This document shows, in pieces, positions 1 through 52,961 of a DNA stretch of 52,961 bases (the first letter of the stretch is position 1; every line of letters starts with the position of its first letter). Under the pieces are notes generated by a model. It did not search any database, was not told the DNA's origin, and saw nothing but the letters and a program-made list of their open reading frames with translations. Source of the stretch: an uncultured Bacteroidales bacterium (lineage in GTDB: Bacteria > Bacteroidota > Bacteroidia > Bacteroidales > CAIWKO01); NCBI GenBank assembly GCA_964567775.1, contig CAZMPB010000002.1, positions 1,376 through 54,336 of the forward strand, given 5' to 3'. The translations under genes and the position numbers were made by a program.

Positions 1-690
1 GCTGAAATTTGCCAGGGTAACAACAGGCAAGGCATTTACCGTTATGGTTTTTGTTGCGGTATTGGTACAAACATTCCCATCAGTATATGAGTAGGTGATA
101 GTATGTGCGCCCACACCGGCTGTAGCAGGGTTAAAGATGCCACCCGTAACACCGGGCCCGCTATAGGTGCCACCTGATGGCAACCCTCCCGTTAAGGCAA
201 ACGGAGCTGCACTGATGCAAACACTGCTGAAATTTGCCAGGGTAACAACAGGCAAGGCATTTACCGTTATGGTTTTTGTTACGGTATTGGTACAAACATT
301 CCCATCAGTATATGAATAGGTGATAGTATGTGTGCCCACACCGGCTGTAGCAGGGTTAAAGATGCCACCTGAAACACCAGTGCCGGTGTAAGCGCCACCG
401 GCAGGAATTCCTCCTGTCAATGTAAACGGAGCCGAAATAATACAAACGCTGCTGAAGTCAGCTAAAGTTACTAATGGTATTTGATTTACATGCACAATTA
501 CAGTATCCCTGACACTCTCGCAAATTCCATTGTTATTTGCCACATAAAATGTATCTGTAACAGTAAGGTATGGCGTGGTGTAACTTTGTGTATTACCAAT
601 TACATTTCCACCCGTGGGTGTGTTGTACCAATTATAATTTAAGCCACCGCTTGCAGTTATTGTTCCTGTGCCGCTGCCACAAATAGCAAT
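1..690. repeat. Tandem ~225-bp coding repeats (75-aa Ig-like units) inside the LamG gene
   Basis: Units start at nt 1 and 226, both with 'gctgaaatttgccagggtaacaacaggcaaggcatttaccgttatggtttttgtt'. These two units are near-identical. A diverged third unit starts at 451 with 'gctgaagtcagctaaagttac'. Confidence 0.8.
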
Positions 691-2721
691 GTCATTAGCG
701 GTTGGCTTAGAAGCGTTACATGAAACATTAAAAAGCGCTGCAATTTCACAGGGATTCAAAACTCTTGTATAAATTCTGATATCATCCATACTTCCTTTAA
801 TGTACCAAACGCTTGCAGATCCATTACGGCCAATGTACATAGGGCTTGTGGAAGTTCTGATTATTGAAGTGGGATCAGTTTCAATAAATGTTGTATCTAA
901 AACTCCATTTATATACGTTTTTGCAATTTTTGATGAATTATTATAAGTAAAACAATAAAGAACCCAATCATTATTGTTTTGAAGAATATAACTGCTCTCA
1001 TATTGAGACCAAACACCACCAGTACCCTTGTAAAATCCGCTTGACAACCTAAAATCCGTATGAGCATAAGATTGAAACGCATGTTCTTTTGAAATATAAT
1101 TTTCAAGTGTGCTACATGCCTGACCGTTTCTGTTTAACCAATAACAAATAGATATTGCTGTGTCCGGGAATGAGGATGAATTATTTACAAGAATATAATC
1201 ATCTATACCATCAAAACTATATGCGGAGTTTGCATTTCCAAACCTGTCCGTTGTCAGTGTTGCACCATACACGGTGCCATTATTATTGTTACCACTCGAA
1301 TCATTTGCATTACCGATGAAAGGATAATAACAAGCTAAACCATTTGGAAGGTTTGTCGAACATATATCTTCATCGTATAATAAAAATATTTCACAAGGGT
1401 TTAATGCCCTGTTATAAATTCGCAAGTCATCAAGTTTCCCTTTAATATAAGCTCCGGCACCTGAACTGTTTTTACCTATGTTTAATGCATATGTTGAATA
1501 CTTGACAATTGCATTTGGGTCAGTTTCGTGAAAAACAGTGTCTAAAACACCATTTATATATGTGCTGGCCATCATTGTTGCATTGTCGAATGTGAATGTA
1601 TAAAACACCCAATCATTATTATTTAAAAAGGTATAATGGCTGAAATATGCGGACCAGTTGCATGATGGATTACATGTTTTTAATAAGCCAGACTGAATTT
1701 TAGAATCAGGATACAGATATGTTTGGAAAGAATGTTCTTTAGAAAGATAATTCTCATGAACCGATGGAACCAAACTCATTCTGTCAACCCAAAAACTAAT
1801 AGTAATAGCATTTTGAGGAAAATTATTTGAATTATTGACAACTATATAATCATTATTGCCATCGAAAAAATAGGCAGAATTGGCATTCCCGAATCTGTCC
1901 GTTGTAAGTGTTGCGCCGTTAACGTTGCCGTTATTTCCGTTTCCACTAACATCATTTGCATTACCTGTAAAGGGATAATATGCAGAAAGCCCAAAGGAAA
2001 TATCGGGCATAGTCGTGTTTTCATAAAACAACTGTGTGATTTCGCATGGATCAAGAACCCTGTTGTATATACGAATATCGTCCATACTTCCTTTAATGTA
2101 CCAAACGCTTGCAGATCCATTACGGCCAATGTACATAGGGCTTGTGGAAGTTCTGATTATTGAAGTGGGATCAGTTTCAATAAATGTTGTATCTAAAACT
2201 CCATTTATATACGTTTTTGCAATTTTTGATGAATTATTATATGTAAAACAATAAAGAACCCAATCATTGTTATTTTGAAGAATATAACTGCTCCTATATT
2301 GAGACCAATTTCCAGCGATTCCCTTATAAAAGCCACTTTCCAATCTTGAATCTGAATAAGCATAAGATTGAAACGCATGTTCTTTTGAAATATAATTTTC
2401 AACTGTGCTACATGCCTCACCATTTCTGTTTAACCAAAAACAAATAGTAATAGCAGTATCAGGAAAAGAAGCAGAGTTGTTTACAAGAATATAATCATTA
2501 ACGCCATCAAAATTATATGCAGAATTTAAATTTCCGAACCTGTCCGTTGTCAATGTTGCCCCATTCACTGTTCCGTTATTATTGTTACCGCTCAAATCAT
2601 TTGCATTACCACTAAACGGATAATATGCGACTAATCCTAAGGTTGGCAACTGGGCATTTGTTAAATCTGTCAATCCTAAAAACGCAAGTAGCGAAATAAA
2701 ACATAATAATAATTTTTTCAT
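1..2721 (-). CDS. Secreted LamG (Laminin_G_3 / concanavalin-A-like lectin) repeat protein with C-terminal Ig-like repeats; the 3' end lies beyond the window
   Basis: Absent from the supplied ORF track because there is no stop inside the window. My own translation from ATG 2721-2719 gives the signal peptide MKKLLLCFISLLAFLGLTDLTNAQ. Three modules of the form 'YYPF.GNAND.SGN.NNG.V.GATLTTDRFGN.NSAY.FDG..DYI.V...W' follow, then 75-aa repeats 'GG.Y.G.GV.GGIFNPATAGVG.HTITYSYTDGNVCTNT'. The frame (2721 = 907x3) stays open to nt 1. No ORF is listed in this frame, which is consistent with one uninterrupted reading frame. Confidence 0.8.
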   Translation of the reverse strand, partial: MKKLLLCFISLLAFLGLTDLTNAQLPTLGLVAYYPFSGNANDLSGNNNNGTVNGATLTTDRFGNLNSAYNFDGVNDYILVNNSASFPDTAITICFWLNRNGEACSTVENYISKEHAFQSYAYSDSRLESGFYKGIAGNWSQYRSSYILQNNNDWVLYCFTYNNSSKIAKTYINGVLDTTFIETDPTSIIRTSTSPMYIGRNGSASVWYIKGSMDDIRIYNRVLDPCEITQLFYENTTMPDISFGLSAYYPFTGNANDVSGNGNNGNVNGATLTTDRFGNANSAYFFDGNNDYIVVNNSNNFPQNAITISFWVDRMSLVPSVHENYLSKEHSFQTYLYPDSKIQSGLLKTCNPSCNWSAYFSHYTFLNNNDWVFYTFTFDNATMMASTYINGVLDTVFHETDPNAIVKYSTYALNIGKNSSGAGAYIKGKLDDLRIYNRALNPCEIFLLYDEDICSTNLPNGLACYYPFIGNANDSSGNNNNGTVYGATLTTDRFGNANSAYSFDGIDDYILVNNSSSFPDTAISICYWLNRNGQACSTLENYISKEHAFQSYAHTDFRLSSGFYKGTGGVWSQYESSYILQNNNDWVLYCFTYNNSSKIAKTYINGVLDTTFIETDPTSIIRTSTSPMYIGRNGSASVWYIKGSMDDIRIYTRVLNPCEIAALFNVSCNASKPTANDIAICGSGTGTITASGGLNYNWYNTPTGGNVIGNTQSYTTPYLTVTDTFYVANNNGICESVRDTVIVHVNQIPLVTLADFSSVCIISAPFTLTGGIPAGGAYTGTGVSGGIFNPATAGVGTHTITYSYTDGNVCTNTVTKTITVNALPVVTLANFSSVCISAAPFALTGGLPSGGTYSGPGVTGGIFNPATAGVGAHTITYSYTDGNVCTNTATKTITVNALPVVTLANFS
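785..945. repeat. Intragenic long-range repeat, copy A (LamG module 3)
   Basis: By my reading, nt 785-945 are letter-for-letter identical to 2081-2241 (offset 1296 bp = 432 codons). Similarity continues with scattered mismatches to about 1330. Confidence 0.75.
2081..2241. repeat. Intragenic long-range repeat, copy B (LamG module 1)
   Basis: Partner of 785-945. The intervening LamG module (about 1400-2050) is much more diverged. Confidence 0.75.
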
Positions 2722-2756
2722 TTTTTGTCCTCCATTTTAAAATGTTATTTTATGCT

Positions 2757-2764
2757 CAAAAATA
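2757..2764 (-). promoter_or_regulatory. Candidate Bacteroidota -7 box (TAnnTTTG) for the LamG gene
   Basis: The minus strand reads TATTTTTG about 36 nt upstream of ATG 2721. A GGAGG lies at 2729-2733, 7 nt before the ATG. Confidence 0.35.
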
Positions 2765-2793
2765 ATTTAAACATTTATTACATCATTTATGAG

Positions 2794-2844
2794 ATAACAA
2801 ACAGGTTTGAAAAAGGCATGAACAGTATTCAATAAATAACAAAC
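2794..2844 (-). promoter_or_regulatory. Pair of perfect 9-bp direct repeats (GTTTGTTAT on the minus strand), a candidate response-regulator site
   Basis: 'ataacaaac' occurs at 2794-2802 and 2836-2844, with 42 bp between starts. The pair lies between the LytTR regulator stop and the LamG promoter box. Confidence 0.3.
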
Positions 2845-2866
2845 CTTTATCGGGCAGAAACAAAAA

Positions 2867-3613
2867 TTATTTTTTCAGGAACCTTTGAATGAAATTTTTA
2901 CGAAATGTATCACCCAAAGGGGCTGATAAGCCAGACGACAGATTGATGGATTGATCAACGCTTATGTACTCTTTTATGTGTGCAAAATTCACATAATACG
3001 ATTTGTGAACTTGAATGAAATTGTTGCTATCGAGAAGATAATCAAAAAAACCAAGGTTTTTAGAACTTGTTACCATGCCATTATCAATAAGAAAAAAATG
3101 GGTGCAAGGGCCGTCGGCTTGAATTTTTACTATACTTTTTAACTGCAATATTTTAAAACCCTTTGAATCTGTTATTACAATAGTGTCAACCTCTTTTTCC
3201 TGGTGATTGATAATATCCATAAGAATTGCAAGGTTATTAGTTTCCGATTTTAATTTTATTTCATCATTTACTTTTTCAACGGCGATTATCAGTTCGCCAA
3301 TATTCACCGGTTTAAGGAGGTAGTCGCTGGCACTGTATTTAAAAGCCCGGACTGCATATTTCTCAAAAGCAGTAATAAAAATTATCCTGAAATCGATCAC
3401 CCCGATTTTATTAAGGAGGTCGAAGCCGGTTCCGTCTTTCATTTCAACATCAAGAAAAACAAGGTCGGGACGCGATTTTGCTATTAATTCCGTGCCTTCT
3501 TCCACACCAGAGGCTGTTGATTCTACAGTTACATTTTTACAGTATTTTGACAGGTATTTTATGAGAACATCCCTGTTAGATTGCTCATCATCGACTATTA
3601 TTGCGCGTATCAT
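2867..3613 (-). CDS. LytTR-family two-component response regulator (CheY receiver + LytTR DNA-binding domain)
   Basis: The receiver begins 'MIRAIIVDDE...DLVFLDVEM.DG'. The C-terminus has a LytTR-type 'IQVHKSYYVNFAHIKEY'. The gene abuts the upstream kinase gene. Confidence 0.9.
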   Translation of the reverse strand: MIRAIIVDDEQSNRDVLIKYLSKYCKNVTVESTASGVEEGTELIAKSRPDLVFLDVEMKDGTGFDLLNKIGVIDFRIIFITAFEKYAVRAFKYSASDYLLKPVNIGELIIAVEKVNDEIKLKSETNNLAILMDIINHQEKEVDTIVITDSKGFKILQLKSIVKIQADGPCTHFFLIDNGMVTSSKNLGFFDYLLDSNNFIQVHKSYYVNFAHIKEYISVDQSINLSSGLSAPLGDTFRKNFIQRFLKK

Positions 3614-3614
3614 A

Positions 3615-6599
3615 TTAGTATGCTATTGTTTTAATTGGTATTTCAATTTTCACTATTGTGCCTGTTACCCCAGATGGGATGCAAATATCGTTTATTTCAA
3701 TTTTAAAATCAGCTTTATTCACTGCATTAAATAAAGATAATCTTTCCAGCACCAAAAATTCGCCTTTTGATTTTCTTTGTTTCTGAAAATCCGTTTTATT
3801 TCTGATGGAATTGTTTTTACCGATACCATTATCAGAGATAGTACATATTATTTTTTTACTACCACCGTGTTTGAATTCAATTTTTATTAATCCTTTTTTA
3901 TTGTAATTATTTGGAAATGCGTGTTTGATACAGTTTTCAACAAAAGGTTGAATCAATGACGGGATTATTTCATTTTCAGACAAATTAAGGTCATCATAAA
4001 CTATTATACTGTAATCAAACCTGTCTGAATTATTGGTATGTTCTAATTTCAGATATTTCTGAATTGTTTCCACTTCATCCTTCAAGGGGATATACTCCAT
4101 ATTTGAGTTGTTCAGTGATAAGCGCATTAATCTTGACAAATCCGATAAATAATTATTTATTTTTACTTCATCATTGGTCGCAACAAGATTATTTACTGAG
4201 TTCAGACAATTATCAATAAAATGTGGGTTTAATTGTCGCTGTAATAACTCCAGTTTAAGTTGTACTGTTTCCTGTTTCTCTCGTGCATGTGTCTTTATCC
4301 GGCTGATTTGCGACTTAAAGATTAATAATATCAGGATAATAATTATTACAACAATTACCACATAAAACCACCATGTTTGCCAAAAAGCAGGCATAATTTT
4401 AAAAGTTAACCGAACGGGATCTTTTGTCCAATATCCATCAGAGTTGCAGGCTACCACTTCAAGAGCATAATTGCCCGGATCCAGATTCGTAAAAGTTGCT
4501 ATTTTACTGCTGGTAACATCGCTCCATTTCTCATCATAACCCAGGAGTCGAATTTTATAGTTGACTTTTTCAGGACAGCTAAATGAAATGCCATGATACT
4601 CAAACCGAATATTATTTTGATCGTAATTTAGACAAATCATTGTATCCGCAAAGTTATATTCATTTAATAACTGATACCATTTTAAATCATTGCCTGCTAC
4701 CTGAAAAGAGTAAATATAAGTTTCAGGGCTTTTCTTATTGTCCTTAATAAGATCGGGCATAAATTTCACCACTCTGTCGGATGTTGGAATCCAAATATTG
4801 CCTTTAGAATCAATGCAGGATCCATTTTGCCCGCATTCTTTTCCACAAAAACCATTATATCGATCATAAAACCTGAAACATCCAGCAGAACCGGAATAGA
4901 ATTTTAAAAGGTCAATAAAATAAAATCCTTTTATTGTTCCAGCGGTTAAATATTTTTTCTTATATAAACTGGTGAAAAAAAACGGCTCGTCAAAAATTTT
5001 ATACATGGTGTCATACTTATATAAATATAAGCCGTCTTCTTTACCTAACCACATATTACCATAATTATCCCTCTTACAAGAATTGATTCCTTCACCGGGG
5101 ACAATTTCTTTATCTCCGAATTTAATAAACTTTTTTCCATCAAAAAGTAAAACCTTTATTCTGCTGCAAATCCATAATCTGTTATACTTGTCATTTTCAA
5201 TAGTAACAATTGTTTTCTCTTCAGTACCAAAATGTTCAACTTCTCCTGTAGAATAATGATAAATATAAAGTCCTTTTGTTGATCCAAACATTAGTAAATT
5301 CCGTAAAGTATCTTCATATATACAGAAAAAAATCGATCCCCATTCAATATCATTTTTTTTAAAAAATCTATGCAAATTTGGCAAACAGGATATCACATTT
5401 GAGTTATCAGTTGGTAAAAGCAGATTCCCCTTTGAATCACACATACCTCCCATATATAATTTGTTATTTTCGGGTAAGACTTTTTCAATTCCCGCGACTT
5501 TTTCTATTTGCTCATTTTTTATTTTTGTAATTCCGCCATTAAACGAAGCAAACCAAATAGCGCCATCAGGTGTTTCAGCAATTGACCAAATATATTTCTC
5601 AAGGCCTGTATCTTCAGTGTAATTTCTAAAGGCAAATGATTGTAATCTGAAAAGCCCCTGCTCTGTGCCAATCCAGACATTCCCTTCACGATCCTGATAT
5701 ACAGCCGAAATACAGACAAAATCATTGTATTCATCACTTATTATTATACGTCCAAGAGAATCGACAATGCACCATTTATTGTCAGTACAGGCAAAAAGAA
5801 TTTTATTCTCATCAAAGCAACAGAATTCATCATGAAAAAATAAATTACTGCCATGCCATTGTATCAGTAAACTATCGTTTTTTATTTTATAAATCGTTGT
5901 TCCATTAGGTTTATTGTTTATCAATCCACAACTAATAAAATAGCCATTGTTTCCAATATGCTTTATCTGGTTAGCTTGAAGATTGCATAATTTGTTTTTC
6001 AAAAATCCGTCTTTAAATTTATAAATGCCGTTTTCAGTTAAAATGTATTCTTTCTTGGTTGCTTTATTTTGATAATATCCGGTCAATTTTAAATCATTTC
6101 TATCCGTATAAAGTACTCTCCACCCCTTATTGTTACAGATAAAAATATTCTTTGAACTAATCAAATAAAAACAGGATTTATTAGAATAATCTATAGGTCC
6201 GTAAAAGCGATTAATAAAAGAATCATCAAATAATTTAACAGGAAAAAAATTCCCATTCTTAAATACAGAATAACCGTAATTTGTGAAGCAAAAAAGATTA
6301 TTCTCAGAGTCTTCGCCAAATCCAATTACCATGCCTTTGGTAAGACCGCCATTAATTGTGTAATTTTTAAAAGTGATACCATCAAAGCGGCTTACCCCTC
6401 CCTTTGTGCCAATCCATAAAAAACCTAAACGATCTTGATACAAAGAAGATACTTGATTTTGAACAAGGCCATCAAAAATAGTGTAGTGTTTATAGCTATA
6501 ACTTTGAGCCGAGTTATATGAAACAAAACTTACAAAAAGAAATACTGTGAGAATAGTTTTTTTCTTTTGAAACAATCTGAATAAAATACAACCTTTCAT
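3615..6599 (-). CDS. Sensor histidine kinase with a periplasmic beta-propeller repeat region, a Y_Y_Y domain, one TM helix, and a LytS/YehU-type His_kinase plus HATPase
   Basis: Propeller repeats ('WIGT..GL'), Y_Y_Y ('YKIRLLGYDEKWSD...'), TM helix 'WWFYVVIVVIIIILILLIF', and 'LNPHFIDNCLNSV'. The track ORF extends to 6674. However, a TATATTTG box (6615-6622, minus) lies inside that extension, and MKGCILF... at 6599 starts a signal peptide, so I prefer the start at 6599. Confidence 0.85.
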   Translation of the reverse strand: MKGCILFRLFQKKKTILTVFLFVSFVSYNSAQSYSYKHYTIFDGLVQNQVSSLYQDRLGFLWIGTKGGVSRFDGITFKNYTINGGLTKGMVIGFGEDSENNLFCFTNYGYSVFKNGNFFPVKLFDDSFINRFYGPIDYSNKSCFYLISSKNIFICNNKGWRVLYTDRNDLKLTGYYQNKATKKEYILTENGIYKFKDGFLKNKLCNLQANQIKHIGNNGYFISCGLINNKPNGTTIYKIKNDSLLIQWHGSNLFFHDEFCCFDENKILFACTDNKWCIVDSLGRIIISDEYNDFVCISAVYQDREGNVWIGTEQGLFRLQSFAFRNYTEDTGLEKYIWSIAETPDGAIWFASFNGGITKIKNEQIEKVAGIEKVLPENNKLYMGGMCDSKGNLLLPTDNSNVISCLPNLHRFFKKNDIEWGSIFFCIYEDTLRNLLMFGSTKGLYIYHYSTGEVEHFGTEEKTIVTIENDKYNRLWICSRIKVLLFDGKKFIKFGDKEIVPGEGINSCKRDNYGNMWLGKEDGLYLYKYDTMYKIFDEPFFFTSLYKKKYLTAGTIKGFYFIDLLKFYSGSAGCFRFYDRYNGFCGKECGQNGSCIDSKGNIWIPTSDRVVKFMPDLIKDNKKSPETYIYSFQVAGNDLKWYQLLNEYNFADTMICLNYDQNNIRFEYHGISFSCPEKVNYKIRLLGYDEKWSDVTSSKIATFTNLDPGNYALEVVACNSDGYWTKDPVRLTFKIMPAFWQTWWFYVVIVVIIIILILLIFKSQISRIKTHAREKQETVQLKLELLQRQLNPHFIDNCLNSVNNLVATNDEVKINNYLSDLSRLMRLSLNNSNMEYIPLKDEVETIQKYLKLEHTNNSDRFDYSIIVYDDLNLSENEIIPSLIQPFVENCIKHAFPNNYNKKGLIKIEFKHGGSKKIICTISDNGIGKNNSIRNKTDFQKQRKSKGEFLVLERLSLFNAVNKADFKIEINDICIPSGVTGTIVKIEIPIKTIAY

Positions 6600-6761
6600 G
6601 CTCACATAAAAAAACAAATATAGTTTATTATATTTTTGTAATGCCAAAAATAATATGAGGATGGTGGTTTTCATTGTTTATTGTTCCGATAAAGAATTCT
6701 ATTTTTCAACCCCATTATACCATATTATTAATTTTACTAATTTAGCACCCAAATAAATTGT

Positions 6762-7643
6762 ATGGCTCAAAAGGAAGAAAGGTTCACACGGCGAAGGCTT
6801 AACAGTTCGAGGATCACCACGATTGTCAGCATCTCGCTGGTGTTATTTGCCATTGGGCTGGCCGGGCTGCTGGTGCTGCATACCAAAAAACTTTCGGAGT
6901 ATGTAAAAGAAAACATCGGCATGACCGTTTATATGAACAAAAACGTGAAAGAAGCCGAGATGCTTCAATTGCAGAAAGAACTGGATGCCATGGAATACGT
7001 GCGTTCTACCGAATACATCAGCGAAGAAAAAGCCGCCGAAACCTTCCAGAAAGAACTGGGTGATGATTTCGTGAGTTTCATCGGATACAATCCATTACAC
7101 ACCTCCATAGAAGTCCATCTGAAAGCCGCTTATGCCGATGACTTTTATTTCACCCAGATAGAAACAATGCTAAAAAAGAATCCCATCGTCAAAGAAATTT
7201 CCTATCAAAAATCCCTGGTACAATCTATAAATGATAATGTGAAAAAGATCTCTGCCGTGTTATTGGTTTTTAGCTTACTGCTGCTGCTGATCGCAATTAC
7301 ATTAATTAATAATACGATCAGGCTGGCCGTGTATTCCAAGCGTTTTTTGATAAAGACCATGCAGCTTGTTGGTGCAACGGAAGGATTTATCCGGAGACCA
7401 TTTCTGAGTGTAAGCATTATTCACGGGCTGATATCTTCCTTCATCGCTATCGGCCTGCTGATCGTGGTTATTTACATCGCACGAAGAGAAATACCGGAAA
7501 TTATCAGCCTGCAAAGCCTCGATCTTTTTCTGGTGTTGTTTGCTTTTGTTATCCTGATAGGCTTTTTCATTTCGCTGATCTCGACATTTGTAGCCGTCAG
7601 AAAATATCTGAAATTAAACATTGACCATCTGTATCTGCAATAA
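6762..7643 (+). CDS. ftsX: Cell division ABC-type permease-like protein FtsX
   Basis: 293 aa with an N-terminal TM helix, a periplasmic loop, and three C-terminal TM helices. It occupies the conserved Bacteroidota ftsX-DUF3098-uppP-truB neighbourhood. Confidence 0.85.
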   Translation: MAQKEERFTRRRLNSSRITTIVSISLVLFAIGLAGLLVLHTKKLSEYVKENIGMTVYMNKNVKEAEMLQLQKELDAMEYVRSTEYISEEKAAETFQKELGDDFVSFIGYNPLHTSIEVHLKAAYADDFYFTQIETMLKKNPIVKEISYQKSLVQSINDNVKKISAVLLVFSLLLLLIAITLINNTIRLAVYSKRFLIKTMQLVGATEGFIRRPFLSVSIIHGLISSFIAIGLLIVVIYIARREIPEIISLQSLDLFLVLFAFVILIGFFISLISTFVAVRKYLKLNIDHLYLQ

Positions 7644-7702
7644 AATTCATAAGAAAAATATCAGATCCTTAAATAGTATATTACATTTTAATCACAAATA
7701 AA

Positions 7703-8068
7703 ATGGCACAAAAAAGAAAACCAAACATAGCAAGGAAGCCCGAAGCGGTGGAAACGACAAAAACAGAACCGGTGATTATTCCCAAAGTAGAAACTGTAAA
7801 AGCATCTGTTAAATTTAAGCAGGCCGAAAATAAAAACAAAGGATTCCTGTTTGACAAAAAAAATTATTTGCTGATGCTCTTAGGGATTGTATTAATTGCT
7901 GTTGGCCTGGTTGTTATGTCCGGCGGTGGTTCCACAGACCCCAAGGTATTCAATCCGGATATTTTTAACACACAAAGGCTGACCATAGCTCCCCTTTTGA
8001 TCTTGTTGGGTTTTGTTGTTGAAGTTTTCGCCATCATGATCAAACCTAAAGAAAAAGCGGGTGCATGA
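7703..8068 (+). CDS. DUF3098-family small membrane protein
   Basis: 121 aa with a basic N-terminus and two TM helices. It sits at the canonical position between ftsX and uppP and has a 4-nt ATGA overlap with uppP. Confidence 0.7.
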
Positions 8069-8868
8069 CCTATCTTGAAGCCATCATCATTGCTATCGTA
8101 GAAGGTATTACTGAGTTTTTGCCCATCTCTTCTACCGGGCACATGATTATCACCGAAAAACTCCTTGGAGTTGAGAGTTCCGAATTCACAAAGGCTTTTA
8201 TCATCAACATACAGTTTGGCGCGATACTGTCGGTATTGATTTTATATTGGAAACGTTTTTTCCAGAGCCTGAAATTTTATTACAAACTCTTTATTGCCTT
8301 CATACCCGCCGCGGTGATCGGTTTTATTTTCGGCGATTTTATCGATTCGCTTCTCGAAAATGTTTTAGTAGTTGCCATTTCGCTTTTTTTGGGTGGTATT
8401 GTTTTATTATTTGTAGATAAATGGTTCAACAAACCTAAGGAAGATCAAAATATTACCTATCCGACCGCAATTAAGATCGGTTTGTTTCAGTGTATTGCCA
8501 TGATTCCGGGTATTTCGCGATCGGCTGCCACCATCATCGGGGGTATGTCGCAAAAGCTTACACGCAAAAACGCCGCCGAATTTTCCTTTTTTCTCGCCGT
8601 ACCAACCATGCTCGCCGCTACAGGTTATAAGCTGCTTTCGAATTACAAGGATCTCTTTTTTAATGCCGACCAAAGTGTCAACACACAAAACATCTCCCTT
8701 TTATTGCTTGGAAACCTTGTAGCGTTTCTGGTAGCTATGGCTGCCATAAAATTCTTAATTACTTTTCTGACAAAACACGGATTTAAATTATTTGGATATT
8801 ACAGAATTGTACTGGGATTGCTGCTTATCATATTACTGATTGCCGGCATCGACCTGAAAATAGCATGA
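8065..8868 (+). CDS. uppP: Undecaprenyl-diphosphate phosphatase (BacA/UppP)
   Basis: '[15 protein letters not shown]', '[10 protein letters not shown]', and a polytopic 267-aa sequence. Confidence 0.9.
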
Positions 8869-9608
8869 GCACGTTTTTTAACTTCCCTGAAGGAGAAATC
8901 CTCTTTATTGACAAGCCATACAAATGGACTTCTTTTGATGTGGTTGGCAAAATAAGATTCGTATTAAAACATATTCTTGGTATAAAAAAAATCAAGGTTG
9001 GACATAGCGGAACCCTGGATCCGCTTGCAACAGGCCTTCTTATAATATGCACCGGAAAAGCAACAAAAAGAATTGAGGAGTTCCTGAACCTCGACAAAGT
9101 CTATTCGGGCAGTATGATACTTGGCGCCACCACACCTTCTTATGATTTAGAAACAGAGATCAACCAGACATTTGACATTTCCGACATCACAGAAGATGAC
9201 GTTTTACAAAACGCAAAAAAATTTATCGGGCTTCAGGAACAGGTTCCGCCCATCTATTCCGCAATAAGGGTGAATGGTAAAAGGGCTTATGATATGGCCC
9301 GAAACAAAGAGAAATGTGTTTTGGCGCCAAAAAAAATCAACATTAAGAGTTTTGAGATCACTAATATTCAATTGCCTTTAGTTGAATTCAGAGTTGATTG
9401 CAGTAAAGGTACCTATATCCGGTCTCTTGTCCGTGATTTCGGAGAATCGCTAGGGGCCGGGGCGCATATGACAACTTTGTGCCGTGAATCGATCGGCAAC
9501 ATATCACTTAAAGATTCCCTGACCATCGAACAGTTTGAGTTTCTGATATCGCAACAAAAACCTAATGGACAAGTCGTAGCACGACTTGAAAATAAAAATA
9601 GCGACTAA
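8865..9608 (+). CDS. truB: tRNA pseudouridine(55) synthase
   Basis: '[16 protein letters not shown]', '[18 protein letters not shown]', '[10 protein letters not shown]'. Confidence 0.9.
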
Positions 9609-9645
9609 ACTTTGATTTTTCAGTCGTACTATGACTTGTGGGTAT

Positions 9646-9675
9646 AAAAAAAGCCGCCTTCCGGCAGCTTTTTTA
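9646..9675. terminator. Bidirectional intrinsic terminator between truB and the DUF2795 gene
   Basis: The sequence is aaaaa-AAGCCGCC-ttcc-GGCAGCTT-tttt, a GC-rich stem flanked by an A-run and a T-run, lying between convergent genes. Confidence 0.55.
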
Positions 9676-9696
9676 TTGGGTTAAGTTCCATAAATA

Positions 9697-9918
9697 TCAG
9701 TATTCATCCTCATGAAAGAAAAAATCTTCTTTGGTGGGATAATCAGGCCAGATATCCTCAATAGTCTCATAGATTTCGCCTTCATCTTCAATTTCCCTGA
9801 GATTTTCTATAACTTCAGGAGGTAATCCTGTCCGCAACGCATAATCAATTAACTCATCCTTAGTCGCCGGCCAGGGTGCATCTTCTAATTTTGATGCTAA
9901 CTCTAAAGTCCAATACAT
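9697..9918 (-). CDS. DUF2795-family small acidic protein
   Basis: 73 aa containing 'WPATKDELIDYA...G.P.EVIENL'. Confidence 0.75.
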   Translation of the reverse strand: MYWTLELASKLEDAPWPATKDELIDYALRTGLPPEVIENLREIEDEGEIYETIEDIWPDYPTKEDFFFHEDEY

Positions 9919-10099
9919 ATTTCCTGGTTTTAAATTTTTTGCAAAAATATATTAATTATTCAATAAAAGTCAAGCAAAATTTGTAAATATTTTATTATTC
10001 GCTGATAAGATCACTTTTATCCACACCCAATATTCGCGAAAGACCAATGTTTGTTGCATAACGCAGGCCATCAAAAAATATTGAGTAAAATAAAAAAAA

Positions 10100-10663
10100 T
10101 TATTTTTCCGGAATCCAAAAGTTTTCTTCAATACCAAGTTCGGCGGCAATAAAACGTGCCAACACAAAAAAATAATCGGACAGCCGGTTGATATATTTCA
10201 GCGCCATCAGTTGTTTGGCTTCGCTCAACTCCAACCGGGACATGGTACGTTCAGCGCGCCGGCATATGGTGCGTGCCACATGGCAATAGGAAACTATAGG
10301 ATATCCTCCCGGCAAAATGAAATGCTCCTGAACAGGCAAATGTTCGTTCATCCGGTCGATCTCCTGTTCCAGCTTTTTCACATCTTTTTCAATAATTCCG
10401 GGTAAAGAATTTAATATGTCGGACGTGCCTGCAGCAAGTATTGATCCGATACTAAAAATCTTTGTCTGAATAACAAACAATGTTTTTTTTGTTTCAGGTT
10501 CAATCGAAAAATCACGAACCAGGCCAACAAAAGAATTCAATTCATCAAGGGCACCATAAGCTTCCAGCCGCAGGTCCGATTTTTCAACACGTAGGCCTCC
10601 TATAAGCGAGGTCTGTCCTGAATCTCCTGTTTTGGTATAAATCTTTCTTTTGCGCTGTTTCAT
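10100..10663 (-). CDS. PduO-type ATP:cob(I)alamin adenosyltransferase
   Basis: '[18 protein letters not shown]...R.EAYG.LDELNS'. The ORF is 187 aa. Confidence 0.85.
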
Positions 10664-11403
10664 TCTTCTTTCTCTGCAATATTATCTTTTTGATAAAACT
10701 CAACTTTGCGGATGTTTTCATTGGGCTGGTCGGTGTCGATAAATCCGTCTTTAAGCCTTATGATGCGGTGTGCATGCCGGGCAATATCTTCTTCGTGTGT
10801 AACCAGAATGATGGTATTTCCTTTTTCGTATATCTCTTCGAGTAAGCCCATAATTTCTATCGACGTCTTCGAGTCCAGATTTCCGGTGGGTTCGTCTGCA
10901 AGAATGATGGAAGGCTTATTGACCAGTGCCCGGGCGATAGCCACGCGCTGGCGCTGCCCTCCCGAAAGTTCGTTGGGCTTATGAGTGATACGGTCGCCAA
11001 GCTGGACCTGCGCCAGGACTTCTTCAGCAAGTTTTATTCTTTTTTGCTTGCTAAACCCCGCATATACCAGTGGCAATGTAACATTATCAAGGGCGGTCGA
11101 CCGGGGCAACAGGTTGAACGTCTGAAACACAAATCCTATTTCTTTGTTGCGGATCTCGGCAAGTTCGTTATCCTCCAGCTTACTAACATCTTTGCTGTTA
11201 AGGATATATTGACCTTTTGTAGCCGTATCAAGGCATCCTAATATGTTCATCAGCGTAGATTTTCCAGAGCCGGAAGGTCCCATCAGCGCCACATATTCGT
11301 TTTTGTAAATAGTGATGGAAATATCCTGAAGGGCTTTTACAATATGGGTTCCGACCTTATAATGTTTGGAAATGCCGTTCAGGCTGATGATCTCTTGTTT
11401 CAT
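10660..11403 (-). CDS. ABC transporter ATP-binding protein (MacB/LolD family)
   Basis: Walker A 'GPSGSGKST', signature 'LSGGQRQR', Walker B '[11 protein letters not shown]'. Confidence 0.9.
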
Positions 11404-11430
11404 ATAACAGGATTCTTAAACAAAGGTAAT

Positions 11431-12213
11431 TTAATACTTTAAAACAAAATGCTGTTTGGCTATTTTTTTATCAAAAAACACGATACCCAGACGATGCAGA
11501 TCAATACTGGTCCTGACTTCCGGATGATTCCATATTTCATTCCAGGCTTCTTTCATCCCCGGTGACCAGTAAATATCATCGAAAACAAAAACCGACCTCT
11601 CATCAGCAAATTTTAAACATTCAAAAAAATAGCGCAAGGTAGCTTCTTTGGTATGGTTGCCATCAAAGAAAATAAGCCCGGCACCTTTTGTTTTGTTCAG
11701 AGTTGGCATTAACACCTCATCAAAATTTCCAATAACTATATCTATATCCAATGAAAGTTTTTCAAAATGGGAACGGGCTGCTGCCGCAGTTTGCGGGCAG
11801 GCCTCAATGGTAGTTACAGGAATATGAGTATCCGCCAGCGACATGTACATAGCGCTTATTCCCAAAGAGGTTCCTAATTCAAGGATTTGATATGGTTTTA
11901 CATATTGAACGATACGGTAAAGTAAATAAGCATCCTTTTTTGAATTGGTATAATGCCGTATGATATCCGATATTTTTCGTTCTGCAGGCTTGGTCAGTTT
12001 TCCCGTACCAAAATCGCTGACAACAATATATGCTGATGACCGGCAAGCATTTTTCCTGATCTTTTCGACAACAATAAGTTCTTCCGGAAACTTTTGCTTT
12101 GAACGAATCACCTTAGTATAGAAATCGTAGGCAAAGGGTGAGTGTATCTTAAATTCAGACTTCGCTTGAATCTTATACCGGAAGAACTCTTTGAGCCGAA
12201 AGACGGTAATCAT
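11431..12213 (-). CDS. Class I SAM-dependent (O-)methyltransferase
   Basis: Motif I-like 'ILELGTSLGIS' and 'FFDGNH.K...FDDI.W'. Confidence 0.65.
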   Translation of the reverse strand: MITVFRLKEFFRYKIQAKSEFKIHSPFAYDFYTKVIRSKQKFPEELIVVEKIRKNACRSSAYIVVSDFGTGKLTKPAERKISDIIRHYTNSKKDAYLLYRIVQYVKPYQILELGTSLGISAMYMSLADTHIPVTTIEACPQTAAAARSHFEKLSLDIDIVIGNFDEVLMPTLNKTKGAGLIFFDGNHTKEATLRYFFECLKFADERSVFVFDDIYWSPGMKEAWNEIWNHPEVRTSIDLHRLGIVFFDKKIAKQHFVLKY

Positions 12214-12317
12214 AAAAAAATTTTATCCGTGTAAAAGTAATTTTTTTTTAAAAAGCACGGTTATATAAAGTCAAATTACTAATTTCGTCGATTAATTGTA
12301 AAACAAATATTAAAACT

Positions 12318-15300
12318 ATGAATATTCTGAAAAATTTCAAAATATTAAATAACATCCTTGGCTGGATGGTATTTATCGTTGCCTCTTCGGTCTATCTGCT
12401 TACAATGGAGCCTACAGCCAGTTGGTGGGACTGCGGAGAATATATTTCAACAGCTTTTAAACTTGAGGTAGGCCATCCCCCGGGAGCGCCATTATTTCAG
12501 CTGATGGGAAGGTTTTTCACCTTATTCGCAGGTAATGATGTAACTAAAGTAGCGATGATGGTGAACAGCATGTCGGCCATATTGAGCGGGTTCGCCATTT
12601 TATTTCTTTTCTGGTCTATCACAGCTATCGCCAAAAAATTATTTGTAAAAAGCAACAGTTACGACCTTACCACGCCACAGATATTCATCGTTCTGGGGGC
12701 CGGCCTTGTAGGCGCTTTAGCTTATACTTTCACCGACTCTTTCTGGTTTTCTGCTGTGGAGGGTGAAGTTTACGCTACTTCTGCATTTTTTACCGCCCTG
12801 GTTTTTTGGGCCATATTAAAATGGGAGGTAGCCGCCGACGAAAAATATGCCAACCGATGGATTGTCTTTATTGCTTTTATGATGGGATTATCTATCGGGG
12901 TTCACTTGCTGAACCTGCTTTGCATTCCGGCCATGACCATGCTTTATTATTTCAGAAAAGGCAAACAATCTAAGAAAAATTTCGTTCTGGCGCTGATCCT
13001 CTCGGTAATTATCCTCGGGGTTGTGCAATCAGGCATTATTCCTTGGACAGTGAAACTGGCAGGATATTTTGAGTTGTTCTTTGTCAACACGGCAGGCATG
13101 CCTTTTAATTCAGGAACGATTATTTATTTCGTATTATTAATCGGATTGATTACTTTCGGGTTGATCTATTCGAAAAAACGCGGTAAGACAATACTGAATA
13201 CTGTTATCTTGAGTTTTACTTTTATCATTATTGGTTATTCCTCATTTTTAATGCTGGTCGTCCGCGCCAACGCCAACCCGCCTATTAATGAAAATGCGCC
13301 AAAAGACGCGCTGACATTGCTTACTTATCTTAACCGCGACCAATACGGCGACTGGCCTGTATTATACGGTCAGTTTTTTAATACAAAAGTAATCGACTCT
13401 AAAGAAGGCGCTTACAATTATATTAAAGGAAAAGATAAATATATCCCGACAACCCGGAAGATTTCGTACAAATATGATCCTAACGGCTGCGGCCTGTTTC
13501 CGCGCATGTGGAGCGAGCAGGAAAGACATATCAAGGCCTATAAAGCATGGACTGGAACCAAGGGAAAGGGCAAACCGACTTTTGGCGAAAATCTTACATT
13601 CTTTTTCAGAAACCAGATCGGAAATCAGTATCTGCGCTACTTCATGTGGAATTTTGTCGGAAGGCAGAACGACATCCAGGGTTTTGGAATCGACGAAGCC
13701 GGAAACAGGGACGTTACTAACGGCAACTGGATCAGCGGTATTAAGTTCATAGATGCTGCACGTCTGGGAAACCAGGATCAACTGACAGAGAAAATGCTGT
13801 CGAACAAAGGCAGGAACACCTATTATTTTCTGCCCTTATTGCTTGGTCTTGCCGGCCTGATCTTTCATTTCTGGAAAAGCAAAAAAGATGCCTTTGTTGT
13901 TACCTTGCTTTTCCTGCTTACAGGCTTTGCGATTATTATTTACCTGAATCCCACACCATATCAGCCTCGTGAACGTGATTATGCTTATGCCGGTTCATTT
14001 TATGCTTTCGCAATATGGATAGGACTCGGAGTTGTTGCCCTTTATCATTTCCTGTCAAAGAAAATCCCGCAGATGGTAAGTGTAATTATTGCAACAGTGG
14101 CATGCCTCCTGCTTGTACCGGCGATCATGGCTACTCAAAACTGGGATGACCACAACCGTTCGGATAAATATGCCTGCCGCGACTATGCCAAAAACTACCT
14201 TGCTTCGTGTGCACCGAACGCAATTCTGATTACCAACGGCGACAACGACACATTCCCCTTATGGTACGTCCAGGAAGTTGAAGGTTTCAGAACCGACGTT
14301 CGTGTAGTCAACTTTACACTGGCCTCAGGTGATTGGTACATACATCAGTTGTTCAATAAAATTTACGAATCCGAACCCTTGCCATTTACCATACCTACAG
14401 ATAAATATACTGCCGGTACCAACGACTTTGTCCCTTATTATGAAAAAGACCCCAACAACGTGTGGGATCTGAAGAAGATGATCAATTTCATTAACAGTGA
14501 TAAAGAAGACAGCAAGGTCCAGTTACAGGATAAACGCAAGGTATCATTCATGCCTACTAAAAACTTATCACTTCGTGTTGACTCGGCAAAGGTATGTAAT
14601 AACGGCACCGTGCCGCGTTATCTGGCCGATCAGGTGGTAAAGGCAATAACCTGGAAAGTTAAAAAAAACACTTTGTACAAAAACGACCTGATGCTGCTTG
14701 ACCTGATAGCCACCAACAATTGGGAACGGCCCATTTATTTTGCAAGCCCTTCGAGTGTCGATGATTTTATTAATATAAGTGATTACTGTTTTCTGGAAGG
14801 CTGCGTTTACAGGTTTTTACCAGTAAAAGGCGATTCCAGAAGAGGTGGCGTGCTTACGGATGAGTCATATAATTGCTTCATGAACAAATTTGCTTACGGA
14901 AACCTCAATGATCCTAAGGTGTATGTTGACAAAGAAAGTTATGGAATGTCGTTGTATTTGCGAAATAATTTTGCACGTATCGCACAGGGAATGATCGCTG
15001 AAGGCAAAAAAGATAAAGCCTTAAAAGTCCTTAACAAAGGGGTTGAACTAATTCCTGACAGGGTTGCTCCTTATGATCTCTATATGATAGGTTATGGCGA
15101 ATTATATTTTAATGCCGGCGACAGCGCAAAAGGAAAAGAAATATTCAGCATTGTCGGTGATATTTATGATCAGAATCTTACATACTATCAAAGTGTAGAT
15201 CCTAAAACCTTCGACAAGAATGTGGCGTTCTCACTCAATGGCGTTGAGCAATCTGCGGGATTTTTCGGTGAAGATGTCCAGCAGGGGCTACAGGTTCTTC

Positions 15301-15431
15301 AGGCCCTGATGTCGTATTCGGATAAGTACGGGCAGAAACAAGAAGGGAAAAGATACCGCGAAATGCTCATGAAATACGTCCCGATGGCGCAACCCGGATC
15401 TGGTGGTGAGGGCGAACCCGGACAACAATAA
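12318..15431 (+). CDS. DUF2723-family large polytopic membrane protein (putative glycosyltransferase-like)
   Basis: 'EPT.SWWDCGEYI....KLEVGHPPGAPLFQ', about 11 TM segments, and a large soluble C-terminal TPR-like region. The ORF is 1037 aa. Confidence 0.8.
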   Translation: MNILKNFKILNNILGWMVFIVASSVYLLTMEPTASWWDCGEYISTAFKLEVGHPPGAPLFQLMGRFFTLFAGNDVTKVAMMVNSMSAILSGFAILFLFWSITAIAKKLFVKSNSYDLTTPQIFIVLGAGLVGALAYTFTDSFWFSAVEGEVYATSAFFTALVFWAILKWEVAADEKYANRWIVFIAFMMGLSIGVHLLNLLCIPAMTMLYYFRKGKQSKKNFVLALILSVIILGVVQSGIIPWTVKLAGYFELFFVNTAGMPFNSGTIIYFVLLIGLITFGLIYSKKRGKTILNTVILSFTFIIIGYSSFLMLVVRANANPPINENAPKDALTLLTYLNRDQYGDWPVLYGQFFNTKVIDSKEGAYNYIKGKDKYIPTTRKISYKYDPNGCGLFPRMWSEQERHIKAYKAWTGTKGKGKPTFGENLTFFFRNQIGNQYLRYFMWNFVGRQNDIQGFGIDEAGNRDVTNGNWISGIKFIDAARLGNQDQLTEKMLSNKGRNTYYFLPLLLGLAGLIFHFWKSKKDAFVVTLLFLLTGFAIIIYLNPTPYQPRERDYAYAGSFYAFAIWIGLGVVALYHFLSKKIPQMVSVIIATVACLLLVPAIMATQNWDDHNRSDKYACRDYAKNYLASCAPNAILITNGDNDTFPLWYVQEVEGFRTDVRVVNFTLASGDWYIHQLFNKIYESEPLPFTIPTDKYTAGTNDFVPYYEKDPNNVWDLKKMINFINSDKEDSKVQLQDKRKVSFMPTKNLSLRVDSAKVCNNGTVPRYLADQVVKAITWKVKKNTLYKNDLMLLDLIATNNWERPIYFASPSSVDDFINISDYCFLEGCVYRFLPVKGDSRRGGVLTDESYNCFMNKFAYGNLNDPKVYVDKESYGMSLYLRNNFARIAQGMIAEGKKDKALKVLNKGVELIPDRVAPYDLYMIGYGELYFNAGDSAKGKEIFSIVGDIYDQNLTYYQSVDPKTFDKNVAFSLNGVEQSAGFFGEDVQQGLQVLQALMSYSDKYGQKQEGKRYREMLMKYVPMAQPGSGGEGEPGQQ

Positions 15432-15445
15432 AATAATAAATTTGA

Positions 15446-15480
15446 AAAGGTCATCTGCACTAAAAACAGATGACTTTTTC
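15446..15480 (+). terminator. Intrinsic terminator after the DUF2723 gene
   Basis: Stem GGTCATCTG / CAGATGAC with a 9-nt loop, followed by TTTTT. Confidence 0.6.
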
Positions 15481-15498
15481 ATTTAACGACTAATCATT

Positions 15499-16179
15499 AT
15501 GCTGAATAAAAAAAATATTCTTGGGATAACCTGCTCCCTGATCATGTTATCTTCCTTTGCCCAGAAAACAGGCTGCATCGAAGGAAACTGCAAAGATGGC
15601 ACAGGAACCTATGCCTATGCTAACGGGAACAGGTATGAAGGCGAATTTAAAAATTATATGCTCAACGGAACCGGAACATTTACTTTTGCTACGGGTACAT
15701 GGGAAGGATGTAAATACACCGGCGAATGGAAAAATAATCTGATGAGCGGTACAGGAATTTTTTATTATGCCAACGGCGATAAATATGAAGGACAATTTGA
15801 AAAAAACAAATTGAACGGAACCGGCACATACACCTATAAAAATGGCGATGTTTATACCGGAGAATGGTCAGACAACAAATGCAGCGGTAAGGGCACTTTT
15901 AATTATGCCGACGGCGAATACAAAGGCTGCGTTTACACCGGGGACTGGAAAAACAGCAAGATGAACGGACAGGGAGTTTTTACCTGTGAAAACGGGAAAA
16001 AATACACGGGTCATTTAAAAAACAACATGAAAGATGGCGAGGGATTGCTTGTTTTTCCTGATGGTTCAATATACGAAGGCATGTTTGGTGAAAACAAATT
16101 TAATGGCGAAGGCTGTTATACCTACACTTCGGGCAAAAAAGTCTGCGGAAAGTGGAAAAACAATGAACTTCAAAAATAA
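15499..16179 (+). CDS. Secreted MORN-repeat protein
   Basis: Signal peptide followed by about 8 repeats of 'Y.GE(W/F)KN....G.G'. Confidence 0.8.
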   Translation: MLNKKNILGITCSLIMLSSFAQKTGCIEGNCKDGTGTYAYANGNRYEGEFKNYMLNGTGTFTFATGTWEGCKYTGEWKNNLMSGTGIFYYANGDKYEGQFEKNKLNGTGTYTYKNGDVYTGEWSDNKCSGKGTFNYADGEYKGCVYTGDWKNSKMNGQGVFTCENGKKYTGHLKNNMKDGEGLLVFPDGSIYEGMFGENKFNGEGCYTYTSGKKVCGKWKNNELQK

Positions 16180-16188
16180 AAAGTGGCA

Positions 16189-16319
16189 GTCTCAAAAATA
16201 GCCTTTGCTGAAAATCATCATTACCCTGTCCCTAAGGGTCGTGCTGATTTTCAGCGACTTCCACCCTTTAGGGAAGGGGTAAGAAGTCGGTGAAAATCAT
16301 TTTTAGGATGTTTTGAGAC
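16189..16319. other. Structured palindromic intergenic element (closing helix plus two hairpins); a possible ncRNA or REP-like unit
   Basis: Closing helix P1 pairs gtctcaaaa (16189-97) with ttttgagac (16311-19). Hairpin P2 pairs gctgaaaatca (16207-17) with tgattttcagc (16245-55). Hairpin P3 pairs cgacttc (16255-61) with gaagtcg (16283-89). All pairings are perfect. Confidence 0.4.
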
Positions 16320-16357
16320 ACCCTCTTTTTATATCGTGGAATTAATTTATTATAAAC

Positions 16358-16960
16358 CTATTTCTTCATTTTTGCTGTTTCAGAAATACCCGTATTTTCC
16401 GAAACAAACTCAAGTGAAGGCCTTCCAACCCACATACCTGTGCTGACCCCGCATTTCAGATAATATGTTTTACCTGCTTCAAGGTTCATGGATGCCGTCA
16501 CTTTGGGGGGTTCTGTCATGGCATTGAAAGTAACCAGCCCGGGATCGACTTTTGTCACAAAATAGGTATTATTTGCAACTTTTGTGATGTATTTGGTATC
16601 AGCATAAACATCATAAAACACAGTTAATCCTGAGGGCGAATTTTTCCGGTAAATAATCACAGTCGCCGGCTCCTGGCTGGCAGATTGCACAGGAGTAACA
16701 TTTTCACCCGTAGTTACAGTGGCGTCCGCCGAAAAAACCTCTTTCGTGCCGTTTGCATACTTGATCATAAAAACTTCCGATTTCTGGATCGTATACCAAG
16801 GACCATCCTGATTGTCGAATTTTTTATATTTTACTTCGGTTATACCGACTTCTTCTATTTTAGCACTTATCTCATCGCCATTCTTTTTGAAAATAACGTC
16901 CTGAGCCTGCAATGTGCTAAAAAAAACAATTCCGATTAAAATTAAAATAAACCTTTTCAT
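16358..16960 (-). CDS. Secreted protein, probably with a C-terminal DUF2846-like domain
   Basis: Signal peptide 'MKRFILILIGIVFFSTLQAQ'. The C-terminus 'IIYR......V.....Y.D...I..V.N..YF...V.PG' resembles DUF2846. Confidence 0.5.
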   Translation of the reverse strand: MKRFILILIGIVFFSTLQAQDVIFKKNGDEISAKIEEVGITEVKYKKFDNQDGPWYTIQKSEVFMIKYANGTKEVFSADATVTTGENVTPVQSASQEPATVIIYRKNSPSGLTVFYDVYADTKYITKVANNTYFVTKVDPGLVTFNAMTEPPKVTASMNLEAGKTYYLKCGVSTGMWVGRPSLEFVSENTGISETAKMKK

Positions 16961-17207
16961 AAATTATAGTTTTTGTTTCTGCTCCTTTACAGGTGGTTGC
17001 ATCATACCTTGATTATAATTTTGTTTATACAAATTTACAATTTTTTTTTATTTCTTTTCAAGATCCTTAAACTACTTTTTCAGAGTTTTTTGAAAAAAAT
17101 TCCGGAGCTTTTTATCAAAAATCAAACCAAAAACGTTATAAAAAAATTTCTATGAAAACCATACCATTAACCACCACCTCAAATTAACCAAATCATAAAA
17201 TAATTCT

Positions 17208-17215
17208 TATCTTTG
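17208..17215 (+). promoter_or_regulatory. Candidate -7 box (TATCTTTG) directly upstream of rbfA
   Basis: Matches TAnnTTTG and ends 6 nt before ATG 17221. This implies a near-leaderless transcript. Confidence 0.3.
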
Positions 17216-17220
17216 CATTC

Positions 17221-17559
17221 ATGGACAGTATAAGACTCAATAAAGTTTCGCGCCTGGTACAGAAAGAACTTGCCGACATTTTTCTGATTCAGGCAAAAAA
17301 AATTGCCGGCAACGCCATGATCACGGTTACCGCGGTAAAAGTCACCAAAGACCTTTCTTATGCAAGGGTGTATTTAAGTTTATTCGGAATTAAAAATAAA
17401 GAAGAACTTATCTCGTCAATCAATGAAAACCATAAGGAAATCAGGCGCAACCTCGGCAACAGCCTGAAAAATCAGTTGCGCATCATTCCCGAACTCGAAT
17501 TCATCCACGATGATTCACTCGACTATATCGACCATATTGACGAACTGCTGAAACACTAG
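17221..17559 (+). CDS. rbfA: Ribosome-binding factor A
   Basis: 112 aa containing 'R..KV..L.QKELA.I' and 'ITVT.V.VT.DLS.A.VY'. Confidence 0.85.
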   Translation: MDSIRLNKVSRLVQKELADIFLIQAKKIAGNAMITVTAVKVTKDLSYARVYLSLFGIKNKEELISSINENHKEIRRNLGNSLKNQLRIIPELEFIHDDSLDYIDHIDELLKH

Positions 17560-17560
17560 T

Positions 17561-18790
17561 TTGAATATCCCTGTTTACATAGCAAAACGCTACCTCTTTG
17601 CGAAAAAATCGCATAACATCATTAATATCATTTCGGCCATTTCAGTCGGGGGCATTACCATCGGCACGGCTGCGCTGATCATCGTTCTATCAGTTTTTAA
17701 CGGTTTTGAGAACATGGTCGTCACCATGTTCAACTCATTCAATCCCGACCTGAAAGTTACCTCTGTTGCAGGAAAGACGTTTAATGAAGACGACATTGCA
17801 CAAAAAAATATATTGAGCATCAGGGGCATAAGCCATATGACCAAAGTGATCGAAGAAAATGCCCTTGTGAAGTACCTCGACAAACAATATATCTGTACCA
17901 TTAAAGGTGTCAGCAGCGACTTTTACAACACCAGCCAGATCGACTCGATGATATTGAACGGGAAAGCCATCCTTGAGCAGGGCGAACAGAACTTTGCCAT
18001 TGTCGGAATGGGTGTTTCTTATAATCTCGGGCTGAACCTCAACGATTTTGAAAATCCCTTATCGGTTTATGTCCCTCGCCGTTTTAAAGGAAGCAGCGTC
18101 AATCCGGTGGATGCATTCAATAGCATGCTGATTCAACCTTCCGGTATTTTTTCCGTGCAGCAGGAATACGATCAGAAATATATGATCGTTCCGTTGCGCT
18201 TTGCCCGCGAACTGCTCGAATACGACAAACAACTCAGTGCGCTGGAATTAAAAGTTGACAAAACAGCCGATCATGCAAAAGTTCAAAAACAGCTACAGGA
18301 ACTGCTTGGCGATAAATACACTGTCAAAAACAAATACCAGCAGGAAGAACTGCTTTTCAAGATCATGAAATCCGAAAAGCTGGCGGTATTCATGATACTC
18401 TCCTTTATCCTGCTGATTGCGACATTCAACGTTATCGGATCGTTGAGCATGCTCATCATCGACAAAAGAAAAGATATTGCCGTGCTGAAAAGCCTTGGCG
18501 CCGGCAATCAGACCATCCGTAATATTTTCTTCACCGAAGGAATGATGATATCTTTATCCGGCGCACTGCTCGGACTGCTCCTGGGCGGTATCGTTTGCTG
18601 GGTACAGCAGACATTCGGCATCATTACAATTTCTTCCGGCTCAACTTTTGTGATGGAAGCCTATCCCGTGCGGATATTATTTTTAGATTTTGTTTATGTG
18701 CTTTTGATCGTAAGCATCATAGGATTTGTCGCCGCATGGTATCCGGTAAAATATATTTCAAAAAAACACCTGGAAGAAAGGCTCGCATAA
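17561..18790 (+). CDS. LolC/LolE-family (FtsX-like) ABC transporter permease
   Basis: TTG start 2 nt after the rbfA stop. Architecture is an N-terminal TM helix, a MacB-like periplasmic domain, and a C-terminal FtsX 3-TM domain. Confidence 0.85.
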   Translation: MNIPVYIAKRYLFAKKSHNIINIISAISVGGITIGTAALIIVLSVFNGFENMVVTMFNSFNPDLKVTSVAGKTFNEDDIAQKNILSIRGISHMTKVIEENALVKYLDKQYICTIKGVSSDFYNTSQIDSMILNGKAILEQGEQNFAIVGMGVSYNLGLNLNDFENPLSVYVPRRFKGSSVNPVDAFNSMLIQPSGIFSVQQEYDQKYMIVPLRFARELLEYDKQLSALELKVDKTADHAKVQKQLQELLGDKYTVKNKYQQEELLFKIMKSEKLAVFMILSFILLIATFNVIGSLSMLIIDKRKDIAVLKSLGAGNQTIRNIFFTEGMMISLSGALLGLLLGGIVCWVQQTFGIITISSGSTFVMEAYPVRILFLDFVYVLLIVSIIGFVAAWYPVKYISKKHLEERLA

Positions 18791-18947
18791 AAGTTATTTC
18801 AGCAGGCAATTTGCCTGGTGTCCACCGCGGCTGATTTTGCAAATTTATTTTTACTTTGTGGGTAATTTTAATTGCCAGCCTTTGATTCTCATAAATCTGC
18901 GATATAAAAATCAATTTTTTCATATTGCTATTTGCTTTTTTAATTCT

Positions 18948-18955
18948 TATTTTTG
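18948..18955 (+). promoter_or_regulatory. Candidate -7 box (TATTTTTG) upstream of the patatin gene
   Basis: Matches TAnnTTTG, 85 nt before ATG 19040. Confidence 0.25.
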
Positions 18956-19039
18956 TAATGTTTTATTTGAAATTATGATATAATTACCGGGCTATAATTC
19001 AACAAATGGAACTGATTACTAACCTTTAAGCAACTTTTT

Positions 19040-20083
19040 ATGGCAAAAAAAATCAGGATACTTTCAATAGACGGTGGCGGCATCAAAGGTATACTTCCGG
19101 GGACCATACTTCAGTATATAGAATCAGAGATCAACAAAAAAGAAGGTGCCAATAAGCGCCTGTCTGACTATTTTGACCTCATCGCCGGAACAAGTACCGG
19201 AGGAATTTTAACCAGCATTTATCTTACGCCGGGAAAAGATGGCCGTCCGAAATATACAGCCAAAGAGGCCGTCGATCTTTACATAGAAAAAGGCCATGAA
19301 ATATTTGATATTGGATTCTGGCACAAAATGAGAAGCGTCGGTGGCGTAACAGATGAAAAATTTCCTGTTGCCCATATTGAAAAAAATCTTAAAAAATATT
19401 TAGGTGATACAAAACTCAGTGAATTATTGAAACCATGTTTAATCACTTCCTATGAGATAACAAAGCGTGCGGCTGTTTTTTTTAATTCAGTTAACGGTAA
19501 AAAAGGTGAACTTGATGATTTTTATGTCAGAGATATATGCCGGGCCACTTCAGCGGCCCCAACCTATTTTGAAGCGGCATCCATAAAATCCATCTATGGG
19601 GCTCCGTATTCTTTGGTCGACGGGGGTGTCTTTGCCAATAATCCAGCATTGTGTGCCTATGCCGAGGCACGGAAAATGCCATTCAGCAAGATTCTTAATG
19701 ACCCTGGCAAACCCGATTTACCTTCTGCCAAAGACATGATAATTGTATCCATAGGAACAGGAGCCACGGGAAAATCATATTTATACAAAGATGCCAAAAA
19801 ATGGGGCGCCATTGGCTGGCTTTTGCCGATTATTGATATTCTCATGTCAGGAAACTCCGAAACTGTAAGCTATCAGTTAAAACAGATGTTTAAAACTTTA
19901 GATAATGAAGTAGACAAAAAAGATTATTTCAGGCTTGAACCAGCCATCGGGGAGGCAAAAACCGCTATGGACAATTCTTCGGCTGAAAATATCCGGAAAT
20001 TGGTAGAAGCCGGAAAACGTTATGTTACAGAACATGAAGATGAGTTAAATCATATCATTAACCGCCTTATTGAAACCCAATAA
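19040..20083 (+). CDS. Patatin-like phospholipase
   Basis: 'LSIDGGGIKG' oxyanion motif, 'GTSTGG' nucleophile elbow, and 'DGGVFANNP' catalytic Asp motif. Confidence 0.9.
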   Translation: MAKKIRILSIDGGGIKGILPGTILQYIESEINKKEGANKRLSDYFDLIAGTSTGGILTSIYLTPGKDGRPKYTAKEAVDLYIEKGHEIFDIGFWHKMRSVGGVTDEKFPVAHIEKNLKKYLGDTKLSELLKPCLITSYEITKRAAVFFNSVNGKKGELDDFYVRDICRATSAAPTYFEAASIKSIYGAPYSLVDGGVFANNPALCAYAEARKMPFSKILNDPGKPDLPSAKDMIIVSIGTGATGKSYLYKDAKKWGAIGWLLPIIDILMSGNSETVSYQLKQMFKTLDNEVDKKDYFRLEPAIGEAKTAMDNSSAENIRKLVEAGKRYVTEHEDELNHIINRLIETQ

Positions 20084-20129
20084 TATATATTTTCTGTCGC
20101 AGGCCTTAGAAAAATCCAAACTAAAAATA

Positions 20130-21380
20130 TTAATTTCCTGCCCGTATAGCAACTACGGGGTCAAGTTTCGATGCCATATAGGCCGGAATATATCCTGAAA
20201 TCAGCCCGATAATGGCTGAAACACTTACTCCAAGCATAATATTGCCAAGGGTCAGCGACAAGTCCATATCAAATGCGGCCGAAACGATAAGCGTCCCGAT
20301 ATACACAAGCAGCAACCCGAGCAGCCCTCCGACAATACAAAGCATGATGGCTTCGAATAAAAATTCGAACAAGATGAAATATTTTTTTGCACCCAGCGAT
20401 TTTTGAATCCCGATGATATTTGTACGTTCCCTGACGGATACAAACATAATATTGGCAATGCCGAATCCGCCAACCAGCAGCGAAAAACCACCGATGATCC
20501 AGCCCGCAATAGATATCACGCTGAAAATACCATCAAAGCCTTTGGTAAGGATATCGGCTTCATTGATAGAAAAATTGTCCTCGCTGCCAGGCTTTAGTTT
20601 GCGGATGGAGCGCATTGCGCCCGTGAGTTCATCCTTGACCTCCGCATTGGCGTAATTTGGTTTGGCTTTCGCAACAAGTAATGGACTATAATATTCATTA
20701 CTGATATCAATGATATTTCTTGCATAATTTATTGGAATCAGGGCCTGGTCATCAGGGTTGTCCCCGAACATATCATCTCCCTCTTTCTCTAAAACTCCCA
20801 CAACCTCCGCTTTTCTGCCAAATATTTTTATATCTTTACCGATAGCATTGGCACTACCAAAAAGATTGTCGGCCACATTGCTTCCTAGTATTACAACATT
20901 TCGCCCGCCGGCTGATTCCATAGGAGTAAAATAATGCCCGTCTTTTAATTTTACAGAAAATACTTTTTCGTAATCGTGCGAAATGCCCATAACAGAAACA
21001 TTATCAATACTTCTGTCGAGATATTTTATGGTCTTGCTTGTCGAGATCATGAAAGCTATCGCTTCAACACTATTCGTGCGTCTTATCAGTTCGTTCATTT
21101 CAGAATATCTGACCTCGGGGCGGTTGAAATATTTCCACCAGGGATAGTCATTACTGAAATCCCAGGGCCATTTCTGGATGAATAACACATTATTTCCGAG
21201 CGATTCAATATTCTTGCGAATCGTTACCTCCATTGAGTCAACAATAGTAAAAACCGTAATTACCGCAAAAATGCCAATAGTAATACCCAATAAGGACAAA
21301 AAAGTACGCAATTTATTTACAATAATAGACTGAAAAGCAAACAAATAGCTCTCGCGCAGGAGTCTTATAAAAAGTATCAT
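20130..21380 (-). CDS. MacB-like ABC transporter permease (MacB_PCD + FtsX domain)
   Basis: 416 aa with an N-terminal TM helix, a periplasmic core domain, and a C-terminal 3-TM FtsX domain. Confidence 0.85.
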   Translation of the reverse strand: MILFIRLLRESYLFAFQSIIVNKLRTFLSLLGITIGIFAVITVFTIVDSMEVTIRKNIESLGNNVLFIQKWPWDFSNDYPWWKYFNRPEVRYSEMNELIRRTNSVEAIAFMISTSKTIKYLDRSIDNVSVMGISHDYEKVFSVKLKDGHYFTPMESAGGRNVVILGSNVADNLFGSANAIGKDIKIFGRKAEVVGVLEKEGDDMFGDNPDDQALIPINYARNIIDISNEYYSPLLVAKAKPNYANAEVKDELTGAMRSIRKLKPGSEDNFSINEADILTKGFDGIFSVISIAGWIIGGFSLLVGGFGIANIMFVSVRERTNIIGIQKSLGAKKYFILFEFLFEAIMLCIVGGLLGLLLVYIGTLIVSAAFDMDLSLTLGNIMLGVSVSAIIGLISGYIPAYMASKLDPVVAIRAGN

Positions 21381-21636
21381 TTATTTTTTTGTTAAAACAG
21401 TAACTATGTTTGTTTTTAATCGTTTAAAGTACAGTTTTATAAATCAAATTACCAGTCATGAATGCCATAAAAGTACAAAATTGTTTAGTACAGAACTGAA
21501 AAAGTCACTATGAATATTCATGAACCTTAATTGATTTTTAAACCGAAACAAACAAAACGATAATTATTAATCATTTATCATAAATTTTCTCACAGAAATT
21601 ACCGACCTTTGCATGAATTTTTAGAATCATGGGCAG

Positions 21637-23154
21637 ATGATCAGGATTAACAGCGCTTTAATATCAGTTTTTCACAAAACAGGTCTTGACGAAATCGTTG
21701 ACAGCCTGAAAACTTTAGGAGTTAAGATATACTCAACCGGAGGCACTCTGGATTATATCAAAAAAATTTGCCCGGATGTTGTTTCCGTAGAATCACTTAC
21801 TGACTACCCTGCACTTTTTGACGGACGGGTAAAAACCCTGCATCCGAAAGTACTCGGAGGCATACTCTACCAGCGAGGAAGCGCAGAGGATGTTAAGCAA
21901 GCGGCAGAATTCAGTATTCCCTCCATTGATCTGGTCATTGTTGACCTCTACCCTTTTGAAGCCACCCTGGCCTCAGGAGCCACAGACGCCGAGATCATTG
22001 AAAAAATTGATATCGGCGGTATTAGTCTGATACGTGCTGCCGCTAAAAACTTTAACGATGTGCTTATTGTGCCGGCTGCCGAACATTATGGCAAATTAGC
22101 TCAATTGCTCAAGGAAAAAAACGGCTTCACATCTATAGAAGACCGCAAATACTTTGCTGCTCAGGCTTTCAATGTATCATCGCATTATGATACAGTTATT
22201 TTTAATTATTTCAATTCAGATAACAGTGTTGCTGCTTTCAGGCAAAGTTACTGCCGGTCGACAGAGCTACGTTATGGGGAAAATCCACATCAGCAGGGCG
22301 TTTTCTTTGGTGATCTGCAGGAAATATTCGAACAACTTCACGGGAAAAACATATCGTACAATAACCTTGTGGACATTGAAGCTGCTGTGAATCTGATCTC
22401 GGATTTTCAGGAGACAACATTTGCCATATTAAAACACACCAATGCCTGCGGTGTCGCAAGCCGCGAAAAACTCGCCGATGCCTGGAAAGACGCCCTCGCC
22501 GGTGACACTGTTTCTGCATTTGGAGGAGTTTTGGTTACCAACCGCAGCATAGATATTGAAACAGCGATAGCCATCAACACATTATTTTTTGAAGTGCTGA
22601 TCGCTCCTGATTATGAACCCCAAGCCCTCGAAATACTTTTCCAGAAAAAAAACCGGATCATCCTGAAACAAAAGAAATATGATTTTCCGGCAAAACAGTT
22701 CAAGTCGTTGCTGAATGGCGCTATCGTGCAGGACAAAGACCTGAAGACCGAAACAAATGCTGACCTGAAAGTTGTTACAGAAACCGCCCCGGACGCCTCG
22801 GCGGTTGACGACCTGTTGTTTGCCAATAAAATTGTAAAACACACCAAATCCAACACCATTGTTCTGGTAAAAAACCGCCAGTTGTTAGGTAACGGAACGG
22901 GCCAGACTTCGCGTGTGGATGCGCTGCGCCAGGCTATCGGTAAAGCACAGGAGTTCGGAAAGGACCTTCACAAAGCCGTCATGGCTTCCGATGCTTTCTT
23001 CCCGTTTGCAGATTGCGTGGAAATTGCCTCTCAGGCAGGGATAACAGCCGTTATACAGCCCGGAGGATCGGTAAAAGATAAAGACTCTATTGACTATTGC
23101 AACAAGCACCATGTTGCGATGGTATTTACAGGATTCAGACATTTTAAACACTAA
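21637..23154 (+). CDS. purH: Bifunctional AICAR formyltransferase / IMP cyclohydrolase
   Basis: 'ALISV..K.G', 'GRVKTLHPK..GGIL', 'LRYGENPHQ', 'IQPGGS..D'. Confidence 0.95.
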   Translation: MIRINSALISVFHKTGLDEIVDSLKTLGVKIYSTGGTLDYIKKICPDVVSVESLTDYPALFDGRVKTLHPKVLGGILYQRGSAEDVKQAAEFSIPSIDLVIVDLYPFEATLASGATDAEIIEKIDIGGISLIRAAAKNFNDVLIVPAAEHYGKLAQLLKEKNGFTSIEDRKYFAAQAFNVSSHYDTVIFNYFNSDNSVAAFRQSYCRSTELRYGENPHQQGVFFGDLQEIFEQLHGKNISYNNLVDIEAAVNLISDFQETTFAILKHTNACGVASREKLADAWKDALAGDTVSAFGGVLVTNRSIDIETAIAINTLFFEVLIAPDYEPQALEILFQKKNRIILKQKKYDFPAKQFKSLLNGAIVQDKDLKTETNADLKVVTETAPDASAVDDLLFANKIVKHTKSNTIVLVKNRQLLGNGTGQTSRVDALRQAIGKAQEFGKDLHKAVMASDAFFPFADCVEIASQAGITAVIQPGGSVKDKDSIDYCNKHHVAMVFTGFRHFKH

Positions 23155-23169
23155 TAAATAAAACCTAAG

Positions 23170-24192
23170 ATGGGATTATTGTCATTATTTACAAAAGAAA
23201 TTGCTGTTGACCTAGGAACCGCCAACACCATTATCATTTACAAGGATAAAATTGTTGTTGAAGAGCCGTCCATCATTGCAGTAAACCTTGTTACTGGCAA
23301 AACCGAAGCGGTGGGCAGAAGAGCCATGATGATGCACGGCAAAACCCATCAGAACATCAGAACCATAAGGCCGTTGCGTGATGGGGTAATCGCCGACTTC
23401 CATTCGGCAGAGATCATGATCAAGGAATTCATTAAAATGATGGACAACAAGCACTCCCTGTTTCCTCCATCACTGAAAGCCGTTATTAGCATACCTTCGG
23501 GTATTACTGAAGTGGAAGAGCGCGCCGTACGTGATTCAGCTGAACAGGCCGGCGCTAAAGAGGTAAGGCTGATACACGAACCAATGGCTGCGGCTATAGG
23601 TATCGGCATTGATGTGCTGGAACCAAACGGGAACATGATCATCGACATAGGCGGCGGAACAAGCGAAATTGCTGTTATTGCTCTTGGCGGAATCGTAAAT
23701 AATAAATCTATCAGGATTGCCGGAGATGAATTTAATCAGGATATCGAAGAATACCTTCGCAAGCAGCACAATATGAATGTTGGAGAACGTACTGCCGAAA
23801 AAGTAAAGATTGAAGTGGGAGCCGCTTTACCCGAAATTGACAACCCGCCTCCTGATTTTGCAGTACACGGTCGCGATATGCTTACCGGTATCCCCAGGGA
23901 AATCATGGTGAACTATACCGAAATAGCTCATGCACTTGATAAATCCATTACAAAGATCGAAACTGCCGTCCTTAATGCCCTTGATATGACGCCTCCGGAA
24001 CTTTCGGCCGATATTTTCCGCACAGGTATCTATCTGGCAGGAGGAGGAGCTTTGCTCCGCGGACTTGACAAGAGACTGCACATGAAAACCAAGCTGACGG
24101 TGCATGTGGCTGAAGACCCTCTGAAAGCCGTTGCCCGGGGTTCTGCTATCGCACTGAAAAATTTTGACAGATTTCCGTTCCTTATTAAGTAG
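23170..24192 (+). CDS. mreB: Rod shape-determining protein MreB
   Basis: 'IAVDLGTANT', 'RPLRDGVIADF', 'IDIGGGTSEIAVI'. Confidence 0.95.
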   Translation: MGLLSLFTKEIAVDLGTANTIIIYKDKIVVEEPSIIAVNLVTGKTEAVGRRAMMMHGKTHQNIRTIRPLRDGVIADFHSAEIMIKEFIKMMDNKHSLFPPSLKAVISIPSGITEVEERAVRDSAEQAGAKEVRLIHEPMAAAIGIGIDVLEPNGNMIIDIGGGTSEIAVIALGGIVNNKSIRIAGDEFNQDIEEYLRKQHNMNVGERTAEKVKIEVGAALPEIDNPPPDFAVHGRDMLTGIPREIMVNYTEIAHALDKSITKIETAVLNALDMTPPELSADIFRTGIYLAGGGALLRGLDKRLHMKTKLTVHVAEDPLKAVARGSAIALKNFDRFPFLIK

Positions 24193-24253
24193 ATTTTTTG
24201 TTATTTCGCTTTTTTTTAGTTATCCGGAACGACCCTGAGTGTAATTCTTTTAT

Positions 24254-25084
24254 ATGCGCCCGCTCTTACTGTTTTTTTTGAAACACATTAATTTTTTCCT
24301 GTTTATTTTACTGGAATTTTTTGCATTTTTCTTTATCGTTAAAAGTAATTATTACCAACAGTCAGTTTTTATCAATTCAGCAAACGCAATCAGCGGAGGT
24401 ATTTACAAAACGCATAGCAACATCACGGATTACCTTTCACTGAAAATGATCAATAAAATGCTGGCCGAAGAAAATGCCCAACTTAAAAATTCCCGGCAAA
24501 GTGCATTTTTAAAGACGGATAACAAAACATACGTCATCAACGACACCCTTTATCAGCAACAATACGAATATACCGAAGCAAAAGTCATTGCCAATACCAT
24601 TAATAAACCCAATAATTACATTACCTTAAACAAAGGGTACAACCAGGGTATACGCAAGGAAATGGGCGTGGTCACCCCGCAGGGAGTTGCCGGCATTATC
24701 AAAGATGTTTCTGCAAATTTCAGCACGGTTACCTCCGTATTACATTCCAAATCGAAAATTTCAGCAAAGATCAAGAAAAGCAACTATGTGGGAACTGTGG
24801 TCTGGGAAGGCGGAGACTACCGTCTGGCAACACTTAAAGACATACCGACTCATGTTAAAATCTCTTCCGGCGACACTATTGTTACCAGTGGCTATTCACT
24901 GATCTTTCCGGGGGGTATAATGATCGGAACTGTGTACCTGTACGATACCGACAAAGAAAATGATTTTTATAATATCAAGATACGGCTCACCACCGATTTT
25001 AACAAGATCTCATACGTATACGTGATAAAATCACTGATGAAAGACGAACTGGAAGAACTCAAAACTAAAACTCAGAATGATTAA
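24254..25084 (+). CDS. mreC: Rod shape-determining protein MreC
   Basis: N-terminal TM helix, a coiled coil ('EENAQLKN'), and a beta-rich C-terminus ending 'VVTS G....FP.G...G'. It sits after mreB. Confidence 0.85.
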   Translation: MRPLLLFFLKHINFFLFILLEFFAFFFIVKSNYYQQSVFINSANAISGGIYKTHSNITDYLSLKMINKMLAEENAQLKNSRQSAFLKTDNKTYVINDTLYQQQYEYTEAKVIANTINKPNNYITLNKGYNQGIRKEMGVVTPQGVAGIIKDVSANFSTVTSVLHSKSKISAKIKKSNYVGTVVWEGGDYRLATLKDIPTHVKISSGDTIVTSGYSLIFPGGIMIGTVYLYDTDKENDFYNIKIRLTTDFNKISYVYVIKSLMKDELEELKTKTQND

Positions 25085-25583
25085 TTTGATCCTGCGGAAT
25101 ATTATTCGTTTTATAATTCTGATATTATTTCAGGTTTTGGTGTTCAATAACATTCATGTTTTTTCATACATCACGCCCTTCATCTATATTTTGTTCGTTC
25201 TGTTACTCCCTTTTGAAACTCCGCGCTGGCTGTTATTATTGGCTGGTTTTGCCTTAGGTTTAACCATGGATGTGTTTTCAAACACGGGAGGAATACACAC
25301 GGCAGCAACGGTTCTCATCGCCTTTGTCAGGCCCTGGGCTCAAAACGCCATCTCGTCGAGGCAGGAATACGAGCCGGGGATACAACCGGGAATTAAAAAT
25401 CTCGGATTCAAATGGTTTTTTTCATATTCTTTGATTCTGACTTCCATACACCATGTTAGCCTCTTCTACCTTGAAGTTTTCAGGTTCACGGATTTTTTCC
25501 AGACATTATACCACGCACTTCTTAACGTGGTTTATACCATGGTGTTCATCATCATTATCCAGTTTGTATTTTACCGGAAATAA
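25077..25583 (+). CDS. mreD: Rod shape-determining protein MreD
   Basis: 168-aa polytopic protein that overlaps the mreC stop, the canonical position for mreD. Confidence 0.8.
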   Translation: MINLILRNIIRFIILILFQVLVFNNIHVFSYITPFIYILFVLLLPFETPRWLLLLAGFALGLTMDVFSNTGGIHTAATVLIAFVRPWAQNAISSRQEYEPGIQPGIKNLGFKWFFSYSLILTSIHHVSLFYLEVFRFTDFFQTLYHALLNVVYTMVFIIIIQFVFYRK

Positions 25584-25590
25584 CGTTTAG

Positions 25591-25717
25591 CATATTTCCA
25601 ACGCCCTTTTTTTGCGGGGTTTAAAAGCACTGCCCTTTCTGTCCGCACAAAAGGTAATAGAAAGCACTGCCCGTTCCGTACCACGTCCGCCCGCAAAAAA
25701 AGGGTGGGGGAAATATG
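25591..25717. repeat. 127-bp long imperfect palindrome enclosing two ~22-bp direct repeats
   Basis: Arms at 25591-25618 and 25690-25717 pair ccctttttttgcggg with cccgcaaaaaaaggg and catatttcc with ggaaatatg. Inside, 'aaagcactgccc.ttc.gt.cc' occurs at 25624 and 25661 (37-bp period). Confidence 0.5.
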
Positions 25718-25775
25718 CCAGTTACCTGCTGGCGTTATTGATTAAATTGTTCTACCTCTTTTTCTATATCGTTGA

Positions 25776-26846
25776 CTAAATGTTTTTTCGCAAAATATTA
25801 TCCGTGAGGTCTGATTCTTTGTGGTTTTCTGTATTAGGAATTTTAGGAAACGCTTTTGATTGTTCATCATTCACTACCGATTTTTCTAATTTAGTGATTG
25901 TTGGGAAATCAATTATTGGTGTAGATTGGGCTATTTTAATTTTTTTTTCTGCAATTTCTGTATATTTTTTCATTAACTCAATGCCAATAAAATTTCTTTT
26001 TGTTTCGATAGCAGCCACAGCAGTTGTGCCACTCCCAAGAAATGGGTCAAGTACAATGTCACCTTCGTCAGAATAAAGGCGAATAACACGTTTTGCTAGA
26101 TTTATTGGAAACATAGCCGGATGTTCATCATTCGCGCGAACACTAGGTATTTCCCATATTTGCCGATACCCCCATTCTTTCCACTCTTCTGCAGATAGAC
26201 GTTCTCGGTTTACTACATACTCTCCCGGTTTCCAAAAAACAAATAAATATTCTGTTTCGCTCACAGCTTTTAATGTGTTTGTTGTCCACTTACTATTTGC
26301 CCAAGCAGGATCTTTTTTCCATATACGCACGTCATATAAATATAGTCCTGCTTCGTAAGCATATTGCTCAAGATTTCCTCCAACAAGTTTGACATGTGTG
26401 CCTGTTGCATAGCGCCCTCCGCGAATATTGTTGCCATTTAAACGTCTGTCAATAGTTTGCTCACTACAATTTAAAAGTTCGGCTAATTGATTTCTATTAA
26501 ACCCAGGATTCTCCTTTTTTGCTTTAAGTACCATTTCTTTAGTAACGCCACATTTTCTATTAGAAGGATTTAATCCCATAATTCGTGGCATTTCTTCGTT
26601 TTGAAAAGAGAGAATATCTGCAATATTTATAACTAAAAATCCACCAGGCTTTAGTATTGTATAATGTAGAGATATTACCGTTTTCAACTTACCTTGCCAC
26701 GACTCGTATGATTCGCTAATTTCGTATTCTTTTCCGAGAAAATAAGGTGGAGACCAAAATGAAAGTGCCAAAGAGTCAGGTGCGATACGTTTCATCAGTT
26801 CGCAAGAATCTCCACAATATACTTTATTTATTTTCAATGTACTCAT
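25776..26846 (-). CDS. Beta-class DNA methyltransferase, probably N4-cytosine (SPPY), with an internal helix-turn-helix segment
   Basis: Motif IV 'FWSPPY' lies near the N-terminus and motif I 'LDPFLGSGTT' near the C-terminus. An HTH-like 'RNQLAELLNCSEQTIDRRL' lies between them. The gene has a 4-nt overlap with the upstream endonuclease gene. Confidence 0.85.
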   Translation of the reverse strand: MSTLKINKVYCGDSCELMKRIAPDSLALSFWSPPYFLGKEYEISESYESWQGKLKTVISLHYTILKPGGFLVINIADILSFQNEEMPRIMGLNPSNRKCGVTKEMVLKAKKENPGFNRNQLAELLNCSEQTIDRRLNGNNIRGGRYATGTHVKLVGGNLEQYAYEAGLYLYDVRIWKKDPAWANSKWTTNTLKAVSETEYLFVFWKPGEYVVNRERLSAEEWKEWGYRQIWEIPSVRANDEHPAMFPINLAKRVIRLYSDEGDIVLDPFLGSGTTAVAAIETKRNFIGIELMKKYTEIAEKKIKIAQSTPIIDFPTITKLEKSVVNDEQSKAFPKIPNTENHKESDLTDNILRKNI

Positions 26847-27736
26847 ACATCATTGCAATTAACTACATTTATGCGCCATGGGGCAATCTTTTGTAAAATG
26901 TCGAAAGAGACACGAGCACGTATTTTTCTCAAATCTTTTGTTTTATCATCTTTTCCGGGGAAGAATAAATCGGGGTATAGGTTAAGATAATTAGGGTTTT
27001 TTGTGAGAAGCAAGCCGTTGGGAATTGAGGCTATTTTTATTTTTTCAAGAGGTTGACCTGTAGTTATTCCTTCGTTTGAAATCATTTTATAGACAGGCTT
27101 TATTACAAAAGTTACTAAAGGCGCAAGAGTTTTGTCGCTTAAGATATATACCGGAGAAAGAGAACATAAAAAATCATGTTTGGCAATCTTTCCTGTTGCT
27201 ACAATTGGGTCATTTATAACTCCGCCCTCTTTTATCTTCCATATGCCGGAACCCGATATTTGATATGGGGACATTACAGCATGGTTAAAGTCGTCGCGTG
27301 GTCCTGCCGATTTTATGTCAATAAAAACCCAAACGGAATCTGTTATACCTAGTATCCTTTTAATTCGTTCGCTAGAAATAATGCATCTACTGTCAGATCC
27401 TGATGGTAAGCCCGAGTCTTTTATTCCAAAATTACTCGAAAAATATCTGGATAATTTGTTTCCAAAAACATGCTCCCCAACTTCTATCCATGGAAATTGG
27501 TCGCCAACTGGTGAACGTCCTCTGTCTAACGGTGTATAGTTTTTCCAAAATGGATATAAATACGAAGCTTCATTATAATCTCGTTCAATTTCGGGTAATT
27601 GCAAATCAATAAAATGAAGAATCTCTGCCGTTACAAATTGTTCTATTTTTACTAGTTTTTGGTAGTTTTCCGTATAATAAGCAACCGCTTTTTTGTACGA
27701 TGAGAATTGATTATCTATATGTTTTTTGAACATCAC
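26843..27736 (-). CDS. Type II restriction endonuclease, probably BglI-like PD-(D/E)XK
   Basis: 297 aa. Candidate catalytic residues are D115 ('GSD') and D140-I-K142 ('VFIDIKS'). This closely matches my recollection of BglI (299 aa; D116, D142, K144). The gene is co-oriented and translationally coupled with the methyltransferase. Confidence 0.6.
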   Translation of the reverse strand: MMFKKHIDNQFSSYKKAVAYYTENYQKLVKIEQFVTAEILHFIDLQLPEIERDYNEASYLYPFWKNYTPLDRGRSPVGDQFPWIEVGEHVFGNKLSRYFSSNFGIKDSGLPSGSDSRCIISSERIKRILGITDSVWVFIDIKSAGPRDDFNHAVMSPYQISGSGIWKIKEGGVINDPIVATGKIAKHDFLCSLSPVYILSDKTLAPLVTFVIKPVYKMISNEGITTGQPLEKIKIASIPNGLLLTKNPNYLNLYPDLFFPGKDDKTKDLRKIRARVSFDILQKIAPWRINVVNCNDV

Positions 27737-27768
27737 TATATTTGCTTTATTAGATTTTAATTTAGACG

Positions 27769-27776
27769 CAAAAATA
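27769..27776 (-). promoter_or_regulatory. Candidate -7 box (TATTTTTG) for the R-M operon
   Basis: The minus strand matches TAnnTTTG about 33 nt upstream of ATG 27736. Confidence 0.3.
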
Positions 27777-28034
27777 CAATTGCTTTATGATTTATCAACA
27801 CACTTTTTATTACTCTACGCTTGCAGGTAACGATTGTGTTAACACATTCGGTTTATTTCTACTTTGTACCTGGGGTTGCATTTATTCCATTTCAACATCG
27901 TAAAACACTTATATTTAGTTAATTAAATATTTGTAGTCCAATTAATTTACAAGCCCCGATATATTCAAAACATAAAAAAACTTTTAAAAAAAATATTATG
28001 AGTAAATGAGTAAAATAGAGTTTTCGTACAGACA

Positions 28035-28472
28035 CTACTTTTCTGATTTCTGTTCAATATCATCCTCAAGCTTTTCATCAAGCTTCAGATTTTGTATCTG
28101 CCAGGTCTGATTGGGTTTGTAAAGGATAAACGTGATCTTGATTGGCTGCCGGTCGTATCGTAGCATATAGTTAAACAACATGTAGTTTTCAGAATACACG
28201 ACCTTTTCAATAAGCTCATATCCGTAATACTGACCGATCTTCGCAATAAATTCTTTGGTCTGCATTTTCAGGTTATCAATATAAGCCTTATAATTATTCA
28301 TCCATTTATTGTTTGCGAATATATAGCCAATGGCTGTATCTGAACTTTGTTCCACATAAAGTTTAAAAAAATGTGCTGTAATATCTTCAGGTTTCTCCTG
28401 TGCAAACACAAAATTATTTTTAATTGAAATACACGCTATTACAAGCAATGCGGCAATAATTTTTACTTTCAT
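28035..28472 (-). CDS. Hypothetical small secreted protein
   Basis: 145 aa with signal peptide 'MKVKIIAALLVIACISIKNNFVFAQ'. I recognised no family. Confidence 0.5.
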   Translation of the reverse strand: MKVKIIAALLVIACISIKNNFVFAQEKPEDITAHFFKLYVEQSSDTAIGYIFANNKWMNNYKAYIDNLKMQTKEFIAKIGQYYGYELIEKVVYSENYMLFNYMLRYDRQPIKITFILYKPNQTWQIQNLKLDEKLEDDIEQKSEK

Positions 28473-28570
28473 AATGATTGAATATTATCAGATCAGTTTT
28501 TAAATGTGAAATTTAATGTAAAATTATTTTTTTTTTTTGATTTTTCTGCATTCCTATCCGATTATTTTAA

Positions 28571-28578
28571 TAAATTTG
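28571..28578 (+). promoter_or_regulatory. Candidate -7 box (TAAATTTG) for cassette copy 1
   Basis: Matches TAnnTTTG. Its G lies 44 nt before ATG 28622, the same spacing as in cassette copy 2. Confidence 0.35.
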
Positions 28579-28621
28579 TTTGCTGATAATACCACTATAT
28601 AAATAACGAAATAACAAATAC

Positions 28622-29125
28622 ATGAAAATTAAAATATTTACGCTGCTAATGATTATCGTTTCATTGAATGGCACAGCCCAGACAAGTGAAACAAAAAGCA
28701 AATTTTACAAAGTGACGGTCAACAATATCACACTTGATGTTCCCGAGGGTTTTGAGGCAGTTCAGGGTCAAAACGGTTTTTTGCATAAGGGAAGCGCATC
28801 CACTTTGATGATCGAAGAAATACCAAATTCCCCTTTTAGCTTTTCTGCAGACCATTTTAATTCGGAAAATCTGGAAAAAGACGGTGCAAAACTCATCAGC
28901 AAACAGGATATTAAGACATCTTCAGGACAGGATGGCGTATTATATACGCTTACCGTTTCGCTAAAAAACAAAGACAACACCTCCTCTGTTGATTTTGAAC
29001 GCCTGGTTTTACTGACAGGGAATGAAACCAAAACAATTTGCGTCGTCGTAAATTATCCTGTTATTATTAAAAAACTTATTCAGGAACCCCTGAAAACGTC
29101 CATGTTATCAATTATTATCAACTAA
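28622..29125 (+). CDS. Small secreted protein, cassette partner (paralog of 36170-36718)
   Basis: 167 aa with a signal peptide. It aligns by eye with the 182-aa ORF ('GFLHKGSASTLMIEEIP', 'FERLVLLTGNETKTICVVVNYPVI'). Confidence 0.6.
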   Translation: MKIKIFTLLMIIVSLNGTAQTSETKSKFYKVTVNNITLDVPEGFEAVQGQNGFLHKGSASTLMIEEIPNSPFSFSADHFNSENLEKDGAKLISKQDIKTSSGQDGVLYTLTVSLKNKDNTSSVDFERLVLLTGNETKTICVVVNYPVIIKKLIQEPLKTSMLSIIIN

Positions 29126-29139
29126 TCAAACCGTTTTGC

Positions 29140-31935
29140 ATGAAAAAAATATATTCTGCTATTGTTTTATTTCTGTTATTATTTCCTGGCTACCTTTTTT
29201 CACAAACCGAAACACAGACGTATAATGTACGGTGGCATACCGAAGCCCAGGACATGTGGGGGCCTAACGGCTCAGCGTTTACCATGGACACATCGATCAA
29301 CCTTTTCGATGTAAATGAATCCGGCGTCAATACTTTTGGCTCTATTACCAATATTCTGGGCGGCGACTTTGGGGCGCTGCTTACCATCGACTATTGGTTA
29401 AGAATGGGTTCGAACTTCAATATCGACGGGTTCACCACAGGATGGGTCGATGTAAATTACCCGACCATTATCAATCTTACCTATCCCGACAGCATGACGT
29501 TCAATCCGGGACAAACGATTACCATTGCTTCAGATTATCAGGTCGATACGGGGTGGTTTCTGCAAACTCAATTCCCCACTTCAGGCCATATTTCTTTCGA
29601 CTTTTATTTTGGCTTTAACATAAGTGTTGATGCCGAAGTTTGTGTATGGAGTTGTACTAATTTTAATGTTTTTGATATTGGCGTACCCCTTGACACCACA
29701 TTGCTTTTCGATATTTCTGACAGTAACGGGGTGGCTTCTATCACATATCCGTGGTATGATCCCGCCATAGGTTTTTATATGGCGCACGACACTATCCTCC
29801 CCCTGGTCTTCAACAATCTTGGCGGCATCGGCTTGAGCGGCGTGATTACATTGCCATACGTGGAAACCAACGACTATATGCTCTCCAATGATAAATGCCT
29901 GTATGCAAAAGGAGACAGCGCATTCATGTGGTTTGACCTGGATATTCTTACCTTTCTTGGCGCTTTCGACCCATCTCTCGACTCCATCCTTGATATGTTG
30001 AACGGAACGATAGACATAGGGGCCGGCATCACCCTCGATTATAGTTTATTAACGATGAATCTTTTGGTAACAAGTTACATGGTGCAGAATTTCTCGTTTT
30101 GCCCTACTATTTGGGCAAATCTGACTTTCCCTAATAATTATTCGTATACCGAAACCATTCCGGGTTTAGGAACAGTGGTGAACTCCGGAAATGCAAACAG
30201 CATCACTTTCCAGGTCGACCACAACCTGAACTTAGACCTTCCGTGCGACATGCCAAGCAGTATGCCGGCTTATGTACGATTCTCGATGGACAATGATTTC
30301 AGAAACCATACTTTTGATAGTCTCACATTCACTTTTGTACTGACAGCGTTTACTTTTACGCTGAACCTACCGTCATTCCCCATAATGGGAGACTTCTGCA
30401 TCCCTGAATATTGCATCAACATGCCGGTTCCCTGTCCGGAAAAATCTTTAGGAAATGATACCTGCTGGCAGTTGGTATGCTTCCCGGAGATCTGCGCTCC
30501 GGCTACTCAACAACCCGATCTCAGTTATACCATAGGTCCTTTGATCAATTTGAGCATCCCATTGGGCCACATAGAATTTGACTGGTTCGACGACACATGG
30601 GAATTGGGGGAATTTCTGCCCGACAACAGCGGTATAGGTTTGTTTGATACCGTTATGACGAGTCAGTTGATCATGTATCCCAACGATCCTTTCTACACCG
30701 AAATTGAAGGACCTAATGTAATCTGCTTTGGCGACACCGATGCCGTAATCACAGTTTTTGCACATAACGGAACACCGCCGTATTCCTACGTTTGGAACAC
30801 AGGTCATTCTGTTACGACCAACGCAACGGCAGACAGCATCACGGTCGGTGTCGGAAACTATATGGTTACCGTTACCGATGTCAACGGTTGCTCTTCTACT
30901 GAACAGCTAATCATATATTATGTGAACCCGGAAATTTTCATTAATCTGACAGGTACAGACATAAACTGCGCCGGAGACAGTACCGGAATGATCGTGGCAA
31001 ATGTCTGGGGCGGCACGCCGGGCTATACTTACGACTGGGTTCCTTTCGGAGGCAACAGCGATACAGCAAGCAACCTGCCTCACGGCACGTATATTCTGAA
31101 TGTTATTGACTCCGTGGATTGTCCCAAATCAGACACTATTACCCTGATAGAACTGCATCCTTTGCCTCCGGTAAATTTCATTGCCGATGTTACAGAAGGC
31201 TGTGAGCCTTTAGTTGTAAACTTCAGCGAATTAAGCCCTGACCAGGGTCAGACCTACGAGTGGAATTATTTCGACAGCACTGCACACGATACCATCAAAA
31301 ACCCAACCCATATTTATCAAAACTATGGCACCTATGATGTTTCTTGCACCGTGGTTTCAATTTACGGATGCGACAGCACCATGTTCAGGCCGGCTTACAT
31401 CAATGTTTACCCGAAACCGGTTGCCGAATTCACCCTGGCGCCAAGTGTCGTAAAGAAAACAGAATACCCGACATGGACCGTGTTCTTCGATGACCAGTCT
31501 ACATTTGCGTATTCATGGAATTGGGATTTTAATGATCCCGGATCCGGATCTGGCAATACCTCAGATTTAGAATCGCCGTCACATTCCTTTACAGGAGAAA
31601 ATATTTATTATGTTTCGATGATCGTAACTTCCGACCATGGATGTAAAGATACGGTGGTTCATAAGGTGGAAGTTATTGACGATGTCCTTAAGTATGAAAA
31701 CGTATTTACCCCCAATAATGACGGGTTCAATGATGTTTTTAAAATCGAAAAGGTCGAGAAATATCCCGAAAACAAACTCACCATTTTTAACCGTTGGGGA
31801 AACAAAGTATTTGAGGCTGACCATTACCGGAATACATGGAATGCCGAAGGTATACCCGATGGCGTTTACTATTATATTTTCGATGCAGGGAATGGAAGTA
31901 AAACGGTCGAAGGAACAATTACTATTATCAGATAA
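29140..31935 (+). CDS. T9SS type-B sorting-domain cargo protein: unrecognised N-domain + SprB-type repeats + PKD + gliding-motility C-terminal domain
   Basis: Signal peptide; 'CFGDTDAVITV.A.NGTPPYSYVW' and 'C.GDSTG.I.A.V.GGTPGYTYDW'; PKD 'GCEPL.V.F...S......Y.W.F'; C-terminus 'FTPNNDGFNDVF....V......L.IFNRWGNKVFE'. Confidence 0.85.
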   Translation: MKKIYSAIVLFLLLFPGYLFSQTETQTYNVRWHTEAQDMWGPNGSAFTMDTSINLFDVNESGVNTFGSITNILGGDFGALLTIDYWLRMGSNFNIDGFTTGWVDVNYPTIINLTYPDSMTFNPGQTITIASDYQVDTGWFLQTQFPTSGHISFDFYFGFNISVDAEVCVWSCTNFNVFDIGVPLDTTLLFDISDSNGVASITYPWYDPAIGFYMAHDTILPLVFNNLGGIGLSGVITLPYVETNDYMLSNDKCLYAKGDSAFMWFDLDILTFLGAFDPSLDSILDMLNGTIDIGAGITLDYSLLTMNLLVTSYMVQNFSFCPTIWANLTFPNNYSYTETIPGLGTVVNSGNANSITFQVDHNLNLDLPCDMPSSMPAYVRFSMDNDFRNHTFDSLTFTFVLTAFTFTLNLPSFPIMGDFCIPEYCINMPVPCPEKSLGNDTCWQLVCFPEICAPATQQPDLSYTIGPLINLSIPLGHIEFDWFDDTWELGEFLPDNSGIGLFDTVMTSQLIMYPNDPFYTEIEGPNVICFGDTDAVITVFAHNGTPPYSYVWNTGHSVTTNATADSITVGVGNYMVTVTDVNGCSSTEQLIIYYVNPEIFINLTGTDINCAGDSTGMIVANVWGGTPGYTYDWVPFGGNSDTASNLPHGTYILNVIDSVDCPKSDTITLIELHPLPPVNFIADVTEGCEPLVVNFSELSPDQGQTYEWNYFDSTAHDTIKNPTHIYQNYGTYDVSCTVVSIYGCDSTMFRPAYINVYPKPVAEFTLAPSVVKKTEYPTWTVFFDDQSTFAYSWNWDFNDPGSGSGNTSDLESPSHSFTGENIYYVSMIVTSDHGCKDTVVHKVEVIDDVLKYENVFTPNNDGFNDVFKIEKVEKYPENKLTIFNRWGNKVFEADHYRNTWNAEGIPDGVYYYIFDAGNGSKTVEGTITIIR

Positions 31936-31953
31936 AATATTTTTATAATTATT

Positions 31954-34900
31954 ATGAAACTTGTATTAAGAAAAGCTTTTTTAAACCTTGCTGTGATCTG
32001 TTTTTTTCTGACCTTATGTTCTCAATCACATGCCTCCACCCAGAATGCCAGCGGACCGCTTACTGTTACCACAACATGGTCTACAGATACCGTTAAAATT
32101 ATCGGGGATTTCACTGTCAACAGCGGCGTTACGCTTACAATTAATTCCGGCACTATAGTAATTTTCCTGGGCCATTATAAATTCAATGTCAATGGGCGCC
32201 TCCTTGCAAACGGATTAGAAAATGATATAATCCGTTTTACCATCAACGACACCACCGGTTTTTCCACGATGACTTCAAACAGCGGTGGTTGGTATGGTAT
32301 CAGGTTTGTGAACAATACAAGTGCCGATACATCCAAACTTGTTTATTGCCATTTTTCTTACGGAAAAGCTAATGGAACCGGCGATGATGCCAATGGCGGG
32401 GCCATTTATGTTAATAATTTTTCAAAACTAAAAATTGTAAATTGTATCTTTGATCATAATGCCGCCAAATCAAACGGAGGAGGGATATACGTGCGGAAAT
32501 CAAGCATCGTGGTAAGGTTTAATGAATTTACCAACAACAAAGGTGTAAGCGGCGGGGGATTATATACCAGTTCCGGTGCGCCATCGATCGACAACAATGC
32601 TTTCATTTCCAATTTTGCGAGCAACGGAGGGGGAGGATTATTTTTGGCCGACACCACTTTAGCAAAAGCTCACGGAAACCTTATCAGGCACAATATGGGA
32701 TTGTTGGGCGGCGGTGTGGGTTGTTACCTCGCAAGCCCTGCTTTGAATAACAACACCATTGTTTTCAACAAGGCTACACATGGTGGCGCTTTGATATGCA
32801 TCAACTCAAGCCCTACTTTTAACAATGACATTTTATACAGCAACACAGCATCCGGTATCGGTAATCAGGTTGCACTGATGACCGACCTGTGCGACCCGAA
32901 TTTTTATTACTGTAATATTCAGGGCGGATATGCCGCTTTTGGCATACAAGGTACCCAGACTTATACAGGTCAATATCTTAACAATTTAGCAGTACCGCCT
33001 CAATTTGAAGACACGGTACTGCATAATTACCTGATAAAATTCACATCCCCGTGTAAAGATGCCGGAACACCCGATACAACAGGGCTTAAACTCCTGAAAA
33101 TAGATATTGCCAAAAAGCCGCGTATCAGTATGGGGCGGATCGATATAGGCGCCTATGAACGCGAGCAGGTAGCCAGTGTTTGCGGAAATATTACTCAAAA
33201 TACCTTGTGGAATGCCGATACGGTAAAACTCACCTGTAATATTGTCATAAATAATGGCGTTACCCTGACGATAAATCCTAAAGTATATGTTGAATCGCAA
33301 GGTCATTACTCCATAACAGTCAACGGAAGAATTGTGGCCAACGCCAATGCGACTGACAGCATTATTTTTACATCTAAAAACACGAGTACCGGATGGGCGG
33401 GAATTATCTTTAACAGTACCCCGGCAGGCAACGACACCTCAAAATTCTCGTTTTGCCGCTTTAATTATTCTAAAAACACCTCTCTAAACGGAGGCGCTTT
33501 GAATGTTACTAATTTTTCAAAAATAAAAATCAGTAACTGCTTGTTTAAAAATAACGAAGCTTTGAATGGTGGAGCCATATATGCATATAACTCCTCCATT
33601 TCTGTTTCTAATTCAGGTTTTAGAAATAATACGGCAAACAATTATGGTGCAGCACTCTATTGCGAAACAAATTCCAATTTATCAATAACAAAATGTACTA
33701 TTGATCACAATATCGCCACTGCCGGAGCCGGCATTTATTCCAACCTTTCCATCCCCAATGTCAAATCTTCTGTTTTTTCTAATAATTATGCTCCTGAAGG
33801 CGCCGCATTACTATGTGACTCATCAAATGCCAAAATCATCAACTGCTTGATTATCAATAATACCGCTACAAATGGCGCCGGCATTAAAATATACCGTTCA
33901 AATCCGCAACTCACCAATAATACTATTTCATACAACCTGGCGAATGCTAACGGTGGCGGTTTGTATTTATCACGTTCGACCCCCACCCTGACAAACACTG
34001 TTTTGTACGACAATACGGCCACCACATCCGGAAACCAGGTATATCTTAATGATACGCTGAGTACTCCTGATTTCTACTATTGCGATGTACAGGGAGATAC
34101 TACAGCAATGGGTAAAAACGGATTTACAACGTTTCACGGGATATATCTGAATAATATTGACACCATTCCGGCATTCATGGCACCTCCGGCCGGTGCAGGA
34201 ATTACGTATTCAGGACTATCTTCAAATTGGGCTCTTGATCCTTGCTCTCATCTTTATAACAGAGGAAATACCGATACCACCGGACTAAAACTTCCCACCA
34301 AAGACCTGGACGGAAATGCACGTATCTATGCTAACCGTATTGATATGGGAGCCTACGAATTGATCAAACCATATTTTGTTGTCCAATCAGCACCTGTGGA
34401 CATTTGTGCCGGCGACACAGCCATGTTTAGCGTTTCTGTTGAATCCAGTTTCCCGGTAACCTATTTGTGGCAATACAGCTCAACAGCAGGACTTATATGG
34501 CTTTCCGCCCTAAATGACAATAATGACTCTGTTTATTACATAAATAGCGTCTCATCCGGTCAGAACAATTACTATTACCGCTGTATTATTTCTGCTTCAT
34601 GCACCCAGAACATCATCTCAAATAGTGTTCCTTTGCTTGTTTATCCTCCTACCTCTATAAGCACACAACCCCTTAATGTCAACATTTGCCAGAATGAAAC
34701 TACAAATTTTACAGTTAATGCTGTTGGTTCCACACTCATGTATCAATGGCAACAACAACCCCCTGCAGGTACCTGGACAAATTGCACAGGAACATCTGCC
34801 ACTCAGGCAACCTATACCATTACGAATACTCCTTTCAGTTTAAACGGATATAAATACCATTGCCTGATCACAGGAGATTGCGATCCTGATACAGTAACCA

Positions 34901-35988
34901 TTGATGTTTTACTGACCGTTAAAGCGCTTCCCGCAATCACCAATCAGCCATCAAATCAGAGTGCCTGCCAGGGACAGGATGTCTCGTTCAGTATTACGGC
35001 AACAGGTACGAATATTACTATGCAATGGGAAGAAAGTACGGATGCCGGAGCCTCATGGCACAATGCTCCCGGCGCATCAACTGCCAGCACTTACAGTATA
35101 ATAGGAATAATACCTACAATGAGCGGTAATAGATACCGCTGCATTGTTACAGGAGATTGCCAGCCTCCTGATACGTCCAATATTGTCACGCTTTCGGTGA
35201 ATACAAGCCCTGTTATCACCACACAACCAAGCACCACGCATGTTTGCGTTGCCTCCGACACATCAATAAGCGTTGTCGCATCTGGAGGCAATCTAACCTA
35301 CCAATGGGAAAAGAAAGCGCCATCAGATACGGCATGGTCAAATGCTCCGGGACCAACGGCCGTTTCGGCAGCTTACCAAATAGATAATGCGTCCATGGTC
35401 AATAGCGGAACCTGGTTCAGATGCCGCATACAAAACATTTGTCCGCCGGCAACAGTGTCGGATAGTGTACAACTTTTTGTTCATGCACTACCCACTGCTT
35501 ATCTTGGCCCCGACGATTCGATTTGGCTATACAACGAATCGGTCGTTCTGAATGCCGGCGGTGGCTTTACATCATATCACTGGTCAACAGGAGAAACAAC
35601 ACAGACAATTACAGTTGTCGGGTTAACCGTACAGATCGGCCCGCATATGTACACGGTTACCGTTACGGATAGCTGGGGATGCAGCGCCACCGATAATATT
35701 ACTATTACAGTGTTAGACAACACCGGTATTTCCATAACCGAATCAGAAACAAACATCAATATCTTTCCTAACCCGGTTAATAATCTCCTGTATGTTGATA
35801 TAAAAAATAATCCCAAGCCCGTTGTCGTGAGTATTGCAAACATTGAGGGACAGTTTCTTCTTTCTAATATCTTTGAATTGAATTCCGGGCGCCAGGTAAT
35901 TGATCTATCTGGTTTTTCAAATGGAATTTATGTTATTACTGTTTCGGTGGACGGGAGAATATATAAAGAAAAGATTGTAAAATATTGA
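31954..35988 (+). CDS. Large surface protein: two right-handed beta-helix modules + four Ig-like domains + T9SS type-A sorting domain
   Basis: Repeated 'N.A..GGA(I/L)Y...S.....C.F..N.A' beta-helix turns occur in two modules, each ending 'RID(I/M)GAYE'. Four Ig-like units follow with the pattern 'Y.WQ.......W........Y.I........G..Y.C.(I/V)...C'. The C-terminus is 'NI.IFPNPV.N.L.V......V.I.N..GQ......G.Y.I.V'. Confidence 0.85.
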   Translation: MKLVLRKAFLNLAVICFFLTLCSQSHASTQNASGPLTVTTTWSTDTVKIIGDFTVNSGVTLTINSGTIVIFLGHYKFNVNGRLLANGLENDIIRFTINDTTGFSTMTSNSGGWYGIRFVNNTSADTSKLVYCHFSYGKANGTGDDANGGAIYVNNFSKLKIVNCIFDHNAAKSNGGGIYVRKSSIVVRFNEFTNNKGVSGGGLYTSSGAPSIDNNAFISNFASNGGGGLFLADTTLAKAHGNLIRHNMGLLGGGVGCYLASPALNNNTIVFNKATHGGALICINSSPTFNNDILYSNTASGIGNQVALMTDLCDPNFYYCNIQGGYAAFGIQGTQTYTGQYLNNLAVPPQFEDTVLHNYLIKFTSPCKDAGTPDTTGLKLLKIDIAKKPRISMGRIDIGAYEREQVASVCGNITQNTLWNADTVKLTCNIVINNGVTLTINPKVYVESQGHYSITVNGRIVANANATDSIIFTSKNTSTGWAGIIFNSTPAGNDTSKFSFCRFNYSKNTSLNGGALNVTNFSKIKISNCLFKNNEALNGGAIYAYNSSISVSNSGFRNNTANNYGAALYCETNSNLSITKCTIDHNIATAGAGIYSNLSIPNVKSSVFSNNYAPEGAALLCDSSNAKIINCLIINNTATNGAGIKIYRSNPQLTNNTISYNLANANGGGLYLSRSTPTLTNTVLYDNTATTSGNQVYLNDTLSTPDFYYCDVQGDTTAMGKNGFTTFHGIYLNNIDTIPAFMAPPAGAGITYSGLSSNWALDPCSHLYNRGNTDTTGLKLPTKDLDGNARIYANRIDMGAYELIKPYFVVQSAPVDICAGDTAMFSVSVESSFPVTYLWQYSSTAGLIWLSALNDNNDSVYYINSVSSGQNNYYYRCIISASCTQNIISNSVPLLVYPPTSISTQPLNVNICQNETTNFTVNAVGSTLMYQWQQQPPAGTWTNCTGTSATQATYTITNTPFSLNGYKYHCLITGDCDPDTVTIDVLLTVKALPAITNQPSNQSACQGQDVSFSITATGTNITMQWEESTDAGASWHNAPGASTASTYSIIGIIPTMSGNRYRCIVTGDCQPPDTSNIVTLSVNTSPVITTQPSTTHVCVASDTSISVVASGGNLTYQWEKKAPSDTAWSNAPGPTAVSAAYQIDNASMVNSGTWFRCRIQNICPPATVSDSVQLFVHALPTAYLGPDDSIWLYNESVVLNAGGGFTSYHWSTGETTQTITVVGLTVQIGPHMYTVTVTDSWGCSATDNITITVLDNTGISITESETNINIFPNPVNNLLYVDIKNNPKPVVVSIANIEGQFLLSNIFELNSGRQVIDLSGFSNGIYVITVSVDGRIYKEKIVKY

Positions 35989-36118
35989 TTTATTACACAA
36001 AAAATAATTTAATAAAACCAAACATTATTGTATTTTTTTTCGTTTAAGAATTGTTGAACATGATAAATTCTGATTTTATATTTAAGGAGTTTTTTTTCTT
36101 ATTTCGTGAATTTTAGTC

Positions 36119-36126
36119 TATATTTG
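36119..36126 (+). promoter_or_regulatory. Candidate -7 box (TATATTTG) for cassette copy 2
   Basis: Matches TAnnTTTG. Its G lies 44 nt before ATG 36170. Confidence 0.35.
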
Positions 36127-36169
36127 TACTATCTGTTTTTATGATAATTATCAATTTTTACTTTTACCC

Positions 36170-36718
36170 ATGAATAAAATAACCGGCAACATTTTAAAAA
36201 CAATTTTGGCAGTTGCCTGTTTTTGTTGCTCCTATGGTTCATTTTCACAGGGGTTCAGTCAGGCACAAAAAGATTCCGTTCTGAATGCTTACGTTACTAT
36301 ACCCAACAGTGATATCAGCATGGTTCCGCCTGCATATTTCAAGGCATTCGTTAAGGATGGCAAATTTGGTTTCATGCATGATGGCGCAGGGGCTTCTATT
36401 TCTATAGAGGAAATTATAGGAACACCCTATCCTATTGTGGTTCAGTATATGTCAAAAGAATACCTGGAAACACAAAATGTAAAGTTTATCACTAAAGAAA
36501 ATATTCAGACAAGGGACAAAAAAGATGCGGTACTTTACCTGGTAAGCTTTTCAGTCAAAAGTAAAGACGGGATCAAAGAATTACAATACGAACGATTGAT
36601 GCTGTTTACCGGAGACTATAACCGGACGATCTGGATAAGTGCAAATTATCCGATAGTCGCCCGAAAGATGCTTTTTGTCACGTTAAGGGAAAGTTTATTA
36701 TCAGTGAAATTTGATTAA
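36170..36718 (+). CDS. Small secreted protein, cassette partner (paralog of 28622-29125)
   Basis: 182 aa with a signal peptide or lipobox-like 'LAVACFCC'. Shares 'GFMHDGAGASISIEEII' and 'YERLMLFTGDYNRTIWISANYPIV'. Confidence 0.6.
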   Translation: MNKITGNILKTILAVACFCCSYGSFSQGFSQAQKDSVLNAYVTIPNSDISMVPPAYFKAFVKDGKFGFMHDGAGASISIEEIIGTPYPIVVQYMSKEYLETQNVKFITKENIQTRDKKDAVLYLVSFSVKSKDGIKELQYERLMLFTGDYNRTIWISANYPIVARKMLFVTLRESLLSVKFD

Positions 36719-36733
36719 GCGAAAACACACAAA

Positions 36734-39562
36734 ATGAAAAAAAATATACTTCTCTTTTTCTGTATTCTTCTCCTGATGTCCGGCATTAACGGAAGGGTGT
36801 TTTCGCAGACCCATACCGTAACGCATAATGTCGACTGGGTTACCCATGACCAGAATATGTGGGGGCCTAACGGCAGCCCTTTTACATTAAACATGGATAT
36901 TGAACTGTTCAACATTAGTTTTGGGGATACATCTTCATTTGGCGGAATAACCGATCTGGGCTGGTTAGGACAATGGGGCGCGGTGATCGATCTCGGCACA
37001 TGGCTGGAAGTCGCTTCCGTCTTTAGCATTCATGGGTTCACCACAGGTTCTGTTGATGCGGAATATCCGGTAGAAATCGACCTTACATTTCCCGACAATT
37101 ACACCTTTAACCCCGGCGAATGGATAACGATCAACACGGACTGTTCCGTAGAACCCGGCTGGGATCTCACCACACATTTTCCAACCGCAGGTATTATTCA
37201 GCTCGACTTTTTCTTCGGATTCGGATTAGACATTTCGGCTACGGTATGTTTATACGATTGTTTTACCATGGATATTATCAGCCTGAATTTGCCTACTGAC
37301 TCAATAAATATCTTTTATCTGAACTCGCAGACCGGAGAAGTATCTTATCCTTGCTGGAACGGATTTTTCTTCGCAATATGCCACGATGACATATTGCCGA
37401 TAATAATTTATGACTGGTGGGATATCGGGTTAACCGGATTTATAGACATACCCTATATTGTGACTACCGATTGGTTAGGAACAGACGACTGTGTGTATGC
37501 TCACGGAAGTGATCTCTGGCTCCATCTGAACATTGATATTATTCAGTTATTGTCGGCAATAGCTCAGTTGATACCTCCGCCGGCAGGCCCTATCATATCA
37601 CAGATCTTAGGTTATATGAGTGGCACCTTTGATCTTGGTGGCGGTATAACAATAGACTATACTTTGCTTTCACTCAATTTTGGCCTTGACAGTTATATGG
37701 TTCAGGATTTCACGCTTTGCCCTGATGTGTGGACACGATTATCGTTCCCGACCAGTGTCCCGTATAACATATCCGATCCGGCGAACGGGGATTCAATTGT
37801 TGAATCCGGTGTTGCAGACACCTTCAATATACTTTGCGGCTATGACCTTAATTTTAAATATCCATGCAATGATTATCCTGTTTGGGATATCGGCATCCAG
37901 CATTATCTGACCAACGATTTCACCAATCATACCTGGGACAGTATGGCTTTTTATTTTAATATTACTGCTTTTGAATTTTGGATCAATATACCTTTCAAAG
38001 CCCAGCAGGAAATATACATTCCGGAATATTGTATAGAAGTGCCTGTCCCGTGCCTCGAAAAATCAAACGCTCCCGATACTTGTTGGGATACCATTTGTAC
38101 ACCAGGCATCACCATACCACCTCAAACCCCTCAGCAACCTGACTTTACCATTCATATCGGGCCTTTGATCAATATGACCTGGCCGCTTGGATACATCCCC
38201 ATTACATGGTATGATAACACTTGGCAGCTCGGCGGATGGTCGCCGAATCAGACCGGCATCTTTGACACGATCATGCCCGACGAACAGATCATCCCTAACC
38301 CGCCGATGACTATGAGCGCTGAAATCACCACACAAATCATCTGTTTTGGCGATACCAACGGCGTAATAACCGCTACGGTGGAAAATGGCACCCCTCCTTA
38401 CACTTACATCTGGTCAACAGGCGATTCAACAACAATTAACAGCACAACCAACTCTATCACTAATCTTGCTGCCGGCACCTACTATGTCACTGTTTATGAT
38501 TCTGGGCCCTGTTATTTATACGATACCGTTGAAATACTCAATGTTGACCCGCCTCTTTATATTTCTCTCGGGATAAAACATGTTACTTGTATTACTGGAT
38601 CCGACGGGCAAATTACGGCACATGTTACAGGCGGTACACCGGGATACACATACGTATGGTCACCTATTGGAGGCTATGATTCTACAGCCAGTAACCTGCC
38701 AGCAGGAACATATTGGGTCGTTGCTACCGACCTTCTTGGCTGCACCATAAGCGACACGGCAACACTTATAGAGCTATGGCCATTACCCGAGATCGGCATA
38801 AGGGCTGAGCCCGACAGCGGATGTCAGCCGCTCAAAGTTCAGTTTTATGAAACCACTATTGATTCAGGACAGACCTATGTGTGGGACTACCATGATAACG
38901 GAGCTACAGATTCTGTAAAAAATCCAATACATACTTTTGTTAACGCCGGGACATACGATGTAACAATTTATGTAACTTCCAACCATGGCTGCCTTGATTC
39001 ACTAACCATCGAAGACATGATCACCGTATTCCCCAAACCCAACGCTGACTTTTTGCCAGAACCAAGAGAAACCGACATCCTCGAATCATGGGTGGCCTTT
39101 AACAACTTGTCAGATAACACATTCTGGAGCTACTGGGCTTTAGGCGACGGGGAGTATTCACACGAAACAGAACCTATGCACCATTATGTGGATACCGGGT
39201 ATTTCCATATAGTACTATATATTCAAACTGAGCATGGATGCAGAGATACAGCTTCGGACGATATTTATGTCAAAGAAAGTATTACTTTCTATGCCCCGAA
39301 TGCATTTACACCGAACCGGAACGGACTTAATGAAGAATTTCTTGTAAAAGGAACAGGAATAAATAACAGCACTTTCAATATGATCATTTTCGACCGCTGG
39401 GGAAAAAAGGTGTTTGAATCGTCTGATATTGAAAAAGGCTGGGACGGCAGGATCAATGACGAAACAGTTACTGACCCGGGTGTCTACACATGGGTTGTAA
39501 CATACAGGGATATTACAAAGAAATATCACAAATATTCAGGTTCGGTAATATTAATCAGGTAA
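36734..39562 (+). CDS. T9SS type-B sorting-domain cargo protein, paralog of 29140-31935
   Basis: It has the same architecture and is alignable over its full length ('MWGPNGS', 'IPEYCIEVPVPCLEKS', 'CFGDTNGVITATVENGTPPYTYIW', PKD). The C-terminus is 'APNAFTPNRNGLNEEF....IFDRWGKKVFES...GWDGR'. Confidence 0.85.
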   Translation: MKKNILLFFCILLLMSGINGRVFSQTHTVTHNVDWVTHDQNMWGPNGSPFTLNMDIELFNISFGDTSSFGGITDLGWLGQWGAVIDLGTWLEVASVFSIHGFTTGSVDAEYPVEIDLTFPDNYTFNPGEWITINTDCSVEPGWDLTTHFPTAGIIQLDFFFGFGLDISATVCLYDCFTMDIISLNLPTDSINIFYLNSQTGEVSYPCWNGFFFAICHDDILPIIIYDWWDIGLTGFIDIPYIVTTDWLGTDDCVYAHGSDLWLHLNIDIIQLLSAIAQLIPPPAGPIISQILGYMSGTFDLGGGITIDYTLLSLNFGLDSYMVQDFTLCPDVWTRLSFPTSVPYNISDPANGDSIVESGVADTFNILCGYDLNFKYPCNDYPVWDIGIQHYLTNDFTNHTWDSMAFYFNITAFEFWINIPFKAQQEIYIPEYCIEVPVPCLEKSNAPDTCWDTICTPGITIPPQTPQQPDFTIHIGPLINMTWPLGYIPITWYDNTWQLGGWSPNQTGIFDTIMPDEQIIPNPPMTMSAEITTQIICFGDTNGVITATVENGTPPYTYIWSTGDSTTINSTTNSITNLAAGTYYVTVYDSGPCYLYDTVEILNVDPPLYISLGIKHVTCITGSDGQITAHVTGGTPGYTYVWSPIGGYDSTASNLPAGTYWVVATDLLGCTISDTATLIELWPLPEIGIRAEPDSGCQPLKVQFYETTIDSGQTYVWDYHDNGATDSVKNPIHTFVNAGTYDVTIYVTSNHGCLDSLTIEDMITVFPKPNADFLPEPRETDILESWVAFNNLSDNTFWSYWALGDGEYSHETEPMHHYVDTGYFHIVLYIQTEHGCRDTASDDIYVKESITFYAPNAFTPNRNGLNEEFLVKGTGINNSTFNMIIFDRWGKKVFESSDIEKGWDGRINDETVTDPGVYTWVVTYRDITKKYHKYSGSVILIR

Positions 39563-39567
39563 TTCAA

Positions 39568-39647
39568 ATGTACCGGTGAAAATTGTCAGTGAAAATAATA
39601 ATATTATTTTTGCTGACAATTTTTTTTGTAATCCGGTACATTTTTTG
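39568..39647 (+). terminator. Long nested hairpin terminator after the second cargo gene
   Basis: The outer stem pairs atgtaccgg (39568-76) with ccggtacat (39633-41). The inner stem pairs aaaattgtcag (39579-89) with ctgacaatttt (39613-23). A TTTTTT run follows. Confidence 0.6.
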
Positions 39648-39678
39648 ATGAGGGCAAACAAATTTATTTTGAATTTTT

Positions 39679-40011
39679 ATGGAACAGAAAAAGAAAGTAA
39701 TCGTTCACATTAGCAACATAACTCCCGAAGTTATGGACACCATACAAATAAAATATCCGGACGGTTATCAGAATCATATTTTTAAGGTTACCAAACCTAA
39801 CGGCGATTTTTTTCATGCAATAACAGTTGATACCAAAGATGCCAGCTATCTTATAAAAGTTGATGTGAAAATAGATACGGCTACAGATGAAAAAATTGAT
39901 GAACAATTATTTGCTAAAGACGACATCCCCGACACCGATGCCAAGACTCCCGATGATGATGATACTGAACAGCCGGACAAAACCCCTGCTGATGATGATG
40001 TTGTTTTTTAA
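39679..40011 (+). CDS. Hypothetical small protein with a D/T/P-rich acidic tail
   Basis: 110 aa with no signal peptide. The tail reads 'DDIPDTDAKTPDDDDTEQPDKTPADDDVVF'. Confidence 0.45.
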   Translation: MEQKKKVIVHISNITPEVMDTIQIKYPDGYQNHIFKVTKPNGDFFHAITVDTKDASYLIKVDVKIDTATDEKIDEQLFAKDDIPDTDAKTPDDDDTEQPDKTPADDDVVF

Positions 40012-40034
40012 TTTTAGGTTTTTTTCTTTTGAGG

Positions 40035-40598
40035 TTAACTCCCCCATTTAAACGTTTTTATATCAAAACCAGCAAGCAGCAAAAGCTTGTCTGTTACCGT
40101 ATTTACCAATGCTTCCATATTCTGTGGTTTCGAATAAAATGACGGTGATGCCGGGCATATGCAGGCCCCCGACTGTATAAGTAATTTAAAATTCTCAATA
40201 TGTACAAGATTATAAGGCATCTCACGCACCAGAAGAATCAGCTTTTTACCTTCTTTAAGCATAACGTCAGCGCTACGGGAGATCAGGTCATCTGCATAAC
40301 CGTGGGCTATACGGCTAAGGGTTCCCATGGTGCAGGGGCATATAATCATCATGTCATATCTTGAAGAGCCTGATGCAAAAGGAGCAAAAAAATCTTTATT
40401 ATCATAAACTTTTCCCAAAGGCAGGGTCTCTGTAGTCAACCCCAATTCAAATTCACGGACCTTAATTGCATTTTCAGAGAGGACAATACCAATATCTTCA
40501 ATTTGGTCTTCAATTTTCTTTAACCTGTTGATCAGGTTTTCAGCATATATGGCACCACTAGCGCCAGTGATTCCTATTACAATTTTTTTCCTGATCAT
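40035..40598 (-). CDS. ubiX: Flavin prenyltransferase UbiX
   Basis: 'IVIGITGASGAIYA', 'MIICPCTMGTLS.IA.G'. Confidence 0.9.
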   Translation of the reverse strand: MIRKKIVIGITGASGAIYAENLINRLKKIEDQIEDIGIVLSENAIKVREFELGLTTETLPLGKVYDNKDFFAPFASGSSRYDMMIICPCTMGTLSRIAHGYADDLISRSADVMLKEGKKLILLVREMPYNLVHIENFKLLIQSGACICPASPSFYSKPQNMEALVNTVTDKLLLLAGFDIKTFKWGS

Positions 40599-41209
40599 AT
40601 CTCATAAATTGCAGACAAAGTAATCGTGCTATTGTATTGCCACCTGTCTAAACGCCAACGGGTTTTGGTCTCCGGCTTACGGACCGGCAGAAAAGAATTC
40701 TCAAAACGGATATTTGCTTTGAGATGTTTAATAATATTTATCCCCATACCCACAAATACAGAATAATCAAATTTATTAAACCCCGGACGTTCTGAATCTC
40801 TAACAAGGCCATATTCATCCTTTTCGATATATTGATTTTTCATCAATACCCCAAAAGCGGGTCCGGTTTCAAGGTTAAACCGTTTTGAAAATTGCCATTT
40901 ATAAAGCAAAGCAAGTTCTATATAATGAAGATTTAATTTATAAACTATATAATCGTTAGTCTTCGGATGGGGATTCTTACTACTTCCTTTTAATACGTAG
41001 TAGATCTCAAGTTGTAATGCAGATTTTTCATCAAAACTGTAGTTTGTAAATGCCCCTCCATATGGTCCGGCTTTATTAAACCCTGAGAGCTGATCTCCCG
41101 AGATCTGTGAAGCAGCTATACCCGCAAAAAACCCGCCACCAAATTTTTTTTGTGCAAAAGAACTGGATACCGTTAAAAATAAAAATAATAATGCGACTAG
41201 CTTTTTCAT
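40595..41209 (-). CDS. Small outer-membrane beta-barrel protein (PorT / OMP_b-brl_2-like)
   Basis: Signal peptide, alternating beta-strand pattern, and an aromatic C-terminus 'LSAIYEI'. It has a 4-nt overlap with ubiX. Confidence 0.65.
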   Translation of the reverse strand: MKKLVALLFLFLTVSSSFAQKKFGGGFFAGIAASQISGDQLSGFNKAGPYGGAFTNYSFDEKSALQLEIYYVLKGSSKNPHPKTNDYIVYKLNLHYIELALLYKWQFSKRFNLETGPAFGVLMKNQYIEKDEYGLVRDSERPGFNKFDYSVFVGMGINIIKHLKANIRFENSFLPVRKPETKTRWRLDRWQYNSTITLSAIYEI

Positions 41210-41224
41210 ACCATTTAATACTAT

Positions 41225-42202
41225 CTATTTACAATATTCTTTGACAAACTCATCCCCGGCGCTTCCTTCAAGCGACTGATACTTCTTTGCATCTGCACAT
41301 GCTCCGGTAAAATCCTCAAAAAAGTTCCTCACTACCATACGCTCCTTATAATAAAAGGATACTTTTTCATCTACAGATACGGCAAAATCCAGATCTGACA
41401 ATATCTGCTTTTTATCTGTTCCCGAAATCTTCCCGTCTAAGTAATAGATCAGATAATAAAGATTTGTCATCGCCCTTAAATAATGGGCTTCGGCATCTGC
41501 CGGACCATACATCACAGCCTTTACAGCATATGAATAAGCTTCCGGAAATTTATTAATATAAGTATACGTAATTGAAATGTTTTTAATGTATTTGAGATTT
41601 GTAGTATCAAGCTCATAGGCTATTTTGTAAGAATATAGCGCTGAGTCGTAATCCTTATTTTCATTGTGCATCATTCCTATCATGTTCCAGGCTTCAGAAT
41701 TTTTTGGATTGGCAGCAACTGCCTGCTTAAAAAAGTCGATAGCTGCTTGCTTGTTATTTTCAAGCTCCTCCATTCCCTTCTCATAAAAAGCCTCATCAAC
41801 AGCCAGTGCTTCCTTCCAGTTGAACTTTACCTGCTGTCCGGTAACAAAATGGTTTTCTTTAACTCCATCAATGGTAATAATACTTTTTTCTTCAATAAGT
41901 GTGAAGGCGAACACCAGGTTTTCTTTACTGATGAATTTAACAATTCCTATAGTAAGCCAGCCATTGACCTTAGCCCCAAACATTTCCTTTTCAAAACTTT
42001 TCATCAGTTCGCCAAGTGTATTGACTTTTGGCATGAGGGGGTAACCTTTATCAAGCTTAACTTTGATTTTCGATCCGTTTTTAGAAACTATAGAACCCAA
42101 AATTTCATGACTGATGGAGTCGGACTTACTATTGTCTTGTGCTATAAGGACTATATCAAAGAGAAAAAAACAAAAAATAAAAATTACGATTTTCCTTTTC
42201 AT
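41225..42202 (-). CDS. Secreted TPR-repeat protein
   Basis: Signal peptide. The C-terminal half has TPR-like 'A..FF.QAV..NP.N.EAW...G' repeats. Confidence 0.7.
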   Translation of the reverse strand: MKRKIVIFIFCFFLFDIVLIAQDNSKSDSISHEILGSIVSKNGSKIKVKLDKGYPLMPKVNTLGELMKSFEKEMFGAKVNGWLTIGIVKFISKENLVFAFTLIEEKSIITIDGVKENHFVTGQQVKFNWKEALAVDEAFYEKGMEELENNKQAAIDFFKQAVAANPKNSEAWNMIGMMHNENKDYDSALYSYKIAYELDTTNLKYIKNISITYTYINKFPEAYSYAVKAVMYGPADAEAHYLRAMTNLYYLIYYLDGKISGTDKKQILSDLDFAVSVDEKVSFYYKERMVVRNFFEDFTGACADAKKYQSLEGSAGDEFVKEYCK

Positions 42203-42492
42203 AGAATTGTTTTTGTAAAGATAAAAAAATTTATTATAATATTAATATAGGATTAAAAACCCTGAAATCAAAAAACAAAATTGCATCCAGGTATTCCCAT
42301 GCATTGAGTCAGCTCAACCATTTAGGTCTCAAAAAAGAATTGATGTTTATCATCCTGTATTTGTGCTATTTATAAAAATAAACTTAATCAAAAGCGCCAT
42401 ATTGTCATTTGAATACAAATAACAACTGTCATTCTGTCGTCCAGACTTTTTTTTAAATATTTTTATAACAACCTGTATTACTGTTAATTATA

Positions 42493-42500
42493 TATTTTTG
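42493..42500 (+). promoter_or_regulatory. Candidate -7 box (TATTTTTG) for hsp20
   Basis: Matches TAnnTTTG, 89 nt before ATG 42589. Confidence 0.25.
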
Positions 42501-42588
42501 GATTTCAACATAGGGCTTTTGCATAAAGTTTGAATAGGGGGCAGTACAAACCAAAAAAATATTAATTAACAAAAAGGAGGATAAAACC

Positions 42589-43017
42589 ATGAAACTTATC
42601 AGATTAAACAACGAACCAACATTTTCGGATCTGTTGAACAGTTTTTTTGAAAATGATCCGGCAAATTTATTCAGCAGAAATCATTGCAATGTACCGGCAA
42701 CCAACATTGTTGAAAATGAAAATTCCTACGAACTCGAACTGGCGGTGCCTGGCATGAACAAAGAAGATTTCAAAATTGATATCGAAAACAACACGCTGAC
42801 GATCTCTTCAGAAAAGAACGAAGAAAAAGAAGAAACAACCAAAAACTACACCCGTAAAGAATTTGTCTATGGAAGTTTCAGCCGCTCGTTTGTTCTGCCT
42901 AAAAACATTGATACGGAAAAGATCAAAGCCGAGTACAAAAACGGTGTTCTCTGCATGGTGCTTCCAAAAAAAGAAGAAGATAAAACAAAAGTGAAAAGGC
43001 TGATTGAGATTAATTAA
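42589..43017 (+). CDS. Hsp20 / alpha-crystallin family small heat-shock protein
   Basis: 'PA.NI.E.E..YE.ELA.PG..KEDF.I....N.L.IS', 'F.RSF.LP..ID..KI.A.Y.NGVL...LPK'. AAGGAGG lies 8 nt upstream of the ATG. Confidence 0.9.
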   Translation: MKLIRLNNEPTFSDLLNSFFENDPANLFSRNHCNVPATNIVENENSYELELAVPGMNKEDFKIDIENNTLTISSEKNEEKEETTKNYTRKEFVYGSFSRSFVLPKNIDTEKIKAEYKNGVLCMVLPKKEEDKTKVKRLIEIN

Positions 43018-43034
43018 CAGTCTTTTGTTTGCAA

Positions 43035-43072
43035 ATAAAGGAGGTTTAAAATTAAACCTCCTTTATTATTTG
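43035..43072 (+). terminator. Intrinsic terminator after hsp20
   Basis: A 14-bp perfect stem pairs ataaaggaggttta with taaacctcctttat around loop aaat, followed by a T-rich tail. Confidence 0.7.
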
Positions 43073-43099
43073 TAATTTTGACATAATAACAAACTGTAA

Positions 43100-43651
43100 A
43101 TGAGGTATTCACGCTTATTTTTTCTTTTATTTCTTTTGGTTGCCGGGACATCATTTACTTCCTGTAAAACAACCAAACCAAACGCCGGCAATCATCATCA
43201 TAGCAACAATAACAACACAAGTTCCAACCATAACGATACCTATTCTAAAGAGTTAGGCGTAACATTAACTGGCAGCGAAGATAAAAAACTGATAAGCTGT
43301 CTGGTTGAATGGGTCGGAGCGCCATACAAATATGGCGGAAACACAAAACAAGGCACCGATTGTTCAGGAATGGTATTTTCAGTGTATAAAGAAACCTATA
43401 ATATCGATATGTACCGCAGTTCGGCGGATCAGTTGAAAAACGTAAAAGAAATTGACAAAAAAGATCTGAAAGCCGGAGACCTTGTTTTCTTTAAAATTTC
43501 AGGGGACAAAATCTCACATGTCGGCATATACCTCGGAGAAAATAAGTTTATCCATGCCACCACAAAAAAAGGTGTGATGGTCAATGATCTGGACGAAGAA
43601 TATTATAAAAAATATTATTTTACTTCCGGAAGAGTGATCGGAATGCCCTAA
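43100..43651 (+). CDS. NlpC/P60 (C40) peptidoglycan peptidase lipoprotein
   Basis: Lipobox 'FTSC', catalytic 'GTDCSGMV', and 'ISHVGIYLG...FIHAT'. Confidence 0.85.
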   Translation: MRYSRLFFLLFLLVAGTSFTSCKTTKPNAGNHHHSNNNNTSSNHNDTYSKELGVTLTGSEDKKLISCLVEWVGAPYKYGGNTKQGTDCSGMVFSVYKETYNIDMYRSSADQLKNVKEIDKKDLKAGDLVFFKISGDKISHVGIYLGENKFIHATTKKGVMVNDLDEEYYKKYYFTSGRVIGMP

Positions 43652-43662
43652 AGACAAGATTT

Positions 43663-44754
43663 CTATAAGTAATGCCTGAAAGGGATCAGAAGATTTTCGA
43701 ATAACTTATGCATAACGGGCCGGCGTTTCCATAGCTCATAATCAAAACCCTCGCAGGCTTCGATCGTTTCGTTGACATGCACGGTCAGGTCCTGCATCAG
43801 GTTACTGTCTGATCCAAGAAGCATCACTTCATACATATACCTAAAGCTTCGGTAGTCAAAATTTGATGTCCCGAAAAAAAACACCTCATTATCGACTATC
43901 ATCAGCTTTGCATGAAGGTTGTAAGGCTTATAAAACAATATTTGTACATGGTTTTTATGCAGCAACCCAAGGTATTTGCTGCGCAGGGTATCCACAATAC
44001 TGACATCCGATTGTTTAGGGGTGATGATCTTGACATCAACGCCGCGCTTCCCTGCGTCCATAAGTAATTTCCTCAAATAATATCCCGGAAGAAAATAAGG
44101 AGTTTCGACGATAATTTGTTTACGCGCACGTTTGATAAGTTCAGAATACTTTTTTTTAACCCTTTGCCTGGTCAATGAAGGCACATCGCGAATAATTTTA
44201 AAATCGCCACAACTTAATGGTTTTGTCTGATGACGGATATTAAACGTATTTTTTTTATAAATTTTCCAGCTGCTGTTAAACGTTTTTTTGAATGAATGAG
44301 CAATTCCGCCTTCGAGTTTTACAATAAGTTCCCTCCAGTTCAGCGAGTAGTCGTTTATATTGGCTGAGGCCAGATACACAATGCGGTCATCAATCACAAT
44401 GACTTTCCGGTGGTTTCTCCGGTGATGTTTGGTAAACGCATCAAAACTATACCTGAGTTTCATAAAATACCTTACCTCACCTCCGGCATTAATAAGTTCA
44501 TCAAAAAACGAACTATTGGACGGAGCGCCCCACGAATCAACCAGCAGTCGTATCCTGACTCCCTGGCGGCATTTCTTCACCAAAACATCTCGGAATTTTG
44601 TTCCTACGGTATCATCAATAAACTTGAATATCTCAAAACAAATGTTTTTCTGAGCATTTTCCATATCGGCCAGCAGCTCGGTATAAAACTTTAATGGCTC
44701 GCTGAAAACCCGGTGACTGACAACACATCCACTATGGATTTTATCTGATATCAT
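43663..44754 (-). CDS. Phospholipase D-family protein (cardiolipin synthase-like, two HKD motifs, no TM segment)
   Basis: HKD motifs 'HRKVIVIDD....L.SANI' and 'HAKLMIVDN...FGTSNFD.RS'. Confidence 0.8.
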   Translation of the reverse strand: MISDKIHSGCVVSHRVFSEPLKFYTELLADMENAQKNICFEIFKFIDDTVGTKFRDVLVKKCRQGVRIRLLVDSWGAPSNSSFFDELINAGGEVRYFMKLRYSFDAFTKHHRRNHRKVIVIDDRIVYLASANINDYSLNWRELIVKLEGGIAHSFKKTFNSSWKIYKKNTFNIRHQTKPLSCGDFKIIRDVPSLTRQRVKKKYSELIKRARKQIIVETPYFLPGYYLRKLLMDAGKRGVDVKIITPKQSDVSIVDTLRSKYLGLLHKNHVQILFYKPYNLHAKLMIVDNEVFFFGTSNFDYRSFRYMYEVMLLGSDSNLMQDLTVHVNETIEACEGFDYELWKRRPVMHKLFENLLIPFRHYL

Positions 44755-44755
44755 A

Positions 44756-45307
44756 TTATTTAACCCTTGCCGGATTATTTGCTACAAATGATTTCCATCC
44801 GGTATATGACTTCTTATCTGGTAATGCACTCTTTTGAAAATAATGACATACCGCTACGCCCAAAGCATCCGTGGCATCAAGGTATTCGGGCTGCACCTCT
44901 ATGGAAACAATGCGTGCAAGCATCAATGCCACCTGCTCCTTGGTAGCGCTTCCCTTTCCTGTGATTGATTGCTTGATTTTACGCGGAGAATACTCAAAAA
45001 CCGGTATGGACTTATTAAGAGCCGCGGCTATCGCCACTCCCTGCGCCCGGCCAAGTTTCAGCATCGACTGAACATTCTTCCCGAAAAACTGCGATTCGAT
45101 AGCCAGCTCATCCGGCTTGTATTTTTCGATGATGCCAAGTACTGCTTCAAATATGGTTTTTAGCTTTAGGTACGGGTCGGTGAGTTTGTTTAATTTGATC
45201 ACATCCATCGTAATAAGCTCAATCTTTTTATCTTTGTTATGGATTAATCCATATCCAAGAATATTTGTTCCGGGGTCGATACCAAGTATGATTCTGTCGA
45301 TGCTCAA
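44756..45307 (-). CDS. ruvC: Crossover junction endodeoxyribonuclease RuvC
   Basis: 'ILGIDPGT...GYG', 'E..F.G.N..S..KLG.A.G', 'ATDALGVA.CH'. Confidence 0.9.
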   Translation of the reverse strand: MSIDRIILGIDPGTNILGYGLIHNKDKKIELITMDVIKLNKLTDPYLKLKTIFEAVLGIIEKYKPDELAIESQFFGKNVQSMLKLGRAQGVAIAAALNKSIPVFEYSPRKIKQSITGKGSATKEQVALMLARIVSIEVQPEYLDATDALGVAVCHYFQKSALPDKKSYTGWKSFVANNPARVK

Positions 45308-45321
45308 AACAATAATATTAA

Positions 45322-46335
45322 ATGCTTAAAACAAAATTAATCAAAACAAGTAATTACATTATCAAAATTCTGATAATAATTCTTTCTTTTGGCTTTATTG
45401 GTTACCGCTTGTTTTATAAGCATGATGTTTCCGGGGTAGTTAACAGGTTCGTTGATATGCTATCGGATACTGCATCACGGACAATAATAATCCTCACCTT
45501 CATGATGATGTTACTAAACTGGGGCATAGAAACCCTGAAGTGGCAATACCTCATCAAAAAAATTGAAAAAGTTTCTTTTATCCGGTCGTTTATGAGCGTG
45601 TGGGCCGGCATAACCGTCGGGTCTTTCACCCCCAACCGCACCGGCGAATTTTTCAGCAGGGCATTCATCCTTGAAAAAGCCAACCGCTGGGAAGGCATCT
45701 TTATCACATTTATAGGAAGCCTCAGCCAGCAAGTGCCTACGATGCTGTTCGGGACTATCGCATGTTTTTTCTTTTACCATTCTTTTAAATCAGGCCCTTT
45801 TCACGACAAATTAGCGGCATACCTTATCCTGTCGGGGATTTCGCTGATCCTGACCGTACTTTTTTTCATATTATATTTTCGCCTGTCGTGGCTGAAGATT
45901 TTTTTTCTGAAACTCACCCCACGCAAATTCACTGAGTTCAGGACTCATCTCCATGTTTATACCGATTTTTCATGTAAAGAATTATTTAATGCTTTACTAT
46001 TAAGCGTTATCCGATACGCGGTGTTTGCTTTTCAGTTTTATATGCTGATCCGGATTTGCGACATTGACATCCCTTTGGGGGATGGGATCATGCTGATTTC
46101 CTTAATCTATCTGATCATGACGGCGATTCCCACATTCGCCCTGACAGAAATTGGCGTCAGGGGGTCGGTAAGTATTCTGGTATTAGAAATGTATTTTCAA
46201 AACATATCACCTACCCCACCAGATGTTTCTTCCGATGCCTTTCTGGCAGCTTCCCTGATCTGGTTCATTAATCTTATTATTCCTGCCATTATCGGTGGAT
46301 TTTTCGTATTCAAACTTAAATTTTTCAGAAAGTGA
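45322..46335 (+). CDS. Lysylphosphatidylglycerol-synthase-TM-region-like (flippase-like) membrane protein
   Basis: 337-aa polytopic protein coupled (GTG start, 4-nt overlap) to a GT2 gene, a pairing common in Bacteroidota. Confidence 0.65.
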   Translation: MLKTKLIKTSNYIIKILIIILSFGFIGYRLFYKHDVSGVVNRFVDMLSDTASRTIIILTFMMMLLNWGIETLKWQYLIKKIEKVSFIRSFMSVWAGITVGSFTPNRTGEFFSRAFILEKANRWEGIFITFIGSLSQQVPTMLFGTIACFFFYHSFKSGPFHDKLAAYLILSGISLILTVLFFILYFRLSWLKIFFLKLTPRKFTEFRTHLHVYTDFSCKELFNALLLSVIRYAVFAFQFYMLIRICDIDIPLGDGIMLISLIYLIMTAIPTFALTEIGVRGSVSILVLEMYFQNISPTPPDVSSDAFLAASLIWFINLIIPAIIGGFFVFKLKFFRK

Positions 46336-47468
46336 CTTTGACAATCATCATATTATTTTCTGTTATCATTTCTGCGTGCTACTTCGGGCTGATCATCTTT
46401 TTTACGGTTGGCTGGTTTAATAACAAATCGCCTGTAAGATTTCAAGAAAAACCGCATACACCGATAAGCGTAATTATTCCGTTCCGCAACGAAGCAGAAA
46501 ACATGGAAATCCTTTTGAAAAGTTTGTCAGAACAAGATTTTTCCGCAGACCTTTATGAAGTCCTGCTTGTTGATGACCACTCGACCGATCACAGCCATGC
46601 TATTACCAATGATTTTATCATCAGGAACGGTATAAAAAATTTCAGGGTACTGTCTTTATCCGAAGCCGATGGCTTTTCAAAAAAAGCCGCCTTAAAAAAG
46701 GGCATTGAAAACTCAAGCGGTAAACTAATAGTAACAACCGATGCAGATTGTATTTTTAATAAAAAATGGTTAAGCGCTTTAGTAGGCTTTTACGAGCAGA
46801 AGAAATGCCGCCTGATATCGGCGCCGGTTGTTTCGGATGACAGAAAAGGTTTTTTTTCAAAATTGTATTACTTTGAATTTCTTAGCCTTGTGGCAAGTAG
46901 CGCCGGGGCTATGTCTGCCAATCAAGCATTTTTAGCCAATGGCGCCAACTTATGTTTCGAGCGAAGCCTTTATGATGAGCTGAAAGGATATGAAGCCCAT
47001 AGCCATTATGCTTCGGGCGATGATGTATTTTTTCTTCTGGAAGCAAAAAAACACATTAAAAACAAAAATGAAATATGTTTTCTTAAATATCCGGAAAGCA
47101 TCGTAACAACGAAAGGCCCGGGAAGCCTGAAAGAATTCATGAATCAGCGCATACGCTGGGCTTCAAAAAGTACAGGATATAAAGACTTTTTTGCAAAATT
47201 TACTGCCATCATTGTTTTCCTGTTCAATTTTACCATACCGGCATTGCTGATCTGCAGCTTTTTTGATTACCGGCTTGCCCTTATATCGGCCATCCTGTTT
47301 GTATTGAAACTTGCGGTTGATCTTCCGCTGATGGCCTCAGCTGCCCGATTTGCCGGTAAGCCAAAACTCATTTTGTACTATTTCCCTTTGCAGCTACTAT
47401 ATCCTTTTTATATAATAGCAGTTGCCGTGCTGTCATTATTTATAAAGTTTGAATGGAGGGGTAGATAA
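46332..47468 (+). CDS. Family 2 glycosyltransferase (membrane-anchored)
   Basis: 'VSVIIPFRNE', 'DDHSTD', 'TDADC', 'Q..RW' and C-terminal TM helices. Confidence 0.85.
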   Translation: MTLTIIILFSVIISACYFGLIIFFTVGWFNNKSPVRFQEKPHTPISVIIPFRNEAENMEILLKSLSEQDFSADLYEVLLVDDHSTDHSHAITNDFIIRNGIKNFRVLSLSEADGFSKKAALKKGIENSSGKLIVTTDADCIFNKKWLSALVGFYEQKKCRLISAPVVSDDRKGFFSKLYYFEFLSLVASSAGAMSANQAFLANGANLCFERSLYDELKGYEAHSHYASGDDVFFLLEAKKHIKNKNEICFLKYPESIVTTKGPGSLKEFMNQRIRWASKSTGYKDFFAKFTAIIVFLFNFTIPALLICSFFDYRLALISAILFVLKLAVDLPLMASAARFAGKPKLILYYFPLQLLYPFYIIAVAVLSLFIKFEWRGR

Positions 47469-47495
47469 GGGAAAAGGTAGTCATCAAAATACCGG

Positions 47496-47573
47496 CTAAA
47501 TGCTGTTTCTAAAATCACATATAGCTTTTATCGTTGATGCGGAGGCCAGGATATTGGTGGTTTTTGGGACACG
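47496..47573 (-). pseudogene. 3'-terminal remnant (~25 codons plus stop) of a paralog of the 49036-50037 lipoprotein gene
   Basis: The remnant translates as RVPKTTNILASASTIKAICDFRNSI*. The gene C-terminus reads VIKITNIVDSASTINDRYEFNIKK*. DNA similarity runs at a constant offset of 1540 bp and the stop codons align. An in-frame stop lies immediately upstream. Confidence 0.45.
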
Positions 47574-47607
47574 TTAAAAAATTGGGGAGAAGTATTTTTG
47601 ATGCGAG

Positions 47608-48966
47608 TTACAAACCTTTTAACTTACTACAAACCCCGCCATTGCTTATATGCATTGTTGGAAACAGTAATTTTAGGCAAGAAAATAAGATAATAGGATA
47701 AATATTAGCCCAAATTGCGATTGATGGCAATGTAAGCCTATCTCCTTGCATAAAACTTATACCTGTTACAACAATGAAATAGAATCCGAGTAGATAAGAA
47801 AGTCCTAAGAAAAATAACAATGAAATGTTTTTATTTTTGATAAAAATTAGCATTAGAGGAAAAATAAGAATAAAAAATATAAAGTGTGCTATATAAATAA
47901 TATAATTGTAGTTTTTTGTAAACTGAGCAAGTTTGTAGTTTTCGTAGCCTTTAGGATATAGCAAGAAAGTTGGATTTCCTTTAATATTATTTTTGATATT
48001 ATTTAAAAACAAATAAAAATACTGGGATGCGTGACGTTGAATATAATCCCATTGTTGTGATTCAGAAAAACTCTCCGATTTTTTTACAGCATCTTCAAAA
48101 CTAATGGATTCAATTTGCTGAATTCCTTGAGGAACGATATATCGTGATATTGTTTTTGTTCCAATTAATGAAACTTTGGCATGGCCATATTTAATATATA
48201 TTATTGAAATTTGAATAATTAGAGGCAGAATAATCAAGACTACTTTAAGAAAATTTATAGGATATTTCAAATGTTTTCTCAAATAGAAAGAAGGGAAAAC
48301 AACAAAAAATAAGCATAATAACGGAATGTAAAATGTTGGCTTTAGAATGGTTAGCAAAACCATAAAAAACAAACATGTATGAAAAAAATGAATGCTTCTA
48401 TACTCTTTAATTTTCCTAGACATAAAAAACAGCATCATGGAAAGTAAAAACGCTGTTGTTACTTCAGTTAGAGCATGGAGAGTAAGTGTAATCAATGATA
48501 AATTAGAGATTAGAAGCAGTACGCCAAAGAAAGAAAATAAGTTACTCTTTGTTATATTTTTAATCGTCATGAAGGTGAAATTAATAGATAATAACCAAAA
48601 AATAACCTGAATTATCCATACTCCATTGACTCCTCCAAATTTTGTCATTGTCAATAATATAAGGGGATATAACAAAGGTCGAATTGACACACTTTCACTA
48701 TCAATTTTATACTTCAACCAGTCTACAACATCATAATATGTTTGTGCATCCGAAGTTGAAAACATAATATCCTCTGAAACATTTTGTTTTAGGTTAAAAA
48801 ATATAACCATATACACAAATAGCGATAAAATATTCAGAATGCATAAAGTGAAATTAAATTTAATCATATTGTATCCAACGTTTTGGCTTACACCATTACT
48901 GTTATTTTTACTATAGTTTTGCCATGGACTCAGCCATTTCCAGCCCTTAAGCACACTAAATATCAA
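47608..48966 (-). CDS. AT-rich polytopic membrane protein of unknown function (possibly ArnT/PMT-like glycosyltransferase fold)
   Basis: About 12 predicted TM segments. The likely true start is MIKFNF at 48867. It is visibly more AT-rich than its neighbours. Confidence 0.55.
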   Translation of the reverse strand: MIFSVLKGWKWLSPWQNYSKNNSNGVSQNVGYNMIKFNFTLCILNILSLFVYMVIFFNLKQNVSEDIMFSTSDAQTYYDVVDWLKYKIDSESVSIRPLLYPLILLTMTKFGGVNGVWIIQVIFWLLSINFTFMTIKNITKSNLFSFFGVLLLISNLSLITLTLHALTEVTTAFLLSMMLFFMSRKIKEYRSIHFFHTCLFFMVLLTILKPTFYIPLLCLFFVVFPSFYLRKHLKYPINFLKVVLIILPLIIQISIIYIKYGHAKVSLIGTKTISRYIVPQGIQQIESISFEDAVKKSESFSESQQWDYIQRHASQYFYLFLNNIKNNIKGNPTFLLYPKGYENYKLAQFTKNYNYIIYIAHFIFFILIFPLMLIFIKNKNISLLFFLGLSYLLGFYFIVVTGISFMQGDRLTLPSIAIWANIYPIILFSCLKLLFPTMHISNGGVCSKLKGL

Positions 48967-48985
48967 TAAATTTTATTTTACACAA

Positions 48986-49015
48986 AACCAAAGAAAGCCA
49001 ACATGTTTATTGGCT
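48986..49015 (-). terminator. Candidate terminator after the 333-aa lipoprotein gene
   Basis: Stem agccaa / ttggct with an 8-nt loop. On the minus strand it is followed by tttctttgg. Confidence 0.4.
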
Positions 49016-49035
49016 AAATACCTGATTTACCAAAC

Positions 49036-49896
49036 TCATTTCTTTATATTAAACTCATACCTGTCATTTATCGTGGATGCGGAATCTACGATATTGGTAA
49101 TTTTTATGACAGCATAAATACCGCTACCTTCTTTGGAAATAATAATATCATTAACGCTCAGGTTCGAAATAATATCAAGTTTCTGACCGGAATTATAAGC
49201 GCTTTCTACCGACATATCTGTTGCATTGGCATAATCATACCCGTTAAAAAGAACGAATTTATTGCCGGCAGGGGAATGCCATTGCAATGAGAGCGTTGAA
49301 TCATTTTGTATCGTATCGTAATCTGCAATATCTAATAAATTAGCGGCAGCCGTTGCCGAAAACTGAACCGTATTCGTGTTAATATCAAAAGCATCATGTT
49401 TTCCTGAGTACTTTGAAAATATTGCACTCCCGGCATACTCGGTTAATAAAGTACTTACTGCACTGACAATTATCCTTGTTGCAGATTGTCCGATATCGCC
49501 ATCTTTATCATAGGCCGTATACGTAATAAACACAGACCCGGTAATGGTGTCGGGCACAACGTATTGATAGGTATAATTAAATTTCTTGATATTAATTGTG
49601 GTATCTAAAACGGTATATTTTGCCTGGTTTTCAACTTGAGTATGAATAGTAAACTTTACTAATTCATCATTGCCTCCGTCTGCATTGATTTCAAAAATCT
49701 TTATATCGCCCTGCTGCGCATTGATGTTAATATCTGACGGGCTGACCCACACTAAGGGTATAGAGTTTTCATCTTTTTTACAACCGCTTATGATCAACAA
49801 AATACAACCTGCAAGAAGCAATAATACCGATTGCACATTCAATATAGTCCAATATCGACATTGTCTTATTGGACTATTTTCATGTAGCATCGGCAT
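49036..49896 (-). CDS. Hypothetical lipoprotein
   Basis: The track ORF runs to 50037, but the lipobox 'LIISGC' with a preceding hydrophobic stretch favours a start at M48/M50 (49896 or 49890). I recognised no family. Confidence 0.55.
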   Translation of the reverse strand: MPMLHENSPIRQCRYWTILNVQSVLLLLAGCILLIISGCKKDENSIPLVWVSPSDININAQQGDIKIFEINADGGNDELVKFTIHTQVENQAKYTVLDTTINIKKFNYTYQYVVPDTITGSVFITYTAYDKDGDIGQSATRIIVSAVSTLLTEYAGSAIFSKYSGKHDAFDINTNTVQFSATAAANLLDIADYDTIQNDSTLSLQWHSPAGNKFVLFNGYDYANATDMSVESAYNSGQKLDIISNLSVNDIIISKEGSGIYAVIKITNIVDSASTINDRYEFNIKK

Positions 49897-50092
49897 TAAC
49901 CATTGTAATTTATTTTTTGTCTTTGGATTAAAAAATAAATACAATGGGTATAAAATAGTACGTTTTTGTTTCATCTGTTTGATTATGATAACCGGTGTAC
50001 GCACGTCACACAATATGTTTATGTAATATGCATACACCGGAAATTATTATTGGTTTTTTTCAAAACCGACAATGACAATGAGGATAAAGATC

Positions 50093-50500
50093 CTATTTGG
50101 TTTTGATCTTAAAAGCCTTTGTTTTAACGATTAAAGTTCTTTTACTGCCAAGAAACGCTTGATCTTTTGTTTCTTCAAAAGAAATCGGCAGAACAAAATC
50201 CGCATCCGGCTTTGATTGTAAAGCATCATACATGGCATTATTAAATCCACGGTTCCAGAGTGAAGAAATATTAATACTACTGAATTTGGCTACAGCCGTT
50301 TTATTTTTACGGCCTCCATAAGGCATTCCCAGAAAATAATTCTGAGTAGAAGTTCCGGTAGCTTCGCCAATATATTCCAGATCATCCATATTCAGGTTGA
50401 TCTGTAAACTCATTGGTGTAACCGGGGTTCCTTTTTTTATAGTGGTGCACGATGTCAGCGCCAGCGATAACACCGCCAACAACAAAAATACTTTTTTCAT
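50093..50500 (-). CDS. Hypothetical small lipoprotein
   Basis: 'MKKVFLLLAVLSLALTSC' is a lipoprotein signal. The ORF is 135 aa. Confidence 0.6.
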   Translation of the reverse strand: MKKVFLLLAVLSLALTSCTTIKKGTPVTPMSLQINLNMDDLEYIGEATGTSTQNYFLGMPYGGRKNKTAVAKFSSINISSLWNRGFNNAMYDALQSKPDADFVLPISFEETKDQAFLGSKRTLIVKTKAFKIKTK

Positions 50501-50527
50501 AATATTATTTTTTATATAAAAAAATTA

Positions 50528-51343
50528 TTATTTACCGAAATAAACATTTAAAACAACTCTGATATCATGGTTCGTGTTCCAGAGAGTTCTTTTTAAGGTT
50601 TCGTATTGCAAAAGATCCGGGTTGCCAAAAACATCATTAGCCTGAGTATAGAATTCCTGCTCATTTTCGATGTTGCCTACTTTAGTGGCTGTATTAACAT
50701 GAGTTTTACCACCTATGGTCCAGTTGGAATTAAATGAATATTTCAGGCCTACCGATAGCGGTAAATGGGCCACAAATACATTTATCCCAATTACGCCGCC
50801 GATGCCCACCAGGGTTGTGTTCTGTTTGGCTTTATACCTGGAATAATCACCGTTAACCAGTTCCATGTTGTTGATATTTACTTTGTTCCCAAAACCCAGA
50901 CACAAATTGCCTCCCATATACACATCAAAAATATTACTTTTCCCAAAATGGTATTCTGCCCCGGGGACAATACCATAGCGATATTCACTTAGTTTGCCTT
51001 CATTGTTCGATATGGCAAGCAAGGCCGTGTCAATGGTTGTTCCTACAGTATGCGCACTGGATTTATAGTACATCATGCCGATTTTTAACACGATATTGTC
51101 TGTTAAATAATACCTGTAGGTAATGTAGTCATCAAATTGCAATATGCTATCCTTTAAGCCCAGACCCCATTGGCCGTCAACCATGAACGGGTAGGAAAAA
51201 GACAAAGACATGTCGTCGGCAACAGGCCTGGCGCCCAGCCTTACTATACTTGAATCATTGGTTCTTGTCGAAAGTTGCGCAAAAGCAACATTCGTAAATA
51301 ATACTGACACTAAAATTAGTATTAAACAACTGCATTTTTTCAT
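50528..51343 (-). CDS. Hypothetical outer-membrane beta-barrel protein
   Basis: Signal peptide 'VLFTNVAFAQ', an alternating amphipathic strand pattern, and C-terminus 'VVLNVYFGK'. Confidence 0.6.
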   Translation of the reverse strand: MKKCSCLILILVSVLFTNVAFAQLSTRTNDSSIVRLGARPVADDMSLSFSYPFMVDGQWGLGLKDSILQFDDYITYRYYLTDNIVLKIGMMYYKSSAHTVGTTIDTALLAISNNEGKLSEYRYGIVPGAEYHFGKSNIFDVYMGGNLCLGFGNKVNINNMELVNGDYSRYKAKQNTTLVGIGGVIGINVFVAHLPLSVGLKYSFNSNWTIGGKTHVNTATKVGNIENEQEFYTQANDVFGNPDLLQYETLKRTLWNTNHDIRVVLNVYFGK

Positions 51344-51393
51344 AATTTCTTGTTTTTAATTTATTCCTACTCTGCTGGCTTTTCGGTAACGCC

Positions 51394-51515
51394 CCCGATA
51401 ATGTTCCTGACCGGGACAGGCCTGTTTTTTCCGCCGCGGCGGAGTGGTTTCCGGGCTCCACAATTTTTTGCAACTAATAAGCATCTGCCTATCTATGGAG
51501 GCTCCTGCGACAGAT
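51394..51515 (-). other. GC-rich multi-hairpin segment in the long leader of the OM-barrel gene
   Basis: Perfect palindromes tccgccgcggcgga (51430-43) and acaggcctgt (51416-25). Two further stems (51394-99/51410-15 and 51483-89/51509-15) pair fully only on the minus strand, via G-U. Confidence 0.3.
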
Positions 51516-51645
51516 TGACTAATTTTTTTCTTACTTTGCCCATAATTTTCTATTTTATTCTATTAACTAATTAGAAATAATCTATTATGATTTCTATTAT
51601 TTGTAGCGCTTTTACCAATAAATATATTCTGCTTTTTTTAAACGC

Positions 51646-51653
51646 CAAATATA
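51646..51653 (-). promoter_or_regulatory. Candidate -7 box (TATATTTG) giving a ~295-nt leader for the OM-barrel operon
   Basis: This is the only TAnnTTTG match I found on the minus strand between ispD and ATG 51343. Confidence 0.3.
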
Positions 51654-51751
51654 TATCAAAAAAATACAAAACCCGTAAATAAAATTTTAAAATATTAACA
51701 AACCATTATTAATAAATGCTTTGATTTACTAAAATACAGGAAGGAAAAAAA

Positions 51752-52447
51752 CTATTGAACACGCCGGTTTTTGAGAATTGATTCGGCTAAAAGAAAATCA
51801 AAGGGATAAGTGATTTTAATATTTTCCACATTTCCATCAATAAGATGGATCCTTTCACCTATGGATTCCAGCACAATAGCATCGTCGGTAAATTTCTCAT
51901 CAAAATTCTGCAAATAGGCTTTTTTGATAAGGCCCGTCCTGAAACATTGAGGGGTTTGCACTTTATACAACAACCTTCTGTCTATGGGTTCATTTAATGG
52001 CCCTTCCTTTATGCGCACAGAATCTGTGATATTCATAACCGGGATTGCATTCCCGAAATAATCCGCATCATTAAAACCGAGCACGATCACCTCCTCCGAA
52101 ACAAACGGTCTGACTGCGTCGTGAATAGCCACAATTGAATTTTCTTCAGAGATTTTTGCCAGACCGTTCTTAACGGAATGAAAGCGCTCGGGTCCGGCAT
52201 CGGCCAATATACAATTTGACACAGGGAAATCTGCTAATATTTTATCCCACTTTTCCCACATTTTAGGGTTGATAACCACCACAAATGCAATATCAGGAAC
52301 AGCCCGGATAAAAGCCTCTATCGTGTAAATGATCAACGGTTTTCCGCAAACATCAATAAACTGTTTAGGCAAATCAGCATTAAACCGTTTACCGGTGCCC
52401 CCCGCAACTATTACTGCAAATTTTTTCAATCGGAAAGATTTGTTCAA
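51752..52447 (-). CDS. ispD: 2-C-methyl-D-erythritol 4-phosphate cytidylyltransferase
   Basis: 'AVIVAGGTGKRF....PKQF', 'IHDA.RPF', 'QTPQ.F'. Confidence 0.9.
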   Translation of the reverse strand: MNKSFRLKKFAVIVAGGTGKRFNADLPKQFIDVCGKPLIIYTIEAFIRAVPDIAFVVVINPKMWEKWDKILADFPVSNCILADAGPERFHSVKNGLAKISEENSIVAIHDAVRPFVSEEVIVLGFNDADYFGNAIPVMNITDSVRIKEGPLNEPIDRRLLYKVQTPQCFRTGLIKKAYLQNFDEKFTDDAIVLESIGERIHLIDGNVENIKITYPFDFLLAESILKNRRVQ

Positions 52448-52489
52448 AAATAATAAATTCGTTCAAATAATAATGATTTGAACGAATTT
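52445..52489 (-). terminator. Intrinsic terminator after queA
   Basis: A 13-bp perfect stem pairs aaattcgttcaaa (52455-67) with tttgaacgaattt (52477-89). On the minus strand it is followed by attattttt. Confidence 0.6.
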
Positions 52490-52509
52490 AATAATAACGA
52501 TGAAAAGAC

Positions 52510-52961
52510 TTAAATGATCATCATGGCATCGCCGTAGGTGAAAAAGTGATACTTTTCGGCAACAGCTTCTTTATATGCTTTCATCAGGAACTCATAACCG
52601 GCAAAGGATGCCACCATGATCATCAGTGATGACTGTGGCAGATGAAAATTTGTTATCATGGCGTTAGGTACCCCAAAATCGTAAGGAGGAAAAATAAATT
52701 TATTTGTCCATCCATTGAAAGGCTTCAGCAAACCCGAAATAGTAACCGATGACTCAATTGCTTTCATTGTTGTCGTACCAACAGCACAAACGGTCTTCTT
52801 GTTTTCCTTTGCTTTATTCACAATTTTACAGGCTTGCTCAGTAATAATAACCTGTTCAGAGTCACATTTATGTTTGGTAAGATCCTCAACATCTATGGTG
52901 CGGAAATTTCCAAGCCCGGCATGAAGAGTTATCTCAGCAAAATTAACGCCCTTAAGTTCAA
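52510..52961 (-). CDS. queA: S-adenosylmethionine:tRNA ribosyltransferase-isomerase, C-terminal part (5' end beyond the window)
   Basis: The frame is open to the window edge: '[36 protein letters not shown]...AVGTT..K.IES...F.PPY......A.ITNFHLP.SSL.....AF'. Confidence 0.9.

Follow-up and report, generated by a model that had tools for sequence, protein, structure and literature searches.

Two copies of a two-gene cassette lie within the 52,961-nt stretch of DNA analysed here (the window), each consisting of a gene for a small exported protein followed by a gene for a large type IX secretion system (T9SS) cargo. Across Bacteroidota MAGs, the small gene is reciprocally linked to the N-terminal ~500 aa of the cargo (the N-domain). 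Tentatively, at a probability of about 0.45, we propose that the small protein acts as a cargo-specific periplasmic holdase, or escort, for this N-terminal head domain.

The duplicated cassette

Four open reading frames (ORFs) had been described in an earlier note on this DNA as two like pairs, and all four are present with the boundaries listed in Table 1. The small proteins are indeed paralogs (32% identity over 148 residues, E 4e-32), with an alignment that spans both blocks of similarity quoted in the note, and the large proteins align end to end with 41% identity. The like architecture of the large proteins was also confirmed: each contains SprB (x2), PKD/PKD_4 and CHU_C (PF13585) domains in Pfam and the type B sorting domain TIGR04131 in NCBIfam, all above threshold. 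Large protein 1 scored 87 bits for CHU_C (cut-off 27) and 51.5 bits for TIGR04131 (cut-off 35), and large protein 2 scored 56.6 and 43.6 bits at the same cut-offs. The gaps between small and large genes measure 14 nt (29126-29139) and 15 nt (36719-36733), matching the claimed spacing of 14-15 nt. The five-gene array of the window is kept in related MAGs, and the pairing of small with large proteins by paralog class has been stable since the duplication. A further gene, absent from the earlier note, starts 18 nt after large protein 1 and is probably co-transcribed with it; its product is a beta-helix protein of 1344 aa that carries a sorting domain of type A.

Table 1. Positions of cassette features and adjoining elements in the window
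Feature	Position	Strand	Remarks
TAAATTTG, candidate Bacteroidota -7 promoter box, operon 1	28571..28578	+	TAnnTTTG match; boxes at similar offsets in 57/108 homologous upstream regions
Small protein 1, 167 aa: Sec/SPase-I signal peptide (cleavage between ...GTA and Q), then PsbP/Mog1/DcrB-like alpha/beta domain	28622..29125	+	AF2 + Foldseek
Large protein 1, signal peptide and conserved N-domain (aa 1-527)	29140..30720	+	All-beta, acidic, Lys/Arg-poor, Cys-rich
Large protein 1, stalk of SprB repeats and PKD domains	30721..31689	+	Pfam SprB, PKD_6, PKD_4, PKD
Large protein 1, type-B T9SS sorting domain (aa 851-931) and stop codon	31690..31935	+	CHU_C 7e-25, TIGR04131 8e-14
1344-aa beta-helix/PMP-repeat/Ig protein with type-A sorting domain	31954..35988	+	18 nt after large protein 1; same position in related MAGs
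TATATTTG, candidate -7 promoter box, operon 2	36119..36126	+	TAnnTTTG match
Small protein 2, 182 aa, paralog of small protein 1, signal peptide end ...SFSQ	36170..36718	+	
Large protein 2, 942 aa: same N-domain, SprB x2, PKD, type-B sorting domain (aa 854-941)	36734..39562	+	
Likely terminator of operon 2: 20-bp hairpin, then T run	39578..39624	+	

In both cassettes, the final G of a TAnnTTTG box lies 44 nt 5' of the small-gene ATG, as had been noted. Matches to this motif are not enriched across the whole window (82 vs 69 +/- 8 expected), and the equal offset of the two boxes carries no special meaning. Such a box occurs in 57 of 108 unique regions 5' of homologous small genes, nearly always at a distance of 10-59 nt from the start, and is therefore a plausible candidate for the Bacteroidota (sigma-AB) -7 element.

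Neither small protein matched a Pfam or NCBIfam sequence model. Among 55 family members, none matched DcrB/DUF1795 (PF08786), PsbP (PF01789) or PsbP_2 (PF18933) even at E<=1, and sub-threshold PsbP_2 or DcrB matches were confined to the second domains of distant two-domain relatives. An AlphaFold2 model of small protein 1 (pLDDT 88.5, pTM 0.77) shows the antiparallel beta-sheet flanked by helices of the PsbP/Mog1/DcrB fold and is superposable on it. The best Foldseek match was PsbP (2xb3; probability 1.00, E 1e-6, TMq 0.65, TMt 0.70). Mog1, DcrB, LpqN, EagT6 (6xrf, E 2.5e-4) and Tsi3 (E 2.5e-3, TMt 0.63) were likewise matched at probability 1.00, and the matches also included SciW (E 2e-3) and structure 6xrr. 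Essentially all of the 28 PDB matches at E<=1e-3 were PsbP, Mog1, EagT6/PA0094, DcrB, Apa or others of the same fold, bearing out the guess, made by eye in the earlier note, of a DcrB/DUF1795/PsbP-like protein. An SPase-I signal peptide ending in ..xQ is present in 101 of 110 unique small proteins, a lipobox-like string in only four and a sorting domain in none, and Lys+Arg content is an ordinary 9-11%, as in the non-secreted proteins of the window. Judged from its sequence and modelled structure, the small protein is predicted to be soluble, exported to the periplasm by Sec/SPase-I and of PsbP/Mog1/DcrB-type fold, with no T9SS sorting domain. Being soluble and having no lipobox, sorting domain or beta-barrel, it is unlikely to serve as an anchor.

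The large proteins begin with signal peptides that, read from the sequence, are cleaved between MKKIYSAIVLFLLLFPGYLFS and QT (large protein 1) and between MKKNILLFFCILLLMSGINGRVFS and QT (large protein 2), and their C-terminal two fifths consist of SprB repeats, PKD domains and the CHU_C sorting domain. This SprB/PKD-repeat architecture is common to SprB-type adhesins and the grappling-hook protein GhpA, whose repeat region is matched by the large-protein profile at E 3e-68; in contrast, neither GhpA nor any PDB entry offers a counterpart to the N-terminal 500 aa. The N-domain is a novel head, predicted to be all-beta, that is very acidic, very hydrophobic and aromatic, and disulfide-rich: Lys+Arg make up 1.1% and aromatic residues 15% of it, and its net charge is about -56. 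Lys+Arg content of all three T9SS cargos in the window is 2.9-5.1%. Its model is of moderate confidence only (pLDDT 71, pTM 0.53) and is built of long beta-hairpins; beyond the signal peptide, no helical TM segments are predicted. Searches of Pfam (E<=10), NCBIfam, PDB sequences, PDB folds and BFVD folds gave no match to the N-domain, and no toxin or enzyme domain was recognisable by Pfam, NCBIfam, PDB sequence or fold search. The sole Foldseek matches, to pore-forming proteins, were very weak (TM below 0.15) and not meaningful.

Linkage of the small gene to the cargo N-domain

All examples used for linkage come from MAGs of Bacteroidota. We scanned 81 small ORFs from the window and loci L001-L069, 62 of these loci having been found via the small protein. 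Where enough downstream DNA was available, nearly all small ORFs are followed by an ORF starting with the N-domain (E 1e-120 to 1e-234), at spacings of -31 to +37 nt and, once, 213 nt; at the first small copy of L009 no downstream ORF was called. Gaps of -31 to +37 nt hold in about 130 loci, and many junctions are 2-nt gaps or 4-nt overlaps, which indicate translational coupling. Starting instead from the N-domain, the small gene was found directly upstream of 62 of 70 N-domain ORFs. Two to three of the eight exceptions are contig ends or frameshifts. Of ~66 assessable N-domain genes, 62 (about 94%) have the small gene upstream. About five of the 66 (L091, L118, L124, L125 and L130) lack a small gene beside them, so a partner in cis is not an absolute requirement. 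Distant clades, among them Fluviicola and Chitinophagales-like MAGs, show the pairing too, and linkage of ~94% in both directions persists over several orders while the rest of the neighbourhood changes. The earlier note had proposed a dedicated partner and held that the idea would fall if small homologs were not linked to this cargo family; it survives, since these homologs lie systematically immediately 5' of homologs of the cargo.

Within the cargo, the linkage tracks the N-domain and not the type-B sorting domain, which corrects the reading in the note. Over several orders the N-domain forms one conserved family and, together with the small gene, stays constant, whereas the remainder of the cargo varies, with total lengths from ~930 to ~1580 aa (931, 1175, ~1420 and ~1575 aa). 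As the reciprocal linkage centres on the N-domain, this domain, and not the sorting domain, is the constant partner. Distance matrices of small protein and N-domain correlate (r 0.71, Mantel p 0.001), although tight operon linkage would by itself yield such a mirror-tree correlation even without protein contact. The partial correlation of small-protein distances is 0.33 with the N-domain vs 0.12 with the C-terminal part of the cargo. Small proteins diverge faster than the N-domain (mean identity 33% vs 46%), and several diverged cassettes can occur in one genome (the window; L026; L001 plus L078).

Possible roles of the small protein

The genes of Eag chaperones lie just 5' of those of their T6SS effectors, whose N-terminus the chaperones bind. 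With these proteins (EagT6, EagR1 and SciW, of the DUF1795/DcrB family) the small protein has in common a PsbP/Mog1-like fold, a gene immediately upstream of the cognate secretion-system substrate and, putatively, a specificity toward the N-terminal region of that substrate, not a generic secretion signal. However, Eag chaperones are cytoplasmic, have no signal peptide and shield the transmembrane helices of prePAAR effectors, whereas the small protein has an SPase-I signal peptide, is not detected by the Pfam DcrB model and would serve a T9SS cargo that crosses the periplasm, its putative partner being a 500-aa all-beta domain. The best structural matches, PsbP/CyanoP/PPL and Mog1, resemble the small protein in being exported (lumenal or periplasmic) and in the protein-binding accessory role that is proposed for it; unlike PsbP, the small protein stands in a non-photosynthetic context with a secreted adhesin-like partner, and the cassette clade has no sequence-level relationship to PsbP, as Pfam PsbP and PsbP_2 give no match. 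Immunity proteins (Tsi3) and lipoprotein-pathway factors (DcrB) also use the PsbP fold, a general scaffold for binding proteins, so a chaperone role does not follow from the fold by itself.

In the model we favour, the conserved module would deliver a surface or secreted cargo in which the N-terminal head is followed by an SprB/PKD stalk and then by the type-B sorting domain, and coupled translation would match the amounts of the two proteins. The small protein would bind the head of its own cargo in the periplasm as a private holdase. It would hold the head in a soluble, monomeric and inert state up to the point at which the cargo's sorting domain engages the SprA translocon, and would remain behind in the periplasm after export. 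Its Lys+Arg content, set against that of the N-domain, fits a protein that stays inside the envelope. That the N-domain needs a holdase is conjecture.

The main rival to a holdase is an immunity or inhibitor role, which we consider unlikely: the N-domain would be harmful (for example membrane-active or lytic) and delivered by the T9SS, and the small protein would neutralise it in the producer and possibly its kin. Tsi3 neutralises the T6SS effector Tse3. Like Tsi3, the immunity protein to this muramidase, DcrB and LpqN are periplasmic or envelope proteins that share the fold of the small protein and bind a specific partner. The faster divergence of the small proteins and the several diverged cassettes per genome would suit such a role, and the small gene abuts the N-domain-coding part much as immunity genes may abut toxin-domain regions. 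Yet the match to Tsi3 (E about 3e-3) is weaker, and an immunity gene is normally found 3' of its toxin gene, as that of Tsi3 is, whereas the small gene lies upstream of its cargo gene. The long beta-hairpins of the N-domain model and its matches to pore-forming proteins could be taken to favour this role, but those matches are too weak to be meaningful and, unlike in Tse3/Tsi3, the cargo has no recognisable toxin domain. The N-domain is also one family conserved over several orders, not a polymorphic toxin set, and about five N-domain genes have no small gene beside them.

A co-exported subunit is distinctly less probable. Here, the small protein and the folded N-domain would cross the T9SS translocon together and act jointly on the cell surface, and the T9SS does transport folded cargo (PMC10994853). 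Coupled translation suggests a 1:1 complex, and PsbP, for its part, belongs stably to a larger complex as an extrinsic subunit. However, the Lys+Arg content of the small proteins, against the lower values of the T9SS cargos in the window and of the N-domain, suggests that they do not share the extracellular environment of the cargo. To our knowledge, moreover, piggy-back export by the T9SS has not been reported, though our literature search was not specifically aimed at it.

It is similarly improbable that the small protein is no partner at all and is co-transcribed for an envelope role of its own, such as ligand binding, signalling or envelope maintenance, under the same conditions. Broader two-domain relatives do occur away from such cargo (P0224 adjoins an EPSP_synthase-family gene; P0193 is from a high-GC organism), and a few N-domain genes lack the small gene. 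Against this stand the two-way linkage at 0-40 nt across several orders with all other neighbours changing, the stable paralog-class pairing and the higher partial correlation with the N-domain than with the C-terminal part.

Type-B cargo genes can have another kind of cognate partner gene beside them, that of a PorP/SprF shuttle (SprF, Fjoh_3951, Fjoh_1677; PG1035-PorP). These ~300-aa outer-membrane beta-barrels (PF11751) are encoded directly downstream of the cargo and recognise its C-terminal sorting domain, whereas the small protein is soluble, encoded upstream and tracks the N-domain. PorP/SprF-like shuttles are cargo-specific (PMC12618676, PMC9143113). As the earlier note had observed, neither cassette has such a partner beside it: a scan of all window ORFs of 120 aa or longer, bar one overlapping reading frame, gave no PorP_SprF (PF11751) match. 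The same absence held within 8 kb in 59 of 62 related loci but not in L027, L020 and L056, and in L027 and L020 the PorP_SprF gene lies directly 3' of the cargo, in the operon order small-cargo-porP/sprF. The argument drawn from a missing porP/sprF gene is therefore weak, also because orphan type-B cargos are documented, being served by an unlinked shuttle in F. johnsoniae (PMC12618676). That the small protein, a soluble ~150-aa alpha/beta domain with neither an outer-membrane beta-barrel nor a PF11751 match, takes over the shuttle or anchor role of PorP/SprF, as the rarity of neighbouring porP/sprF genes might suggest, is effectively refuted by these two operons; their coexistence with the small gene shows that the two roles are distinct and that the small protein adds to the shuttle and does not replace it. 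Overall, the earlier interpretation holds for the dedicated-partner linkage and the fold, but not for the link to type-B cargo as such or the reasoning from an absent porP/sprF.

In the escort model, a PorP/SprF-type shuttle would handle the sorting domain on the outside, encoded next door in few lineages and presumably elsewhere in most, and the small protein would attend to the head on the periplasmic side. The T9SS literature that we searched makes no mention of a small upstream PsbP-fold partner. A periplasmic escort for the N-terminal domain of a cargo would be a role not yet described for type IX secretion.

A conserved and duplicated small-large gene module

In each of the two cassettes, a small ORF with a signal peptide (small-1, small-2) is directly followed by an ORF for a T9SS type-B cargo (large-1, large-2), and all ORF coordinates placed by the earlier note were confirmed. 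The proposed paralogy and shared architecture also held: small-1 and small-2 are 32% identical over 148 residues (E 4e-32), with both sequence blocks quoted for them inside the alignment, and large-1 and large-2 are 41% identical end to end, each carrying two SprB repeats, PKD domains and a CHU_C/TIGR04131 type-B sorting domain above curated thresholds. The intercistronic gaps between small and large genes are 14 and 15 nt, as noted before. The TAnnTTTG box that had been reported before both small-ORF start codons is likewise present. This motif is not over-represented across the whole window (82 matches; 69 ± 8 expected), and it occurs in 57 of 108 non-identical homologous small-gene upstream regions, nearly always 10–59 nt from the start. 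It is a plausible candidate for a -7 promoter box; the identical 44-nt offset of the two boxes is a coincidence.

Coordinates of the cassette features in the window and of PorP_SprF genes at related loci
Feature	Position	Strand	Description
Candidate -7 box TAAATTTG	28571-28578	+	ends 44 nt 5' of small-1 ATG
small-1	28622-29125	+	ORF, 167 aa
large-1	29140-31935	+	ORF, 931 aa
1344-aa protein	31954-35988	+	between the cassettes; right-handed beta-helix, Chlamydia PMP repeats, choice-of-anchor Q, Ig, type-A sorting domain
Candidate -7 box TATATTTG	36119-36126	+	ends 44 nt 5' of small-2 ATG
small-2	36170-36718	+	ORF, 182 aa
large-2	36734-39562	+	ORF, 942 aa
N-domains	29203-30699 and 36797-38300		Lys/Arg-depleted family, loci L001-L138
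Hairpin, 20 bp, and T run	39578-39624	+	3' of large-2
PorP_SprF	L027:11919-12938		8 nt downstream of cargo
PorP_SprF, then TPR/PD40	L020:12729-15742		PorP_SprF 64 nt downstream of cargo
PorP_SprF	L056		∼1 kb downstream of cargo, opposite strand

The gene for the 1344-aa protein, which the earlier note had left out, begins 18 nt 3' of large-1 and is probably part of operon 1; related MAGs with identities down to 59% keep it in this place. As the entire array (small, large, 1344-aa gene, small, large) recurs in at least eight related Bacteroidales MAGs, again with identities down to 59%, the cassette duplication is old and the arrangement has been maintained. At L026, one of the related loci from Bacteroidota MAGs, two complete cassettes lie back to back (L026:1663-10186; small, 177 aa; large, 1407 aa; small, 163 aa; large) with a gap of 4 nt between the first large and the second small gene and no intervening type-A gene. 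Cassette 1 is preceded immediately by a 145-aa ORF without family match (28035-28472, minus strand) and, ∼0.9 kb 5', by a type II restriction-modification pair (25776-27736, minus strand) that combines an N6/N4 DNA methylase with an endonuclease of the BglI/SfiI family (E 1e-107). On the 3' side of cassette 2, the minus strand encodes a 204-aa OMP_b-brl_2 protein of the outer membrane (40595-41209). For neither the 145-aa ORF nor the OMP_b-brl_2 gene did we notice a recurring counterpart next to cassettes at other loci.

Across genomes, the small gene lay immediately 5' of a large SprB/PKD/CHU_C gene in all diverged-homolog neighbourhoods that we viewed, as the earlier note's hypothesis required; every example of the cassette stems from MAGs. 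Three local HMMs, representing the small protein, the first ∼520 residues of the large one and the sorting domain, were used to scan the window and loci L001-L069; 62 of these loci (L008-L069) had been reached via the small protein. Nearly all of the 81 small ORFs that had enough downstream DNA precede an ORF beginning with the N-domain, the ∼500-aa head of the large proteins (E 1e-120 to 1e-234), at a spacing of -31 to +37 nt or, once, 213 nt; for the first small copy of L009, no downstream ORF was called in the linkage scan. These large genes fall into size classes of ∼931-944, 1175, 1406-1442 and 1550 aa, with a variable stalk (the SprB/PKD part) and a constant N-domain. In the reverse direction, at 72 loci found by the N-domain, the small gene is directly upstream of 62 of 70 N-domain ORFs. 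The other eight comprise two contig ends, one frameshift fragment and five genuine exceptions (L091, L118, L124, L125 and L130); for L118 and L124, whose MAG accessions could be matched, a complete cassette is present on another contig of the same MAG. The small gene's place is taken at L118 by a 199-aa protein (L118:2090-2689) that has no Pfam match, ends in GYTF and looks like a small outer-membrane barrel, and at L124 by a protein of 164 aa that carries a type-A sorting domain (L124:4423-4917).

Distant clades of the small protein, reached by profile search only, were examined by single-protein look-ups. The order of small gene then N-domain gene was also found for P0210, P0232 and P0198, the last representing a clade of Fluviicola and a Chitinophagales-like MAG, and probably for P0222. 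All other neighbours of the cassettes change between loci. Distance matrices of small proteins and N-domains are correlated over 86 unique pairs (r 0.71, Mantel p 0.001), and the partial correlation of the small protein is higher with the N-domain (0.33) than with the C-terminal 300 aa of the cargo (0.12); this fits co-divergence, much of which linkage alone could produce. Overall, the small and large genes form a conserved, translationally coupled and duplicated module, in which the linkage between small gene and N-domain is specific and reciprocal.

Properties of the small protein and of the cargo head

Neither window small protein matched Pfam or NCBIfam, none of the 55 aligned small proteins (window copies and 53 homologs) matched Pfam even at E<=1, and the small-protein profile returned a single insignificant match among PDB sequences. 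An AlphaFold2 model built from the 55-sequence alignment was confident (pLDDT 88.5, pTM 0.77) and gave 28 Foldseek matches in the PDB at E<=1e-3, essentially all of one fold. PsbP/CyanoP (2xb3) ranked first (TM 0.65/0.70, E 2e-6), further matches included Mog1, BT_1490, EagT6/PA0094 (E 2.5e-4) and DcrB, and SciW, LpqN and the T6SS immunity protein Tsi3 fell just above the cut-off (E 2e-3 to 3e-3). The resemblance to DcrB/DUF1795 (PsbP-like) proteins guessed by the earlier note is thus right at the level of fold; membership of these sequence families was not found.

We found classical signal peptides, with a small residue and then Q at their end, in 101 of 110 unique family members, and a sorting domain in none. 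A role as lipoprotein anchor was rejected, as a lipobox-like string occurs in just 4 of the 110 and the Q past the cleavage site is nearly invariant (>=90% conserved). From its sequence, the small protein is read as soluble and set free in the periplasm; its names in the databases are all 'hypothetical protein'. Searched in full with a profile, 1.84 billion cluster representatives yielded 1064 relatives at E<=1e-3 (368 at E<=1e-10), corresponding to ∼1,000 clusters at 50% identity; this is a large family without an existing model. At its fringe, six distant relatives of 300-580 aa (P0185, P0193, P0211, P0224, P0227, P0233) have two or three domains, with one or two copies of the small-protein domain and a C-terminal domain weakly like PsbP_2, PsbP or DcrB. 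The two-domain forms are not beside N-domain-type cargo: P0224 adjoins an EPSP_synthase-family gene. P0193 belongs to a high-GC organism that lies outside the Bacteroidota-like set.

The N-domain had no match in Pfam at E<=10, and a single-sequence search of PDB sequences returned only dynactin (E 0.18, insignificant). Large-protein profiles likewise gave no meaningful PDB match in residues 1-508, their matches, such as that to the GhpA grappling-hook protein (E 3e-68), being confined to the SprB/PKD part. The AlphaFold2 model of the N-domain is of moderate confidence (pLDDT 71, pTM 0.53) and consists almost wholly of long beta-hairpins; Foldseek found no fold match in the PDB or BFVD (every TM <0.15), and local hhalign between segments detected no internal repeats. 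Weak matches to perforin, gasdermin and Vip3 stem from the long beta-hairpins and were discounted as a sign of a pore-forming toxin. Across the 86 pairs, Lys plus Arg averages 1.1% of the N-domain (range 0.2-4.5%) and the mean net charge is -56; that of large-1 has ∼15% aromatic residues and 11 Cys, several invariant in the family alignment. The Lys/Arg depletion could reflect extracellular protease resistance or a constraint of the secretion route.

A putative periplasmic escort and its alternatives

The small protein combines a PsbP-type fold with a Sec signal peptide, and its gene coexists with that of PorP/SprF, the outer-membrane shuttle typical of type-B cargo (PF11751). By analogy, we propose, with a probability of roughly 0.45, that it is a cargo-specific periplasmic holdase or escort of the N-domain. 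It would bind this domain in the periplasm, keep the very hydrophobic, disulfide-rich and perhaps self-associating head inert until translocon engagement by the sorting domain, and remain behind after export. Eag chaperones, the DUF1795/DcrB proteins of the T6SS, are alike in fold, in the position of their gene upstream of the effector and in specificity for the effector N-terminus; they act in another compartment and secretion system and on another type of client.

Alternatively, the small protein could be a periplasmic immunity protein or inhibitor that acts against a harmful head domain. Tsi3 shares its fold, N-domains evolve more slowly than the small proteins and several cassettes occur per genome; however, the N-domain bears no toxin signature and the gene order is atypical. 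We consider this reading unlikely. That the small protein is a stable subunit exported together with the cargo is less probable still. The three window T9SS cargos are all low in Lys/Arg (2.9-5.1%), whereas the small proteins (10.2% and 11.5%) resemble the surrounding non-secreted proteins, and this contrast, taken as indirect evidence, suggests that they probably do not share the cargo's extracellular fate. We likewise give little credence to mere co-transcription with a product that does not interact with the cargo.

A further alternative arose from the apparent lack of a porP/sprF-like neighbour. Indeed, scans of the window ORFs from 120 aa upwards, which covered all but one overlapping frame, found no PF11751 domain. 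The N-terminal motif of PorP/SprF, sought as a regular expression, gave no match, and Pfam scans of flank ORFs were used instead; across 62 loci, these revealed PorP_SprF in three cases (L027, L020, L056). The 670-aa TPR/PD40 protein at L020 resembles a PorE-like component. As small-cargo-porP/sprF operons exist at L027 and L020, the small protein adds to the shuttle rather than replacing it, and its action as a PorP substitute is effectively excluded. The missing neighbour, which the earlier note had taken as meaningful, carries no signal by itself because it is normal for a type-B cargo to be an orphan: F. johnsoniae has 3 such orphans among its 12, served by the unlinked shuttle Fjoh_1677 (PMC12618676; see also PMC9143113). 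The OMP_b-brl_2 protein was rejected as an outer-membrane partner, being convergent, not PF11751 and without a recurring counterpart noticed.

Implications for type IX secretion

In current models of the T9SS, cargo is selected and handled by way of its C-terminal sorting domain, the SprA translocon and PorV or PorP/SprF shuttles. Full-text searches found no paper linking the T9SS to DUF1795 or PsbP-fold partners, and no dedicated or cargo-specific periplasmic cargo chaperone is described in the T9SS literature that they returned. The pairing of a secretion effector with a cognate upstream PsbP/Eag-fold partner is already known; the periplasmic leg of type IX secretion and the client domain are new.

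At locus L001, two paralogous 154-aa signal-peptide proteins without Pfam match (L001:4794-5258 and L001:1331-1795, both minus strand) are encoded directly upstream of CHU_C cargos (L001:2200-4782 and L001:1-1309, respectively). These type-B cargos are ∼860 aa long and have a different N-terminal region (PKD/P_proprotein). Remote homology of the 154-aa proteins to the small protein was rejected (hhalign probability <3%). This second kind of cassette hints that type-B cargos may more widely have small private partners encoded upstream. More tentatively than for the single pair, we suggest that the T9SS may have cargo-specific periplasmic chaperones, that a PsbP/Eag-fold protein may have been recruited to hold an aggregation-prone or self-reactive head inert till export, and that partners of this private kind, encoded upstream, may form a general and so far overlooked layer of cargo handling.

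The analysis places two uncharacterised families, the small partner and a ∼500-aa Lys/Arg-poor head without known fold relative, under a joint hypothesis. Were the immunity reading true instead, the cassette would pair an effector that the T9SS delivers with a periplasmic protein conferring immunity to it, and the finding would be no less notable. If the escort reading is true, a new stage would be added to the T9SS: escort or neutralisation in the periplasm by a private partner that tracks the N-terminal head of the cargo. The PsbP/Eag-fold escort and its cargo would then correspond, in the periplasm and for the T9SS, to the Eag-effector pairs of the T6SS, and two secretion systems that are not related would rely on an Eag-type fold for one and the same task.
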